In this document: positions 1 through 64,000 of the stretch, one piece after another | Layout of the letters: each line of letters starts with the position of its first letter | Numbering within the stretch: position 1 is the first letter of the stretch | Assembly: GCA_038230375.1 (NCBI GenBank) | Contig: JBBRNJ010000022.1 | Location: 32,001-96,000 of the forward strand | Origin: Polyangiales bacterium | GTDB taxonomy: Bacteria > Myxococcota_A > Polyangia > Polyangiales > Polyangiaceae | Direction: 5' to 3' | DNA: 64,000 bases | The notes under the pieces: generated by a model | The model's database searches: none | The model's input: only the letters and a program-made list of their open reading frames with translations | What the model was told of the DNA's origin: nothing | Translations under genes and position numbers: made by a program

Positions 1-1
1 G

Positions 2-178
2 GGCGCGCTGATGTTCTGGCACGCGTTCTTCAACCTGGGCATGGTGACGGGCATTCTTCCCGTCGTTGGTGTCACGCTGCCGCTCTTCTCCGCAGGTGGC
101 TCGAGCGTGCTCACGATCATGATCGGCATCGGGCTCTTGATGAACGTATCGATGCGACGCTTCTATCAATCGGGTTGA
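2..178 (+). CDS. rodA: Rod shape-determining protein RodA/FtsW (SEDS family), 3' end only
   Basis: Frame 2 reads GALMFWHAFFNLGMVTGILPVVGVTLPLFSAGGSS...MNVSMRRF*, matching the SEDS C-terminal motif; TGA at 176-178. Confidence 0.85.
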   Translation, partial: GALMFWHAFFNLGMVTGILPVVGVTLPLFSAGGSSVLTIMIGIGLLMNVSMRRFYQSG

Positions 179-372
179 GTGCGGCGTGCCTGTGATCCGC
201 CAGTGAGAGCGGACGCGTTGCGCTGAATCTAAGTCAATGTGTGCACGCGCTAACTGCACGATGACGCACTGCGATTGGTCACACAAACTCCCACAAATCG
301 TAGTCTTTGTGGGGTCTCTAACCCTTGCCTGGGGAAGCGCCGATCCACTTTCTGCGGTAAGAGTACGCCCTC

Positions 373-828
373 ATGCGAAACCCAGTTGCTGCACTCTTCG
401 CTGTTGGTCTCATCACCGCCTTCGTCGCCTGCGCGAACGGCAGCTCTGATGATCCTTCCACTGACACCAACGGAACCGATCCGAACGTGGACTCGGGTGT
501 TGGTACCCAGCCGGCGAACAACGGCGGTGGCGGCGATGGCAACAACAACAACACCACCGACTCCGGCAGCGGCGGCGGCAACACCGGCACGGACTCTGGC
601 GGTGGCGGCACCGGCACGGACTCTGGCGGTGGCAGCACCGGTACGGACTCCGGTGGCGGCGGCACGACCATGGACCAGTGCGACACGAACCCGAACTCGA
701 TCGCGGGCGCCGCATACACGTTCGCGTACACCAAGCTGGCGGACCCAACGGCGGTGCCGTGTCCGTGCGTGGTCGGCCAGTGCTGCTACGACAACCACGT
801 CTGGCCGGCGGCCTGTCTGAAGAAGTAG
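373..828 (+). CDS. Myxobacterial lipoprotein with Gly/Thr (GTDSGGG) repeats and Cys-rich C-terminus
   Basis: Lipobox-like FVAC after hydrophobic N-terminus; ~30-bp repeats at about 555-665; GC3-rich frame. Confidence 0.75.
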   Translation: MRNPVAALFAVGLITAFVACANGSSDDPSTDTNGTDPNVDSGVGTQPANNGGGGDGNNNNTTDSGSGGGNTGTDSGGGGTGTDSGGGSTGTDSGGGGTTMDQCDTNPNSIAGAAYTFAYTKLADPTAVPCPCVVGQCCYDNHVWPAACLKK

Positions 829-829
829 G

Positions 830-2104
830 TCACTGAGCGAGGCGCAGGATGCCGACGAAAGAAGGCGCTTGTGCAATGAGGGCGCTGCCGGTGGCGGTGA
901 GCGCGCCGTTCGTGTCGATGCGGAACGCGGTCACCGTGCCGGAGCCCTGGTTTGCTGCGTAGAGGAGCGCGCCGTCGGGCGTGAGCGTGAAGTCGCGCGG
1001 CGTCTTGCCGCCGGTCTTCGTGGGCGTTCCCTTCATCGTGAGCTTGCCGCTCGTTCCGTCGACGGAGAAGGTGGCGATGCTATCGTCGCCGCGGTTCGAA
1101 GCGAACACCCAGTTACCTGTAGGATGCACCCAGATTTCCGCGCCCGTGTTGCCGACGACAGCACCTGCGAGCGTGGACGTGGTGTCCACCGCGGAGAGGC
1201 GCCCCGTGGTCGCGTCGAACGAGAGCGTGGTGACGGTGCTCGCGTTCTCCGCGATCAGGTAGGCCCACTTTGCGTTCGGGTGGAACGCGAGATGGCGCGG
1301 ACCTGCGCCGGCTGCCGTTGCGAGCGTGGGAGTCGCATTCGGAGTGAGCGTGCCCTTCGCCACGTCGAACACGTACTGCGCGACGTAGTCCGCGCCCTTG
1401 CAAGGCACGAACACGAAGTGATTCGTAGGGTCGGCGATGATCATGTGCGCGTTGGCGCCAGCCATCTTCGAGCTCACAGCGGCGCCAAGCGAGCCATTGG
1501 CACCGACCGGAAGCACGGCGACCGTCCCGTCACCATAGTTCGCAACGAAGACCCACTTGCCAGTGGCGTCCACGGACAGATGCGCAGGTCCGTTCCCCGT
1601 CGACGACACGACACCAAGAAACGCGATCACGCCAGACTTCGGATCGATCCCGTAAGCCGCGACCCGCCCCGCGGTCGCCTCATCCAGAGCGTACAAGTTC
1701 GTCCCCGATCGATTCCAAGCGAGAAAAGAAGGGCTACTTCCGATCGAAGCCATCGACCCCTTCGCCGTCAACGAGCCACTGGACTCATCCAAGGAGAACC
1801 AAGAAATGTTCGGCCCATACCCGCTGACGTAAGCCACAAGAGGCCCCTTGGAAACAGAAGCGTCCACTACACCCCCATCGAAGCCCAACGAACCATCCAG
1901 ACGCAACCCAGCATCGCCCGACACGTCGCCACCGTCATTGACAGGAGCCAAAGCCCCCCCAGCCCCACCACAACCCACACCAACAGCCACGCCAAACAGA
2001 GCCAACCACGACAACGACGACGACCCCGACATCGACTTCGACATCGACATCGACATCGACATCGACGACGACCCCGGCCCTGACTCTGACCTAGACCCGA
2101 GCAT
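830..2104 (-). CDS. Lactonase family beta-propeller (6-phosphogluconolactonase-like), probable lipoprotein; start uncertain
   Basis: Motifs GPAHLSVD, VANYGDG, AHMI, GAGPRHLAFHP, SNRGDDSI, TPRDF; signal-like LALFGVAVGVGC; several in-frame ATGs in the hexamer tract at 2030-2063. Confidence 0.85.
   Translation of the reverse strand: MLGSRSESGPGSSSMSMSMSMSKSMSGSSSLSWLALFGVAVGVGCGGAGGALAPVNDGGDVSGDAGLRLDGSLGFDGGVVDASVSKGPLVAYVSGYGPNISWFSLDESSGSLTAKGSMASIGSSPSFLAWNRSGTNLYALDEATAGRVAAYGIDPKSGVIAFLGVVSSTGNGPAHLSVDATGKWVFVANYGDGTVAVLPVGANGSLGAAVSSKMAGANAHMIIADPTNHFVFVPCKGADYVAQYVFDVAKGTLTPNATPTLATAAGAGPRHLAFHPNAKWAYLIAENASTVTTLSFDATTGRLSAVDTTSTLAGAVVGNTGAEIWVHPTGNWVFASNRGDDSIATFSVDGTSGKLTMKGTPTKTGGKTPRDFTLTPDGALLYAANQGSGTVTAFRIDTNGALTATGSALIAQAPSFVGILRLAQ
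2008..2100. repeat. (GACATC/GACTTC)n hexamer tract within the lactonase 5' end (encodes MSMSMS)
   Basis: gacatcgacttcgacatcgacatcgacatcgacatcgac at about 2028-2066 with degenerate flanks. Confidence 0.85.
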
Positions 2105-2172
2105 CCACCCAGACCTCACCCGAAAACAAACGCCACGCAAACGCACCGTATTCACCGCGCAAGAACACGCGT

Positions 2173-2320
2173 CGTGAATGGGGCGGATCGGTGCGCCGGC
2201 GCCCGTCAGGCGAGGCTTCGAGCGAGCACGGAGCGGAACGTACACCGGTACGTGAGCACCGCGCGCAGCTCGAAGGCTCGCCTGACGGGATGCCAGCGCG
2301 TCGAGGCGCCCCCATTCACG
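2173..2320. mobile_element. Palindromic REP/MITE-like element, copy 1 (148 bp)
   Basis: Nested IRs: CGTGAATGGGG 2173-2183/2310-2320 (11/11); CCCGTCAGGCGAGGCTTCGAGC 2202-2223/2268-2289 (21/22); apex ACGTAC-ACCG-GTACGT 2238-2253. Mobility is inferred. Confidence 0.7.
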
Positions 2321-2972
2321 GTTTGGCGCCTTGGAGGACCATTAGGTGGAACTTGCCGAACTCGCTCTGACCGAGCGTGAACAGGATCTCCACGAGGAGG
2401 CGATACGGAGTGTCTGCGTCGGCGATGATGATCGCTTCGCTGGACGAGGGATCTTTGCCGGTCGCTTGCCGGATGATGCGGTCCTTCTCGCGCCAGCTCT
2501 GGAGGGCGTTTGCGAGCGGCACGATGTAGAGATCGTTCGGGCCGGAGCGCTTGTACTTGCCCTCGATGCCGTGTGTGGCGTCGGCGGGGACGGGCGCGAC
2601 CTGGTTGTCGTCCACGACGATGGCTGACTTCGAGATGAGCACCGGAAGACCATCCTGCGAGGCCTCCGTGGTGAGAGTGCTCTTCGGCATCGTCAGGTCC
2701 TTCGACTGCGGAAGCGACGCGGATGACTGGCTCATGCTCTTGAGCAAGAAGACGAGGATGATCGTCATCATGTCGAGCATGGCGGTGATGTTGAGGTAGT
2801 TGCCTTCGCCGGGCTCACCCGCGCGGCGCTTCTGGATGCGGAGCGCGCGCTTGAAGGTGGCCATGCCGGCCGGCTTGGTCGGCGCAGGCGGGGGACGGGG
2901 TCCGCCGGGAGGAGCACCGGGACCACCGGGACCACCGCCTGAGGCACCTGCTGCAGGATTCTGATTAGCCAT
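2316..2972 (-). CDS. ExbD/TolR family protein (AglS-like paralog)
   Basis: YLNITAMLDMMTIILVFLL TM segment with conserved Asp; IIIADADTPY motif. Confidence 0.9.
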   Translation of the reverse strand: MANQNPAAGASGGGPGGPGAPPGGPRPPPAPTKPAGMATFKRALRIQKRRAGEPGEGNYLNITAMLDMMTIILVFLLKSMSQSSASLPQSKDLTMPKSTLTTEASQDGLPVLISKSAIVVDDNQVAPVPADATHGIEGKYKRSGPNDLYIVPLANALQSWREKDRIIRQATGKDPSSSEAIIIADADTPYRLLVEILFTLGQSEFGKFHLMVLQGAKP

Positions 2973-3007
2973 GTGAGCTCATGAACCTTTGCGGGCTACT
3001 GCCTGCA

Positions 3008-3571
3008 CTACTTGGCCAAACCGAAGTTGACCTCGGGGAAGAGGTCGTCGCCCTTGTCGGTCTTGCGCAGCGCGTCCATCGCGCCGATCACCGCCGAATA
3101 CGGGATCTGCGGGTTCGCGCTGATGGTGACCTGCGTCTCGTCCTTGAATGCCTCGGACAGGCCCTTCAGCTTGGTCGCGCATGCGTTGAGCTGCGTGTAG
3201 TCGTACTCGTTGCCCTTCTTCGGCACCGCGAGGCCGGGGCCGGGGTCATTGCAGCCCGGGGCGATGTTGCCCCCGCGAGCCTTGATGCTGAACCCATCGG
3301 GGACGACGATGACGGTGAGCCCGAGGGTGGGGACCACGGGGCCCGCCTTCGCAGCACCACCCGCGCGCGGAGGGAACGTGTCGATGGTCGCGGTGAACGT
3401 CACGCTCACCGTCGCGAGCACGAACATGAGAACGTTCGTGACGATGTCGAGGAACGGAATGATGTTGAGCTCGCCGCCCTCTTCATCAGGGGCGAGCTCC
3501 TTCACCGCAGCAAGGCGACGGACCTTGCTCCGCTGCGCTGCCGTCAGCTTCTCTTTGACTTCTTCAGCCAT
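3008..3571 (-). CDS. ExbD/TolR family protein (AglQ-like paralog)
   Basis: ELNIIPFLDIVTNVLMFVL with conserved Asp; VTISANPQIPY motif. Confidence 0.9.
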   Translation of the reverse strand: MAEEVKEKLTAAQRSKVRRLAAVKELAPDEEGGELNIIPFLDIVTNVLMFVLATVSVTFTATIDTFPPRAGGAAKAGPVVPTLGLTVIVVPDGFSIKARGGNIAPGCNDPGPGLAVPKKGNEYDYTQLNACATKLKGLSEAFKDETQVTISANPQIPYSAVIGAMDALRKTDKGDDLFPEVNFGLAK

Positions 3572-3603
3572 GAGGGGTTCTTCAGACCTTCAGGTCAGGA
3601 AGC

Positions 3604-4296
3604 TCAGTAGCCGCCCGGACGCGTCTGGATGGAGAGCAGGTTGAAGACGCGCTCCATGGTGCCATCCAGATCGTGCTGAATGTTCTTCGCGCGCTGGTGC
3701 AGGATGAGGTGCGCGATCATGCACGTGACGGCGATCGCGAGACCGAGCGCCGTGTTGTACATGGCCTCGGCGATGCCGTTCGCGAGAACGCGCTGACGAT
3801 CCGCGGCGGAGAGGCCGGGAGCGGCAACTGCGCCGAACGTGTGGATCAGACCGTACACGGTGCCGAGAAGACCAAGCAGCGTGGCGATGTTCGCCAGCGA
3901 CCAGAGAGCGCCGATGCGCTTCTCGACCGCGGGCTTGAGCTCGCCGAGCTTCTCGCTCATGGCGGCGTCGATCTCGTCCGGGCCCTTGTTGGCGTGCGTG
4001 AGGCCAGCCTTCACGAGCTGGAGCGTGGGGTAGTCACCGCCGTCGCACAGCTTGATGGCGCGGTCGATGTTACCCGCGGTCACGAGCTTCTTGATCTGCG
4101 CGAAGAACTCCTTGGAGTTAACGCGATACTTGGTGAGCTGGAAGGCCGCACGCTCGATGATCATCGCGATCACGATGGCGCTGACGACGAGGTTGATGGA
4201 GAGGAACGTCGGGTTCTCCTTGAACGCCTCCATCAAGCCGCTGCTGCTTCCGCCGCTCGACGCAGACGTACCCGCGCTCAAAAGTGCAACGAACAT
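3604..4296 (-). CDS. MotA/TolQ/ExbB proton channel protein (AglR-like paralog)
   Basis: IATLLGLLGTVYGLIHTF and GIAEAMYNTALGL; ATG at 4296 preceded by AAAGGAG RBS. Confidence 0.92.
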   Translation of the reverse strand: MFVALLSAGTSASSGGSSSGLMEAFKENPTFLSINLVVSAIVIAMIIERAAFQLTKYRVNSKEFFAQIKKLVTAGNIDRAIKLCDGGDYPTLQLVKAGLTHANKGPDEIDAAMSEKLGELKPAVEKRIGALWSLANIATLLGLLGTVYGLIHTFGAVAAPGLSAADRQRVLANGIAEAMYNTALGLAIAVTCMIAHLILHQRAKNIQHDLDGTMERVFNLLSIQTRPGGY

Positions 4297-4547
4297 CCCC
4301 AACGCTCCTTTCTCAATCTCTTCATGACCAAATCGTTTGTGTGACCCGAGTCGCGTTAGCGGCCCCGGATCCATCGACTGCGTGCGCCCGAACAACAAGC
4401 GTCGACGTCGAAAAAGCTCGATGTACCGAGCGAGTGGGGACCACGATACCGGGAGTGTTCTTTCAAAGTCAATGCTCGAACGGACACGGGCCACGAAGTC
4501 CTCTCTCTCCGTGCCCACGAACGAGAAAGGGCCGAGCCCACGCACGG

Positions 4548-4804
4548 CGACTTCGACCCTCCGACCCCGACCTTCCCACCCCGACCTCGACCTCGACCTC
4601 GACCTCGACCTCGACCTCGACTTCGACCTCGACCTCGACCTCGACCCCGACCCCGACCCCGACTTCGACCTCGACCTCCACCTCGACTTCGACCTCGACT
4701 TCGACCTCGACTTCGACCTCGACCTCGACCCTCGACCTCGACCTCGACCCCGACCCTCGACCTCGACTTCGACCCCGACCTCGACTTCGACCCCGCGACC
4801 TCGA
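4548..4804. repeat. Long (GACCTC/GACTTC/GACCCC)n hexamer tract, intergenic
   Basis: About 250 bp of tandem tcgacc-type units between the divergent motor operons. Confidence 0.95.
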
Positions 4805-5263
4805 TTCCCCGTGACCCATTACTGAGGAGAGTGTTGGGCACCGACACGGGCATGTTCACGTTTTCGAGGGGGGACGCGATTCAGCTTGGGACTTGGCTTT
4901 TCTGTATTGTGCTTGGTACGATTGTGTGCTCGCGGGGTCCAGTGTCGCAGGAATCCCCGGCAAACCAGCGGAACTGTAAAACTTTAGCCTTACGCTAAAA
5001 GCGGATTCCGCCCAAAAAGCGCCCAAACTCTATTGACGGTGGGGGGTCCGAAGGGGGAAGCTGTCGCGCCCGCAAGGTTGAGGAGCCTCCCTCCTTATTT
5101 TGGGAGTCTCACTCCTTATGAAGCTTTGCCAGGGGCGATGAGTTCGGTTACTGGTTTCGGGTCTGATCTGGGGTTTACCTCTTTATTTTTTGCGTCACGA
5201 ATTCGGCCAGCAGCTTCCTCCAGCGTGTAGGAGCTCGCGGCGTCCTCTGAAGGAGACGGGTCA

Positions 5264-5923
5264 ATGTCATCTCTCTGGAAGCACTACACAGACGGCAAGT
5301 GGGGCATGCACATCATCCTGTTCTGGTCGATCGTGACCATCGGGATCATCATCGAGCGTGCGCTCTACCTGTACGGCTCGTCGATCAACAAGGACGTGTT
5401 CCTCGCTACGATGCAGAAGTGCATCCTCGCGGGCGACGTGGCCAAGGCCGTGAAGATGTGCAGCGCCGCGAACGCGCCGCTCGCGCGCATCGTGCAGGCC
5501 GGTCTCGTGAAGGTGAACCGCCCGGACGAAGAGGTCCAGGCCGCCATGGACGAAGCGGCTCTCCGTGAGATCCCGAAGCTCGCCAAGCGTACCAGCTACC
5601 TGGCGCTCCTCGCGAACCTCGCGATGCTCACCGGCCTCCTCGGAACCGTGTCTGGCCTCATCGCCAGCTTCGGCGCCGTCGCCGGAGAGTCAGTGGACGC
5701 GAGCCAGAAGGCCCGCATCCTCGCCGAAGGAATCTCCGAAGCCATGAACTGCACGGCCTTCGGTCTCATCGTCGCCCTCCTGGGCCTGATCGGCTTCGCC
5801 GTCCTCAACGGCAAGACCCAGCAGCTAGAAGACGACATCAACGAGGCCTCAGTCCAGGTCCTCAACCTGGTCGTAACCAACCGCCAGAAGGTCAACCTCA
5901 GCGGCATGCCCCAAGCGGCTTGA
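5264..5923 (+). CDS. aglR: MotA/TolQ/ExbB channel protein, AglR-type gliding motor subunit
   Basis: GKWGM..I...IIIERA..L.GSSINK; LAMLTGLLGTVSGLIASF; GISEAMNCTAFGL; AAGGAG RBS; followed by two ExbD genes. Orthology judged from recalled resemblance. Confidence 0.8.
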   Translation: MSSLWKHYTDGKWGMHIILFWSIVTIGIIIERALYLYGSSINKDVFLATMQKCILAGDVAKAVKMCSAANAPLARIVQAGLVKVNRPDEEVQAAMDEAALREIPKLAKRTSYLALLANLAMLTGLLGTVSGLIASFGAVAGESVDASQKARILAEGISEAMNCTAFGLIVALLGLIGFAVLNGKTQQLEDDINEASVQVLNLVVTNRQKVNLSGMPQAA

Positions 5924-5946
5924 TCCGCCGGCGTTCTTCGCCGACG

Positions 5947-6041
5947 GCTCACCTGCAGTACGTTCTTAGTGCTCACCTGCAGTACGTTCTTGGTGCTCAC
6001 CTGCAGTACGTTCTGGTGCTCAGCTGCAGTACGTTCTTAGT
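5947..6041. repeat. 24-bp tandem repeat x4 (GCTCACCTGCAGTACGTTCTTRGT), no spacers
   Basis: Units 5947-5970, 5971-5994, 5995-6017 (23 bp), 6018-6041. Confidence 0.95.
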
Positions 6042-6122
6042 GTCTCTGGTGCGAGCGCAAGCAAGCACGCCGTTTCAAGTGCCGTAAGATCCCCGGCACG
6101 CTTCCTCTAGGGCGAGAAAGAA

Positions 6123-6269
6123 ATTTTTCGCCCTCGGTCAGGTCGAGGCTTCGAGCGAGGCCAAGGCGCGACTGAGGACCGCGCGGAGCGACCTCCCGGT
6201 CGTGAGCACGGACCGGAAGGAGCAACGCAGGGATCGCTCGAATGCTCGACCTGAACGAGGGCGAAAAAT
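6123..6269. mobile_element. Palindromic REP/MITE-like element, copy 2 (147 bp)
   Basis: 36-bp terminal IR 6123-6158/6234-6269 with 3 mismatches; shares GTCAGG(T)CGAGGCTTCGAGCGAG, CCGGT(A)CGTGAGCAC and GCTCGAAnGCTCG(A)CCTGA with 2173-2320. Mobility is inferred. Confidence 0.7.
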
Positions 6270-6840
6270 GGGTGGTGTAGACGTTGGTGGCGCTAGCGGT
6301 GGACGGCGGAAGACTGACTCGGAGGTCAACATGATCCCGATGATCGATCTCCTCATGGTCACCATCTCGTTCTTGCTCATCACGGCCGTGTGGTCGCACA
6401 TGTCCCGCATCAACGCGGACGCGCAGGTGCCAGGACCGCCCCGACCGGACACGGAGCAGACCCCGCAAGAGCCGGAGAAGACGCTCCACATCGAGATGCG
6501 TACCCCGGACAAGTTCACGCTCATCTGGAAGCAGGGCGGCACGGTTGTCAGCACGGTCGACGTCGCTCGCCGCGACAACGTGATCGAGAACAACCACGTG
6601 AAGGAGGTCCACTACCCCGACCTCGGCGCGAAGATCGAGAGCGAGTGGAAGACCACGGGCCAGCACCGTGATGCCACCGACAAGAAGTTCGACCAGGCCG
6701 TTCTCCACACGGACAACGAGACCCCGTACGTGAACCTGATCGGCGTCATCGACGCCATCTACACGCCCAAGCGCGACTACGGCGCGGGCGGCAAGATCGA
6801 GAAGATGCCGGCCCTGAACGTGACCTTCGCGGTCAACTGA
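6268..6840 (+). CDS. aglQ: ExbD/TolR family protein, AglQ-type
   Basis: MGGVDVGG...EVNMIPMIDLLMVTISFLLITAVW with channel Asp; LHTDNETPY. Confidence 0.75.
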   Translation: MGGVDVGGASGGRRKTDSEVNMIPMIDLLMVTISFLLITAVWSHMSRINADAQVPGPPRPDTEQTPQEPEKTLHIEMRTPDKFTLIWKQGGTVVSTVDVARRDNVIENNHVKEVHYPDLGAKIESEWKTTGQHRDATDKKFDQAVLHTDNETPYVNLIGVIDAIYTPKRDYGAGGKIEKMPALNVTFAVN

Positions 6841-6850
6841 GGAATCTGCA

Positions 6851-7393
6851 ATGACCGTTCAAAAGCCTGGCCGACGTCTGATGCACTTCGTGCCGCTGCA
6901 CTTCGTCCACAAGAAGGTGACCGGCGGTGGACAGCGTCCGATCGCTGCGGGTCTGTCGCTCACCAGCATGATCGACTTCCTCGTCGTGACCGTCGTTTTC
7001 CTCCTGATGTCGTTCAGCGCATCCGGAGAGCTGCAGGTCGCGAAGGGCGTCACCATCCCGAAGGCGCAGAACACGCTCGACATGATCGACGCGCCCATCG
7101 TCGCGATCTCGGGTCGTCAGATCCTGGTCAACGGGCAGCCCGCCGGTAACACGCAGGCGATCGAGGACAGCAAGCGCATGCAGCGCGTGGACGAGCTCTT
7201 CAACTCGCTCAAGCAGCAGCGCGAGCACTGGAAGCAGGTCTACCCGAACAAGGACTTCCCCGGCGTCGTCGTTCTCCAGATCGATCAAGACGTGCAGGCC
7301 GTGGTCGTGAAGAGCGTGTTCCAGACGGCGGCCTTCGCCGGCTACCCGAACGTGAGCTTCATGGTCAACCAGATGCCGCACGCGAGCGAGTAA
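6851..7393 (+). CDS. aglS: ExbD/TolR family protein, AglS-type
   Basis: MTVQKPGRR...LTSMIDFLVVTVVFLLMSFSASGE; VVLQIDQDV. Confidence 0.75.
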   Translation: MTVQKPGRRLMHFVPLHFVHKKVTGGGQRPIAAGLSLTSMIDFLVVTVVFLLMSFSASGELQVAKGVTIPKAQNTLDMIDAPIVAISGRQILVNGQPAGNTQAIEDSKRMQRVDELFNSLKQQREHWKQVYPNKDFPGVVVLQIDQDVQAVVVKSVFQTAAFAGYPNVSFMVNQMPHASE

Positions 7394-7418
7394 ACCTCTC
7401 CGCGTGAGAGAGCCGCGA

Positions 7419-7448
7419 AAGAGCCCGCGTCATGCGGGCTTTTTCTTT
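7419..7448 (+). terminator. Intrinsic terminator after the aglRQS-like operon
   Basis: AGCCCGC-GTCAT-GCGGGCT stem-loop followed by TTTTCTTT. Confidence 0.8.
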
Positions 7449-7462
7449 GGAGCAGCCACTGC

Positions 7463-8401
7463 ATGAATCGCGATAGAGGACTGAAGAGCATCAAGGAAGC
7501 GCGCCAGGAGCGCGTGTCCCGCAAGTTCGGGCGGCCCACGGGGACTGCGGCGATCGTCGTGGTGGTCGGGCTCTTGCTCGTGCTGCTCGGGAACTACTTC
7601 TGGACGGAGCGGAAGCTCGATGCGAAGCGCGAGGCCGTACTCTCGCAGCAGCGCGCCGCGCTCGCCACGCTCGGTGCGGAGTGGTTTCCGCTGCGGGACA
7701 GGATCGAGGGCATCGTCATGGCGAACGCCAACGACTACCTGGGCGATCAGACCGCGACCGAGGCGACCACCTGGGATTTTCGCGCCATCCCCGGCATCTA
7801 TCTCCGCCTGCGCACGGCGGACGCACAGAACGTGAAGGACCTGCGCGCGGCCGGCGGGGAGTCGCGCCGGGACGGCTTCACCGCGTGTCTGCTTCGCACG
7901 CAGTCCGCCGAGGACATGGACGCGGGCCAGTCCGAGGATCGGCCGTGGAACCTGCGTCAAGCGTACATGTCCACGCGCGTGCTCACGGACGAGTGGACGC
8001 ACGAGGTGAAGACCGCGAGCGACGAGATGCGCGTGCGTGTCTTCGAGGAGCAGTACGACAAGGCCAAGCGCGAGGAGATCCCCGTCGCGGTGGACATCGT
8101 GAAGCGCGCGCAGTTCTTCCTGCTGGTCCTGGACGAGGACACCCCCGAGGCAAGGGCCGACCAGGATGGTGGACCGCTCACGCTGCAGGCGCTGGAGCTC
8201 TACTCGCACGCGTCGCGCGTGATCCTGTTCAACCTGAATACGAACAAGCTCGAGATGCGCCTCCGCCGCACGCCGCAGACCAAGTTCTATCTGGCCGGTG
8301 AGAACCGCGCGCTCCCGCAGGAGTCGCGCGACGCCATGGTCCGCCAGGTGAACAACTGCGGGCTGGCCACGGACGTGAAGCGCGCACTCAAGATGAAATG
8401 A
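7463..8401 (+). CDS. Hypothetical single-pass membrane protein
   Basis: 312-aa ORF, N-terminal TM (AAIVVVVGLLLVLLG), high GC3. Confidence 0.8.
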   Translation: MNRDRGLKSIKEARQERVSRKFGRPTGTAAIVVVVGLLLVLLGNYFWTERKLDAKREAVLSQQRAALATLGAEWFPLRDRIEGIVMANANDYLGDQTATEATTWDFRAIPGIYLRLRTADAQNVKDLRAAGGESRRDGFTACLLRTQSAEDMDAGQSEDRPWNLRQAYMSTRVLTDEWTHEVKTASDEMRVRVFEEQYDKAKREEIPVAVDIVKRAQFFLLVLDEDTPEARADQDGGPLTLQALELYSHASRVILFNLNTNKLEMRLRRTPQTKFYLAGENRALPQESRDAMVRQVNNCGLATDVKRALKMK

Positions 8402-9638
8402 CGCGTCCGGCCGCGAGCACGTGAACGTCCGCGAAGTTCACGCCTGAAGGAGCCTCGGGGAGCGCGGTGCCCGCGCGCGCATGGAGCACTCCGGCATCAA
8501 AGCCGCCGATCGCCGCGGATAGCGCCTCTGCGCGCCTCGCGAACGAGCCCGCGTGGACGACGGCGCCCGCGGTGCCGCTCCCACCATCCACGCCATCCGT
8601 GGCGCCAGCAAGGAACGCGACGCCAGCGGGAAGGCGCGACGCGAGCAGCGCGCAGAGGTGCGTGCATCGACCCCCGCGACCGTGCACCGCTGGCACCTGC
8701 ATGCCGGGTTCGGCGGCACGCACGACCGCGGTCCCAGGCTGAAGCTTGCGTGCAATATGCATGTATTTGGAAACGAGCGCGCCAACGTCTGCGTCGGATG
8801 GCGGCAGCACGCGCACGGCGAGGCCGGTCTGGGCAAGCGCCCGCGCGATCTCACGAGCGAACCAGCGCGGCGATGCGATGATCTCGAGATCGGTGATCGC
8901 GGACCTACGCGGCTTCAGCGTCTCGACGAGAGAGAGCGAGCTGTGTTCCGGAGCGAAGCGATGAAGCACCTTCGCAGCCTGTTTGCGCGTGGTCGGGTCC
9001 GGTGACGTCGGGCCAGAGCCTATGTCCCACGGCGTATCGCTGAGAACGTCGCTCACGACCAGCGTCACGACACGCGCGTGACCGGCGGCGCGCAGCAGCG
9101 CACCACCCTTGATGCCCGAGAGATGGCGGCGCACCACGTTCACCTCCGAGATGGTCGCGCCCGCGCGGAGCAAGGCATCCGACAGTGCTCGCTTCCTCGC
9201 GAGCGACACGCCGACCGGCAAGGACAAGAGTGCGGAGGCGCCACCCGACACGAGCACCAGGAGGTTCTGGCGCTTCGCATTGGGTCCGTTTGCGGCTCTG
9301 CCGGCGAGCGCGAGTGCTCGCTTCGCGGCACGTACACTTCGTGCGTCCGGGAGCGGATGGGCCGCATGCATGTAATATGCACCTTTTCGAGAGCGCGGCA
9401 GCCTGGTCCCGTCCGGTGCGACGACCAGGCTCTCCTGCACGGTGGCGCCGGCGGCGGCGAGACCGAGCAATGCGCCCTTGAACATCGTCAGTGCGGCCTT
9501 GCCGATCGCTATCACGCGCCACGCCTCTCCCTCCATGGCCCGCCGCGCGATGGCATCACGGGTACGCTCGCGAACGCGCGCCTGTGCGCCGCGCAGAGCG
9601 TCACGAAAGACGCGACGGAGCAGCGGAGCCACGTTCAC
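8388..9638 (-). CDS. Glycerate kinase type 2 (DUF4147/MOFRL)
   Basis: IAIGKAA, HPLPD, LVSGGASAL, RRHLSGIKGG, GSGPT, TDGVDG, GVNFAD; GTG at 9638 overlaps the upstream TGA. Confidence 0.85.
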   Translation of the reverse strand: MNVAPLLRRVFRDALRGAQARVRERTRDAIARRAMEGEAWRVIAIGKAALTMFKGALLGLAAAGATVQESLVVAPDGTRLPRSRKGAYYMHAAHPLPDARSVRAAKRALALAGRAANGPNAKRQNLLVLVSGGASALLSLPVGVSLARKRALSDALLRAGATISEVNVVRRHLSGIKGGALLRAAGHARVVTLVVSDVLSDTPWDIGSGPTSPDPTTRKQAAKVLHRFAPEHSSLSLVETLKPRRSAITDLEIIASPRWFAREIARALAQTGLAVRVLPPSDADVGALVSKYMHIARKLQPGTAVVRAAEPGMQVPAVHGRGGRCTHLCALLASRLPAGVAFLAGATDGVDGGSGTAGAVVHAGSFARRAEALSAAIGGFDAGVLHARAGTALPEAPSGVNFADVHVLAAGRVISS

Positions 9639-10270
9639 TCCGGTGCGCGATCGCCCGCGTCGATGAGGTGCGCGCCGATCACCTGATGCCACGCGAGCGT
9701 GATGCCCACGAAGAGCGCGCGATCCGTCGGCCCCTGCACGGTCTCGCCGGCCAAAGCGCCATCGCTCCAGCGGCAGCCGCCATGCGTGGCAATGAAGAGC
9801 CCCGTGGCGCGCGAGAAGATCGGGATCTCCAGGCCCAGGCCCGCCTGGAAGCCAGGCTTTGCGCCGAACTGACGTCCCTGCGGCTGCTGCGCGAAGCCGC
9901 CGAGCTCCAGGCCGAACGAGTCGAGCAGCATGTCGGCACGACCCTGATCGAACTCCTTGCCCGTGAGCCAGCGCGCGAGGAAGAGCGGACGGAGCTCCAG
10001 GCCGAACGCGAGCACGCGCTCTGGCTCCGCGTCCTTGAAGAAGGCCTTGTCCTCGTACGTGACGAACAGCCCAGACGTGGACATGTAGCGCGCGCGGAGA
10101 TCCACGGTGGTGCGCGGCGCACGGGGCCCGAACGTCGCGCCAAGGCCACCGACGAGCGTGAGATCGCCGTCCAGGCGACCCGCGGTGGGCTCGTCGGCGC
10201 GGGCCACGTGCGGCGTGGACGCGAGAAGCGCCGCAAGTAGCCCGAAGAGCGCGATCGAAGCCGTTTTCAC
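9635..10270 (-). CDS. Hypothetical secreted/outer-membrane beta-rich protein
   Basis: Signal peptide ending ARA-DEP; alternating beta-strand pattern; abuts neighbours. Confidence 0.7.
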   Translation of the reverse strand: MKTASIALFGLLAALLASTPHVARADEPTAGRLDGDLTLVGGLGATFGPRAPRTTVDLRARYMSTSGLFVTYEDKAFFKDAEPERVLAFGLELRPLFLARWLTGKEFDQGRADMLLDSFGLELGGFAQQPQGRQFGAKPGFQAGLGLEIPIFSRATGLFIATHGGCRWSDGALAGETVQGPTDRALFVGITLAWHQVIGAHLIDAGDRAPE

Positions 10271-11572
10271 TCAGAGCCCCAGCGCTGCCGTGATGTCGTC
10301 GCGGAGCTCCGCTGCAAAGACCAGACGCACGCGCGTCAGCACCTGACCCGCAAGCCGCGCGAGCAGGAAGCTCACCTCGGACAGTGGACGTTGCGGACCC
10401 TTGGCGAACACGACCATGAGCGGATCGGCCTCCGCGCCGAACGGGGTGTCGCTCGCGACGTCCAGACCAACGTAGACGCGCTCGTCGAGACCGCGCGAGC
10501 GAGCCACCTCGCGTGCCTTCTCCAGCGCCAGTAGCCGGCCCTCGGGCAATGCCTGCTCGCCGAACAGCTCCAGTGTCTTGAAGAGCGAGCGCACCCTCAC
10601 GCGCTTGCAGAGATCCGCGAGCGGTTTGTCCTGGCTGTCCTCCCAGCCGCGCATGGCGACCGCAAGCACGCCGTCGTCGAGCTCCAGGTATTCGCGCAGG
10701 GGCGGCGCGGCGCCATGCGCAGCGAGCTCCACCGCCCTGGGCGTGAGAGGCAAACGCATGCCCTCCGCGATGAGCTCCGACGCGCGCCCGAGCACGGTCC
10801 GGATCATCCACTCCGCGGAGCGCGTGGCCTTGTGCAGGTAGACCTGCTGGAACATGAAGAGGCGCGCCAGGAGAAATGCCTCGATCGCGGGGAGCCCTTT
10901 TGCGCCGTCGATCGCGAGGCCGGGCGCAGCGTCCGCGGTCGCTCCTGGTCCAGGCTTTCCGAAGCGAAGGCTGCGGAGGAGCCAGTCCAGATCGAAGAGG
11001 CCATAGCGCACGCCGGTCTCGTGCGCGTCGCGCAGGAGGTAGTCGCAGCGGTCCACGTCGAACGTGCCGCTCACGGCCTTGGCTATGTACGCGAGCGGAT
11101 GCTCCCCGCGGACCAGCGCTGCGACGCGCGCGGGCATGCCTGGATCCATCTGCGTCAGCACCTTGTTCACCCCGGTGGAGTCGGACAGGATGATCTTCTC
11201 CGTCCAATCCTCGTGGTGCGCGGTGCCGGGGATCGCGTCCTCGAACAGGTGAGAGAGCGGGCCATGGCCGGCGTCGTGCAGGAACGCGGCGGCGAGCGTA
11301 TCGCGCGCGGTCTCGCTGGTGAGCTGCTGCCAGTACGGAAGCTCTCCATGGATCTGACGGATGCGCGCGATGAGGCGCTTCATCACGTACGCCGCGCCGA
11401 TGGCGTGCGCGAAGCGTGAGTGCTCCGCCCCCGGGAACGCATACGACGCTACGCCGAGCTGACGGATGCGCCTGAGGCGCTGCATTTCCTCGGTGTCCAT
11501 GAGGAGCTCGACCACGCGCTCCTCCTCGGACTCGAACTCGACGAGGCCATGGACGGGGTCTCGGAGGATCAT
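10271..11572 (-). CDS. HD-domain dNTP triphosphohydrolase (SAMHD1/YwfO-like)
   Basis: RDPVHG, QRLRRIRQLG, HSRFAH, LHDAGHGPLSH, DVDRCDYLLRD, VYLHK. Confidence 0.92.
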   Translation of the reverse strand: MILRDPVHGLVEFESEEERVVELLMDTEEMQRLRRIRQLGVASYAFPGAEHSRFAHAIGAAYVMKRLIARIRQIHGELPYWQQLTSETARDTLAAAFLHDAGHGPLSHLFEDAIPGTAHHEDWTEKIILSDSTGVNKVLTQMDPGMPARVAALVRGEHPLAYIAKAVSGTFDVDRCDYLLRDAHETGVRYGLFDLDWLLRSLRFGKPGPGATADAAPGLAIDGAKGLPAIEAFLLARLFMFQQVYLHKATRSAEWMIRTVLGRASELIAEGMRLPLTPRAVELAAHGAAPPLREYLELDDGVLAVAMRGWEDSQDKPLADLCKRVRVRSLFKTLELFGEQALPEGRLLALEKAREVARSRGLDERVYVGLDVASDTPFGAEADPLMVVFAKGPQRPLSEVSFLLARLAGQVLTRVRLVFAAELRDDITAALGL

Positions 11573-13059
11573 CGCGCGTTCTCCAGCAGGGTGGTCAGTG
11601 TCTCGCCGTCATCCGTGTGGATGCGCACCGCAGGCGTGCCCTCGAACGACGCAGGAAGGGAGAGCATGGCGTCCAGCGGCGTCGCCTTCTTTCCCGGAAC
11701 GCGCGCGCGCGAGGCGGCAGCGGTGAAGGTCCCGTGGACATCCGTCTCGCCGACGCTCCACGAGAGCGGCTCCTTCGGATGTTCCAGGACGATCTCACAC
11801 GTGCCGTCGAGCAGCCTTCGCGAAGCGGCCTTCACGCGTGGGCTCGCCTTGCCCTTCGCATCCGCACCATTCGCCACGGCGACGGGGTCACCGAGCGTGG
11901 ACACCGAGAACCCCATTCCCGCGCGGATGAAGCGCGCGCGAGAGGTGAAGATCGCGCCCGACTGCGCGTCCGACACGATGGCGCGGCGACCCGTGACGTG
12001 TGCGGCCTCTGCGGTGGTGCCGCTGCCCGAAAACACGTCGACCACCAATCCCCCGGGCTTCGTGCCGCAAGCGATGATGCGCTCGAGCAGCGCGCGGGGC
12101 TTCTGTGTGGGGTAGCCGGTGCGCTCGTCCTTGGCGACATGACGGACGGGCGCGATGTCGGTCCAGAGTGTGTCGACGGGGCGCTCGCGGCACCAGCGAC
12201 CTTCGTCGTCCTGGACGAGGAAGTACTTGATGTAGACCTTGCCGGAAGCCGTGCGATGAACGCGGCCGATCTTGTCGAGCTTCGCGATCGACTCGTCCGT
12301 GTAGTCGCCGCGCGGCGCGCTGGTGAAGAGGCGGCCCTGCTCGTCCTTGCGCATGGCGCCGTCGTCGATGGGCTCCTTGCGCAACGGTGGGACCAGCACC
12401 GCGTCCTTCTTCCCGTAGACGACGATGGTGTCGAGCGTGCGTCCGAACTGACCGCTCTTCGCCTGGCGCCCCAGGTTCGGCGCGCGCTTCCAGATGACCT
12501 CATTCAGGAAGCACTCACGCCCCATGATCTCGTCCAGGAGCACGCGCACCAGGTACGCGGCGCGCCAGTCCAGATGCACCCAGATCGTGCCGCGTGGAGA
12601 GAGCAAGCGCGTGAGCGCCTCGAGCCTTGGCGCGAGCATGTCGAGGTACGCGCCTGCGCCGCCGTCCTTCTTTCCCCAGCGGTCCCCGTAAGCAACACTC
12701 CGGTGCACGCGCCCGTCGGCGTTGCCATCTAGCCGCGCCTCCAGGATGTAGTCGGTCTGCGAAAGGAACGGAGGGTCGACGTAGACGAGGTCTACCTTGC
12801 CGGCGAGCTGCTCGTCCTCGAGCAGGCTCGTCACCGCGAGGGCGTCGCCCTGGATGAGCCGGTGTGTCTGATCGCCGTAGCGCTCGGAGGTGTGGAGCGC
12901 CTCCACCGGGTGCTCGCGCTGGTCGCGGTCTTCGCGCTGGTCGCGTTGGTCGTGATTGCGGAACATGCGTCCAGGCCACGCGAGCACGGGGCCGGCGTCC
13001 GCTGCTGGGCCTGCTGTGCGCGTTGTTTGGGTTGTGCGACGGCTGGCCACGACGGGCAC
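11569..13059 (-). CDS. Site-specific N6/N4 DNA methyltransferase, beta class (type III Mod-like), orphan; start uncertain
   Basis: Catalytic DPPF precedes SAM-binding DVFSGSGTT; YPTQKP; L.W.G[RK]-like N-terminal motif; ATGA overlap with the HD gene. Confidence 0.9.
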   Translation of the reverse strand: MPVVASRRTTQTTRTAGPAADAGPVLAWPGRMFRNHDQRDQREDRDQREHPVEALHTSERYGDQTHRLIQGDALAVTSLLEDEQLAGKVDLVYVDPPFLSQTDYILEARLDGNADGRVHRSVAYGDRWGKKDGGAGAYLDMLAPRLEALTRLLSPRGTIWVHLDWRAAYLVRVLLDEIMGRECFLNEVIWKRAPNLGRQAKSGQFGRTLDTIVVYGKKDAVLVPPLRKEPIDDGAMRKDEQGRLFTSAPRGDYTDESIAKLDKIGRVHRTASGKVYIKYFLVQDDEGRWCRERPVDTLWTDIAPVRHVAKDERTGYPTQKPRALLERIIACGTKPGGLVVDVFSGSGTTAEAAHVTGRRAIVSDAQSGAIFTSRARFIRAGMGFSVSTLGDPVAVANGADAKGKASPRVKAASRRLLDGTCEIVLEHPKEPLSWSVGETDVHGTFTAAASRARVPGKKATPLDAMLSLPASFEGTPAVRIHTDDGETLTTLLENAR

Positions 13060-13131
13060 CGATGTTACCAGAAATGCGCGACTCCCAGACGCCAACGCCA
13101 CATGCGACGGGGCTTCGACTTGGGGTGACAA

Positions 13132-15309
13132 GTGGAGCGACCAGGTCTACGTTTATTGTTGGTGCCTGCTATTGCCCTCGTCACCCATCGGCTCGAGGCT
13201 GTGCTCAGGGCATTGCCCGCCGCGGAGCTACGCGCCATCATCGACCGCCTCGGCTTGACGATCGATCCGGCGAAGCGGCTCGATCCGCCGTCGCAGCTGG
13301 CCCGCGCGCTCGTCGCGCTACCAGAGCTCCGCGAACCGGCTCGTTTACCCGAGGCGAGCGCCGCCCTCCTCCATCGCGTCGCCGAAGCGAAGGGCCAGCT
13401 CGTGGTGCCTGCCCTTCCGCCAGCGCTTGGACCGCTCGCTGCGCGCGGGCTGCTGTTCGCGCGGGGCAGCAAGACCTCCGTGGAGCTGATCCTCCCGTCC
13501 GCGTTCCTGTTGCAGCTTCGCTCGTGGGACGGCGAGGACCCGCGCGGAATTCGCGCGCTCCTGTCGCAAGCGTCCATGGAGACGCTGAGCGCGATCGCTG
13601 GACACTACCTGGGCAGGCCGGCCACCCCGCCCATCGCGCTCTCGCTGGAGGCCGCGTGGGAGGTGCTGGGCGACAACGAGAAGCTCTCCGCGGAAATAGA
13701 CAAGCTGTCGCCGACGGAGCGCCGCGTGCTCGAAGGCGTGGAGCACGACGGCGGTGAGGTCGACACGGAGGAGCTCCTCGAGCTCGAGCGCGAGCCGCTA
13801 CGCCTTCGCACGGCCACGGGTGCGACGCCTTCACGGCGCGGCGTCGGCTTCTCGCTGGAGCGCCGCGGCCTTTTGATTCCGGTGCATCCGAACCGGCACG
13901 TGGTGCCCACGGAGGTCTCTCGCATCATCGGCGCGAAGAGGCACGAGGAGCGAGAGCAGCGGCGAGCGCAGGTGTTGTCGGTGGTGCTCGCGGTCGACCA
14001 CGCCCCGCGCCGCGCGCGGTTCTCGCATGATCCTTCGCCGCTCGCGCTGGGCATGAGCCTCGCCATCCTCGAGCCCGGCAATGAAGTGCGCTCCAACGTG
14101 GGTACACCCAAGTCGCTGATCGTGAAGCTTTCTACCCGCTTCGGCCGCGACAACGGGCAGGTAGCGCTCATCGGCGCGCTGTGTCGCGCGGTCGGACTCT
14201 GGGGCCCCACCGCGCAGAATTCGGGCGGGCCTCCCGGCTCGCTCACGCTGGACGAGCTCTCCTTCCACCTCTATCGCGCATGGGCGCGCGGCGGCGCATG
14301 GGATGAGGCGCGCAAGGAGCCTGAGGTCCTCAGACTCGCGCTGGAGGCGCGCGACTCCAGCCCGGTCGGTGCGATCCGCGCGATGGTGCAGAATGCGCTG
14401 AAAGACCTGGGTGAGGATCGCTGGGTGCCGTGGACGCAGCTTCAGGGTTACTTGAAGAGTGATCATCGCGTGCCCGGGCTCGCGCGACTGTTCCGCCGCT
14501 GGGCAGAGCGAAACGGCACGGAGATCGTCGAGCCGCTCGACGTGGCGCGTCGCATCGTGACGGAGAGCCTTCCGGCGCTCGGCGTGGTGGACCTTGGCGA
14601 GGGCGAGACCACCACGGGCGGTGCCACGGACGAGATCGCGCTGCGCCTGACGCCGCGCGGCCGCGCCATGCTGTCCGACAAGACCTCTTCCGAGAAGGAG
14701 AAGACCAAGTCGAAGTTCCTCGACACGCACGTGCTCCAGGTCGGCACCAGCGCCCATGTCCACGCGGTCCTCGCGCTGTCCACGCTCGTGGAGGTCGGAC
14801 GCGTCGCCGACACGCTCGACCTGATCGTCGCGCCGCAGACGCTCGCAAAGGCGCTCGCCGCAGGCTTCGAGGCAGACCAGGTGCGTCAACGCATCGAAGA
14901 GGTCGCTCCACTGCCGGAGACCCTGTCGCGCACGCTCGCGCAGGCCAGTGTCGTGCTCGGCCGCTGCACGTTCGAGCCAGCGGCCGGGTTCCTCTGGGTC
15001 GAGGACAAGAACATCCTCGAGCTCCTGCGCACGCGCAAGGCCACAGCGGAGCTCTTCGTGGAGCCGTCGCCACCGTCAGGTTTGCTGGTGCAGGCCAGCG
15101 TCGACCTGGACAAGCTGGTCCGGCGCTGCCGTACGATCGGCATCGAAGTCGTGTACGACGGCAACGTGATCCGCGCACGCGCGATGGGCACCGGCGGCAC
15201 CCCACTCCCTCGCTCTCTCACGCCCCCGCCCGGCAAAGTGACCGCCGTGAGAAGCCTTCAGCGCTCCCCCACGCCGCCCCCAGTGGCCGTGCGCAAGACC
15301 GAGAAGTGA
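13132..15309 (+). CDS. Helicase-associated domain protein (Helicase_C_3, XPB-partner type); no ATPase motifs seen
   Basis: Winged-helix-like blocks and C-terminal TLAKALAAGFEADQVRQRIEEVAPLPETLSRTL-type segment. Confidence 0.6.
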   Translation: MERPGLRLLLVPAIALVTHRLEAVLRALPAAELRAIIDRLGLTIDPAKRLDPPSQLARALVALPELREPARLPEASAALLHRVAEAKGQLVVPALPPALGPLAARGLLFARGSKTSVELILPSAFLLQLRSWDGEDPRGIRALLSQASMETLSAIAGHYLGRPATPPIALSLEAAWEVLGDNEKLSAEIDKLSPTERRVLEGVEHDGGEVDTEELLELEREPLRLRTATGATPSRRGVGFSLERRGLLIPVHPNRHVVPTEVSRIIGAKRHEEREQRRAQVLSVVLAVDHAPRRARFSHDPSPLALGMSLAILEPGNEVRSNVGTPKSLIVKLSTRFGRDNGQVALIGALCRAVGLWGPTAQNSGGPPGSLTLDELSFHLYRAWARGGAWDEARKEPEVLRLALEARDSSPVGAIRAMVQNALKDLGEDRWVPWTQLQGYLKSDHRVPGLARLFRRWAERNGTEIVEPLDVARRIVTESLPALGVVDLGEGETTTGGATDEIALRLTPRGRAMLSDKTSSEKEKTKSKFLDTHVLQVGTSAHVHAVLALSTLVEVGRVADTLDLIVAPQTLAKALAAGFEADQVRQRIEEVAPLPETLSRTLAQASVVLGRCTFEPAAGFLWVEDKNILELLRTRKATAELFVEPSPPSGLLVQASVDLDKLVRRCRTIGIEVVYDGNVIRARAMGTGGTPLPRSLTPPPGKVTAVRSLQRSPTPPPVAVRKTEK

Positions 15310-15337
15310 TCCCTTCCGTCGTTCCGGTGAATCTCTC

Positions 15338-16984
<1,647 letters not shown>

Positions 16985-17052
16985 GAGCCGGTTTTTACCA
17001 CGAGCCCAGGAGCCTGTAGGGCGTATGTGTCGCGCGAAAAATGCAGGACGAC

Positions 17053-18027
17053 TTACGAGAGGGCGAGCATGCGATCAATGGGGATTCTTGCCTTGGCGAT
17101 GAGCTCCGCGCTCATCTCGAGCCGGGGCGAGAGATCGCGCAGCGCGAGGTAGATCTTCTCGAGCGAGTTCTTCTTCATGTGAGGACATTCGTTGCAAGCG
17201 CAGTTCGCCTCGGGAGGTGCCGGGATGAACGTCTTGTCCGGCGCTGCCTTCTGCATCTGGTGCAGGATGCCCGGCTCCGTGACCACGATGAACTCCTTCT
17301 CGGGGCTCGCGGCGGCGTGCTTCAAGATGCCAGTGGTGGAGCCCACGTAGTCCGCCATGCGCAGGATGACCTCTTCGCACTCGGGGTGCGCGAGGACCTT
17401 CGCCTTCGGGTGGCGTTCCTTCAAGGCGATGAGCTTCCGCTCGCTGAAGGTCTCGTGGACGATGCAGCTGCCCTGCCACAGCTCCATGGGGCGCCCGAGC
17501 TTCTTCACCAGGAACGCGCCAAGGTTCTTGTCGGGCGCGAACAGCACCTTCTTGTCCTTCGGGATCGCCGCGACGATCTTCTCCGCGTTCGACGACGTCA
17601 CGATGTAGTCGGACTCCGACTTCACGTCCGCGGAGCAGTTGATGTAGCTCACGGTGACGGCGCCGGGGTGCCTTGCCTTCCATGCGCGAAAGCGGTCGAT
17701 GGGGCAGCCGTCCGCGAGCGAGCAGCCCGCATCCATATCGGGCACGACGACGATGCGCTCGGGGTTCAGGATCTTCGCGGTCTCCGCCATGAAGTGGACT
17801 CCGGCGAAGCAGATGACGTCGCTCTTTGCGGCCGCAGCGGCCTGCGCGAGCTGGAGTGAGTCGCCAATGACGTCAGCAACGTCCTGGATGTCGCTGTCCT
17901 GGTAGTAGTGCGCGAGGATGATCGCGTTCTTCTCGACCTTGAGACGCTTGATCTCCTCCTCCAGGTCGAGGGACGGATCGACGGGCTTCGGAGAGGCCTT
18001 CCCGTAGACGGGCAATCGGGTGTTCAC
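17053..18027 (-). CDS. nadA: Quinolinate synthase
   Basis: [35 protein letters not shown]. Confidence 0.96.
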
Positions 18028-18085
18028 GGTTGAGAACTTAGGAGCGATTCCACCGGGGCTCAACCCCCAGCGAAAACCGCCCGAC

Positions 18086-18604
18086 CTAGCCGCCAGATTT
18101 GCTGTTCGCGCTCTTGCGGGCGCGCAGCAGGCTCTCGGCGAGCACGGGGCCGAGCGCCTCCAGCATGACGGACTCCACGAAGGCGCGGACGGACTCGCGC
18201 TCTCCGTCGTCGGCGAAGACGAACTCGATGCCCATACCTGCCTCTTCGTCGGGCGTGCTCTTCACCCAGCGAACCTTGCCGCGCATGGCCAGGCGCCGGT
18301 TGGTGGGGCGCCCGGGGCTTGGCGGGGCTGCATCATCGCCGTCCGCACGATCATCGGGCGGCGAGGCGCCTCTTTTCGCACCAGGCATGATGAACACGAA
18401 GATGAACTCGGAGCCCACGGGCAGCGGCTTCACGGTGTGGATGAACGTACCGCCACGAGAGATATTCTTCGTGTAGTCGGCGATGAACGAGTTCAAACGC
18501 GTGTATTCAACACGCAAGACCACGGGCGCTCTGGCGTCCTCGCGGAACTCGTCGTCCACGGCGCTCACCGAACCAGGAAGGCCGCCTGTTCCGCCACCAG
18601 CCAT
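18086..18604 (-). CDS. PilZ-domain protein (TIGR02266-like)
   Basis: REDAR (RxxxR), NISRGG, GKVRW, GMGIEF. Confidence 0.85.
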
Positions 18605-18683
18605 GCATCGAGCCTACCAGGCCGGCCGGATTTCCGGTACCGTTGACCTGCCGCTGTGTTTGCTGGCGGGGGCAAGCTAGTTC

Positions 18684-21164
18684 ATGGACAAGACCATCCA
18701 ACCCGGCAACGTCATCGCCGGCAAATACACCGTCGAGACCGTACTCGGCGTCGGCGGCATGGGCATGGTCGTGAAGGCGCGGCAATCGGGGCTCGATCGC
18801 CCTGTCGCCATCAAGCTCCTCCTTGGCGCGTTCCGCGAGCGCAAGGACATCGTCGAGCGCTTCTACCGCGAGGCCAAGGCAGCGGCGCGCGTCCGCAGCG
18901 AGCATGTGGCGCAGGTCTTCGACGTGGGCACCACCGAGGAGGGCGACCCGTACCTTGCGATGGAGTTCCTGGAGGGGGAGGACCTGGACCGGCGGCTGGA
19001 GCGCGAGCACCGCTTCACTCTGGCGGCGGCCGCAACGTACATGCAGCAGACATGCATGGGCGTGGCGGAGGCGCATGCGGCGCGAATCGTCCATCGCGAC
19101 CTGAAGCCCGCGAACCTGTTCGTCGCCCAGAGCAACAAGGGTCGCACGCTTGTGAAGGTCATCGACTTCGGCATCTCGAAGGTCGATGAGGGTCCGTCGA
19201 CGCTCACGCAGACCGGCGGGTCCATGGGCACCGTCTACTACATGGCGCCCGAGCAGATCGAGAACCCCAAGGCGGTGGATGGGCGCTCCGATGTCTGGGC
19301 GCTCGGCGTCATCTTCCACCAGTTCCTCACCGGCGAGGTCCCGTACGGCGGCGACACCATGCCCATGGTGATCGCCAGCGTCCTCAAGAACAAGCGCAAG
19401 CCGGCGCACACGATCGTGCCGGGCCTTCCGCCCGAAGTTGACCAGATCATCGAGCGATGTCTGCAGCACGATCCGGCCATGCGATTCCAATCCGCGCAAG
19501 AGCTCGGTGAGGCGATCGCGGCGCTCGTTTCGGATCCGAGCTCGTCGTACGTGGCGGCGCGGATGCGGGCATCGCCGGATGCGCGCGCCCCGAGCGCCTC
19601 AGGGCACTCCAGCTCCGTACCCGACCTGATGATCCCGGATCGCGCGAGCGGCAACGGCCCAGGCAGCGCCGGTGGCCTGGGCATAGCGCAGACGCAGGCC
19701 GCAGCGTCATCGAGTTCATCGATGAGAGGCAACGCCTCCATCGAGCTCGATGGCGACGACGACGCCGGCCTCCAGCTCGAGATCGACGACCCTCGCGTGC
19801 GCTCACACGTTCCCCCTGGCGCGGGCTTCAACGTGGCGGGCATGCAGGGCGCCAGCATGCACGCCAGCGCGAAGTCAAGCTCACCGCGGCTTCCCGCGAA
19901 CCCGGCATCCAATCCTGGCTCGCCTTCAGGTTCGCTGATTCGCACGGACGAGCCCGTGCACCGCTCGCTTGTTGCAACGAGCCCGATCCGCCGCTCCAGC
20001 CCGAAGCCCATCGCGCTCATCTTCGGCGGCGTCTTTGCGGTGGTGGTGGCGCTTGGCCTCGGACTCGTTGTCGGCCTTCCACGCATGGCAACATCCTCAC
20101 TGCAAAGTTCCCTCGTGGCGGGCGGCATCAACGCAACCTTTGACGGCGCGCGCTTCGCAGGAACTGGGGTCGAGCTCACCAACATCGACGCCACCATCGC
20201 GGCGCTCAACGGAACCGTCGTCCACGCGCGGAAGGGTCGGCTGTCGTTCGGCGCGGGCGACCTCACGCTCAAGGAAGTAGACGTGGTCTCGCAGGCGCCA
20301 CTCGACGAGGTCGCGCGCATCTGGGACGCCAGTGACCCCTCCTTGCCGCGGACCCTCCGCATGGAGGACACGCACCTGCACCAGACGCTCTGGAACAACA
20401 TCGTGCTGGATGTGACGGGCGCGCTTGTCGTGGACACCACGGTGAGCGGGGGCGCGCGCACGCTGACTGTCTCGTCGCAGAACGCCACCCTGCAGACCCC
20501 CGTTGGCACGTACGGTCCGTTCCCGCTGTTGCTCGAGCGCGGCGCCGACAAGACGGTGCTTGCGCTGGGCGCGAAGGACGGCGCAGGCCTCGAGATGACG
20601 TGGTCCGCCACATCGACGGAGCTCAAGGCGCACGCGCCGCGCGCGCAGTACGCACTCCCGGTGAAAGCACTCGGACTGTTCACCGAAGACGCCGTGGAGC
20701 TGTCACTCGATCTCACCGCGACCAACGACATCACGGGCGACATGGGCGGCAAGGGCAGCGTCCACGTATGGAACGCGAAGCTCGGGTCCGGGAGGGTCGA
20801 CGTTGCATGGGACTTCCAGGTCGGTGGCAAGGACAACGACGTTGCTCTGAAGACCACGAAGGCCACCGTTGGCCCGTTCAGTGGAGACCTTCGCGGTGAG
20901 TGGAATGGCGCGGACCAGAAGAAGGCGTACCTCAAGTTCCACACGGACACGATCCCCTGCTCGGAGGTAGCACGGCTCCACCAGAGCCACGGGACGTCCG
21001 CACAGATCCTCTCCAGCCTCGCCGACTATGCTGGTCTCGCGGCCACCACGGGCACCGCGGCCGCCTCTGGCGTGGTCACCGTGAACCTGGAGTCCCCGCC
21101 CCGCGCGTGGGCGAGCATCTCCAAGAACGACACGTGCGGGCTCCAGATCTTCCCAGGCAAATGA
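18684..21164 (+). CDS. Hanks-type Ser/Thr kinase with TM helix and extracytoplasmic beta-rich domain
   Basis: GVGGMG, VAIK, HRDLKPAN, DFG, YMAPEQ; TM IFGGVFAVVVALGLGLVVG. Confidence 0.93.
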   Translation: MDKTIQPGNVIAGKYTVETVLGVGGMGMVVKARQSGLDRPVAIKLLLGAFRERKDIVERFYREAKAAARVRSEHVAQVFDVGTTEEGDPYLAMEFLEGEDLDRRLEREHRFTLAAAATYMQQTCMGVAEAHAARIVHRDLKPANLFVAQSNKGRTLVKVIDFGISKVDEGPSTLTQTGGSMGTVYYMAPEQIENPKAVDGRSDVWALGVIFHQFLTGEVPYGGDTMPMVIASVLKNKRKPAHTIVPGLPPEVDQIIERCLQHDPAMRFQSAQELGEAIAALVSDPSSSYVAARMRASPDARAPSASGHSSSVPDLMIPDRASGNGPGSAGGLGIAQTQAAASSSSSMRGNASIELDGDDDAGLQLEIDDPRVRSHVPPGAGFNVAGMQGASMHASAKSSSPRLPANPASNPGSPSGSLIRTDEPVHRSLVATSPIRRSSPKPIALIFGGVFAVVVALGLGLVVGLPRMATSSLQSSLVAGGINATFDGARFAGTGVELTNIDATIAALNGTVVHARKGRLSFGAGDLTLKEVDVVSQAPLDEVARIWDASDPSLPRTLRMEDTHLHQTLWNNIVLDVTGALVVDTTVSGGARTLTVSSQNATLQTPVGTYGPFPLLLERGADKTVLALGAKDGAGLEMTWSATSTELKAHAPRAQYALPVKALGLFTEDAVELSLDLTATNDITGDMGGKGSVHVWNAKLGSGRVDVAWDFQVGGKDNDVALKTTKATVGPFSGDLRGEWNGADQKKAYLKFHTDTIPCSEVARLHQSHGTSAQILSSLADYAGLAATTGTAAASGVVTVNLESPPRAWASISKNDTCGLQIFPGK

Positions 21165-22828
21165 CCATTCGCGAAAAGCTACTGACCTTCGCCGACGACA
21201 TCCGCCGCACTCCCGCACGCGCGCGTGCAATCCACGCGATGAACTTCTCCAGCGGTCTCGTATGGGAGATGTCCGCGCGCGGCATCCAGACGGCGGCGCA
21301 GAACCTGCTCCTGGGCGGGACCAACCCGGCGCTGATCTACCGCATCCACGGCCAGAACACGCCGCAGAAGCCCGCGATCATCTACCGGGATGCGGTGACC
21401 ACATTCGCCGAGCTCGACTCGCTCGTCGACAGGCTCGCCCACGGCCTCACCCGACGGGGCGTGCGCAGGGGGCAGAGCTTCCTGTTGCTCATGAAGAACA
21501 AGGTGGAGCTCGTTGCGCTCGCCATTGCCGCCACGCGCATCGGCGCTTCGGCCGTGAGCGCATCGTGGCGCGCCACGGGCGCAGAGCTCGCATACCTGGT
21601 GGAGAACTCACGCGCGCGCGCGATCGTGTTCGACCACGAGCTCGCTGCCACCGTGGACGCAGCGGACCTTGCGACCATCGCGCCCACCATTGCGCGCTTC
21701 GCCGTGGGCGGACGCGTGAAGGGTGCAGATCTCCTGTCCGAGCTCGTGGATGGCGCACCTTCGGCGACCTACGCGGCAGAGAAGGGCGCTGACGACGACG
21801 CGGCCGTTGTCATCTACACGTCCGGCACCACCGGCAAGCCCAAGGGCGCGGTCCGCAAGTTCCCGAAGGACGCGTTCACGCAGGCATGCACGTTCATCTC
21901 TTCCACGCCCATGCGCACGGATGACGTGCACCTTGTCACCTGCCCGCTCTATCACTCCACGGCGTTCGGGTTCCTGTCACTCTCTCATCTGCTCGGCTGC
22001 ACCGCCGTGATCATGGACGAGTACAAGCCGCAGGCGTTCATGGATGCGGTGGAGAAGCACAAGGTCACCACCGTGGCCATCGTCCCCACCATGCTGCAGC
22101 GCCTGATGGACTCCGGACCCGAGGTCCTGCGGAGCCGTGAGACGCGCTCTCTGCGCGCCGTCTTTTCTGGCGGAGCGGCGCTGTCGGCCCCGCTGGCCAC
22201 GGCCTTCATGGACGAGTTCGGAGATGTACTCTACAACTTTTACGGAGCCACCGAGACCGGCCTTGTGACGCTCGCCTCGCCGCGCGACCTGCGTGATGCG
22301 CCCGGCACGATCGGCCGCACGCTGCCCGGCAACCACATCAAGCTGCTGGACGACAGCGGCCACGAGACGCAAGGCACCGGCGAGCTGTACGTGAAGAACG
22401 ACCTTCTTGTCGCTGGCTACTACGGCGACGAGGCCGCCACGAACGACAGCATGAAGGACGGATACTTCTCCGTGGGCGACCTTGCGCGCAAGGATCGCGA
22501 CGGTCGCTACTTCATCGACGGTCGCAAGCGCGACATGATCATCAGCGGCGGCGTGAACGTGTACCCCGCGGAGGTGGAGGGCGCACTGGAGGCACACCCC
22601 GATATCGTGGAGGTCGCGGTCGTCGGCGTGCCGGACCGCGAGTGGGGTGAGAAGGTTCGCGCCTTCGCCGTGCTGCGCCCCGGCTCCACACTGGATGAGG
22701 CCGGGCTGAAGCACTACGCAAAGGAGCGATTGTCCGGCGCCAAGGTGCCGCGCGACATCGTCTTCCTGGAAGCGCTACCCCGGAATCCCACGGGAAAAGT
22801 GCTGAAACGCGAGCTGCGCGAGCGCTGA
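21161..22828 (+). CDS. AMP-dependent acyl-CoA synthetase
   Basis: YTSGTTGKPKG, YGATE, GD, GRKRDMIISGG, PRNPTGK; ATG 21161 overlaps the kinase TGA. Confidence 0.93.
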   Translation: MTIREKLLTFADDIRRTPARARAIHAMNFSSGLVWEMSARGIQTAAQNLLLGGTNPALIYRIHGQNTPQKPAIIYRDAVTTFAELDSLVDRLAHGLTRRGVRRGQSFLLLMKNKVELVALAIAATRIGASAVSASWRATGAELAYLVENSRARAIVFDHELAATVDAADLATIAPTIARFAVGGRVKGADLLSELVDGAPSATYAAEKGADDDAAVVIYTSGTTGKPKGAVRKFPKDAFTQACTFISSTPMRTDDVHLVTCPLYHSTAFGFLSLSHLLGCTAVIMDEYKPQAFMDAVEKHKVTTVAIVPTMLQRLMDSGPEVLRSRETRSLRAVFSGGAALSAPLATAFMDEFGDVLYNFYGATETGLVTLASPRDLRDAPGTIGRTLPGNHIKLLDDSGHETQGTGELYVKNDLLVAGYYGDEAATNDSMKDGYFSVGDLARKDRDGRYFIDGRKRDMIISGGVNVYPAEVEGALEAHPDIVEVAVVGVPDREWGEKVRAFAVLRPGSTLDEAGLKHYAKERLSGAKVPRDIVFLEALPRNPTGKVLKRELRER

Positions 22829-22873
22829 CCCGAGCTGCGCAGGCGCCTCCCCCAAGAATAACGTGGGCAACCG

Positions 22874-22898
22874 GGAACCTTCCGGGCGCGCGCGCGTG
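22874..22898 (+). promoter_or_regulatory. Putative ECF-sigma (autoregulatory) promoter
   Basis: GGAAC-N16-CGTG ending 10 nt before the ECF gene start. Confidence 0.45.
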
Positions 22899-22908
22899 AC
22901 ACTCGGCG

Positions 22909-23523
22909 ATGATGGCGATCGCCATGAGCGAAGTGTTCCCGAGAAGGGCCGAGAGGGGCGTACCGCCCGGTCTCGACGCCGCTGTCCTCACGCGATGTCG
23001 CGCGCAGGACCCGGTCGCCTTTCGCGCGTTCGTGGTGCGCTACCAGAACATGGTCTTCGCGCTGCTGTCGCGCATGCTCGGCCACGGCGCGGAGGTGGAG
23101 GACCTGGCGCAGGAGACGTTCATGCGTGCGTACCGCGCCTTCCCGACGTTCGAGCTCGACGGCGCGGCGAAGGCCTCCACGTGGCTCCTGACGATCGCAA
23201 CGCGGCTCGCGCTCGACTCGCGCCGGAAGAAGAAGCTTCACCTGGCGGATCTGGATGAAACGGATGTCGCGGAGGTGGCGGTCGCGCCCGGAACGCCAGA
23301 GCAGTCGCTTCACCACAGGCAGCTGGGGCTGGCGATCTCGCGCGTTGCGGCCACCTTGCCGGACGATCAACGCGCGGCGCTTCTCCTGTGCGAGGTGCAT
23401 GGGTTGTCGATCACGGAGATCGCCTCCGCGCTCCTCGTGCCCGAGAACACTGCCAAGACGCGCCTGTTTCGCGCGCGCGAAAAGATGCGTGAGGCGCTGG
23501 CCGGAGAATGGAGGACGCCGTGA
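22909..23523 (+). CDS. ECF RNA polymerase sigma factor
   Basis: EDLAQETF, STWLLTIA (region 2); EIASALLVPENTAKTRLFRAR (region 4). Confidence 0.93.
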   Translation: MMAIAMSEVFPRRAERGVPPGLDAAVLTRCRAQDPVAFRAFVVRYQNMVFALLSRMLGHGAEVEDLAQETFMRAYRAFPTFELDGAAKASTWLLTIATRLALDSRRKKKLHLADLDETDVAEVAVAPGTPEQSLHHRQLGLAISRVAATLPDDQRAALLLCEVHGLSITEIASALLVPENTAKTRLFRAREKMREALAGEWRTP

Positions 23524-24968
23524 GCGTGAACGAGCATGAGCCGCTCGAAGAGGGCGCGCTGGACGCGTGGGAGCCGCAGCTGCCACCCGCGAATTTCGCG
23601 GACCGCGTGATGTCAGGCGTCGGTGACGCCAACGCTCCGATGGAGCAGGCGAAGCCGGCCACGAACGTGGTCCAGCTACGCAGCCGTTCGCGCTGGCGTG
23701 GCGCCGCGCTCGCAGCTGCCGCCATGGTGGCGATCGCAGCGGCGGTCTTCGTGAAGGTGGACACAACGCCGCTCCACGGCGAGGCCATCGCCGCAGACCA
23801 TCGCATCGAGGTGGCCATCGGCGGAAACAGGGCAGCGCGCGCGAAGGCCGTGCTGGAGCCCGGCGCACACGTGGTGTGGGACGGTGACCTGGTCACGCAG
23901 GACAGCGGCGACGTGTTCTACCGCGTGGAGCCGGGCGCGAAGTTTCGCGTGCACACGCCAGCTGGTGACGTGGACGTGTTGGGAACTTGCTTCGCCGTGA
24001 AGGTGCGAGGCGGAGGACAGGAACGGAGCGGAGACATGCAGAAGCGAGACATGAAATCTGGAGTGGTGGGCGCGGCGCTTTCGGCGATGGCGTTCGTGGC
24101 GGTCTACGAAGGCAAGGTGGCCGTGTCGCACGCAAGCGAGCATGTGGACCTGGTCGCGGGCGAGAGCGCACAGATCGGCCCCGAGGGCGCCACCAGGAGC
24201 ACCAGCGCCGACCTTGGAAAGAAGGCCTTCGACGAGAAGGTCGCCGCGCAAGGAAGTGATCCCGTCAGCGTCGCGAACGGCAACCTGGTGTCGCAGGTGC
24301 AGGACTACAAGCAGCGCCTGGAGGCGCTCGCCGCGCAGAAGACCGACGTGGAGAAGAAGCTCGACGCGACGGAGAAGAAGCTCGCGAGCGCGACCGACGG
24401 CGGGCCTCCGCGCAACCGGAGCGAGTACGAGCTGGACTCGGAGGACTGGGCCGACCTGGCAAAGCGCGGGAAGATCAAGTACCGCACGCCGTGCCTGAAG
24501 GCGGACAGCGCGACCACCACGGACAAGCTCTCGGCCCTTGGGCTGTCGCCTGAGGACGGCGCAGTGCTGAAGGGCGCGTATGGTCGTTCGTACGATCGCA
24601 TCTGGGGCATGGTGAGACCGCTTTGCCTGCAAGCACTCGGAACGTCCGAGGCGATCGTCGACAAGATCGGCGTGAACCAGTGCATTCATCTCGTCTACGA
24701 CCTGGCATCGCAGGCGGACCGCGACGGCACGAGCGAGGCGCACATCCAGGTCGCCGAGATCCGCGCAGGTATCCGTCCGGAGCCGCCGGTGGACAAGCAG
24801 CCCGCGACCATGAAGATGATGCTGGCGCTCACGGCCGAACAGGGCGCGTTCGAGTCGGACCTGGCGAGGACCATGGGTCCGGAAGAGGCGCATCGCGTGG
24901 CCTGGTCAGACGACATCTGCGTGTCGAACAACTCCTGGGGCACGGCGCCGCGCGGCAGCAAGAAGTAA
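23520..24968 (+). CDS. FecR-domain anti-sigma factor
   Basis: GTGA overlap with the sigma gene; TM; FRVHTPAGDVDVLGTCF and VAVYEGKVAV; coiled coil. Confidence 0.8.
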   Translation: MSVNEHEPLEEGALDAWEPQLPPANFADRVMSGVGDANAPMEQAKPATNVVQLRSRSRWRGAALAAAAMVAIAAAVFVKVDTTPLHGEAIAADHRIEVAIGGNRAARAKAVLEPGAHVVWDGDLVTQDSGDVFYRVEPGAKFRVHTPAGDVDVLGTCFAVKVRGGGQERSGDMQKRDMKSGVVGAALSAMAFVAVYEGKVAVSHASEHVDLVAGESAQIGPEGATRSTSADLGKKAFDEKVAAQGSDPVSVANGNLVSQVQDYKQRLEALAAQKTDVEKKLDATEKKLASATDGGPPRNRSEYELDSEDWADLAKRGKIKYRTPCLKADSATTTDKLSALGLSPEDGAVLKGAYGRSYDRIWGMVRPLCLQALGTSEAIVDKIGVNQCIHLVYDLASQADRDGTSEAHIQVAEIRAGIRPEPPVDKQPATMKMMLALTAEQGAFESDLARTMGPEEAHRVAWSDDICVSNNSWGTAPRGSKK

Positions 24969-25005
24969 CGCTGCCAAGCCTGGGAAAATCGCCTACGATC
25001 AGCGG

Positions 25006-26298
25006 ATGGGGGTTTCCCGTTCTCACCTTGTCGTTGCTTGCGTGCTGGTGTCCGTTGCCGGCGCGATCGTGATCGCCTGCAGCTCCTCATCGGGCGGTGC
25101 GATCCCCGACACCATCGACTCCGCCGTTCCTGACACGGGCGTCGTCGTGGACACGGGCGTGGATGCGCCCGAGTGCGTCGCCGACCTCATGACGGACGCA
25201 AAGAACTGCGGCAGGTGCGGACGTGATTGCGGCGCAGGGAGCGCGTGCAGCGCCGGTCTCTGCGCAGCGGTGCAGCTCGGCATGGTGTCGTCGCCCGTGA
25301 CGGCGCTCGTTGCGGGCTCCACGCGCATCTACTGGGAAGCAAGCGGCGTGTTCGGCTGCCTGAAGTCTGGCTGCGGGGGGGCGCCCACCACACTGGTCTC
25401 GCAAGCGGCTGCGAACGGCGGCATCGAGACCACCACGCTGGGCGACGAGATCGTCTACTTCACCATCGCGGGAGCGCCCGGCCATGTGGGGCGCTGCAAT
25501 CCGGGCGGCACGTGCACGGACGACCACGTCACGGTCGACCTCGCGAATCCCTCACGCGTGATCGCCACCACCACGGACCTCTTCATCGCGACCGACTACA
25601 CCGGAGACGGCGGCACTAGCGATGCTGGATCCACTGACGCGAGCGCACCGGACGGAGGCGACGCGGGCGAAGGCGGCACCAGCGTTCTGGTGCCCGGCGG
25701 CGCGGTGGTGCGCGCCACGCTCGCAGGGGCCGGGCAGACGCCCGGGCAGGTCGCGCCCGCAAAGAACGTCCTCGGCTTCGCGTTCGCAGGCAGCACGTTG
25801 ATGTGGACCGATCGCGTGTCGGGCATCACCGTGTGCAAGCTGCCGTGCGCAGATCCGCCGCCGATCGCGGCTTCTGGCACGGGCGTGAGCGCGCCGCCGT
25901 CCGGCCGTCCGGCCATTGCGGCCGGTGTTGCGTTCTGGCCCACGTCGGAAGGCGGCATCGTGCGCTGCAACCCGCAGAGCTGCGCGAGCACGCGCGACCA
26001 GTTCCTTGCAGCCGATCCCGAGCGCGTCGTGGGCGACCTCGCGTCGGACGGGCAGACGCTCTACTTCGCGCTGGTCAGCACCACACGGACGAGCGCGCCT
26101 GCGCAGGCGAGCGGTCAGATCGCGTCGTGCGCGGTGGGCGCGGCCACGTGCGTCCCCGCGCCGCTCGCCACATCCCTCCCCTCGCCGAATCGCATCTCGA
26201 TCGACGGCGCGGCCATCTACTGGGCGAACGGCAGCGACAGCACGGACGGCGCGTTCAAGGCGCTGCCGGGCAGCGCGGTCCTTCGCGTCACGCGCTGA
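25006..26298 (+). CDS. Cys-rich lipoprotein with beta-propeller-like repeats
   Basis: VIAC lipobox; DAKNCGRCG..C; IYW repeats. Confidence 0.8.
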   Translation: MGVSRSHLVVACVLVSVAGAIVIACSSSSGGAIPDTIDSAVPDTGVVVDTGVDAPECVADLMTDAKNCGRCGRDCGAGSACSAGLCAAVQLGMVSSPVTALVAGSTRIYWEASGVFGCLKSGCGGAPTTLVSQAAANGGIETTTLGDEIVYFTIAGAPGHVGRCNPGGTCTDDHVTVDLANPSRVIATTTDLFIATDYTGDGGTSDAGSTDASAPDGGDAGEGGTSVLVPGGAVVRATLAGAGQTPGQVAPAKNVLGFAFAGSTLMWTDRVSGITVCKLPCADPPPIAASGTGVSAPPSGRPAIAAGVAFWPTSEGGIVRCNPQSCASTRDQFLAADPERVVGDLASDGQTLYFALVSTTRTSAPAQASGQIASCAVGAATCVPAPLATSLPSPNRISIDGAAIYWANGSDSTDGAFKALPGSAVLRVTR

Positions 26299-26302
26299 GG
26301 AC

Positions 26303-27127
26303 ATGGCTCATCGCGTCGCCCCGCTTCGCCTCGCGCTCCTGGCGTCGGCTCTCGGCTTGATCGTGCCGCTCGGCTGCAGCGCGCTCGTGGAGTTCGGTGG
26401 GCTCGTCGGCACCACCGGCGACGCGGGCGGAAGCAACGCACAGACCGACGCCGCCCCGGACGCACCCGTGCTCGCGGACGCAGACACGCCCACCACCGAC
26501 GCCGGCGCGGATCCGGACGCGCCGTTCTGCCCGCAGAGCGGAGTGATGCTCTGCGACGATTTCGATCAGGGTGTGAACCGCATGCTTCCGGGTCCGTGGG
26601 ACGACTCCAACATGGGCTCGTCTGGAACGCTCGTCGTCCAGGATCTTCGGTACGCCAGCCAACCAAGCGCGCTGCTGCTGAAGACAGACAACACCTCGTT
26701 GAACGTCAACCTCACGAAACATCTCGGCGCTGTGAAAGGCGCGGCTGTGGCGTTCGATGTCTTCATCGAGACGCGCGGCGGAAACCTCTCCATTGTCTCG
26801 TTCGCCATGAATGGCGCGTCGGCCCATCTCGGCCCGGGCGACCCCACGTACACGACGCTGGGCGAGGGCGCCTTCAAGCCCGACGGTGGGTACTTCTTCG
26901 ACGGCAAGGCCGGCACTCCCATCGCCACCGGGGCGTGGGTCCATGTGGTCTTCGACATGAACCTGGCAGCGGCGACCGTGACCGCTACCGTCGGCGCGAG
27001 CTCCGCATTCAAGAAGCCGCTCGTGCTCGGGGCGTGGACCGGCAACGCACTCGATGTCCACCTGGGCATGGGAGACACGAACGCCGCGACGATTTACTTC
27101 GACAACGTGACGATCACGACGCGTTGA
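26303..27127 (+). CDS. Lipoprotein with concanavalin/lectin-like domain
   Basis: ATG after GAGG; PLGC lipobox; LCDDFD, GAWVHV, IYFDNV. Confidence 0.75.
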   Translation: MAHRVAPLRLALLASALGLIVPLGCSALVEFGGLVGTTGDAGGSNAQTDAAPDAPVLADADTPTTDAGADPDAPFCPQSGVMLCDDFDQGVNRMLPGPWDDSNMGSSGTLVVQDLRYASQPSALLLKTDNTSLNVNLTKHLGAVKGAAVAFDVFIETRGGNLSIVSFAMNGASAHLGPGDPTYTTLGEGAFKPDGGYFFDGKAGTPIATGAWVHVVFDMNLAAATVTATVGASSAFKKPLVLGAWTGNALDVHLGMGDTNAATIYFDNVTITTR

Positions 27128-27151
27128 CCGTGGGTTCATCCGCAGATCGCA

Positions 27152-28297
27152 TCACCGCACCTGTGGTGCGCCGAAGACCCAGAAGCGGGCGGCGCGCGCG
27201 TCGGGTGCGTAGACGTTGCCGTGGGTGTCGGCGACGGCATTGCGCACGCCCTCCGACGTGGCACCGGTCGCGAGCAGCAGGAGCTGGCCCTTGTCGTCGA
27301 GCTTCGCGACCGTGACCTTCGCGGCTTTTCCCGCCGCCGCGTAGACCTTGCCGTCCACGAGATCGATGTTGTCCACGCCTGCGCCCGTATCGAGCTTGCC
27401 GAGCAGCGCGCCGTCATGGCCCGCGTCGAGCACCTGCAGGTGGTCGGTGCACGCCACGATCACGAAGCCACGTGCCGCGTCGAACGCGACACCGCGCGGG
27501 CCGTCCGCGGCGCAGCCAGGACTCCACGTGGACTTCACCGTGCGGGTCTTCGCATCGATCGCGAGCGTGCCGTCCTTGTCCTCGAGGTTCGTGAAGACCA
27601 GACCGTGCGCGCTGTCGACCGCAAAGCATTCCGGCGCGCCGTCCAGCTTGATCGTGGTCTTGAGCGCAAGCGCCGCCGGCTTCGATGCGTCGAAGATCGC
27701 GATGGATTGGTCCTTGGGCATCGTGACCCAGACCTCGTGCGTGGACCCGACGTAGACGAGGACATCGATGGCGTTCGCGGCCTTGGCGCACTTCCCGGGC
27801 TTCAAGGTCGCGGTTTCGACGGGGCAGACCTCGTTGGTCGCGCGATTGCCAACGTACATGAACTTGTCGCCGGTCGCGACCGCGCTCGGTCCCATCGTGC
27901 GCACCTTACCGTTCACCTCGCGCTCGACGGATTTGAAGCCGTCGACACGGCTGAAGGCACCGGACGCGATGTCGAACACGTCGACGCTTCCGGTGTTCCC
28001 GACGGGCACCCAGACATGCGAGCGAGCGGCGTCAATGGCGACGATGTCGATCGACACGGGCGCGGTGGCGCCGGGAAGCGGGATCGTCGTGCCCGTCATG
28101 GTGGGGGTGTCGGGCGCGGACGGCGCAACGGGCGCGGGCTCGGCGGCGGACGCGACCGGCGTCGGAGCGGTCGGCGCGGGCGCGGCAGTCGGAGTGGGGG
28201 TTGGCGTGGTGCTCGGAGAGGTCGCGGGCGACTGCTCCGCGGAAGGCCCGCCGCAGCCGGCGAGAACGAGTAGCACCAACGCCGTTCGAGAGTTCAT
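27152..28297 (-). CDS. YncE-like beta-propeller lipoprotein
   Basis: MNSRTALVLLVLAGC; Pro/Thr linker; propeller repeats. Confidence 0.75.
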   Translation of the reverse strand: MNSRTALVLLVLAGCGGPSAEQSPATSPSTTPTPTPTAAPAPTAPTPVASAAEPAPVAPSAPDTPTMTGTTIPLPGATAPVSIDIVAIDAARSHVWVPVGNTGSVDVFDIASGAFSRVDGFKSVEREVNGKVRTMGPSAVATGDKFMYVGNRATNEVCPVETATLKPGKCAKAANAIDVLVYVGSTHEVWVTMPKDQSIAIFDASKPAALALKTTIKLDGAPECFAVDSAHGLVFTNLEDKDGTLAIDAKTRTVKSTWSPGCAADGPRGVAFDAARGFVIVACTDHLQVLDAGHDGALLGKLDTGAGVDNIDLVDGKVYAAAGKAAKVTVAKLDDKGQLLLLATGATSEGVRNAVADTHGNVYAPDARAARFWVFGAPQVR

Positions 28298-28335
28298 CGC
28301 CTCGTCATACCTCAACGCGGGCGTCGGCATGCTCA

Positions 28336-29616
28336 TCACATCGGGCCCTGCGCGCATCGGCCGCCGGAGCAGAGCGCATCGCTCGGACACTCGGATGAGG
28401 TCCTGCAGGTGTCGCCATACCTTCGATCGTGAGGACTGCGCACGGACGGCGCTGCCGTCGGGGATGGCATCGGCGTGGTCGGCGCCGACGCGCTCGACGA
28501 AGGAGCGGGGGTGCCGGAGAGCGCGCGGATCGCGAACGCGGGTGGTTCCAGCTTTGGAGGTGCATCGCCCACGCCGACGAACGAGCGACCGAGCTCGCGT
28601 TCCAGCTCCAGCACCAGGTCCTGCTGGAGCGGCTCGAGCTGGTCGGATCGATACGAGATGTGCTCCGAGCTCATGGCGACCGCCTGCGACGCGCACACGA
28701 CCTTCTGCGTCGCAGGGTCCCAGGCGACGGCGTGAGCGACCGCGAACCCCGGATCGAATAGCATCGCGGGACGCGGCGTGGGATGGGTGAAGGCCTCGAG
28801 ATCGTCCTTGGGCGGCGGCGGCGGCGGTGCCACCTCGTGGGTCATCTTCGGATCGGCCCAGAAATCCACGAAAACGATGACGTCGATGCCCATGCCATCC
28901 GCTGCGAACGCGTTCATGCGCTCGAGGTAGTTCTTGTGATCGATCGCGCGGAGCGCCTTTGCTTCTGCGCGGAGCCGAGCGACGTCGTCCACGAGCGACA
29001 TGCTCGCCAGCGTGGGCGTCCTGTCCGAAGGCGCGGTCCTCAGCGGCGCGGGCGGCAGCACGAAGCGGTCTCCGTAGCCGCTGTTGTTCAGAGCGAGCGA
29101 TCCGCGAGGTATCTTGAGCGTGGCGAGCGGCGAGCGTGCTTCGGCGGGCGTGACGTCGATGAACGTCCAGCCGTACGCACCAGAGCTCTCCTCCAGCGAC
29201 CGGCTCTGATCCTTCTTGCGCAGATCCGGCCCAGGCACGCTTGCGTTGCAGCGGCCCAGATCGGCGCGCGCGCCGATCTCGCGATCCCTGATCCTTGGCC
29301 AGATCGCCGCGAACGCGGCCTGGCTCTTCTTCGCGTTGGCCTCGACGGTGCTCAAGGTATCGTCCACCTTCTTCTGCTCGGCGCTGGTGAGCGGCACCTT
29401 TCGATTGCGCCATTCCTCTTCGGCTATCGCGCCGATGATCGGACCGAAGCACGAGCCCAGCCCGACCGTGAGCAGCACGCCGAAGACACTCCACATCACG
29501 ATCTTCTTCCGCCTCGTCTGGCGATGAAGCTGCGCCTCGTAAGCGGACAGCTCGGCGAGCTCGGCGGAGGTCTGCTGCTGTCGAGAGTCGCGATAGCTCA
29601 CACGCCGAGTGTACAT
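28336..29616 (-). CDS. Hypothetical membrane-anchored protein with Cys-rich C-terminus
   Basis: TM IVMWSVFGVLLTVGLG; C-terminal CRTSSECPSDALCSGGRC. Confidence 0.7.
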   Translation of the reverse strand: MYTRRVSYRDSRQQQTSAELAELSAYEAQLHRQTRRKKIVMWSVFGVLLTVGLGSCFGPIIGAIAEEEWRNRKVPLTSAEQKKVDDTLSTVEANAKKSQAAFAAIWPRIRDREIGARADLGRCNASVPGPDLRKKDQSRSLEESSGAYGWTFIDVTPAEARSPLATLKIPRGSLALNNSGYGDRFVLPPAPLRTAPSDRTPTLASMSLVDDVARLRAEAKALRAIDHKNYLERMNAFAADGMGIDVIVFVDFWADPKMTHEVAPPPPPPKDDLEAFTHPTPRPAMLFDPGFAVAHAVAWDPATQKVVCASQAVAMSSEHISYRSDQLEPLQQDLVLELERELGRSFVGVGDAPPKLEPPAFAIRALSGTPAPSSSASAPTTPMPSPTAAPSVRSPHDRRYGDTCRTSSECPSDALCSGGRCAQGPM

Positions 29617-29741
29617 CGGAGTGGCTGTTGAGTCCGCCGCGGTGCGACCCTGATGTCATGGCCACGAGCGGCGTGATCTCACGAGGACACACAAAACCGG
29701 CTCGCTTCTGTCATGGCCCGACGATTGCTACCGCAGCACGC

Positions 29742-30251
29742 ATGCGAGCTTCCCTTTCACGCACGCTGCACGGGTTCACGGCGCTGGGCGCAGCGCTGGT
29801 TCTGATGGGCTGCGGCGAAGCGGCGGTCACGTACAAGGGGACCGTCACGGAGGCGGACGCGCCCGGCTTCACGTTCGACGACACGGCGAACCCAGACGCG
29901 AAGCGTGCGATCCCGGGCGTCTTCGTGACCCTGTGCGTCGCGAACGAATGCACGACGGACCTGGCGCCGCGAAGGAGCGACGCGACGACGAGCGCGCCGG
30001 ACGGCACGTGGGGCCCGCTCGATCAGATCTTTGGCGGCTCGCCCTTCGAGGACACGAAGATAGAGGTGCGCTTCGAAGCCGACGGGTTCGAGACGTTCTC
30101 CTACACGGCGATCTACGAGAAGACCCAGGACTGGGGCGGACAGTCGTTCCTCAACGTGCATCTGACGCGAACGACACCGCTACCGCGGCGACCGGCGCAC
30201 CCATCTCTCGGAAGCGAAGAGGGCATTTCTAGATCGGCCGCGCGCCAGTAG
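29742..30251 (+). CDS. Hypothetical lipoprotein
   Basis: LMGC lipobox; carboxypeptidase-regulatory-like beta pattern. Confidence 0.6.
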   Translation: MRASLSRTLHGFTALGAALVLMGCGEAAVTYKGTVTEADAPGFTFDDTANPDAKRAIPGVFVTLCVANECTTDLAPRRSDATTSAPDGTWGPLDQIFGGSPFEDTKIEVRFEADGFETFSYTAIYEKTQDWGGQSFLNVHLTRTTPLPRRPAHPSLGSEEGISRSAARQ

Positions 30252-30330
30252 CACTGCCACATGCGGGCACTGCGGGCGCAGTACGTCTCTGAGCGTCCGT
30301 CCGTGGCGCGGTCCGTGATATGAACGCGTC

Positions 30331-32172
30331 GTGGAGGAGGGCGCGTATCGACAGCCGATGGCGGCGGAGGGACTGCCGTTTCCGCGAACGCAACTCACGG
30401 CGTTCACGTGCGCGGTCCTGGGTGCTGCCTTCGGGCTCGCTCTCCTTGCCGTGATCGGCTTCGCGGACGGACCCGCAACACAACACGTCCGGGCGTTCAG
30501 TGAAGGCGGGCCGGGGATGCTCCCGCTCCTCGTGCTTGCGGTGGTCGCCCCGGCCGTGACCGCGTTCGGTGCCATTCGTATGACGCGCGGGCGGCCGGTT
30601 CCCATCCTGATCTTCTTCTTTGCGGCGCTCTTACCGCGGCTCATCGGCGCCGTGCTCGGCTACGTCGAAGGCAAAAAGACGGACCGCGCGCTCGTCGGCG
30701 TCGTCGGCGACATCGTCCCTCGCATTGCGGCTGAGGGAACGTCGGAGGCGTCGCGGTCCATCATCCTTGGTGAGCTCGTGAGCGCTGCGTGTCTTGCCGT
30801 CCTCGCGGTGGGGGCGCTGGGTGCCATCGCCACGATCGACATCAGGCACCTCGCGACGAAGACGACACCACGCGATCGCCTGTTTTCACAGGCTACTTCG
30901 GCCTGCGCCTCCGCCTGGTTCGTGGCGTCCCTCGCGCTCTTCGCGTCTTGCGTGAGGAACGGCGAGCTCACGAATGTGCGGGTCGTGGTGCTGCTCGCCG
31001 TTGCCGCGTTCGCGTTCCTCGCGACGCGGGTCTCACGGTCCTCGCCCGCGCTCCGGGCTTCCCACGACCTGCATGAGCGCCGTCTTCACCTTGGCCTGGG
31101 TCTGCTCGGCGCGCTCTGCGCGCTCATGGCAACCCTGTTCCTGGAGCACGCGCTCACTGTTCGCGAGGACGCGTACGCGTTTGGCGCCATCGCCGGCGAG
31201 TCGGTGGACCCGCGGCAGCGCATCCACATCCTCCAGAGCGCGATCGGGTTCCGGAGGTATGCCGGGGTAGCGCTCCCGCTTCACGCGGTGCTCGGCACGC
31301 TCACGTTCGGCCTTGCGACAGCGACCGCGTTCGGCCCACGAACGACCAAGAAAACGGGGCTCCCGTGGCGCGCGGTCGCGGTGCAAGTCGGGGTCCTTGC
31401 GATCTTCGCGGTCCTCGCCATGGAGCGCAGGACACAGGTCGCGCGGCTGGTCATCGCGGGCGCCGCCTTCGATTTCGCTCGCGACATCGCGGCCCCTGGC
31501 GTCGTCGGGCTGACGGACCGGCGCGGCGTGGGCGACGGCCGCCGCCTCGTGATCACGGCAGGTGGCGCAATCCGCGAGGAGACCCCCCTCATGTACGACG
31601 ACGCGCCAGATCCTTCGCCGCAACCTCGCCGCCTCGAAGGCTTCGACACGTCGCCTTCGTCGCGCCTCGAGGTCATGGCGGACGAGCGTCTCACGAGCGC
31701 GTCCCTCGTGGAGCTCCTTGGCGCGAAGGGCATCCACGCGTTTCAGCTCATGGTGATCTCCACGCAGTCGGTCGAAGACGGTCTCCCGCCCATCGACCCA
31801 CGGCCGATCGGCGAGCTGGGTGCGCTCGTCGCGAACGGCTGGCTCCTCGGGATCGACGTCGACACGCAATACACCGGCGCGCCGGTCACGGCGGAGATGC
31901 GGAGCAAGGACACGCTCGCGGTCGTGTTCAACATTCCTGGCTCTGCGCCCACCCACGTGTCCACCGACCTCTCGAACCGGACCGAGGCGGTCCGTGCGCT
32001 ACGGGCCGCCGCAGCTACCCGCGGTATCGGGTCACAGGATCTGTTCCAGGTCGCGTTCTGCAGGGAGTGCACCGTGGGCGATCTCGCACGAGCCATCACG
32101 CTGCTCGACGGCGCATTCCCCGCACAGCAATGGCCAGGACGACGAGTGCGCGTACACGCCAGCACGCCGTGA
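30331..32172 (+). CDS. Polytopic membrane protein with two MotA/ExbB-like segments and C-terminal ExbD-like region(s)
   Basis: RIAAEGTSEAS and FGAIAGESVDPRQRIHIL match FGAVAGESVDASQKARILAEGISEAM of 5264-5923; LEVMADERLT is ExbD-like. Confidence 0.65.
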   Translation: MEEGAYRQPMAAEGLPFPRTQLTAFTCAVLGAAFGLALLAVIGFADGPATQHVRAFSEGGPGMLPLLVLAVVAPAVTAFGAIRMTRGRPVPILIFFFAALLPRLIGAVLGYVEGKKTDRALVGVVGDIVPRIAAEGTSEASRSIILGELVSAACLAVLAVGALGAIATIDIRHLATKTTPRDRLFSQATSACASAWFVASLALFASCVRNGELTNVRVVVLLAVAAFAFLATRVSRSSPALRASHDLHERRLHLGLGLLGALCALMATLFLEHALTVREDAYAFGAIAGESVDPRQRIHILQSAIGFRRYAGVALPLHAVLGTLTFGLATATAFGPRTTKKTGLPWRAVAVQVGVLAIFAVLAMERRTQVARLVIAGAAFDFARDIAAPGVVGLTDRRGVGDGRRLVITAGGAIREETPLMYDDAPDPSPQPRRLEGFDTSPSSRLEVMADERLTSASLVELLGAKGIHAFQLMVISTQSVEDGLPPIDPRPIGELGALVANGWLLGIDVDTQYTGAPVTAEMRSKDTLAVVFNIPGSAPTHVSTDLSNRTEAVRALRAAAATRGIGSQDLFQVAFCRECTVGDLARAITLLDGAFPAQQWPGRRVRVHASTP

Positions 32173-32316
32173 GTCGTTCGTGCGTTCTGCCGCGTCGCCC
32201 GTGAGGCTGCCCGGTGTTCGGCCGCAGGCGCATGACCCAGCAGCGCACGCAGGGCGAGGCTCCGCGGAATTGCGTGTGTGGTGCACGTGGCTCGCCCGTT
32301 GCAGAGCACCCATCGC

Positions 32317-33189
32317 ATGGCAATTCGCCCCTGCGTCATGGCAGTCCCTTTGCTCGCAGTCGTCGCTTGCGGCGGCACCCACATGCAGTCGATGGATTCC
32401 TCATCGGTGCATGGCGCTGGCCCCCCCTCTACTTCATCCGTTCTTGCCAACGCGCCCACGCGCTCGAGCGCGGACTCCGCTCCTTCCAGCTCCCCAGCGG
32501 TGCGCACGTATTCGACCAACGATGTCGTGGCGCGAGCCGCCGCATGCAGCGTGGCGGTGCAGGCCGCAGGAGGGCCCCACGGCGCACCTTCCAACGTGGC
32601 GGACACCTGTCGTGATGCTGGCTCGGCCGCCGATGTGGCGTGCACCCAGGGTGACAAGGAGAGCTGCGCGATCGCGAAGTCAGTGCATGGCTTCGCCGCC
32701 GTCATGCCCCTCCTTCAGCAGGTGCAGGCCGCCAGGAGCTGCGCGGCCTCGTCAGTCCGCGAATGCGAGGCGCTGTGCGATCTCGGCGATCTGGACGCGT
32801 GCGTCGAGGTCGGCAGCATGTACACCGAGGGCAGACGAGTCAGGCGTGACCTGGGCCAAGGCGTGTCGGTGCTTGGGAGTGCCTGCGACAGGGGTTCGAT
32901 GCGTGCATGCTACACGCGCGGCGCAAGCCTCATGGTGCTCGATTCCGGCGCCGCAGCCCCGTCACTGCAGACCTCATGCGAGAGCGACGTGGCGCCATGG
33001 AACGACGTCTCTTGCGCCATGCTGGTCACGATGCTCGATCGCGGCTCCTACAAGCCCAATGACGCCGAGAAGCGGGCGTTGCTCATCAAGCTCTGCGAAC
33101 GCGAACAGAGCGGCGCGCATACGCACGGCAACACGAATGCCTGCGGACGGCTACAGGACACCTCGAGCGGCCAGGCGGGTGTCTTCTAG
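32317..33189 (+). CDS. Sel1-like/Cys-rich repeat lipoprotein
   Basis: VVAC lipobox; CDLGDLDAC..GSMYTEGRRVRRD; ACDRGSMRAC. Confidence 0.7.
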   Translation: MAIRPCVMAVPLLAVVACGGTHMQSMDSSSVHGAGPPSTSSVLANAPTRSSADSAPSSSPAVRTYSTNDVVARAAACSVAVQAAGGPHGAPSNVADTCRDAGSAADVACTQGDKESCAIAKSVHGFAAVMPLLQQVQAARSCAASSVRECEALCDLGDLDACVEVGSMYTEGRRVRRDLGQGVSVLGSACDRGSMRACYTRGASLMVLDSGAAAPSLQTSCESDVAPWNDVSCAMLVTMLDRGSYKPNDAEKRALLIKLCEREQSGAHTHGNTNACGRLQDTSSGQAGVF

Positions 33190-33197
33190 TTACTGAC

Positions 33198-33572
33198 TCA
33201 GGCCTTTGGCGGCTGCCAGAGCTCTACGCGCCTTCCGTCGGGATCGTGAATCCAGGCAAATTTCCCGAACTCCGAGTCGTCTCTTCCCAGACACGGGATG
33301 CCCGATTTCGCGAGGTCGGCGAGCAACGCATCCAGATCATCGACGCGAAAGTTCACCATCATTTGCTGGTCGCTCGCGCCGAAGTATTCCGTGTCCTCTT
33401 TGAACGGCGCCACGACGGTCAAGCCCTCGCCTCCATCGAGCTCGCGCCACGCGAGGTTCAGACCGCCATGCTCGTCCTTCGGGATCCCGAGATGCTTCTC
33501 GTAAAACGCCGTCGCCGCTTCCGGGTTCTTGCTCCGAAAGAACACGCCGCCAACACCGGTGACTCTCTTCAT
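33198..33572 (-). CDS. VOC/glyoxalase family protein
   Basis: MKRVTGVGGVFF, MVNFRVDDL, DPDGRRVELWQP. Confidence 0.92.
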   Translation of the reverse strand: MKRVTGVGGVFFRSKNPEAATAFYEKHLGIPKDEHGGLNLAWRELDGGEGLTVVAPFKEDTEYFGASDQQMMVNFRVDDLDALLADLAKSGIPCLGRDDSEFGKFAWIHDPDGRRVELWQPPKA

Positions 33573-33628
33573 GCGCGAAATCCTAACACTACGGCGGGAC
33601 GGCGCCGCACGTGACGAGGTACCGCGAA

Positions 33629-35251
33629 TCAGAAGTTGGTTTCGACGCCGGGTGTGCGCGCGAGGATCGTGAAGTCCCCCAGCTCGAGCTCCTTCGAGTA
33701 GCCGCGCGGAAGCCACCAGTCACTCGAATCCGTGGTGTCCCGTGCCTGCGTCAGCGTCACCACGAATCTGGGGGGATTGGATGACAGCGCCTTCCGATCC
33801 TCCTCCACCCATTCCTGCCGCTTGTACATCCGCGTGTCGCTGACAATGAACGTGCTCCAGAAGAACCGTCCCGGGTACCTGCGCCTTGCAGCTGCGTAGA
33901 CCTGCGGCTGGAAGCCCCGGACGGCGATCACATCAGACTCGCGCGTGTGCTCACGCAGCCAGATACCGGCCTTTTCGTTGTCACGGGCACCAGCCGCCCA
34001 ACCGTGCTCGACGAAGTGATCCATGAACTCGTCGCGCGTCACACTCCCCTTCAGCCACCCGATCGCGGCGAGGTTGATGTCCGAGTATCGTCCTACCTTG
34101 TCGCCAGTGAGACCGTACAGACCCAAGAGGACCAGGGCAGACGCCGCCGCCGCGCGACCGGTTGGCCAGCTGCGCGCACGCAGAACAGCAATGAGGTCGA
34201 CCGCGAGGTTCACGCACACCACGGTGGCCGCGGGGATGAACGCACCCCAGTGACCCAGGAAAAACTTCCACTGCATGACGACCGTCAGATAACCAGCGAT
34301 GCAAAACGCGACGCCGATCCCATGGCGCCGGAGTCGCTCCCTCTGCTTCTTCTTTCTGGCCCATGCTGCCACCGCGATCAGTGCGAGGAGGCCAAGCGTC
34401 GATAGCGGGTGATAGTGGATGTAGAACAAGCCCGTGTGGTGAGCGAGCGTGCCGGGCGACATCGAGTCGGACTCATGGCGGATGTAGTCACTGTTGGCCT
34501 TGACCACGATGTCGTAGAAATCATGAAGCGCGCCATGCAATCCAAAGTACGCAAACGCGATCGCCGGAACCACGGCTGCCGCGCCACCGAATGCCAGCAG
34601 CGCCCATAGCGATCGTTTCACGCGCTGGGACTTCTCTTCGCGCACCCGTAGCAGAAGAAGAAGAACCACCAGGACTTCGAACACCATGGCGGATGGCTTC
34701 ATCAGGACCGCCGCACCGCACAGGAGGCCCGAGATCACCTGCGCGCGTCGCTCACTGGAACCATGCAGGACGACAGCGGCCGACGCGATGGCGGCGGTCG
34801 CGAGCCAGATCTCGCCCTCCCCTGTCTCACGAAAATCAAAGAAGCCAAAGTACAGGAGGCTACCCGCAAAACACGAGAGTCCCCGAAGGCCCTGCATGGG
34901 CGTCTGCCCGCGCGGCGTCGCGACATTGGCAGCCGACCATCCAAGCCAGAGAATGCAAAGGAGCTCCAGAATACGAATACCCCAGTAGTGCTCTCCGAAT
35001 GCCAGCACCGAAATGGCGTGAATGATGTAGATGCCCGGTGTCTTGTGATCGAAGACATCCCGATAAGGGATGGCCCCGCGCAGCGCCCACTCGCGTCCAA
35101 CGTAGTAGTAGAGCCCCTGGTCGCGGCCGAATGGGTACGTGAGCGTGACCCACCCGAACACGAGCGCCGCGAGCATGAGCGCGGCATCGGTGACGTGAGC
35201 TCGCAGCCGCTGGACGACACCAGGTCGTTCCTGATGGCTCGCGCCGCTCAT
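33629..35251 (-). CDS. GT-C membrane glycosyltransferase (PMT/ArnT-like)
   Basis: RDQGLY, PYRDVFDHKTPG, multiple TM helices. Confidence 0.85.
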   Translation of the reverse strand: MSGASHQERPGVVQRLRAHVTDAALMLAALVFGWVTLTYPFGRDQGLYYYVGREWALRGAIPYRDVFDHKTPGIYIIHAISVLAFGEHYWGIRILELLCILWLGWSAANVATPRGQTPMQGLRGLSCFAGSLLYFGFFDFRETGEGEIWLATAAIASAAVVLHGSSERRAQVISGLLCGAAVLMKPSAMVFEVLVVLLLLLRVREEKSQRVKRSLWALLAFGGAAAVVPAIAFAYFGLHGALHDFYDIVVKANSDYIRHESDSMSPGTLAHHTGLFYIHYHPLSTLGLLALIAVAAWARKKKQRERLRRHGIGVAFCIAGYLTVVMQWKFFLGHWGAFIPAATVVCVNLAVDLIAVLRARSWPTGRAAAASALVLLGLYGLTGDKVGRYSDINLAAIGWLKGSVTRDEFMDHFVEHGWAAGARDNEKAGIWLREHTRESDVIAVRGFQPQVYAAARRRYPGRFFWSTFIVSDTRMYKRQEWVEEDRKALSSNPPRFVVTLTQARDTTDSSDWWLPRGYSKELELGDFTILARTPGVETNF

Positions 35252-35461
35252 CGCGGACGCTCTACGATCGTGAGACCCCAGAGGACGCTGACCGTCCGAT
35301 GGTAGGAGGAGCTGACCATGGCTCTGATCCCGCTGTACCTACCACACAGCGTCGAGGTCGATTGGATCTCCGGCAGCTGATGCCTCCGCAGGCCGTGCCG
35401 CCATCGACAGCCGGGATCCCTCCGGCTAGACTCGGCAGTTCCGACGGAGGGACAGAATGAG

Positions 35462-36060
35462 TTGAAACGCTGGTTTTCAGCAATGACGAAGCGCTTCCTT
35501 GGTGTCACGACTGTGCTCGTCATGACGGGGTGTGGCGCCGGGACGAAGGGGAGCGACCCGGCGAAGTATTCACCCGAGTTCGCGGTTCCCGCGGCGATCC
35601 GGATACCCGTCCAGCGATTTCAGTATTCCAATGGGCTGACGCTGCTCGTCAATGAGGACCACAGCAGCCCTCTCGTGGCGGTATCCATGCTGTATCGCGT
35701 GGGCTCGGCGCGTGAGGAGCGCGGGCAGTATGGCCTTGCCCATTTCGTGGAGCACCTGCTGTACGACGAGACGATGCCCAAGGGCGCGCTCGAGCTCGCG
35801 CTCTGGATGGAGAGCGAACGCATATATCGGGCTCGGCGGAGGCGCTGTCTGGCTGGGCGCTCACACCAAACGAACCGCTCGACCACTTTCTGGAGCGGCA
35901 GTTCGCGCTCAAAGTGCCAACCACCGAAGACCTCTTGCGAGTGGCAAAGACGCATCTCAATTCGGACGCGCTCCACGTCGTCTTCGTCGGCGACGCGAAG
36001 GTACTCACACCTGCGCTTGCGAGCGCGGGCCTTGGCTCCGTCGAAGTGGTCCCCTACTGA
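35462..36060 (+). pseudogene. Collapsed M16 (pitrilysin) peptidase remnant
   Basis: NGLTLLVNEDHSSPLV..GLAHFVEH (HxxEH) jumps to LELALWMESER; another frame gives the M16-like C-terminus EDLLRVAKTHL..VVFVGDAK..GLGSVEVVPY* (TGA 36058-36060). Confidence 0.8.
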
Positions 36061-36260
36061 CGCGGGGCGGTCCACTTCAACCACGTAGAGGGGCCGTGGG
36101 CGCGCCCCGCAAGGACATCATCCAGCGCGACGGCGGATCACTTCGGCCCAGGCAGCTGCCGCACACGACTCGTCGCCAAGGCTGACAAGAGGCGCCTCGG
36201 CACCCTGCCGCGCACCCGCGTCTCATCTTGCGTTTTGCCGCGGTTTTCCTTGGGCTGGAG

Positions 36261-36288
36261 TTGACGGACGCTGGATCCTGAGTAGGGT
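36261..36288 (+). promoter_or_regulatory. Putative sigma70 promoter, possibly giving a leaderless transcript
   Basis: TTGACG-N16-TAGGGT, 7 nt before GTG at 36296. Confidence 0.4.
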
Positions 36289-36295
36289 CCCTTCC

Positions 36296-37369
36296 GTGAA
36301 GCACCTGTTGAGGGACGTTCGTGGTGTGGGGGTCTGGTTGGCGCTTCTCTTGGCGTCGTCTGGCGCTTGCGCCCTCGCGATGTCCGGGTGTGCGTCCAGC
36401 GAGGCTGACACCGGCGGGACCAACGGCGACGACGGCGGCTCGTCCGGCAACGCGGACGGCGCGGGTCCCGGCACGGACTCCGACTCCGGGTCCACGGGCG
36501 GTGGCGCGGACGCAAACGCGGATGGCGCGAAGGGCTCGGGGGACGCGGGCGCACTGCCCGACGGCGCGACCTGGAAGAACTCGCTACGCGTTTGCTGGAA
36601 CGATCCGAACTGCACGCGCGCGCTCACCATCGGACACGGCGGCGACTGGGCGCCCGCTGGCCCCGGGTACGACTCCAACGCCGCGCTCGCGGCTGCGATT
36701 GCGAGCGATGCGGACGGCGTGAAGATCGACGTGCGCTACACGATGGACAACATCGGCGTCATCTCGCACTCCAGCCCGATCCAGCTCTACGAGTCGATCG
36801 ACTGCAACGGAAAGAAGATCGAGGACATAACGGCCGCGCAGGTGACCGGCTGTCACCGCGTGCCCAACAACGAGAACTTCCAGAAGCTCGACGACGTGCT
36901 CGACACGCTGCGCGGAAAGCTTGCCATCCAGCTCTGCGTGAAGCTGAACACGGACTTTGGCAAGACCATCCAGAACGTGCTCGCGAAGAATGCACAGGAC
37001 TTCGCCTTCATCGAGGCGAACTCCGGCGACTTCCCCGCCATCACCGCGCTCCCCAACTACGCGCAGCTCTATTACGTGGTGAACGTGGGCAGCACCATCG
37101 CGGACATCGACACGGTGATCGGCTTCAAGAACTCACGCATCATCATGCTGGAGCTCGATCCCACCGTCGCGCTCAACGGAATGGCGGCGACCAAGATCCA
37201 CCCGGCGGGCATGCACACGTTCACGTACGACAACTCGGACACAGCCACGCAGTCACAGCTGAAGGCCCACTTCGATGACGGCTACGACGTGGTCTCCTCG
37301 AACGTGACAAAGCCAAACGTGGCCGCGCGAATCCAGGTCAACCAGGCCCGCAGCGTCACGCCGCCCTGA
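36296..37369 (+). CDS. Lipoprotein with divergent glycerophosphodiester phosphodiesterase (GDPD) fold
   Basis: MSGC lipobox; IGHGG..ADGVKIDVRYTMDNIGVISH, GYDVVSSN follow GDPD motif spacing. Confidence 0.7.
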   Translation: MKHLLRDVRGVGVWLALLLASSGACALAMSGCASSEADTGGTNGDDGGSSGNADGAGPGTDSDSGSTGGGADANADGAKGSGDAGALPDGATWKNSLRVCWNDPNCTRALTIGHGGDWAPAGPGYDSNAALAAAIASDADGVKIDVRYTMDNIGVISHSSPIQLYESIDCNGKKIEDITAAQVTGCHRVPNNENFQKLDDVLDTLRGKLAIQLCVKLNTDFGKTIQNVLAKNAQDFAFIEANSGDFPAITALPNYAQLYYVVNVGSTIADIDTVIGFKNSRIIMLELDPTVALNGMAATKIHPAGMHTFTYDNSDTATQSQLKAHFDDGYDVVSSNVTKPNVAARIQVNQARSVTPP

Positions 37370-37383
37370 TCGGTCCGATCCTG

Positions 37384-38793
37384 TCAGGCGATCACGTGAA
37401 CGCGGATGCTGTTGGTGCTCCCGGACACACCGATCGGCGCGCCGAAGACGAGCACCACGCGTTCGCCGGGCGACGCCAGGCCCATGCCCATCAGGTCCGC
37501 GGTGCAGTAGTCCACCATGGCCTCGATGTCGCTGGTCTGCGGGAGCTCGCGCGGGACCACGCCCCAGTAGAGCGCCATCTTCCGTAGCGTGGCCTTGTTC
37601 GGTGAGAACGCGATGATCGGCACCTGTGGACGCGCGAGGCTCACGTTCATGGCGCTGCCGCCGTTCTCCGTGAAGGCGACCAGGAACTTCGCGCCGATCT
37701 CCTTGGCCGTGTTCACGGCGCCGCGCGCGACCGCCTCTGGAACGCTGCTGGCGCGGCTGACGTTCGGCGGCGGCTCGTAGAACGAAGACGCCTCCGACTC
37801 CATCGCGATGCGGCTCATCATGGCTGCGGCGAGCTGCGGATGGTCGCCCGTGGCCGTCTCCCCGGAGAGCATGACCGCGTCGGTGCCCCAGAAGACCGCG
37901 TTTGCCACGTCGCTTGCCTCTGCACGCGTGGGGCGCGTGGACTTCGTCATGGACTGGAGCATCTCGGTGGCAACGATGACGGGCCGGCGCACGCGGCGCG
38001 CAACACCCAGGATCTGCCGCTGGATGACGGGCACGCGCTCGGGTGGGAACTCCACGCCAAGGTCTCCGCGCGCGACCATCACGCCGTCCGATGCGGCGAC
38101 GACGCTCTCCAGGTTCTCGAGCGCGTCCGGCGTCTCGATCTTCGCGATGACGGGCGTGGGCTTGCCCCACTCCTGGCAGATCTCGCGCACGAGCTTCAGG
38201 TCGTCGGCGCGGCGCACGAATGACAGCGCGACGTAGTCCATGCCGCAGGAGAGACCGAAGATGAGGTCCTCCTTGTCCTTCTCCGTGAGCGCGGAGATGC
38301 GCATGGTCTTGCTGGGCAAGTGAACGCCAACGTGGTTGCGCATGCCGCCGCCCTGATGGACGTGCGCGCGGACCTTGTCGCCGTCGATGCCGGTGACCTC
38401 GAGCACGAGGCGCCCGTCGTCGAAGAGGATCTTGTCGTGCATGCGCACGTCGCCGGCGAGGCCTTCGTACTGGATGGTGATCACGCGCTCGTCATTCGAG
38501 TGCTCGCCTTCCATCAGCGTGACGTCTATGCCGGACGGAAGATCGAAGTTCTTGGGGAACGTTCCAGTGCGGATCTTCGGACCGCAGAGATCTTGCAGCG
38601 CGGCGACGTGCTTCTTCTTGTCGTCGCTTGCTTCGCGCAGGCGCTGGAGCCGCGCTTTGTGCTCCTCGTGGGTGCCGTGCGAGAAGTTGAGGCGCGCCAC
38701 GTCCATTCCGGCGTCGATCAGGGCGCGCAGTCCCTCTGCGGAGTCACACGCAGGTCCGAGAGTGCACACGAGCTTCGCGCGACGGATCGCCAT
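37384..38793 (-). CDS. pyk: Pyruvate kinase
   Basis: CTLGP, RLNFSHG, AKIE, MVARGDLGVE, MLSGET. Confidence 0.97.
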   Translation of the reverse strand: MAIRRAKLVCTLGPACDSAEGLRALIDAGMDVARLNFSHGTHEEHKARLQRLREASDDKKKHVAALQDLCGPKIRTGTFPKNFDLPSGIDVTLMEGEHSNDERVITIQYEGLAGDVRMHDKILFDDGRLVLEVTGIDGDKVRAHVHQGGGMRNHVGVHLPSKTMRISALTEKDKEDLIFGLSCGMDYVALSFVRRADDLKLVREICQEWGKPTPVIAKIETPDALENLESVVAASDGVMVARGDLGVEFPPERVPVIQRQILGVARRVRRPVIVATEMLQSMTKSTRPTRAEASDVANAVFWGTDAVMLSGETATGDHPQLAAAMMSRIAMESEASSFYEPPPNVSRASSVPEAVARGAVNTAKEIGAKFLVAFTENGGSAMNVSLARPQVPIIAFSPNKATLRKMALYWGVVPRELPQTSDIEAMVDYCTADLMGMGLASPGERVVLVFGAPIGVSGSTNSIRVHVIA

Positions 38794-38843
38794 GGCGCGC
38801 GATTATGCACCTTCTGCGCGCGCCGGGGCTCTCTTTTTCGGGA

Positions 38844-39932
38844 CTAGAAAGAACCCGAGAGCGTCGCGCCGGTGAAGGTCGGTGAAGAAACGGGGGACAC
38901 CGACGTGAGCGTGTCGAACGTGAGACGCGCCACACTCGGCGGCTTCGGCATGCTGGTCCGCGGGCTGGTCGGGGGGCTGGTCGCGGGGCTAGTCATGGAG
39001 GCGGACGCGATGGGGCCGGTAGGCTCCACGAAGTGCCACACGAGCCCGCCCGCCATGACGACGAGGCCGACGACGCCGATCACGAGCCCCGTGTTCGCGC
39101 GTGACGTCGCGACCTCGGCAGCCTGCTGCACGCCGCCTGAAGAACCCGTTGCGCACGAGCGCGAGTCGAAGTTGCATTGTGCAGGCACGTCGCCTCGATT
39201 GACGAAGTACATGATGCCGCCGCTGACGGCCGTGACTCCACCGACGCCGACGAGGATCCACGGATAGATGGTGTGCTCGCGCGTGGTGGGCGTCACCGGT
39301 CCCGTGTCGCCGCTTCCCGAGCCCGAGCCCGCGCCCGAGCCGGAGCCAGAGCCAGAGCCCGAGCCGTTCCCCGTGCCGCCGCTGCTTCCCTTCCACTGGA
39401 AGCTGATGGCGCGCGCCTTCTCGCCCTCGCGGATGAGCACCTTCTGCTCCATGGGCTGCGCGCCGTCGCGCTCCAGGCGCACCGTGTGCTCGCCCGTGGG
39501 TACGGCCATGCTCTTGCCGTCCAGGCGCGATTGCACCTGATGGCCATCGACGAACACGCGGACGTCCACGATGTCTCCGCCGCTCTCGTCCTTGGCGCCC
39601 ACCACGATGGAGGGCATGAGTGCGGCGACCTCGTTCAGCCACATGTTGCAGTCCGCGCGCACCACGCTGGGGCAGCTCTCGCGCGAACAGATGAGGAGCT
39701 CGTGCTGCGCCTCGCCGAGCTTGCCGTCCAGCCGGAAGCGCTGGGCCTTCTCCGACGAAGCAACGCACGCTTGCTTGCTGTCGCCGCTACTACCGCCTGC
39801 TCCGGGCGCGGTTCGCTGCGCCGCTGCGTCGCGAGCGGATAGCCCGAGGGCGAGGAGAACTCCAAAGGTGGATACAACGCAGAGCCGCCGCACACTGGGA
39901 GAATACCCGAACCCAGGAAAGTTCTCGCGCAT
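38844..39932 (-). CDS. Secreted PEGA-like domain protein (myxobacterial)
   Basis: Signal peptide; ICSRESCP..VRADC; VFVDG..PTGEHTVR; GS linker; two C-terminal TM segments. Confidence 0.75.
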   Translation of the reverse strand: MRENFPGFGYSPSVRRLCVVSTFGVLLALGLSARDAAAQRTAPGAGGSSGDSKQACVASSEKAQRFRLDGKLGEAQHELLICSRESCPSVVRADCNMWLNEVAALMPSIVVGAKDESGGDIVDVRVFVDGHQVQSRLDGKSMAVPTGEHTVRLERDGAQPMEQKVLIREGEKARAISFQWKGSSGGTGNGSGSGSGSGSGAGSGSGSGDTGPVTPTTREHTIYPWILVGVGGVTAVSGGIMYFVNRGDVPAQCNFDSRSCATGSSGGVQQAAEVATSRANTGLVIGVVGLVVMAGGLVWHFVEPTGPIASASMTSPATSPPTSPRTSMPKPPSVARLTFDTLTSVSPVSSPTFTGATLSGSF

Positions 39933-39986
39933 GATCGTCGTGCGGAGCCGAAGATGGGGGCGTTTCGTGCTACTTCCATGCCCACG

Positions 39987-41267
39987 ATGTCCCTTGCCAG
40001 AGACCCCCAAGGCCGGCTCGCGACAGGAGCACCCGCCGCCCCCATCCTGCTCGCAGACGCGGTGAGGAGCGTGGGGACCCCCGCCTATGTCTACGACCTG
40101 GATGCCATCCGGGACGGCGTGCGCGCTCTCAAGGCGGCGTTCGGCAAGGAGCGTCACCACATCGCGTATGCGGTGAAGGCAAACAGCGCCGCCGAGATCG
40201 TCCGGACGATCGCGCGCGAGGGCGCTGGCGCGGACGTGGTGTCGGGCGCGGAGCTCGGGCTGTCACTCGCGTGCGGCATCGCGGCAGAGCGCATCGTCTA
40301 CAGCGGCGTGGCGAAGCGCGACGACGAGCTCGATCGCGCGATTTCTTCCGGTACGGACGGCATCGGCGCGATCCAGGTGGAGAGCGTGGAGGAGATCGCG
40401 CGCATCGAGGCGCGTGCCGCGTTCATGGGGTGGAAGGCGCGCGTGTCGCTCCGCATCAACCCCGGGGTGGAGTTCGAGGATCTCTCCACCCACGCACACA
40501 TCGCAACGGGCCACGACGAGGCGAAGTTCGGCGTGCCCATCAGCGACGTGTCGCGGGCGCTCGCGGCGCTGTCTCGTGCGCCGCACCTGGTGCTCGTCGG
40601 GCTCACGGCACATGGCGGCTCGCAGTTCACGACGACTGCACCCTATGTCGCCTCCGCGAAGGCGCTGTTTGCGCTGGCGCGCGAGGTGCTGAAGACGCAC
40701 AAGCTGGATTACGTGGACGCCGGCGGCGGATTCGGGATCGACTACGGGGAGGGCTGTGAGGCCACACCAGCGGATTTCGTTCGTGCCGCCCTCGAGGAGA
40801 AGAAGGCGCACGGGTTGGATTCCCTCGCGCTCTACGTGGAGCCGGGGCGGGCGCTCGTCGGCGCACACGGTGTGCTCGTGGGCCGCGTCGTCCAGCAGAA
40901 GGTCGTCTCCGATCGCCGCTGGGTCATGCTGGACACGGGCATGAACGATCTGATGCGGCCCGCGCTCTACGGCGCGAAGCACCGGATCGAGCTCGCCGAC
41001 CGCGCGCACCAGGGCGATCGCGCATGGCGCGTGGTGGGCCCCGTATGCGAGAGCTCCGACGACTTTGGCGAGCACGCTCTCGGCGAGCAACCCGAAGGCC
41101 TGGTCGCCATCCGCGACGCGGGCGCCTATGGCTACTCGATGGCGAGCCGCTACAACGGCCGCGCACTCCCAGCGGAGGTCTTCGTCTCCGAGGGCAAGGT
41201 CATCGCCGCACGCGCACGCGACGACGACGAGGCATGGATCAAGGACCGCCTGGCAGCCGGCCGGTAG
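39987..41267 (+). CDS. lysA: Diaminopimelate decarboxylase
   Basis: YAVKAN, KFG, GGGFG, EPGR, GPVCES, GAYG. Confidence 0.95.
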   Translation: MSLARDPQGRLATGAPAAPILLADAVRSVGTPAYVYDLDAIRDGVRALKAAFGKERHHIAYAVKANSAAEIVRTIAREGAGADVVSGAELGLSLACGIAAERIVYSGVAKRDDELDRAISSGTDGIGAIQVESVEEIARIEARAAFMGWKARVSLRINPGVEFEDLSTHAHIATGHDEAKFGVPISDVSRALAALSRAPHLVLVGLTAHGGSQFTTTAPYVASAKALFALAREVLKTHKLDYVDAGGGFGIDYGEGCEATPADFVRAALEEKKAHGLDSLALYVEPGRALVGAHGVLVGRVVQQKVVSDRRWVMLDTGMNDLMRPALYGAKHRIELADRAHQGDRAWRVVGPVCESSDDFGEHALGEQPEGLVAIRDAGAYGYSMASRYNGRALPAEVFVSEGKVIAARARDDDEAWIKDRLAAGR

Positions 41268-41278
41268 GAGAAAATCAA

Positions 41279-41578
41279 GTGGCAGCAAAACACGACGGAA
41301 AGCGCGCAGCAGCGAACATGTGGGTCACGCACCAGAACCTCGCAAGAGCGAAGGGCGGTCGCCCGCAGTTCAAGCAGCCAGTGAAAAAGGGAAAGAAGAC
41401 CCCCGCGGCAGAGGCCGAGGCGAAGGCCGAGGTTGAGGGGAAGGCCGAGGTTGAGGGGAAGGCCGAGGCGGAGGTGAAGCCTGAGGTTGAGGTGAAGGCC
41501 GAGGTTGAGGTGAAGGCCGAGGTTGAGGTGAAAGGCGACGCGAAGCCCACGGCGAAGAGCAAGTCCAAGTCGAAATGA
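41279..41578 (+). CDS. Small basic protein with KAEVE[GV] repeats (99 aa)
   Basis: AGGAG RBS at 41266-41270, GTG 41279; 18-bp repeats at about 41423-41535. Confidence 0.6.
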   Translation: MAAKHDGKRAAANMWVTHQNLARAKGGRPQFKQPVKKGKKTPAAEAEAKAEVEGKAEVEGKAEAEVKPEVEVKAEVEVKAEVEVKGDAKPTAKSKSKSK

Positions 41579-41592
41579 CCCTCAGACCCTGA

Positions 41593-41702
41593 GACTTCGA
41601 CTTCGACTTCGACCTCGACTTCGACCTCGACCTCGACCTCGACCTCGACCTCGACCTCGACCTCGACCTCGACCTCGACCTCGACTTCGACTTCGACCTC
41701 GA
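41593..41702. repeat. (GACCTC/GACTTC)n hexamer tract between convergent genes
   Basis: 18 near-perfect units. Confidence 0.95.
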
Positions 41703-41705
41703 GCT

Positions 41706-42530
41706 TCAGATGTCCGTCATGATCGTCGTCGTGATGTAGTCGGCCGCGAAGATCGCCACGATGCTCGCGACAACCGCCTTCGCCGTAGCCTCGCCGACGC
41801 CGCGCGCGCCGCCCGAAGCGTGAAAGCCCTTCTTGCAGCAGATCGTGCTGATGATGATCCCGAAGACGATGCTCTTCGTGATGAGCATCCGGATGTCCTT
41901 CCACCCGACGAACACGTGGACCTTGTCCCAGAAGAGGCCCGGGTCGATTCCCTGCCACGACACCGCCACGATGTAGGCGCCGCCCATGCCCGCAAGGCCG
42001 AACGCGAGCGAGAGCAGCGGCATCATGAGCGTGGTCGCCACGATGCGCGGCACCACCAGGTACTGCACCGGCGATACACCCATCGTGGTGATGGCGTCGA
42101 TCTGCTCGGTCACGCGCATGTTTCCGAGCTCGCTGGCCATGGTGCTGCCCGCGCGCGCGGTGACGACGACCGCCGCAAGCACCGGCGCGAGCTCACGCGA
42201 CAGAGCGAGCGCGACGACACCGCCGACCATTCCCTCAGCAGAGAAGCGACGGAAGCCGAGGATGGTGCTGACGGTGAACGCCATGCCCGTGAACAGGCCG
42301 ACAAGGCCAACGATGAACGTGGAGCCCGCGCCGATGAAATCCAGCGCGACCAGGAACTGCGCCCAGCGGAATGGCGGACGAATGAGCCATCCCGCCGCCC
42401 TCGCGGCGAGCAGCGCCGTCGAGCCGAGCTCGTCGAGCAGCGCGATCGGTGGCGCGAGCACGCGGTCAACGACGCTCATCAAGAACGACGGGCTCGCTTC
42501 CTTCTCGTCGCTGGCTTCGCCCTCGGACAT
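41706..42530 (-). CDS. mlaE: MlaE-family ABC permease
   Basis: RELAPVL, RAGS..ASELGNMRVTEQIDA, GGARGVG. Confidence 0.9.
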   Translation of the reverse strand: MSEGEASDEKEASPSFLMSVVDRVLAPPIALLDELGSTALLAARAAGWLIRPPFRWAQFLVALDFIGAGSTFIVGLVGLFTGMAFTVSTILGFRRFSAEGMVGGVVALALSRELAPVLAAVVVTARAGSTMASELGNMRVTEQIDAITTMGVSPVQYLVVPRIVATTLMMPLLSLAFGLAGMGGAYIVAVSWQGIDPGLFWDKVHVFVGWKDIRMLITKSIVFGIIISTICCKKGFHASGGARGVGEATAKAVVASIVAIFAADYITTTIMTDI

Positions 42531-42557
42531 CTTCGGGTCTAGGACTCTACTACGGGT

Positions 42558-43847
42558 CTACTGCTCGCGATAGAACCGCGGCACGCGCCTGGAAATCGAG
42601 GTGAGGACCTCCCACGCGATGGTTCCGATGCGCGAGGCGACCTCGTCCGCGGTGATGTTGTCGCGGCCCAGCGGCCCTTCCTGCGCGCCAAGGACCATCA
42701 CCTCGTCGGTGATGCCGACGCCTGGGATGTCCGTGACGTCGATCATGGACATGTCCATGGAGACAGCGCCGATGATCGGCGCGCGCTTTCCGCGGACCAG
42801 GAGATGACCGCGGTTCGAGAGCTGACGCGAGAGGCCGTCGGCGTAGCCCATGGGGACCGTGGCCACGCGCGTGTCTCGTGTTGCGCGGAAGAGCCCGCCG
42901 TAGCCCACGGTCTGACCGACCGGCACGGTGCGCACGTCCACCACCTCCGTACGAACGCGCATCACGGGCGCGAGCTCGGAGTCGAACGGCGCGCCCACGT
43001 CACCATCGTTGCCGACCGCACGCGGCGAGACACCGAAGAGCGCGATGCCCGGACGGACCGCGGACAGCCGCGCCTCGGCGCGAAGGAGCGCTGCGCTGTT
43101 CGCCGCATGACGAACCTCGGGGCGAATGCCCTTCTTCGCAAGTGTGGCCGTCATCTCGTCGAAGCGGACCATCTGCTCGTGCGTGTGCTCCTGCGAGAGC
43201 GCATCGGCGGACGCGAGATGAGTCATGAGCCCGCTCGGACGGAGCTCGGGGACGTTGAGGAGCTTGTCTGCGAAGCTCTCGAGATTCTCCGCGCGCAGAC
43301 CAAGGCGCGCCATCCCGGTGTCGAGCTTCACATGCACGTCTACCGGCTTGTCCAGCTTGAGCGCACGCGCTGCGGCAGCAAAGCCCGTCAGGTGCGACTC
43401 GTCATAGATCACCGGTGTCATGCCACGCGCGAGCACGTCCGCATATGCGCCGCCGTAGTAGCCGCCCATCACGAGGATGGGCGCGACGATACCCGCCTCG
43501 CGCAGCTCCACACCCTCTTCCAGGAGCGCAACGCAGAAGCCGTCAGCGCCGGCTCGCTCGAGGGTTCGTGCGACCGCCGGGGCGCCATGACCGTAGCCGT
43601 CCGCCTTCAGCACCGCCCAGACCTTCGCGCCGTCTGCGTGCTTCTTCACCACGCGGAAATTCTTGCGCAGGGCCTCCAGGTTCACCTCGGCGCGCGTCGG
43701 CCGGATGGCGTCCGCGGGCGCGGCGCGACGGGCTTTGTGCACGCGCGGCTCCGACTCCAGAGGAGCCGGTATCACTCGCTTCTTGTCGCCGCCTTCGTCG
43801 TGCATGATTCCTTCAGGGAGAGACCGGAGAGGAGAGCCCATATTCAT
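42558..43847 (-). CDS. alr: Alanine racemase
   Basis: VLKADGYGHG, KLDTGMARLG, GYADG, SMDM. Confidence 0.96.
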   Translation of the reverse strand: MNMGSPLRSLPEGIMHDEGGDKKRVIPAPLESEPRVHKARRAAPADAIRPTRAEVNLEALRKNFRVVKKHADGAKVWAVLKADGYGHGAPAVARTLERAGADGFCVALLEEGVELREAGIVAPILVMGGYYGGAYADVLARGMTPVIYDESHLTGFAAAARALKLDKPVDVHVKLDTGMARLGLRAENLESFADKLLNVPELRPSGLMTHLASADALSQEHTHEQMVRFDEMTATLAKKGIRPEVRHAANSAALLRAEARLSAVRPGIALFGVSPRAVGNDGDVGAPFDSELAPVMRVRTEVVDVRTVPVGQTVGYGGLFRATRDTRVATVPMGYADGLSRQLSNRGHLLVRGKRAPIIGAVSMDMSMIDVTDIPGVGITDEVMVLGAQEGPLGRDNITADEVASRIGTIAWEVLTSISRRVPRFYREQ

Positions 43848-45784
43848 CCGAACGCCGGGCTGCGTCGAGAGCTTCCGGGCGGACGTGCACTTTCCTCCGG
43901 CTCACCAGAGGCGCCCGTGGCCCCCTTGGCCACGGCTGCGAGCTTCTCCTTGGCGAACTGGAGCCGATACAGCTTCGCGTACACGCCGTCCTTCTCCATC
44001 AGCGCTGCGTGCGACCCGGTCTCCACCACCCTGCCCTTGTGGAACACCACGATGCGATCCACCGTGCGAATGGTGGACAACCGATGGGCGATCACGACGG
44101 CGGTGCGACCCTCCATCATGGCCTCGAGGGCCGTCTGCAGGCGAGCCTCGGTGTCGGAGTCGATGCTGGCAGTGGCCTCGTCCAGGATGACGATCGGCGT
44201 ATCCTTGTAGACTGCACGCGCAAACGCAATGAGCTGGCGCTCACCAGCGCTGAAGTTTGCGCCGCGCTCGTCCACCGCCGCAAGTAGCCCGTCCTGGCGC
44301 GACTCGAATACGGCGAGCGCCCCGATGCGCGACAGCGCCAGCTTCGCACGTTCGAGAGACGGCTCCGGATCGCTCATGGCAATGTTGGAGAGCACCGAGC
44401 CCGTGAAGAGGAAGACGTCCTGCGGGACCACGCTGAAATGCTCGCGCAGCTCGCGACGATCGTAGTCCTGCACGTCCTTGCCGAGCACACGGATCTGCCC
44501 GGATTGATGCTCGTAGAGCTGGAGCAAGAGCGCCGAGATCGTGGTCTTGCCCGCGCCCGTCGCACCAACGAGCGCCACCTTCTCGCCGCGCGGGACGTCG
44601 AAGCTCACATCACGCAGCACGGGCACGCCGGGTTTGTATGCAAACTGCACGTTGTCGAAGCGGATGGCCTCGGTCGCCGGACCGCGCGCGTGCTCCTTGC
44701 CTGGGGTCGCGGTGGTCTCTCGCGGGGCGCGTTCCAGCTCCGTGAGATCCAGGAGCTGGAAGATGCGCTCCGCGCCCGCCATCGCGCTCTGCAGGATGGT
44801 GTAGCGCTGCGCGAGCAGGCTGACCGGCTCGAAGAACTGCTTGATGTACTGCGTGAAGATCACGACCAGCGCGAACGTGATGCCTTCGCCGATCTTCGAG
44901 ATCCCGCCCCACCACAGGATGCTGGCGATGCAGAGCGAGGACACCATCTCGATCGCGGCGTCCAGGATGGCCTCGTAGAAGATGGAGCGCTTGTTCGCGT
45001 CGCGATACGCGTCGTTGATCTCGTCGAAGTCCTCCGCCATCTTGCCTTCGCGCGCGTAGGCCTGCACCACGGCGATGCCCGCGACCTGCTCGTTCAGGAA
45101 CGAGTTGAGGCGCGCCGTGCGCGTGCGGATGTCGCGATAGGCCGCGCGTGAGCGCTTTCGTGTCCAGTTCACCACCAGGCCCACCAGCGGGAGCGCCGCG
45201 AACGCGACCAGCGACAGGCGCACGTTCAGCCGCAGCATCAGGATGACGATGCCGGTCAGCGAGAGCAGGTCGACGATCGCCATGAGCACGCCGGACGCGA
45301 AGAGCTCGCCCACGGCGTCCACGTCGTTCGTTGCGCGCGTGACCAGGCGCCCGACCGGCGTGCGATCGAAGTATGAAAGCCGCAGCTTCTGGAAGAACAG
45401 GAAGATGAAGTTGCGAAGGTCCGCCATGATGCGCGCACCCGCGACCTGCATCGCGTACTGACCGAAGAACCCGAGCAGCTGCTGGACGATGACCACCCCG
45501 CACAGCATCACGCCGTCCCAGAGCAGGTTGTCCGCACGCGACGCCGCCGCGTCTCCCACCACGCGACCCATGAGCAGCGGACGCACCAGCGCTCCGCCCA
45601 TCACGACCACCTGGAGGCCGAGCGACAGCACGATGAGCAAGGCGTGAGGCTTCACGAACGGCATGAGGCGGCCCGCGAGCTGCAGGTCGTACGCCTTGCC
45701 CACGTCGGTCTCTTCGTGGAAGGCCTTGAGCTTCTCCTTGCCTCGCTGACCGGCAGCGGGCTTCTTCTTGGTCTCTTCCGTCAT
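43844..45784 (-). CDS. ABC exporter TMD-NBD subunit (heterodimer partner 2)
   Basis: GATGAGKT, FSAGERQ, LDEAT, AHRLST. Confidence 0.93.
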   Translation of the reverse strand: MTEETKKKPAAGQRGKEKLKAFHEETDVGKAYDLQLAGRLMPFVKPHALLIVLSLGLQVVVMGGALVRPLLMGRVVGDAAASRADNLLWDGVMLCGVVIVQQLLGFFGQYAMQVAGARIMADLRNFIFLFFQKLRLSYFDRTPVGRLVTRATNDVDAVGELFASGVLMAIVDLLSLTGIVILMLRLNVRLSLVAFAALPLVGLVVNWTRKRSRAAYRDIRTRTARLNSFLNEQVAGIAVVQAYAREGKMAEDFDEINDAYRDANKRSIFYEAILDAAIEMVSSLCIASILWWGGISKIGEGITFALVVIFTQYIKQFFEPVSLLAQRYTILQSAMAGAERIFQLLDLTELERAPRETTATPGKEHARGPATEAIRFDNVQFAYKPGVPVLRDVSFDVPRGEKVALVGATGAGKTTISALLLQLYEHQSGQIRVLGKDVQDYDRRELREHFSVVPQDVFLFTGSVLSNIAMSDPEPSLERAKLALSRIGALAVFESRQDGLLAAVDERGANFSAGERQLIAFARAVYKDTPIVILDEATASIDSDTEARLQTALEAMMEGRTAVVIAHRLSTIRTVDRIVVFHKGRVVETGSHAALMEKDGVYAKLYRLQFAKEKLAAVAKGATGASGEPEESARPPGSSRRSPAFG

Positions 45785-47601
45785 GCGGCCCCCTCGCCCC
45801 GTGCTTCGTGGGGTTCGGGCGCCAGCACGGCATCCAGCTGCGCGAGCTCGCTCTCGGCGCTCTGCTCTTCCGCGAAGGCGGCGTAGAGGCCGTCCATCTT
45901 CACCAGCTCCTCGTGCGTGCCTTGCGCGACGATCCGACCTTCATCCAGGACCAGGATGGTGTCGCAGCGTGAAGCCGCCGCCACGCGATGGGTCACCAGG
46001 ACCAGCGTGCGCTTCGACTTCTGACGCTCGATCGCCTTCAAAATAAGGCTCTCCGTCTTCGCGTCCACCGCCGACAGCGGATCGTCCAGGACCAGCACCT
46101 TGGGTTCGCGTACGAGCGCGCGCGCCAGCGCGATGCGCTGCTTCTGCCCGCCCGAGAGCTGCACGCCGCGCTCACCGACGACCGTGTCGAACTGCTCCGG
46201 CAAGGAGAGCGCCTCCTCCAGCACCTGCGCCTCGCGCGCAGCATCACGGATCCGCTCCAGGGATTCCTCGGAGTCCGGATCGTCCAGTGACAGACCGATG
46301 TTCTGCGACACGGTGGTGGAGAAGAGGAACGCGTCCTGCTGCGCGTAGCCGACAGCCTCGCGCACGGTGGAGAGCGGCAGCTGGCACACGTCTACGCCGT
46401 CCAGTTTGACGGTGCCCTCGGGCGTGGGAAGAAGACGCGCAAGGAGCATCGCGAGCGTGGACTTTCCGGAGCCCGTGCGGCCGACGATCGCGATCGACTT
46501 TCCCGCGGGCAGCTCGAACGAGACGTCCGTGAGGACCGCGCGCTCGCCATAGGCAAACGCAAGGCCGCTACATGACAGCGCGCCGCGTACCTCTTTCAGG
46601 CGCGGGAGGGGACCGTCGCAGATCTCGGGCTGGGCGTCGAACACCTCGCGAAGACGCGTGTATCCTGCACGACCGCGCTGGATGATCGCGAGCGAGAAGC
46701 CGAGCGCGATGATCGGCCATGTCATGCGGCCGAGCGCGAGCCAGAACGCGAAGAAGTCCCCAGGCGAGAGCCCGCCGTTCGCGGGGCCAAGGAGCAGGAG
46801 CTTGCTGCCGTACCAGAAGCACGCGAGCACACCGAGCGAGCTCGCCGCGCCCACGGTGGGGCCCATCAGCCCGCGCAGCCGCGCAAGCCCAAGGCTTGCC
46901 TCCAGGTAACTCTGGTTCGCCTCCTGGAAGCGCAGGTGCTCGCGCGACTCCAGCGCGAAGCTACGCACCACGCGCACGCCGGCCAGGTTCGTCTGCAGGA
47001 TGTCCGAGAGGCGACCGATCGCCTTCTGGTTGTTCATCGTGCGCGCGTAGAGGTTCTTGGAGAAGAGGCGCGTGGTGCCGACCAGGAACGGCAGCATCAC
47101 GAACGTGACCAGCGTGAGCTTGGGGGAGATCCGCACCATCACCTGCAGCGCGCTCGCGAACGCGAACATCACGTTCACGATGTTGAGCACGCCAAAGCCA
47201 AGGAGCAGGCGCACCTGGAGGAGGTCGCCGGTGGAGCGGCTCATGATCTCGCCCGACGACATCTTCCGATAGAACGCAGCGCCCAGCTGGTGCAGGCGAT
47301 GGAGCAGGAGCGCGCGGAGCTCGTACTCGACGTCGCGGCCAGCGTTGAAGACGAACCAGCGGCTGGCGACGCGCGTGCCGAACGCGACCAGCGCGAGGCC
47401 GAGCATGATGGTCGCGGGCCTGGACACGTCGCTGGGGTTCGGGCCGAAGATGATGTCGATGGCCGACTTGCTCATCCAGTCGATGCGGTTCATCGACAGC
47501 TGGAAGATCGCGAGCATGAGGGTGCCGAAGAGATACGACGGCAGGTGCCGCATGAACTGCCCGGTCAGGGTGTTCGGGATCTTGCTCGGGTCGACCTTCA
47601 A
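45781..47601 (-). CDS. ABC exporter TMD-NBD subunit (heterodimer partner 1); start uncertain
   Basis: GRTGSGKS, LSGGQKQR, degenerate Walker B LDDPLS typical of MdlA-type; ATGA overlap with partner. Confidence 0.92.
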   Translation of the reverse strand: MKVDPSKIPNTLTGQFMRHLPSYLFGTLMLAIFQLSMNRIDWMSKSAIDIIFGPNPSDVSRPATIMLGLALVAFGTRVASRWFVFNAGRDVEYELRALLLHRLHQLGAAFYRKMSSGEIMSRSTGDLLQVRLLLGFGVLNIVNVMFAFASALQVMVRISPKLTLVTFVMLPFLVGTTRLFSKNLYARTMNNQKAIGRLSDILQTNLAGVRVVRSFALESREHLRFQEANQSYLEASLGLARLRGLMGPTVGAASSLGVLACFWYGSKLLLLGPANGGLSPGDFFAFWLALGRMTWPIIALGFSLAIIQRGRAGYTRLREVFDAQPEICDGPLPRLKEVRGALSCSGLAFAYGERAVLTDVSFELPAGKSIAIVGRTGSGKSTLAMLLARLLPTPEGTVKLDGVDVCQLPLSTVREAVGYAQQDAFLFSTTVSQNIGLSLDDPDSEESLERIRDAAREAQVLEEALSLPEQFDTVVGERGVQLSGGQKQRIALARALVREPKVLVLDDPLSAVDAKTESLILKAIERQKSKRTLVLVTHRVAAASRCDTILVLDEGRIVAQGTHEELVKMDGLYAAFAEEQSAESELAQLDAVLAPEPHEARGEGAA

Positions 47602-47608
47602 CGCATGC

Positions 47609-48775
47609 TCATTTCGAGGACACTCCGCCCAGAGGTCTTCGATGCGACGACATGAGCTTCTGTCGCGCGTTTTTCCCGGTCCGGTCACGAAAAGCGACCA
47701 GGTCCTTGACCCGGAGGCGGGCGGCGAGCAGCCCGAAGAGCACCCGGGCGCCGCCTTTGCCGTCGAGCTCCTGCACGACGCCGACTTTGCCCGAAAACGG
47801 GCCGGCCAGGACGGAGATTCGTGTGCCCTTCTCGATGGGTAGCCTGGAGTCGGTGTCGGCGTCCTTCTGGGCACGGCGCAGGATGGGGCGCTTGCGCAGG
47901 AACAGCGGATCGGTGCGATTCGACGGGCCGCCGTCGCTCTGGGTGGGGGAGTCATCCGTGGATGCGGGCTCTCCGTCGTCCACGAAGGCGTAATCCTTGG
48001 GGCGACGGCCCTTCCGGATCGGCGTGCGCTTGGATTTGGCGCCTTCGCGCTCTGCGACCGCGCGGGCCCGGCGCTTCTGACCGGAGAAGAAGTCGTTGTC
48101 GGCGGACCACGCGAGCGTGTCGTACAGGCTTCCGAGCGCGGAGAACGCGTCCTCCAGGAGGCCGCCGATCTCGGTCTTCTGCGCGACGGCGAGATCCTTC
48201 GGCAGCGTCCACCCGAAGAAGAGCGAAGCGCCCAGGCCCACCGCTTCGTCCACCCATTCGCGGAGCTCGCGCCCCGTGATGCGCGACACCGGCCCCTGGG
48301 AGCCGCCTTCGACGCCCGCCCAGAACTGCTCCGGCAGCGCCTCCACCACGCTGGTCGCCGCGAGCACCCCCTCGGGGCTCTTCAGCTTCGCGCGCAGGTT
48401 GTGAATGTCCACGAGCGCAGACGCCGGCAGCTCGAGGCGTGCCTCGACCGTGGCGTGCGTGAGCCGCAGCACGAGCTTGGCGTTCTCGGCGAAAACGCCC
48501 GCGAAGAGCGGCCGGTAGTCGAGCTTCTGCGCACGCGCCACCTTCAGCGCTTGCTCGCGCTGACGACTGCTGCGCACGAACACGACGCCCGGCGGCCCGA
48601 GCTTGCCGTCGACCACTGCAAGCTCCAGCGAGAGCCCGAGCTCCGCGAGGCGCTCCTGCACGGCCGCCGACCAGTGCTGCAGCCGCTCGCGCAGATCCTC
48701 GTCCATGGACCCGCGACCACGCAGGTCGAAGTCGTTGCGAGAAAATACGAGTGCGCGGCGTGAGGGGGCGACCAT
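47609..48775 (-). CDS. Hypothetical protein with C-terminal NusG-type KOW motif
   Basis: KGTRISVLAGPFSGKVGVVQELD..ARVLFG. Confidence 0.75.
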   Translation of the reverse strand: MVAPSRRALVFSRNDFDLRGRGSMDEDLRERLQHWSAAVQERLAELGLSLELAVVDGKLGPPGVVFVRSSRQREQALKVARAQKLDYRPLFAGVFAENAKLVLRLTHATVEARLELPASALVDIHNLRAKLKSPEGVLAATSVVEALPEQFWAGVEGGSQGPVSRITGRELREWVDEAVGLGASLFFGWTLPKDLAVAQKTEIGGLLEDAFSALGSLYDTLAWSADNDFFSGQKRRARAVAEREGAKSKRTPIRKGRRPKDYAFVDDGEPASTDDSPTQSDGGPSNRTDPLFLRKRPILRRAQKDADTDSRLPIEKGTRISVLAGPFSGKVGVVQELDGKGGARVLFGLLAARLRVKDLVAFRDRTGKNARQKLMSSHRRPLGGVSSK

Positions 48776-48938
48776 CGTCGTGGGAGGCTCGCGCCTCGAT
48801 CAGCGCGAGACCTTAGCCTTAGTTCCACCACGAATGGCTTGGGTCGAGTTTCGTCCGCCCTCACCGAAAGAGGTGCGCCCTTGACGCAGAGCGTCATCGG
48901 CCTTAACCATGGGATAACCGAGCAAAAGGAGGGTCCGA

Positions 48939-49085
48939 ATGACCCATGATTCCCACGACCGGATCGAGCTTTCACGTCGTTCTCCTGGCACCCCGAGCGC
49001 CCTCTCCAACCTCATGCTGACGGGGCTCTTCGGCCTCGCCCTCACGGCGACGTTCTATGTGAGCTGGCTCTGGGCTTCGCGGTAG
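48939..49085 (+). CDS. Small membrane protein (48 aa), absent from the ORF track
   Basis: AAGGAGG RBS; MTHDSHDRIELSRRSPGTPSALSNLMLTGLFGLALTATFYVSWLWASR*. Confidence 0.6.
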   Translation: MTHDSHDRIELSRRSPGTPSALSNLMLTGLFGLALTATFYVSWLWASR

Positions 49086-49135
49086 CGCGGGGGACAGGGA
49101 ATGCCGTTTGCGCCGCGGCTGTTGGACGGAAAGGC

Positions 49136-50335
49136 ATGCTAAGGTCGACCGAACTCGTGCCCCCGCGTCAGAAGCCCGCCAAGACCGAAGCCCTGAAGAC
49201 CGAAGCGGCCGCGAAGCCCAAGGGCCGCCGCAAGGCTGCAGCTCATGCACCCAAGGAGGAGGCCGACGAGCAGGACCGTGAGGAAGGCTCCGAGGGCGCC
49301 GACACGGACCCGAATGATGAGCGTGACGATACGGAGGTCGTGGTCGCCGAGCCCGTGGAAGCGGAGCTCGTGTCCGACGACGACGAACCCGCGCTCGCCG
49401 AGGATGCGGACACCGAGCCCGCCGACGACGACGCGAAGCCTCCGCGCTCACGCGCCCCGCTCTCCAGCGAGACCGGGATGGAGCGGATGGACCCGATGTC
49501 CGCGTACCTCCGCGAGGTGCAGCGGCACAAGCTGCTCACGCCGGAGGAGACGCAGGAGCTTGCCGTCCGCTTCCTCAAGACGCAGGACTCGAAGGTCGCC
49601 GCGCGACTGGTGACGGCGAACCTGCGCCTGGTCGTGAAGATCGCGTACGAGTACCGCCGCGCCTACAAGAACATCATGGACCTGGTTCAGGAGGGCAACA
49701 TCGGCCTCATGCAGGCCGTGAAGCGCTACGATCCGTATCGCGGCGTGAAGCTGTCTTCCTACGCAGCGTGGTGGATCCGCGCATACATCCTGCGGTTCAT
49801 TCTGAACAACTGGCGCCTCGTGAAGCTCGGCACCACGCAGGCCCAGCGGAAGCTGTTCTTCAACCTGAAGAAGGCCCGCGCGGAGCTCGCCGCCATGGGC
49901 ATGGACCCCAGCGACGCAGAGGTCGCGAAGCGGCTCAACGTGCCCGAGACCGACGTGTCCGAGATGGAGGTGCGCCTCCAGGCCAGCGAGAAATCGCTCG
50001 ACGCGCCCGTCGGAGACGCGGACGGTCGCTCGATCACGCGCGTGGACATGATGCCGTTCGCTGGCGCAGGCCCCGAGGCAATGATGGCCGACGGTGAGCT
50101 GCAGGCGCTCCTGCGCGAGAAGCTCGACGTGTTCCGCGGCACGCTCGCAGGCAAGGAGAAGGAGCTCGCGATCTTCGACGAGCGCCTTGTGGCGGACGAT
50201 CCGCTCACGCTCCAGGAGCTGGGTGAGCGCTTCAAGATCTCGCGCGAGCGCGTCCGCCAACTGGAGCAGCGCCTGCAGGGCAAGCTGCGCGACTTCTTGA
50301 AGCGAGAGATGGGCGACGCAACGGAGCTGGCGTAG
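49136..50335 (+). CDS. rpoH: RpoH/sigma32-family sigma factor with acidic N-terminal extension
   Basis: DLVQEGNIGLM, YAAWWIRA, RpoH box QRKLFFNL, ISRERVRQLE. Confidence 0.88.
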   Translation: MLRSTELVPPRQKPAKTEALKTEAAAKPKGRRKAAAHAPKEEADEQDREEGSEGADTDPNDERDDTEVVVAEPVEAELVSDDDEPALAEDADTEPADDDAKPPRSRAPLSSETGMERMDPMSAYLREVQRHKLLTPEETQELAVRFLKTQDSKVAARLVTANLRLVVKIAYEYRRAYKNIMDLVQEGNIGLMQAVKRYDPYRGVKLSSYAAWWIRAYILRFILNNWRLVKLGTTQAQRKLFFNLKKARAELAAMGMDPSDAEVAKRLNVPETDVSEMEVRLQASEKSLDAPVGDADGRSITRVDMMPFAGAGPEAMMADGELQALLREKLDVFRGTLAGKEKELAIFDERLVADDPLTLQELGERFKISRERVRQLEQRLQGKLRDFLKREMGDATELA

Positions 50336-50338
50336 CCG

Positions 50339-51196
50339 GTGGCAGATAGTCGCGCCGGCACACGGGGAACGCTCTACGTCGTGGCCACGCCGATCGGCAA
50401 CCTGGGCGACATCACGCTTCGCGCGATCGAGACGCTGCGCGCTGTGGATCTGGTCGCAGCGGAGGACACCCGGCGCACGCGCGGCCTGCTCACCCACCTG
50501 GAGATCTCGAAGCCACTCGTACCCGCGCACGCCCACTCCAGCGAGCGCGAGCTGTGCGTCGTGACCGAAGCGCTGGAAGAAGGCAAGGCCGTCGCGCTGG
50601 TGACGGACGCGGGCACGCCCGCGGTGAGCGATCCAGGCGGCGTGCTCGTCGCGCGCGCGATCGCCATGGGCGCCGTCGTGATCCCCATTCCGGGCGCGAG
50701 CGCGGTGCTCTCTGCGTTGGTCGGGAGCGGACTCTGCACGGACGCGGGCTTCCGCTTCTTCGGCTTCATCTCGCGTGACGGCCTATCGCGCGCAGAGGTG
50801 CTCGGGCACATCGCCGCGACGCGCGAGCCGTGCGTGCTCTACGAATCCCCCAATCGCGTGCAGTCTACACTCACCGAGCTGGCTCGTGCGCAGCCGGCGC
50901 GTCAGGTGGCGGTCGCGCGGGAGCTCACCAAGATCCACGAGGAGTTCGTGCGCGGCACGCTGTCCGAGATCGCGGCGGAGGACCGCGAGTGGAAGGGCGA
51001 GGTCGTTCTCGTTCTAGGAGAGATGGAAGCCGCCGCGGAGAGCGTGGTGGACGAGGGGCTGCTCAACGCGCGCATCGACGCGGAGCTCGCGCAGGGCACG
51101 CATGCAAAGTCAGCGGCGGAGCGCATCGCCGCGTGGAGCGGCCTGCCAAAACGAGCGATCTACGAACGAATCATCCGGCGCAAGCAGGAAACCTAG
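50339..51196 (+). CDS. rsmI: 16S rRNA C1402 2'-O-methyltransferase
   Basis: LYVVATPIGNLGDIT, AEDTR, DAGTPAVSDPG, RELTKIHEE. Confidence 0.95.
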   Translation: MADSRAGTRGTLYVVATPIGNLGDITLRAIETLRAVDLVAAEDTRRTRGLLTHLEISKPLVPAHAHSSERELCVVTEALEEGKAVALVTDAGTPAVSDPGGVLVARAIAMGAVVIPIPGASAVLSALVGSGLCTDAGFRFFGFISRDGLSRAEVLGHIAATREPCVLYESPNRVQSTLTELARAQPARQVAVARELTKIHEEFVRGTLSEIAAEDREWKGEVVLVLGEMEAAAESVVDEGLLNARIDAELAQGTHAKSAAERIAAWSGLPKRAIYERIIRRKQET

Positions 51197-51236
51197 AGCC
51201 GGCCTTCTGGTGCGACCCGGAGGCTGCAGCAGCCTC

Positions 51237-51866
51237 CTAGCTGGGGCGGACAGAGGCGGCGGGAACCCAGGCGATGGCGGCGCTGCCCTCCCACACGAGC
51301 TCGTAGTTCGTGCCGTCGAAGTTCTTCACCTGGCCCGGGTAGCTCTTTCCGTCGCTCCATGTGGCGATCACGCGCGTGCCTGGCGGCAGTGGCCCGCCGG
51401 GTGAAAAGACAGGCTGCGGTGCAGTCGGCGCCCGCTCCTCCGCGGCCTTGGCAGCACGCATGGCCATGGCGGAGGCGACCTGCGCCTGCTGCAGCGTCGC
51501 CATGTCTTCCTCCGTGAGGGTCACCTGGAGCGTCATGATGCGAAGGCTCGCACCGGAGGCCTGAAACGTCCTGTTGCCGTAGGACTCCACGTCCGCGATG
51601 AGCCCCGCGCTGTCGCGCATGACTCCGAGCATCGAATCGCGTGACAGCCTGGACGAGAGCACCGTGGCAAGGCTGGTCAGGATCGTGTGCTTCACCGCCT
51701 CCACGAGTCCCGCCTCACCGCCGTGCTGCGCGACCGTGTTGGCGAACGCGCCGGGCTCCATCACGTCGATATGTGCGCTGCCGAAGGCGTTCGGGTGAAG
51801 CTCCACCTCCGAATGGTCTCTGACCGCTCCAAGCGGTCCTCCCCATTGAAACCCGAGCTCGCCCAT
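51237..51866 (-). CDS. SPFH-like domain fused to a Tudor/Agenet-like domain
   Basis: FQWGGP..VELHPNAFG; C-terminal PGTRVIATWSDGKSYPGQV..WVPAASVRP. Confidence 0.6.
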   Translation of the reverse strand: MGELGFQWGGPLGAVRDHSEVELHPNAFGSAHIDVMEPGAFANTVAQHGGEAGLVEAVKHTILTSLATVLSSRLSRDSMLGVMRDSAGLIADVESYGNRTFQASGASLRIMTLQVTLTEEDMATLQQAQVASAMAMRAAKAAEERAPTAPQPVFSPGGPLPPGTRVIATWSDGKSYPGQVKNFDGTNYELVWEGSAAIAWVPAASVRPS

Positions 51867-51906
51867 ACGTCGACGATACACGCGGAACGGGAAACCCGCC
51901 TGCTGA

Positions 51907-52551
51907 TCATGCCCCGCGCGCGTAGAACGGCGTGCCAAGGCGAAGAAGCCGGGAAATCGCGTCATCTGCGAGCACCATCGCGACGAACGGATCTTCCTTG
52001 GGGAGGCTCACGAACGCGTCGACCGCGAGCGGACCGTCGAGCTCGAGCCCGAGGACAGGCGTGGTGAGCTGGTCCGTGCTCGGGAAGTAGAGCTGGGCGA
52101 GGTACGCCGACTTCACTGCGGGCAGCTGCGAGAGCAGACGCACGAGGCGCGCAGTGAGCCGCGTGAGCTTGGGATCGGGACCGGGCAACGCGCCGTCGTC
52201 GCTCGGTGGAGGCGCAGTGCGATCGAAGGCGGCGTCCTCGAACAGCGCGTCGAAGTCGCGAAGGAGCGACTGGAGATGGTCTGCGTCCGGATCACCGTCG
52301 AAGTTGCGCATGGCCCAGACCGCGACGTTGCTGCTCTCGGGAAACTCCCCCTTCTCTTTCACGACCTCGCGCACACGAGGCAGGAGCACGAACTGCAGCC
52401 ACTGCTCCGGCGCCAGCGTCTTCATGCCGAACGCGCCCATGTCGACGAACTTCTCGTCGGGTGGTCTCTGCGCGGACCATCGACCAAGGCGCACGAGCTC
52501 CGCCTGGATCTCGTCGGCGATCTTCTCCGCCCGTTCGTGGAGCATCGACAT
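51907..52551 (-). CDS. YqcC-family domain fused to an SseB C-terminal-like domain
   Basis: AFGMKTLAPEQWLQFVLLPR; LPAVKSAYLAQ. Confidence 0.7.
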   Translation of the reverse strand: MSMLHERAEKIADEIQAELVRLGRWSAQRPPDEKFVDMGAFGMKTLAPEQWLQFVLLPRVREVVKEKGEFPESSNVAVWAMRNFDGDPDADHLQSLLRDFDALFEDAAFDRTAPPPSDDGALPGPDPKLTRLTARLVRLLSQLPAVKSAYLAQLYFPSTDQLTTPVLGLELDGPLAVDAFVSLPKEDPFVAMVLADDAISRLLRLGTPFYARGA

Positions 52552-52607
52552 GGGTAGACCCTACCTTCCCCGTTGCCCGTGGGCGAGACGACAATTAGCC
52601 TGTCCGC

Positions 52608-54131
52608 ATGGGCGCCTGGATCGATGCCTCGAAATTCCTCCGCAGCGGCGGTCCGAGCGACGTCCGCCTCGATGGGGTGACCGACACCGTCGCGCAGAAG
52701 CTCGCGGGGTGCGCGCATCTCGCGAAGGTGCGATCGCTGGATCTCACCGGTGGCCGGATCGGCGAAAAGGGCGCCAGGGCGCTCGCCGAGTCGCCTCACG
52801 TTCAAGAGCTCACGTCGCTCTCCCTCTCGCAATGCCACGCCAAGGACGCAGTGTTGATCGCCCTCAGCCGGTCGACCGCGTTGACGTCACTTCGCACGCT
52901 CGATCTCCACTGGAACGAGTTCGGGGCGCGGGGCTGGAAGGCGCTCACGAGCACCGCAGCGCTCCCTGCGCTCGTCGATCTTCGTGCGCGGTCCAACAAC
53001 CTGGGTCCAAAGGGCTGGAAGACGCTGCTCGAGTCGCCTCTCATGGAAAGGCTCGAGGCGATCGACCTGTCGGAGACGCGCCCCAAGCGCGAAGGGCTCG
53101 ATGCGCTTTTTTCCTCGAAGCCGCCGCGCCTGCGCAGGTTGACGATCGTCGCGGTCGACCTGGATGCACGAGGCATCGAGCGCCTTGTCTCGTGGCCAGC
53201 GCGGGCGGCGCTGACCGCGCTCGATGTTGGCCACAACATCCTGTGCGCGCAAGGAGCGGCGAAGCTCCTCTCTGCCCCGTGGCCGCTCCTCGAGGAGCTC
53301 GGCCTGCGCGACACCTTCGTCGGGGAGCTGTTCAAACCGCCGATGCCGCGGCTCGATGCCTTCAAGGCCCTCGCACGGCCGAAGGCTTTCCCCGGGCTGC
53401 GTTCTCTCGACTTGTCGGCGACAAGCCTGAGCGCCGATGCCGCCCGCGTGCTCGCGCGCGCGCCGTTCATGGCGGTGCTCGAGACGCTGAACCTCGCGGA
53501 GATGCCGGTCGACGAGTCCCTCGAGCTCCTGCTCGCCTCACCGCGGCTCGAGCGTCTCTCCTCGCTCAACGTTCGCGGCACTGATCTGTCGGATCGCGGC
53601 GCACTCGCGCTCGCCCGCGCGAAGCATCTCCGTGCGCTCGTGAACGTCGATGCAATGTGGAATCCTCTGATCGGCGCCGAGGGGCACCGCGCACTCCGCG
53701 CGCGCTTCGGCAAGGGCTTGCTACTTCCGCCGAAGCCGACTCCCCCGCCCAAGCCGGAGCGGACGCCCCGTTCGGCGCCCAAGGAGCCGGCAAAGCCGAA
53801 GCGGCTCCCGCTTGCGAAGCTTGCACGGATCGCACGGTCGAAGCCGTTCGAGCACTGGCGGCCGATGATGACCGCAAGGGAGACGAATGCGTCGACCGCG
53901 CTGATAGCGCGGGCCTGCAAGCAGCTCATGGCGCTTGGCGAGGACGCGAGCCCCGCGGCGCAGAAGAAGGTGCTGCGTGCGTGCGTCGTCGGGTTCAACG
54001 CGCTCTACCGCAAGCACGAGTTCATCCAGACGACCGAGGCCGAGGACATCAGCGAGGTCATCGACAACATCGCCGACCACACCAGCTTCTTCGGCGCGCA
54101 GGACCTCGCGGGTCCGTGGCGAGACTGGTAG
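52608..54131 (+). CDS. Leucine-rich repeat protein with C-terminal DUF5713-like domain
   Basis: Repeated LxxLDLxxNxxGxxG; ends FNAL..IQTTEAEDI..WRDW. Confidence 0.8.
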   Translation: MGAWIDASKFLRSGGPSDVRLDGVTDTVAQKLAGCAHLAKVRSLDLTGGRIGEKGARALAESPHVQELTSLSLSQCHAKDAVLIALSRSTALTSLRTLDLHWNEFGARGWKALTSTAALPALVDLRARSNNLGPKGWKTLLESPLMERLEAIDLSETRPKREGLDALFSSKPPRLRRLTIVAVDLDARGIERLVSWPARAALTALDVGHNILCAQGAAKLLSAPWPLLEELGLRDTFVGELFKPPMPRLDAFKALARPKAFPGLRSLDLSATSLSADAARVLARAPFMAVLETLNLAEMPVDESLELLLASPRLERLSSLNVRGTDLSDRGALALARAKHLRALVNVDAMWNPLIGAEGHRALRARFGKGLLLPPKPTPPPKPERTPRSAPKEPAKPKRLPLAKLARIARSKPFEHWRPMMTARETNASTALIARACKQLMALGEDASPAAQKKVLRACVVGFNALYRKHEFIQTTEAEDISEVIDNIADHTSFFGAQDLAGPWRDW

Positions 54132-54155
54132 TCGCGCGACCCTTCCAGAAGTGGG

Positions 54156-54542
54156 TCAGCCGGAGAACGAGCGCGTCATCTCGTCGAGCTCGGCGCGATC
54201 GAGCCCCTTCTCCTTCGCGAGCGCGTCGAGCCATGCATGGCGGCGCGCGCGGATCCACAGACTGGAGAGGCGCGGGCCGGCGATGAGCATGGGGATGAGC
54301 CCCAGCGTGAGGCTGGCGATGGCCATCATCTTGAGCGGGATCGGAAGTCCATGCGCCTCGTAGTAGTCCCAGAACAAGTTGTAGAGGCCACCCGCCATCG
54401 CGAGCCCCACGAAGAGAGACCCCACTGCGAAGACGCCACGCACGCGCCGCGTACGCTTTGCCATGGCGGCGATCGCTGCGTGCTCGGGATCGGGAGGCTC
54501 GTGGGGCGGCGGCACGTTCTCGCGGTAGGGAACCTGTGTCAC
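54156..54542 (-). CDS. Small 2-TM hypothetical protein
   Basis: PYRE N-terminus, two hydrophobic helices. Confidence 0.65.
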   Translation of the reverse strand: MTQVPYRENVPPPHEPPDPEHAAIAAMAKRTRRVRGVFAVGSLFVGLAMAGGLYNLFWDYYEAHGLPIPLKMMAIASLTLGLIPMLIAGPRLSSLWIRARRHAWLDALAKEKGLDRAELDEMTRSFSG

Positions 54543-54566
54543 GTCGCCAAGTATACGCCTGGAACG

Positions 54567-54983
54567 TCACGACGCTTGCTGGGGTGATCCGATGCGAGGC
54601 TCACGCCTCATCTGGCGCAGGTAGTACGCGCAACCAAGGGCAAGGCACACGTGCAAGACGGTGTTTGGTGCGAACGAGCCAACCGTGTGGAAGACGCCAG
54701 AGAGGTACGCGTGCGGATCCACCGGAAGAATTCCAAGTTGAAGGACCATGTTCGCCACGAGCACTGCGCGGAGCGTGGGCGAGGAGGCGTGCTTGCGAAC
54801 GAGGAAGTTGAGAAGACCGACGGCGCAGAGGAGGACGCCGGCGGTGCGCGCGTAGACGTTCGCGGTCGCGCTGGGTGGCGCGAGCTTCACGCTCTCGATC
54901 AGCACGGATGGTGCACACAAACACATGAGCCCCACAAGCAGCGGAACGATGGCGCTGATGGTGAGAAAGGTGCTCCGTTTCAT
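54567..54983 (-). CDS. 4-TM hypothetical membrane protein
   Basis: GAGGAGG RBS; ATGA overlap with the TetR stop. Confidence 0.8.
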   Translation of the reverse strand: MKRSTFLTISAIVPLLVGLMCLCAPSVLIESVKLAPPSATANVYARTAGVLLCAVGLLNFLVRKHASSPTLRAVLVANMVLQLGILPVDPHAYLSGVFHTVGSFAPNTVLHVCLALGCAYYLRQMRREPRIGSPQQAS

Positions 54984-55621
54984 GTCGTCCTCCTCTGTCT
55001 ATTGCTCGATCTTTTGCTCGGTCTCTTGCTCGGCCTCTTGCAAGGTGCACGGAGCGCGCCGAAGGTCTCGACGATGGAAGCCTGCACGTCCGCACTGGTT
55101 CCGCCGGTGTGCGACAGTGCGCTGAGCCCGTGGAGCACGGTGAACAGGTACGCAGCTGCGTGTTTTGGATCGAGGTCTGCGCGCGCCTCGCCGCGTGCCA
55201 CAGAGGCCGCGATCACGGCGCTGAACGCTGCGCGAACAGCGGCGCCACTGGCTGTGACAAGGGCGCGAATTTCGGGGTCCGAGGTCTGTTCGCCGAACGC
55301 GGTCTTCACAAGGAGACAGGCCGACACGCCCTGTGCTCGCAGCACGGAGAGGAACGTCTCCAGATACTGCGAGAGCTCCGCGAGACCCGCGCCCGGCGCA
55401 CCGAGCGGCGTGAGGCTCTCGCTCACGTGGGCGCGATAACGCGCCAGCGCGGCAAGGAAGAGCCCACGCTTGTCACCGAACGCGTTGTAGAGGCTCTGGG
55501 CCTTGAGGCCCGTCGCTTCAACAAGGTCGCGAATGCTGGCGCCCTCGAAGCCACGCATCCAGAAGGCCGAGAGAGAACGCTCGAGCACCAGGTCCATGTC
55601 GAACTCACGTGTCCTGGCCAT
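54980..55621 (-). CDS. TetR/AcrR family regulator
   Basis: MARTREFD..GFEGASIRDLVEATGL..SLYNAFGDKRGLF. Confidence 0.93.
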   Translation of the reverse strand: MARTREFDMDLVLERSLSAFWMRGFEGASIRDLVEATGLKAQSLYNAFGDKRGLFLAALARYRAHVSESLTPLGAPGAGLAELSQYLETFLSVLRAQGVSACLLVKTAFGEQTSDPEIRALVTASGAAVRAAFSAVIAASVARGEARADLDPKHAAAYLFTVLHGLSALSHTGGTSADVQASIVETFGALRAPCKRPSKRPSKRSSNRQRRTT

Positions 55622-55640
55622 GAAAAGAAAGTGACATATC

Positions 55641-55679
55641 TTGAGCGATCGTTCAACAAATTCTTGAACGAACGATCCA
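55641..55679. promoter_or_regulatory. Tandem TetR-type operators
   Basis: TTGAGCGATCGTTCAA (55641-55656, near-perfect palindrome) and TTGAACGAACGATCCA (55664-55679) just upstream of tetR. Confidence 0.7.
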
Positions 55680-55959
55680 TTATTTCTTGCGCTCCCGCCC
55701 GGTCAGCAACGACCTCGGCATGGACCTTCCCATGACTCCGGGTGGTACTGCGGTCGGCGTGGGGGACGAACGGTGCCTCGTCGCGCCGGACGCCTCCGTT
55801 GCGCGGACTGGCTCCCCCGCCTTGGGCGTTCAGGTTCACCTCTCAGGTGTACGTCACGCAAAGAAATGCCGACAAAATCGCAGATTCACCCGGAATTGTA
55901 CACCTGCTGGGTGTACAGCCATTCACGGCGATTCACGAGGCGGTCCCAAGGGAGGCGCC

Positions 55960-55993
55960 CGACCTCGACCTCGACTTCGACCTCGACTTCGAC
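55960..55993. repeat. (GACCTC/GACTTC)n hexamer tract abutting the ABC gene stop
   Basis: cgacctcgacctcgacttcgacctcgacttcgac. Confidence 0.9.
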
Positions 55994-55994
55994 G

Positions 55995-57977
55995 TTACTG
56001 GTATCCCCTCGCCTGCATCTCGTAGAGCCGCGCGTACGTCTTGTGCGCTGCTACCAGATCTGCGTGCGTGCCGTCCTCGACCACGTGACCGTTCTCGAGC
56101 ACCAGGATGCGGTCCGCCATGCGTACCGTGGGGAAGCGGTGCGAGATGATGAAGGTCGTCTTGCCTTGCGAGAGCTCGCGGAAGCGCTCGAACACCGCGT
56201 ACTCCGCCTCGGCGTCCAGCGCTGCGGTGGGCTCGTCCAGGACCAGGATGTCCGCCTCCTCGCGCATGAAGCCACGCGAGAGCGCGATCTTCTGCCACTG
56301 CCCGCCGGACAGCTCCACACCGTCCTGGAACCAGCGACCGAGCGCCGTGTCCATGCCCGACGCGAGGCCGCTCACCACAGGCTCCGCACCGCCCCGCGTG
56401 ACAGCGCGCTCGAGCCGCGTCTCATCCTCCATGTTGGTCACGCTGCCAACACCGACGTTCTCGCGCACGCGCAGCTGGTACTGATTGAAGTCCTGGAACA
56501 CGACACCGAAGCGCAAGCGCAGCTTCACCTCGTCCCATTCCCGAAGGTCACGCCCATCGAGCAAGATGCGACCACTGGTGGGCTCGTACAGACGCGTGAG
56601 CAGCTTCACGAGCGTGGTCTTGCCCGCCCCGTTCTGCCCGACCAGAGCAACGGACTGCCCACGAGGAATCGAAACACTGACATCCTCGAGCACGAACTTC
56701 TCAGCCCCAGGATATTTGAACGACACCCGGTCGAGCACGATCCCGGTCGAGGTCAAGGTCGAGGTCGGGGTCGAGGTCGGGGTCGAGGTCGAGGTCGAGG
56801 TCGAGGTCGAGGTCGAGGTCGAGGTCGAGGTCGAGGTCGGGGTCGAAGTCGTTGTCGTTGTCGCTGTCGCTTCTCTCTTCCCTTCCTGCGCCTCCCCTTC
56901 CGTCGACTGATCGAGAAACGCAAACAGGTTCGACATGTAGAGGTTGTGCTCGTACATGCTCCCGATCCCGCTCAAGATCGACTGGAACGCCTGCTGGCCG
57001 CTCCGGAACGCGAGCACGTACATCGTCATGCTGCCCAGCGTCAGCTTTGACAGCGCCGTCAGCACCGCCATGAACGCATACGCGCCATAGAAGGAGAGCG
57101 TGGCGATCATGGAGAGCAGATGCCCGTAGATGGTGCGGCGTATGGCGAGCTTCGTGTCCTCCTTGTGGAACTTCTCGGCGAGCTCCTTGTAGCGACCCAG
57201 GAAGAGCGAGCCCAGGCCGAAGAGCTTCACCTCCTTCGCGTGCTCGTCGTTCGCAAGGACGTACTCGTAGTAGATGAGCCGGCGCGCGTCTGGTGAGCGC
57301 CAGTTGCGCAGGCGGAAGGCCGTCTTGGAGAAGCGCATCTCCGCGATCGTCGCCGGGATCGTAGCTACCATCAGCACCACCACGATGAGCCCGGAGAAGC
57401 GCACCAGCAGCGCGCCGTAGCCGATCAGCGTGAGCACGGACTGCACGAGCGAGAAGCTCTCGCGCACGAGTGACAGCGGCCGAGAGCTCGCCTCGCGTCG
57501 CGCCTTGGACATCTTGTCGTAGAACTCGGAGTCCTCGAAGTGCGAGAGCGACAGCTTCGTCGCACGCTCCAGGATCTCCACGTTGATGTCAGTGCCCAGC
57601 CGTGAACCGAGCGTGCTCGTGGTGAGCGAGAGACCGCGGGTGTTCGTTGCCGAGAAGGCCACGAGCGCGAGCTCGATCAGCACCCAGTGCAGCGCGACGT
57701 CCTTGTGGTGATCGACCACCGCATCCACGATGCGCTTTCCCGCCAGCGCAATGAGCGGCGGGATCATGGCCCCCGTGAGCGTCAGTATGGCGAGCGCGAC
57801 CGTCAGCTTGGGCGACGAGCGCCACACGATGCCGAGCGTGCGCCGCGTGTAGCGGAACGACTCGACCATGCCCTTCGCGAAGGAACGCTTCGGCGGGTCC
57901 ACCGGCGGGCCGCCATGGCCGGGCGGGCTTGCGCTCTTCCCGGTGGCCTTCGCCTTCTTGTTAGATCGTGTCGCCAA
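55995..57977 (-). CDS. ABC transporter TMD-NBD with Thr/Ser repeat linker
   Basis: GQNGAGKT, LSGGQWQK, LDEPT, SHR. Confidence 0.93.
   Translation of the reverse strand: MATRSNKKAKATGKSASPPGHGGPPVDPPKRSFAKGMVESFRYTRRTLGIVWRSSPKLTVALAILTLTGAMIPPLIALAGKRIVDAVVDHHKDVALHWVLIELALVAFSATNTRGLSLTTSTLGSRLGTDINVEILERATKLSLSHFEDSEFYDKMSKARREASSRPLSLVRESFSLVQSVLTLIGYGALLVRFSGLIVVVLMVATIPATIAEMRFSKTAFRLRNWRSPDARRLIYYEYVLANDEHAKEVKLFGLGSLFLGRYKELAEKFHKEDTKLAIRRTIYGHLLSMIATLSFYGAYAFMAVLTALSKLTLGSMTMYVLAFRSGQQAFQSILSGIGSMYEHNLYMSNLFAFLDQSTEGEAQEGKREATATTTTTSTPTSTSTSTSTSTSTSTSTSTPTSTPTSTLTSTGIVLDRVSFKYPGAEKFVLEDVSVSIPRGQSVALVGQNGAGKTTLVKLLTRLYEPTSGRILLDGRDLREWDEVKLRLRFGVVFQDFNQYQLRVRENVGVGSVTNMEDETRLERAVTRGGAEPVVSGLASGMDTALGRWFQDGVELSGGQWQKIALSRGFMREEADILVLDEPTAALDAEAEYAVFERFRELSQGKTTFIISHRFPTVRMADRILVLENGHVVEDGTHADLVAAHKTYARLYEMQARGYQ
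56745..56869. repeat. (GAGGTC)n hexamer tract, opposite orientation, in-frame inside the ABC gene
   Basis: Encodes ATATTTTTSTPTSTSTST... between TMD and NBD. Confidence 0.92.
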
Positions 57978-58695
57978 GTGCCGCTTGTATCTTCGGGGCC
58001 GAGAAGCCCACCATGATCTTTCCGCCGACGTCGATGACGGGAATGCTCCCGCCCGACAGCCCGGCCTTCGCCAGCTTCGCGCGCATCTCGCGCTCCGCGC
58101 CCGAGTCCTTCTCGATGTCCTTCTCGACGAACTTCACATGCTTGCCGGAGAGCCACTTTGCGGCCTCGTGGCAGGCACCGCACCACTCCGCGCCGTAGAT
58201 GATCACACGCGGCTGGCCGGTCGCGGCGAGCGCGCCAAGACTGATGCCGCCATCACCCTGCACCGCCCCACCCTGCGCGTTCGCGCCGTTGGACGCGAGC
58301 GTTGGGCCCACCGCCTTGCGCCGCTCCACGATGTAGCTCTCGAACTCCGAGCGAGGCGACTGCGCGACCGCATAGGTGCCGTCCTCGTTCTTCCTGGTGA
58401 GGTCCGCGAGGTACATCATGTCCTCCGGTGGCGCGTGCGCGGGATCCATGACGCGGACCTTCTGCGCCTGCGCTGGGGGCACCTCCGCGATCGTGTCCAC
58501 GACGTGCGGGTTCCCCTTCTCGTCCACGTACGTGAAGCTCAGCCCTTTGGCGTCATCGCGAACGGTCGGCAGTACTGTTTGCTCCGCGGCGATCCCGGCC
58601 TGGTCCTTCTTGCAACCAGTCAACGGTCCGAGCGCCGCCGCAGCGAGCGCGAGAGAACAGGCAAAAACGCCCGCTAGATGACGCCGGCGGGTCAT
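57961..58695 (-). CDS. Lipoprotein with C-terminal glutaredoxin domain
   Basis: LTGC lipobox; YGAEWCGAC, IPVI, VGFS. Confidence 0.85.
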   Translation of the reverse strand: MTRRRHLAGVFACSLALAAAALGPLTGCKKDQAGIAAEQTVLPTVRDDAKGLSFTYVDEKGNPHVVDTIAEVPPAQAQKVRVMDPAHAPPEDMMYLADLTRKNEDGTYAVAQSPRSEFESYIVERRKAVGPTLASNGANAQGGAVQGDGGISLGALAATGQPRVIIYGAEWCGACHEAAKWLSGKHVKFVEKDIEKDSGAEREMRAKLAKAGLSGGSIPVIDVGGKIMVGFSAPKIQAALGDTI

Positions 58696-60659
58696 GGCTC
58701 CTCGGACAGTTTGGTCCATTCGGACATCATCGTATCCACTCGTTTGGCGAGTTGCTGCTCCTCCGAGGCTTTTTTTGCGAGCTTCGCCCAGTCCCCGCCG
58801 GGGTCCTCGCGCAGGGCAGCGCGACGCTCCTCGAGCTCCTTCTCGCCCGCGGCGATCAGGTCCTCGAGCTCGGCGATGCGCTTTCGCTTCTTCTCCTTGT
58901 CGCGGGCAAGCGCCTTCTGTTGCTCGAAGCTCTGCTTCCCCTGCGGTGCGTCCTTCGGCGGCGGCGCGACGCTCTTCGATGCGTTCTTCTTTTTCTGCGA
59001 CGCGGCCTCGATGAGCGCGGCGGCATTGTCTTCCTTCGCCTGCCTCGCCTCTTTCGCCTGCTGCGCCGCGTAGTCCTTGAAGCCACCCGGGAAGACGTCC
59101 GCGTGTCCGTCGCGTACGACGATGAGGCGCGTGGTGGTCGCCTCGAGGAAGCGGCGATCGTGCGAGACCAGGAGCACGGTGCCCGGAAATCCGGTGAGCG
59201 CCTCCTCGAGGATCTCCGCCGCGGGAATGTCGAGGTGGTTCGTGGGCTCGTCCAGGAAGAGCAGGTTCTTCGGCTCGAGCAGCAGCTTCGCCAGCGCCAA
59301 CCGCGAGCGTTCACCACCCGAGAAGCCACCCACGCTGCGGAGCGGATCGTCGCCGTAGAAGCGGAAGCGGGCAAGGTACTGACGCGCGACCTCCACGGTG
59401 AAGTCACCGCGGATGGTGCGCACCTCCTCCGTCGCGGTGTTCTTCGGGTTCACGCCGCCCAGGTGCTGATCGAAGTAGCCGTCGGCAAGGTTGGTCCCGC
59501 GCTTGATGTCGCCCAGATCTTCTGGAAGCCCACGGCCCGCGAGCAGCTTGAGCAGCGTGGTCTTGCCCGCGCCGTTCGGCCCGACGATGCCGATGCGGTC
59601 ACCACGACGCACGAGCAGATCGAGCGGCCCGAACAGCGTGTTGCCACCGCGCGCCGCCTCGAGGCCCTTCGCGTCGATGACGATGTCTCCCGTGCGCGGC
59701 GCCTCCGCAAAGCGAAAGCGCACACGCTCCGCCGCTTGCCACACGTCCTCCGGGTTATCGAGCCGGTCGATCTTGTCGAGCATCTTGCGACGGCTCTGCG
59801 CCTGCTTCGTCTTCTGTCCCGCGATGTTCTTGCGGATGAAGTCTTCCGTCTTGTCGATGAACGCCTGTTGGCGCTCCAGGAGCGCGCGCTCGCGGGCCAG
59901 GTCTTCTTCCCGTGCGACGGCGTAGTCGGAGTAGCGGAGCGGATAGACACGCAGCTGCTGGCGCCCGAGCTCCATCGTCTCCGTGCACACGTTGTCCAGG
60001 AACGCGCGATCGTGCGAGACGATGAGCAACGCACCACGGAACCCCGACAGGTACTGCTCGAGCCAGCCGATCGTGTCGAGGTCGAGGTGGTTCGTGGGCT
60101 CGTCGAGCAAGAGCAGCGTGGGCTCTTGCGCAAGCACCACGCCGAGCTGCAGGCGTCCGCGCTCGCCGCCGGAGAGCGACGTGACGGGACGCGAGAGATC
60201 CTTCTCCTCGAAGCCCAGCTTCGTGACGATGGCGGCGACCTTGTGCTCGAGCGCGTCGCCGCGGAGCATGTGGTAGCGGTCCTCGAGCTCCGCGAGCTTC
60301 TTCAGCGCGGGATCATCCTCTGACGTGGCATGCGCGGCGGCGTCGCGCGCGCGACCGAGCTCTTCCCGCAGCGCGGTCACCTCCGCGAAGCCAGAGAGGA
60401 GCGCGCTCATGACGTCACCGGTCGCGGCGATCTCGTGCGACTGACGGTAGTAGCCAAGCTTCGCATCCTTGGAGATGACGACGCTGCCACCGTCGGGCTC
60501 CATCTCCTTCGCGATGATGCGAAGCAGCGTGGACTTCCCCGCGCCGTTCGGCGCAACGAGGGCAGCGCGCTCGCCAGCGGCCAGGCTGAAGGTGACGCCC
60601 TGGAAGAGGGTGGAGCCAGCGAACCCGAAGCGTACGTCTGCGACTTGAAGAAGCGTCAC
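58692..60659 (-). CDS. ABC-F family ATPase
   Basis: Two NBDs (PNGAGKS/T, SGGER, LDEPTNHLD), no TM segments, C-terminal coiled coil. Confidence 0.95.
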   Translation of the reverse strand: MTLLQVADVRFGFAGSTLFQGVTFSLAAGERAALVAPNGAGKSTLLRIIAKEMEPDGGSVVISKDAKLGYYRQSHEIAATGDVMSALLSGFAEVTALREELGRARDAAAHATSEDDPALKKLAELEDRYHMLRGDALEHKVAAIVTKLGFEEKDLSRPVTSLSGGERGRLQLGVVLAQEPTLLLLDEPTNHLDLDTIGWLEQYLSGFRGALLIVSHDRAFLDNVCTETMELGRQQLRVYPLRYSDYAVAREEDLARERALLERQQAFIDKTEDFIRKNIAGQKTKQAQSRRKMLDKIDRLDNPEDVWQAAERVRFRFAEAPRTGDIVIDAKGLEAARGGNTLFGPLDLLVRRGDRIGIVGPNGAGKTTLLKLLAGRGLPEDLGDIKRGTNLADGYFDQHLGGVNPKNTATEEVRTIRGDFTVEVARQYLARFRFYGDDPLRSVGGFSGGERSRLALAKLLLEPKNLLFLDEPTNHLDIPAAEILEEALTGFPGTVLLVSHDRRFLEATTTRLIVVRDGHADVFPGGFKDYAAQQAKEARQAKEDNAAALIEAASQKKKNASKSVAPPPKDAPQGKQSFEQQKALARDKEKKRKRIAELEDLIAAGEKELEERRAALREDPGGDWAKLAKKASEEQQLAKRVDTMMSEWTKLSEEP

Positions 60660-60830
60660 GGCAAGAAGCTCCGCTTATAGTACGTCCCTGTCGCCGCAGC
60701 GCGACAGAAGCAGCTCTATTGACCCTGGCTACAATAGGCCGCCCAGACACCACCCCCGCGCCCCAGCAACCCACAAAACGTGGGAATTTCGCGCCCACCT
60801 ACCTGGTGCGCAGCTTGCTTGACGAGGGGT

Positions 60831-61112
60831 ATGGACGCACCCGCGCAGGTCACCCGCCGCTCCCATTCAATCCCGCCGCTCGCCATGGACGCGAGCCCGG
60901 AAGAGGGTGGCTTCCTGACGAAGGTGGACGCGAGAGCGCTGACATCGCTGGTGGCGCTGGCGCTAGCCCTGACAGTCGTATGCCTCGTCGCGATCGTGGG
61001 TCACATCAAGCATGCGAACGGGTCAGCGGAAGCAAGCGCCCAGAATGAGCCGCTGGTGAACGAGGGGGTCGAGATCCCAGCGCCGGCGATCAACCTGACG
61101 CAACCGGAGTAG
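60831..61112 (+). CDS. Small single-TM hypothetical protein
   Basis: GAGGGG before ATG; TM LVALALALTVVCLVAIV. Confidence 0.55.
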   Translation: MDAPAQVTRRSHSIPPLAMDASPEEGGFLTKVDARALTSLVALALALTVVCLVAIVGHIKHANGSAEASAQNEPLVNEGVEIPAPAINLTQPE

Positions 61113-61179
61113 TAGGCGCCACCCTTCCCGCGACCTGTCCTCGGTGCCTCGCGCCAACCTACGGCCGTTGATCGCGGAG

Positions 61180-61297
61180 CGACATCGCCGACTCGCGACT
61201 TCGACTTCGACCCTCGACTTCGACCCTCGACATCGACATCGACCCTGACGTCGACTTCGACATCGACCCTGACGTCGACTTCGACATCGACACTCGA
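61180..61297. repeat. Degenerate (GACHTC)n hexamer tract between convergent genes
   Basis: gacttc/gacatc/gaccct units including a duplicated 24-mer. Confidence 0.88.
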
Positions 61298-61315
61298 GCA
61301 GTCGCTAGCCTCGCG

Positions 61316-61948
<633 letters not shown>

Positions 61949-62187
61949 GAGACCTCCGCGTTGCACGTACGTCGTCCTGCATGGTCCGTGCTCAGCGCGC
62001 ACCCCTTGCGTTACGCGCGGTTCCAATGCTTGCGCTGCACAAGCTGAGCGCCACAGGCAGCTTTGTGGATCGTCTCGGAACCAGCGAGGTGTTTTCCGTA
62101 CATGCCCAGTGACTTCGCGGTGACAGGCCCGGAACAAGTGGACGGCCGCGCTTGCGGCGCGCCCGTCCAGGGCGAACCTTGTCGGAC

Positions 62188-62955
62188 ATGCAACCGCAGT
62201 ACACCATCCGCACCGCCGGCCCGAGCGACATCCCTCGCCTCGTTGCGATGAACCACGCCGCGTATCCCGATCTCGTGGCCGAGGGCATCGTGTTCGACGG
62301 CGCGCAGCTCGCCGCGCACCAGGCGGTGTTCCCCGAGGGCCAGCTGGTCCTCACGGGGCCCGATGACGGGATCGTTGGCGCCCTCTCCACGCTCATCGTC
62401 TCTTCCGCGGAGGCGCTCGCGCCGCACACCTGGATCGACATCACGAGCCACGGAACGTTCGCGAAGCATGACCCGCGCGGCGACACGCTCTACCTGGCGG
62501 ACATCTACTCGGATCCCGCGGCGCGCGGAACCGGCACGGGGGGCGCTCTCTACGCATTGTTCGCGCTCTGCAAGCGCAAGAAGCTCGCGCGCGTGGCGGC
62601 GGGTGGCCGGCTGTATGGCTACATCGACGTGGCGAAGGAGGTCTCTGCAGCGGACTACGTGGAGCAGGTGCTCCGCGGCGAACGGAAGGATCGCGTGCTC
62701 ACGTCGCAGCTGCGCGCCGGCTTCATCGTGAAGGATGTACTCTCCAACTATCTGGACGACTGGCGCAGCGGCAGCTTCGCCACGCTGCTCGTGTGGAAGA
62801 ACCCCGAGCGAACCCAAGGACTGACCGCCAGCCCGTCTGGCGACTATTTGACCGTGGAAGGGCCCGCGCCGCTGCGGAGCAACCCACCGCGCCCGGTGGG
62901 CCAGAGCAAGCACGCGTTGCCGCTGCCTTCTACCTTGAAGACATCGATGCCGTGA
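62188..62955 (+). CDS. GNAT-family acetyltransferase (YkwB-like)
   Basis: FPEGQLV, HDPRGDTLY, RGTGTG, GGRL.GY, W.NP. Confidence 0.85.
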   Translation: MQPQYTIRTAGPSDIPRLVAMNHAAYPDLVAEGIVFDGAQLAAHQAVFPEGQLVLTGPDDGIVGALSTLIVSSAEALAPHTWIDITSHGTFAKHDPRGDTLYLADIYSDPAARGTGTGGALYALFALCKRKKLARVAAGGRLYGYIDVAKEVSAADYVEQVLRGERKDRVLTSQLRAGFIVKDVLSNYLDDWRSGSFATLLVWKNPERTQGLTASPSGDYLTVEGPAPLRSNPPRPVGQSKHALPLPSTLKTSMP

Positions 62956-64000
62956 TCGAAGGACTGAACCAGGATCTCGAGCGCGCCGTCGCCGTCGAGA
63001 TCCGCGACGGTGGGCGCCGCCGGAATGCCGACGCCGTTGCCGTCCATCCCCTGCCCCGGTAGCGGAATGTCGAAGAGCAGCTTGCCCGTGTTGTCGAGCA
63101 CGACCAGGCGCCCCGCGTCCGCGGTCAGCGCATAGACGCCGAAGATGATCTCGGGGACGCCGTCCTTGTTGAGATCCGCGACGACCGCCTCCGAGGCGAA
63201 CGTCTTCGCCGCGCCCTTCGCGTAGTCAAAGCGCCAAGCGCGGCTGCCGTCCGGCGAGATCGCATAGACGAAGCCGTCGTTGATGGGCGCGATGATCTCC
63301 GGGCGTGTGTCGCCCAGGATGCTCACGGTCGTGGGCGCTGGGATGGCGTCGGGCGGGTAGTAGTCACCGGAGGGACGCACGGCGGGTTTGTCGGTGAAGG
63401 GCAGCGTCTCGAAGCCCGTGAGCCTGCGCGCCGCGCGTGAGCCGCCGCCCTGCGCGCCCTCGAGCACCATGAACGCGTAGCCCTGGGTCTCGTACGGATC
63501 ATGGAGCTCTGCGTTGGGGATGCCCACGACGTCGTTCTTGCCGTCGCCGTTCACGTCCGCCACGTTCGGCGGAGACGCGGTCCACTGCAGCCACATGTTC
63601 GTCGTGACCTCGGGCCAGGGGTCCGCGTGGTCGTGGTAGTGCCCGTTCTCGATCGCGGGGTCCAGCCAGCGAATGAACTGCCCCCAGCCCATGGGCTTCG
63701 AGAGGAACATGTTCGCGGGGTTCGAGTAATACGACGACGCGAGGATCGAGCTGCCGTTCGCCTTGAACGCGTTGATCTGGTGGTTGTCGTACGTGACCAG
63801 GATCTCGAGCTCCTTGTCGTCGTCGATGTTGCCAATGCCGACGTTCTCGCCGTAGCACCCGTAGCCGGTGTTGCCCTCGCCGTTGAAGTCCTTGTCGCCA
63901 GGCGTGGACTGGTTGTAGCGGGGCCACGCGTTGGCATTGCCGCCCGGCGCGAACACCTTGCCGTCGGGAGAGAACACGAACACCTGGGAGCCGGTCTTCG
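62844..64000 (-). CDS. FG-GAP/VCBS repeat protein, 5' end outside the window
   Basis: ADVNGDGKND, ADLNKDGVPE, ADLDGDGALE repeats. Confidence 0.85.
   Translation of the reverse strand, partial: KTGSQVFVFSPDGKVFAPGGNANAWPRYNQSTPGDKDFNGEGNTGYGCYGENVGIGNIDDDKELEILVTYDNHQINAFKANGSSILASSYYSNPANMFLSKPMGWGQFIRWLDPAIENGHYHDHADPWPEVTTNMWLQWTASPPNVADVNGDGKNDVVGIPNAELHDPYETQGYAFMVLEGAQGGGSRAARRLTGFETLPFTDKPAVRPSGDYYPPDAIPAPTTVSILGDTRPEIIAPINDGFVYAISPDGSRAWRFDYAKGAAKTFASEAVVADLNKDGVPEIIFGVYALTADAGRLVVLDNTGKLLFDIPLPGQGMDGNGVGIPAAPTVADLDGDGALEILVQSFDHGIDVFKVEGSGNACLLWPTGRGGLLRSGAGPSTVK

What the first reader, a model, noticed from the sequence alone, without database searches (positions are those of the whole stretch)
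1480..2350. Strand-polarised synonymous mutation 'halo' flanking a palindromic element
Seen: within the single lactonase gene, 30 of 69 codons at about 1802-2008 end in T (hand count), versus 0 of 40 at 961-1080. On the + strand this is G->A/G-loss, and it rises toward the element at 2173. On the other side the polarity is mirrored: the last codons of the ExbD gene end in A on the minus strand (CTA, CAA, AAA). So the strand reading toward the element loses G while the protein frame stays intact. Inference: repeated local error-prone resynthesis or ssDNA exposure is centred on the element. This would be a targeted mutagenic footprint rather than a foreign gene, and I know of no named system that explains it.
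Basis: partly seen in the sequence, partly recalled or inferred. Interest (0 to 1): 0.85.

Follow-up and report, generated by a model that had tools for sequence, protein, structure and literature searches.

The report
Strand-skewed codon halo beside palindromic repeat
The first half of a lactonase gene in this soil-type myxobacterium has had its silent codon positions rewritten in a one-strand-only way (C and A lost, T and G gained), the strongest such patch in the genome, and it sits next to a mobile hairpin repeat that is linked to the effect but does not fully explain it.

Summary
30 of 69 codons at 1802-2008 end in T, against 0 of 39 at 961-1080. The 300-bp window at 1851-2150 is the most A+C-rich (+ strand) of 179,095 windows in the 9-Mb genome. 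High-GC orthologues in other genera lack it.

The pattern is one-stranded: on the coding strand T- and G-ending codons rise and C- and A-ending codons fall, in every codon family and sequence context. A second halo, in GcvP, is shared by the sister species and diverges about 4 times faster than the rest of the gene.

The palindrome is a ~140-bp mobile hairpin repeat with 45 loci. In 51 of 55 flanks the strand reading away from it is G+T-rich at silent sites.

The element is not required:
- 33 of 36 strong 5' halos have no copy nearby.
- Young insertions in the sister species show no added skew.
- Three loci that are empty in the sister species keep the skew.

Best reading, at moderate confidence: one strand is repeatedly single-stranded, probably through transcription or R-loops, and is deaminated. 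The element is an associated factor, perhaps a contributing one.

The parts
830..2062 (-). Lactonase gene (7-bladed beta-propeller) with a lipoprotein-type signal (..LALFGVAVGVGC). The start is one of the ATGs at 2032-2062.
   Evidence: PF10282 at E=2.8e-87. Translation and codon table.
1400..2170 (-). The halo. The coding (minus) strand is rich in G and T and poor in C and A. It covers the 5' 200 codons of the lactonase gene and the untranslated leader, and is strongest at 1851-2150.
   Evidence: In 150 aligned codon columns, pos3 is T .25, A .02, C .33, G .40, against T .02-.05 and C .51-.68 in orthologues.
2000..2070 (-). Tandem hexamer array (GTCGAT/GTCGTC/GTCGAA on the minus strand) that overlaps the start codons. 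It is one of about 350 (GTCGNN)n arrays in the genome.
   Evidence: Sequence. Genome count. TRF unit classes.
2174..2320 (.). Near-perfect palindromic repeat, REPIN/MITE-like and forming a hairpin. Its outer stem contains the ExbD stop codon (2316-2318).
   Evidence: Self inverted match. nhmmer family of 45 loci. Alignment with compensatory stem changes. ssDNA fold of -71.9 kcal/mol, z=-8.6. No Rfam family.
2316..2972 (-). ExbD/TolR gene. It is the last gene of an ExbB-ExbD-ExbD run on the same strand as the lactonase gene.
   Evidence: PF02472. Codon table.
2319..2618 (-). Mirror flank: the last 100 ExbD codons are C3-rich and G3-poor, so the + strand reading away from the element is G+T-rich.
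   Evidence: T3 5, A3 9, C3 59, G3 27; keto3 -0.36, in the lowest 2.2% of 5,723 gene ends.

Best explanation
The halo is a real, local, strand-asymmetric substitution regime, not a gene-intrinsic or foreign feature. In the leader and first ~200 codons of the lactonase gene, the non-template (coding, minus) strand has lost C and A and gained T and G. This is the footprint expected when that strand is repeatedly single-stranded, so that cytosine deaminates to read as T and adenine to read as G. The usual pressure for G/C-ending codons then pushes the surviving sites toward G.

The most likely source of the single-strandedness is promoter-proximal transcription through a G-rich, repeat-bearing leader that tends to form R-loops. 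That would explain why the effect is strongest at the 5' end and fades over 600-900 bp.

The palindromic element is a mobile hairpin repeat that sits at stop codons. Its old copies carry the same polarity on both flanks, so it may add outward transcription or otherwise prolong strand exposure. It is not needed for halos of this kind.

Shown: the composition, its strand polarity, its absence from orthologues, the faster divergence in one halo, and the statistical link to old element copies. Inferred: deamination, R-loops and transcription as the cause.
For: - The skew is extreme and confined to one strand.
- Four strong halos were pooled. T-ending codons rise 2-6 fold in the 2- and 4-fold families (GCT .33 vs .06, TTT .45 vs .08), and TTG rises from .04 to .25. 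A-ending codons fall (GCA .01 vs .12, GAA .03 vs .14). GGG and CGG rise while other G-ending codons stay about level or fall. T/(T+C) rises 2.3-4.2 fold whatever the next base and 1.9-3.9 fold whatever the preceding base.
- Orthologues in other genera show no halo in the lactonase gene. In GcvP three of four show none; G011 has a mild T3 step at about codon 300.
- In GcvP the halo is shared by G000 and G001 and ends sharply near codon 300. There are about 25 differences per 50 codons inside it, against mostly 3-10 outside. Amino-acid identity is 40-46 of 50 in four of the six halo blocks (49-50 in the other two), against 46-50 (mostly 48-50) outside.
- T-rich/A-poor windows outnumber the mirror type 118 to 18. 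In 36 of 53 genes they start within 100 codons of the ORF start. Polarity therefore follows the direction of the gene.
- Related strains in run X2 differ by 11-14% across the halo, against 7% in the 3' part of the gene.
Against: - No RNA data exist for this organism, so transcription and R-loops are untested.
- No sigma-70 consensus promoter was found at 1700-2700.
- For genes whose 3' end faces an element, the C-poor strand is the template strand of the gene's own transcription. A purely sense-transcription model therefore fails on that side and needs antisense or outward transcripts.
- Substitutions could not be polarised, because there is no close outgroup. The same-genus genome lacks this locus at contig ends.
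- Differences inside the GcvP halo run both ways between C, G and T. That shows an equilibrium, not a direct C-to-T excess.
Confidence: 0.4

Rival explanations
1. The palindromic element itself causes the effect. Being symmetric, it would fire transcripts, prime DNA synthesis or open the duplex outward on both sides. The strand reading away from it would be exposed and slowly lose C. The halo would build up over the residence time of a copy and persist after the copy is lost.
For: - 51 of 55 flanks exceed the control baseline (p=2e-11).
- For 3'-facing genes the median keto3 is -0.29 against -0.06 in controls (p=8e-15). For 5'-facing genes it is +0.14 against -0.02 (p=1e-6).
- Intergenic type or length does not explain this.
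- Occupied sites differ from empty sites (p=0.0004), while empty sites do not differ from controls (p=0.22). This argues against a simple insertion-site preference.
- G000 copies are old (nearest-neighbour identity 85.5%). G001-only copies are young (96.2%) and have weak skew.
- One 'empty' G001 site (C48) keeps about 25 bp of element end, which suggests secondary loss.
- The local GC-skew sign change at the element has the polarity seen at a replication origin.
Against: - 33 of 36 strong 5' halos have no copy within 500 bp; an example is C84:6819.
- 22-26 young-insertion flanks show no paired difference from the empty orthologues (mean difference 0.007, p=0.26).
- Three loci occupied in G000 and empty in G001 have nearly equal skew: 0.180 vs 0.165 and 0.086 vs 0.043.
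- Skew does not correlate with HMM score.
- No promoter consensus was found.
- An average range of ~300 bp cannot by itself account for 700 bp here.
Confidence: 0.27
2. Selection on the RNA rather than mutation. C-rich, G-poor gene ends ahead of the hairpin would act as Rho-loading (rut-like) tracts. G+U-rich, C-poor leaders and 5' coding regions after it would avoid premature Rho termination or strong mRNA structure, or would form a slow-codon ramp.
For: - Here the ExbB-ExbD-ExbD genes, the hairpin and the lactonase gene lie in tandem on one strand. The mRNA is C-rich before the hairpin and G/U-rich after it.
- At 3'-facing flanks the main shift is G3 to C3, not G3 to A3.
- Several halo genes encode secreted or lipoproteins.
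- That rut sites are C-rich and G-poor is recalled knowledge, not tested here.
Against: - The halo runs 200-300 codons, far beyond any leader or ramp.
- Cytoplasmic GcvP and an HD-domain gene have it too.
- Divergence is raised about 4 fold in the GcvP halo, amino-acid changes included. Selection for a fixed composition would not predict that.
- A-ending codons are depleted in every family.
- Gene ends without elements show no such trend in any intergenic class.
Confidence: 0.2
3. Artefact or mosaic: a chimeric MAG assembly, damaged-DNA sequencing error, or a 5' segment recombined in from a lower-GC donor.
For: - The genome is a 179-contig metagenome bin at 94% completeness.
- No single X1 contig spans the element.
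Against: - Logan contigs of X1 match 600-1818 and 1831-2056 with 0 differences and bridge the normal-to-halo transition.
- Related strains from another study (runs X2 and X4) cover the halo.
- The same pattern is found in a second genome of the genus.
- A low-GC donor would raise A3 as well as T3, but A3 is 1 of 69.
Confidence: 0.03

Closest known systems
Transcription-associated mutational strand asymmetry: deamination of the non-transcribed strand, and bidirectional asymmetries that start at promoters or CpG islands in mammals
   Same: G+T excess on the non-template strand, strongest near the 5' end and fading downstream. Around element loci it is mirror-symmetric on the two sides, as described for CpG islands (PMC2817419, seen only as title and abstract in the listing). 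The bacterial coding-strand C-to-T bias is recalled knowledge.
   Different: Here it occurs in a bacterium, is confined to a few hundred bp and is of extreme size (C3 46% down to 13%). It is tied to specific loci rather than to all transcribed genes. At 3'-facing flanks it runs against the sense transcript.
Single-strand-time gradients in vertebrate mitochondrial DNA, and leading/lagging GC and TA skew at bacterial origins
   Same: One strand shows joint C-to-T-type and A-to-G-type shifts, graded with distance. The skew changes sign from - to + across the element, as at an origin. The mitochondrial case is recalled; PMC4182315 was seen only in the listing.
   Different: The scale is 0.3-0.9 kb instead of a whole replicon. 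There are 45 or more centres per genome. Nothing here shows replication initiation.
REPINs/REPs and bacterial MITEs (for example Correia elements, which carry outward promoters)
   Same: A ~140-bp hairpin made of inverted halves. It is extragenic, often touches the stop codon, has tens of copies and differs in occupancy between sister species. Y1 transposase genes are present in the genome. Promoters in Correia elements are recalled knowledge. REPIN and REP-tag papers were seen only in the listing.
   Different: I know of no report of a flank-composition halo around such repeats, and searches listed none. The mobilising enzyme, any target duplication and any promoter activity are not established here.

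Membership tests
REPIN / REP (RAYT-mobilised palindromic repeats) | A long hairpin made of two inverted halves, lying outside genes, in many copies | tested here: met
   45 loci. The alignment shows paired arms with compensatory changes. The fold has z=-8.6. Most copies lie between genes, often 0-1 bp from a stop codon.
REPIN / REP (RAYT-mobilised palindromic repeats) | A Y1 (RAYT-type) transposase in the genome, associated with the repeats | tested here: inconclusive
   Two PF01797 matches (31.9 and 31.0 bits, cut-off 23) at C38:805-1080 and C46:25782-26063. No element hit lies beside them in the nhmmer table.
MITE | Insertion polymorphism between close relatives, with clean empty sites | tested here: met
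   About 20 loci are occupied in G001 and empty in G000. Three are occupied in G000 and empty in G001. G001-only copies are 96% alike.
MITE | Target-site duplication of fixed length | tested here: inconclusive
   The junctions show insertion inside small pre-existing hairpins (C54, C48), but no consistent duplication could be read.
Transcription-associated strand-asymmetric mutation | Excess of C-to-T and A-to-G on the non-template strand | tested here: inconclusive
   Composition and codon usage fit. Substitutions could not be polarised for lack of an outgroup. G000-G001 differences inside the GcvP halo run both ways.
Transcription-associated strand-asymmetric mutation | Dependence on transcription of the region | not testable with these tools
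   No RNA run is listed for this organism.
Intrinsic (hairpin plus T-run) terminator | A G+C-rich stem followed by a T tract | tested here: not met
   The scan of 1700-2700 found no terminator-like site at the element. Element ends read ..CGCTGTTT only.
Replication-origin-type skew switch | GC skew changes from negative to positive across the site | tested here: met
   The cumulative GC skew has a local minimum at about 2200-2300. This is a resemblance only; no origin features were sought.

The most novel reading that the evidence does not exclude
Old copies of a mobile palindromic hairpin repeat act as small, two-sided centres of strand-asymmetric mutagenesis. From each copy the outward-reading strand is repeatedly exposed, by outward transcripts and R-loops or by priming. 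Over evolutionary time this rewrites silent sites and speeds up the evolution of the neighbouring 0.3-0.9 kb of genes several-fold, and the footprint outlasts the element. A selfish repeat would then be a local mutation-rate modifier for its host genes.
Probability: 0.25. Interest if true: 0.8.

Novelty: new variant of a known kind. Interest (0 to 1): 0.62.

Why it matters
Bacterial mutation rates are usually treated as varying smoothly along the chromosome. Here, patches of a few hundred bp have silent sites driven far from the genome norm on one strand only. At the one halo that could be compared between species, divergence is about 4 times higher and reaches the protein.

If the cause is recurrent single-strandedness, these patches are natural maps of R-loop-prone or heavily started transcription in an uncultured myxobacterium. 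If the hairpin repeat contributes, small mobile repeats would be local modifiers of gene evolution.

The pattern also matters in practice:
- Codon-usage and GC3-based gene finders, HGT detectors and dN/dS scans will misread such regions.
- A simple third-position keto-skew scan would find them in other genomes.

Tried and rejected
- Foreign origin or relaxed GC pressure: rejected, because A3 falls and G3 rises.
- A conserved property of the gene: rejected on five high-GC lactonase orthologues. GcvP in four other genera also lacks the strong halo, although G011 shows a mild T3 step at the same codon ~300.
- Low-complexity protein composition: this explains other skew outliers (C10:75001, C65:9501) but not this one, where third positions carry the signal in the folded propeller domain.
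- Context-specific deaminase or methylation hotspot: no context preference.
- Hexamer arrays as centres of a two-sided skew: median away-skew is only 0.02-0.03 over 368 flanks. Genes with an array in the 5' zone do have somewhat higher T3 (13.0 vs 10.2).
- Break-and-resection, or gaps behind a hairpin-stalled polymerase: by my reasoning both predict C loss on the strand reading toward the element, the opposite of what is seen. Not tested.
- Diversity-generating retroelement: no template repeat or reverse transcriptase was looked for. The size and the A-poor, three-base equilibrium do not fit. Considered only.
- Direct comparison of this locus with the sister species: impossible, because G001 contigs end at window 539 and 4935.
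- Rfam: only chance hairpin matches far below threshold.
- Sigma-54 and ECF-type motifs in the element: looked for by eye only, none convincing.
- Expression data: no RNA holder listed.
- Earlier notes of this scan: none for this genome or these words.
- The excess of changes toward G/T in the occupied genome at the three chosen loci (89 vs 54, my hand sum from the rows) is set aside, because those loci were picked for their strong halos.
- The script cap (40 of 40) stopped further matched-locus work. Loci L120-L127 were fetched but never compared.
Full report
WHAT IS THERE

The window is contig C22:32001-96000 of a 9.0-Mb, 179-contig, 67% G+C metagenome bin. Its relatives carry Polyangiales/Myxococcales labels, and its reads come from sediment.

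On the minus strand lie ExbB (3604-4545), ExbD (3008-3571) and ExbD (2316-2972). These are followed by a palindromic element (2174-2320), a leader with a hexamer array (about 2000-2070), and a Lactonase-family lipoprotein gene (830 to about 2044-2062). The outer stem of the palindrome contains the ExbD stop codon.

- 30 of 69 codons inside 1802-2008 end in T, and 0 of 39 inside 961-1080 do.
- Along the gene, T3 per 20 codons rises from 0-1 to 8-11 toward the 5' end. C3 falls, G3 holds or rises, and A3 stays near zero.
- Genome-wide third positions are T 9.0%, A 6.4%, C 45.6% and G 39.0%. The general 5' gradient is only 13.6% to 8% T3.
- The 300-bp window at 1851-2150 (A95 C131 G51 T23 on the + strand) has the largest amino/keto skew of all 179,095 windows in the genome.
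- Its third-position keto skew (0.70) ranks 4th of 101,758 windows. The three windows above it come from two ORFs, which are a giant hexamer array and a wrong-strand low-complexity ORF.
- Logan contigs of run X1 reproduce 600-1818 and 1831-2056 without a difference. The transition from normal to skewed sequence is therefore not an assembly join.

IT IS NOT A PROPERTY OF THE GENE

Lactonase orthologues in five high-GC relatives (59-62% and about 45% identity) have T3 of 0-5 per 20 codons over the lactonase-homologous part. In 150 aligned codon columns of the halo, this genome has pos3 T .25, A .02 and C .33, against T .02-.05 and C .51-.68 in three orthologues. The remaining 189 columns look alike in all four. 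Position 1 shifts slightly (T .21 vs .13-.17), partly through CTG to TTG.

THE SPECTRUM

Four strong halos were pooled: the lactonase gene, GcvP, a C5 lipoprotein gene and an HD-domain gene.

- Every T-ending codon in the 2- and 4-fold families rises 2-6 fold, and TTG rises from .04 to .25.
- A-ending codons fall 3-10 fold in most families (CGA and AAA barely change).
- GGG and CGG rise, while the other G-ending codons stay about level or fall.
- T/(T+C) rises 2.3-4.2 fold whatever the next base and 1.9-3.9 fold whatever the preceding base.

So C and A are lost and T and G gained on one strand, without context preference. This is the pattern expected from deamination of an exposed single strand (an inference), with GC3 pressure steering four-fold sites to G.

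A SECOND HALO GIVES A RATE

GcvP (C84:16779) has the element directly upstream in both G000 and the same-genus G001 (94% protein identity). T3 per 50 codons is 20, 15, 11, 11, 11, 11 and then 3, 4, 3, 2 in G000. In G001 it is 15, 11, 10, 11, 10, 5 and then 2, 2, 3. A3 is 0 in the first 300 codons of G000.

The two species differ at about 25 sites per 50 codons inside the halo, against mostly 3-10 outside. Amino-acid identity is 40-46 of 50 in four of the six halo blocks (49 and 50 in the other two), against 46-50 (mostly 48-50) outside.

GcvP in four other genera has no element upstream and no comparable step. G011 shows a mild T3 step at the same place.

In run X2 a related strain differs by 11-14% across the lactonase halo, against 7% in the 3' part of the gene.

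THE ELEMENT

nhmmer finds 45 loci of a ~138-143-bp near-perfect palindrome (AAACAGCG...CGCTGTTT). It has compensatory stem changes and, in some copies, a nested 27-bp palindrome. Many copies lie 0-1 bp from a stop codon. It folds at -71.9 kcal/mol as ssDNA (z=-8.6) and matches no Rfam family.

It is essentially confined to this genus: 4 of 41 genomes match, and two of those only partially.

It is mobile:
- About 20 loci occupied in G001 are empty in G000.
- Three loci occupied in G000 are empty in G001.
- G001-only copies are 96.2% identical to their nearest neighbour, against 85.5% for G000 copies.
- Two Y1-transposase genes are present in the genome.

LINK BETWEEN ELEMENT AND SKEW

- For 38 genes whose 3' end faces a copy, the keto3 of the nearest 100 codons has a median of -0.29, against -0.06 for all genes (p=8e-15).
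- For 17 genes whose 5' end faces a copy it is +0.14 against -0.02 (p=1e-6).
- Beyond 300 bp the average effect is gone.
- Put on one footing, the strand reading away from the element is C-poor and G/T-rich in 51 of 55 flanks. The frame-free profile decays over about 300 bp.
- Intergenic type and length do not reproduce this.
- The ExbD side of this locus fits: C3 59, G3 27, keto3 -0.36, in the lowest 2.2% of gene ends.

It shows as C3 over G3, and three A-ending codons alone would not establish it.

THE ELEMENT IS NOT REQUIRED

- 53 genes have a T-rich/A-poor 60-codon window. In 36 it starts within 100 codons of the ORF start. Only 3 of those 36 have an element within 500 bp, and 11 have a hexamer array. 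A clear example follows secA directly, with neither feature.
- At young G001 insertions the flanks carry no more skew than the empty G000 orthologues. At 0-150 bp the values are 0.066 vs 0.058 (22 flanks, p=0.26). At 150-300 bp they are 0.026 vs 0.028.
- At three G000 loci with good halos, the empty G001 orthologues show nearly the same skew: 0.180 vs 0.165 and 0.086 vs 0.043.

Some evidence points the other way:
- Empty G000 sites do not differ from controls (keto3 -0.11, n=19, p=0.22).
- Occupied G000 sites differ from them (p=0.0004). Simple insertion-site preference therefore does not explain the association.
- One 'empty' G001 site keeps an element end.

The data thus fit slow build-up around old copies that persists after loss. 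They fit equally well survival of copies at loci that have the skew for another reason. I could not separate these two without an outgroup.

MECHANISM

The polarity (the away-reading strand loses C) matches the non-template strand of outward transcription, or the lagging-strand template of outward replication. By my reasoning it is opposite to what 5'-to-3' resection at a break, or gaps behind a hairpin-stalled polymerase, would give.

Genome-wide, T-rich windows outnumber A-rich ones 118 to 18 and sit at gene 5' ends. This favours transcription. I therefore commit, at 0.4, to promoter-proximal, R-loop-type exposure of the non-template strand as the cause of the lactonase halo.

Rivals:
- The element as a possible contributor or cause: 0.27.
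- RNA-level selection (Rho loading and avoidance): 0.2. It is weakened by the raised divergence and by the 200-300-codon extent.
- Artefact or mosaic: 0.03.

No promoter consensus was found and no RNA data exist.

LITERATURE

Three full-text searches listed general work on strand asymmetries, CpG-island bidirectional asymmetries, REPINs and MITEs. None described composition halos beside bacterial palindromic repeats. I saw listings and abstract openings only and read no paper.

VERDICT

This is a real, extreme and unexplained local strand asymmetry. It is a new variant of known single-strand or transcription-associated mutational asymmetry. Its attribution to the element is only partly supported.

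Noticed in passing
window 2000-2070; genome-wide, e.g. G000:C48:59406-59768, C169:220-385, C29:81240-81340: There are about 350 tandem arrays of (GTCGNN)n hexamers (GTCGAG, GTCGTC, GTCGAA, GTCGAT) with a median length of 72 bp. Cores that are not rotations of the unit give at most 21 matches. The arrays lie mostly upstream of genes or in their first codons, in either orientation. One array runs ~260 bp. Their function is unknown.
   Followed up: partly
whole genome G000: TRF lists 3,987 tandem repeats in 9 Mb. Periods of 12, 15, 6, 18 and 9 dominate, which is an unusually repeat-rich genome.
   Followed up: no
G000:C11:73755-73951 and C84:19654-19876: Some element copies carry one to three nested copies of a second small palindromic unit of ~27 bp (GACGCGCTTCGTGATACCCGACGGGGT-like). 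The same unit appears at the ends of other copies (C59, C123).
   Followed up: no
L017 (G000:C54:54345-54459) and L016 (C48:49511-49639) against G001: A diverged subfamily of the element sits inside a small pre-existing hairpin right after the stop codon. The G001 empty site reads GAAGCCGCGGCTTC. This suggests hairpin-targeted insertion, or deletion back to a short palindrome.
   Followed up: partly
G001 (same genus), 16 full-length copies: Element copies unique to G001 are 96% identical to their nearest neighbour (maximum 98.6%). This points to a recent burst in that species, whereas G000 copies are old (85.5%). Many G001 contigs end inside copies.
   Followed up: partly
G000:C38:805-1080 and C46:25782-26063: Two Y1_Tnp (PF01797) matches just over the cut-off, in open frames of 340 and 256 aa. 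They are candidate mobilising enzymes for the hairpin repeats. No element hit lies beside them.
   Followed up: no
window 2913-2972: The first 20 codons of ExbD itself have T3 = 11 of 20. This is a short 5' T-rich stretch in a Gly/Pro-rich N-terminus.
   Followed up: no
window 4550-4800: A C-rich (CCG-type) stretch with GC skew of about -0.5. It matches more than 40 places in G001 at 75-93% identity and is probably a Pro-rich linker coding repeat shared by many genes.
   Followed up: no
G000:C84:16700-16778 and G001 L020 upstream of GcvP: A small hairpin motif (GGGCGACTCCGCCTTCGGCGTCG) followed by a T-run lies between the element and the GcvP start. It is present once in G000 and three times in G001. 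It looks like an attenuator or terminator.
   Followed up: no
G000:C5:153600-153700: About four and a half tandem copies of a 22-bp unit (GTGTGGACTGCACGCGTGTGTGG...) lie between an element copy and a lipoprotein gene. That gene has the second most extreme skew window in the genome.
   Followed up: no
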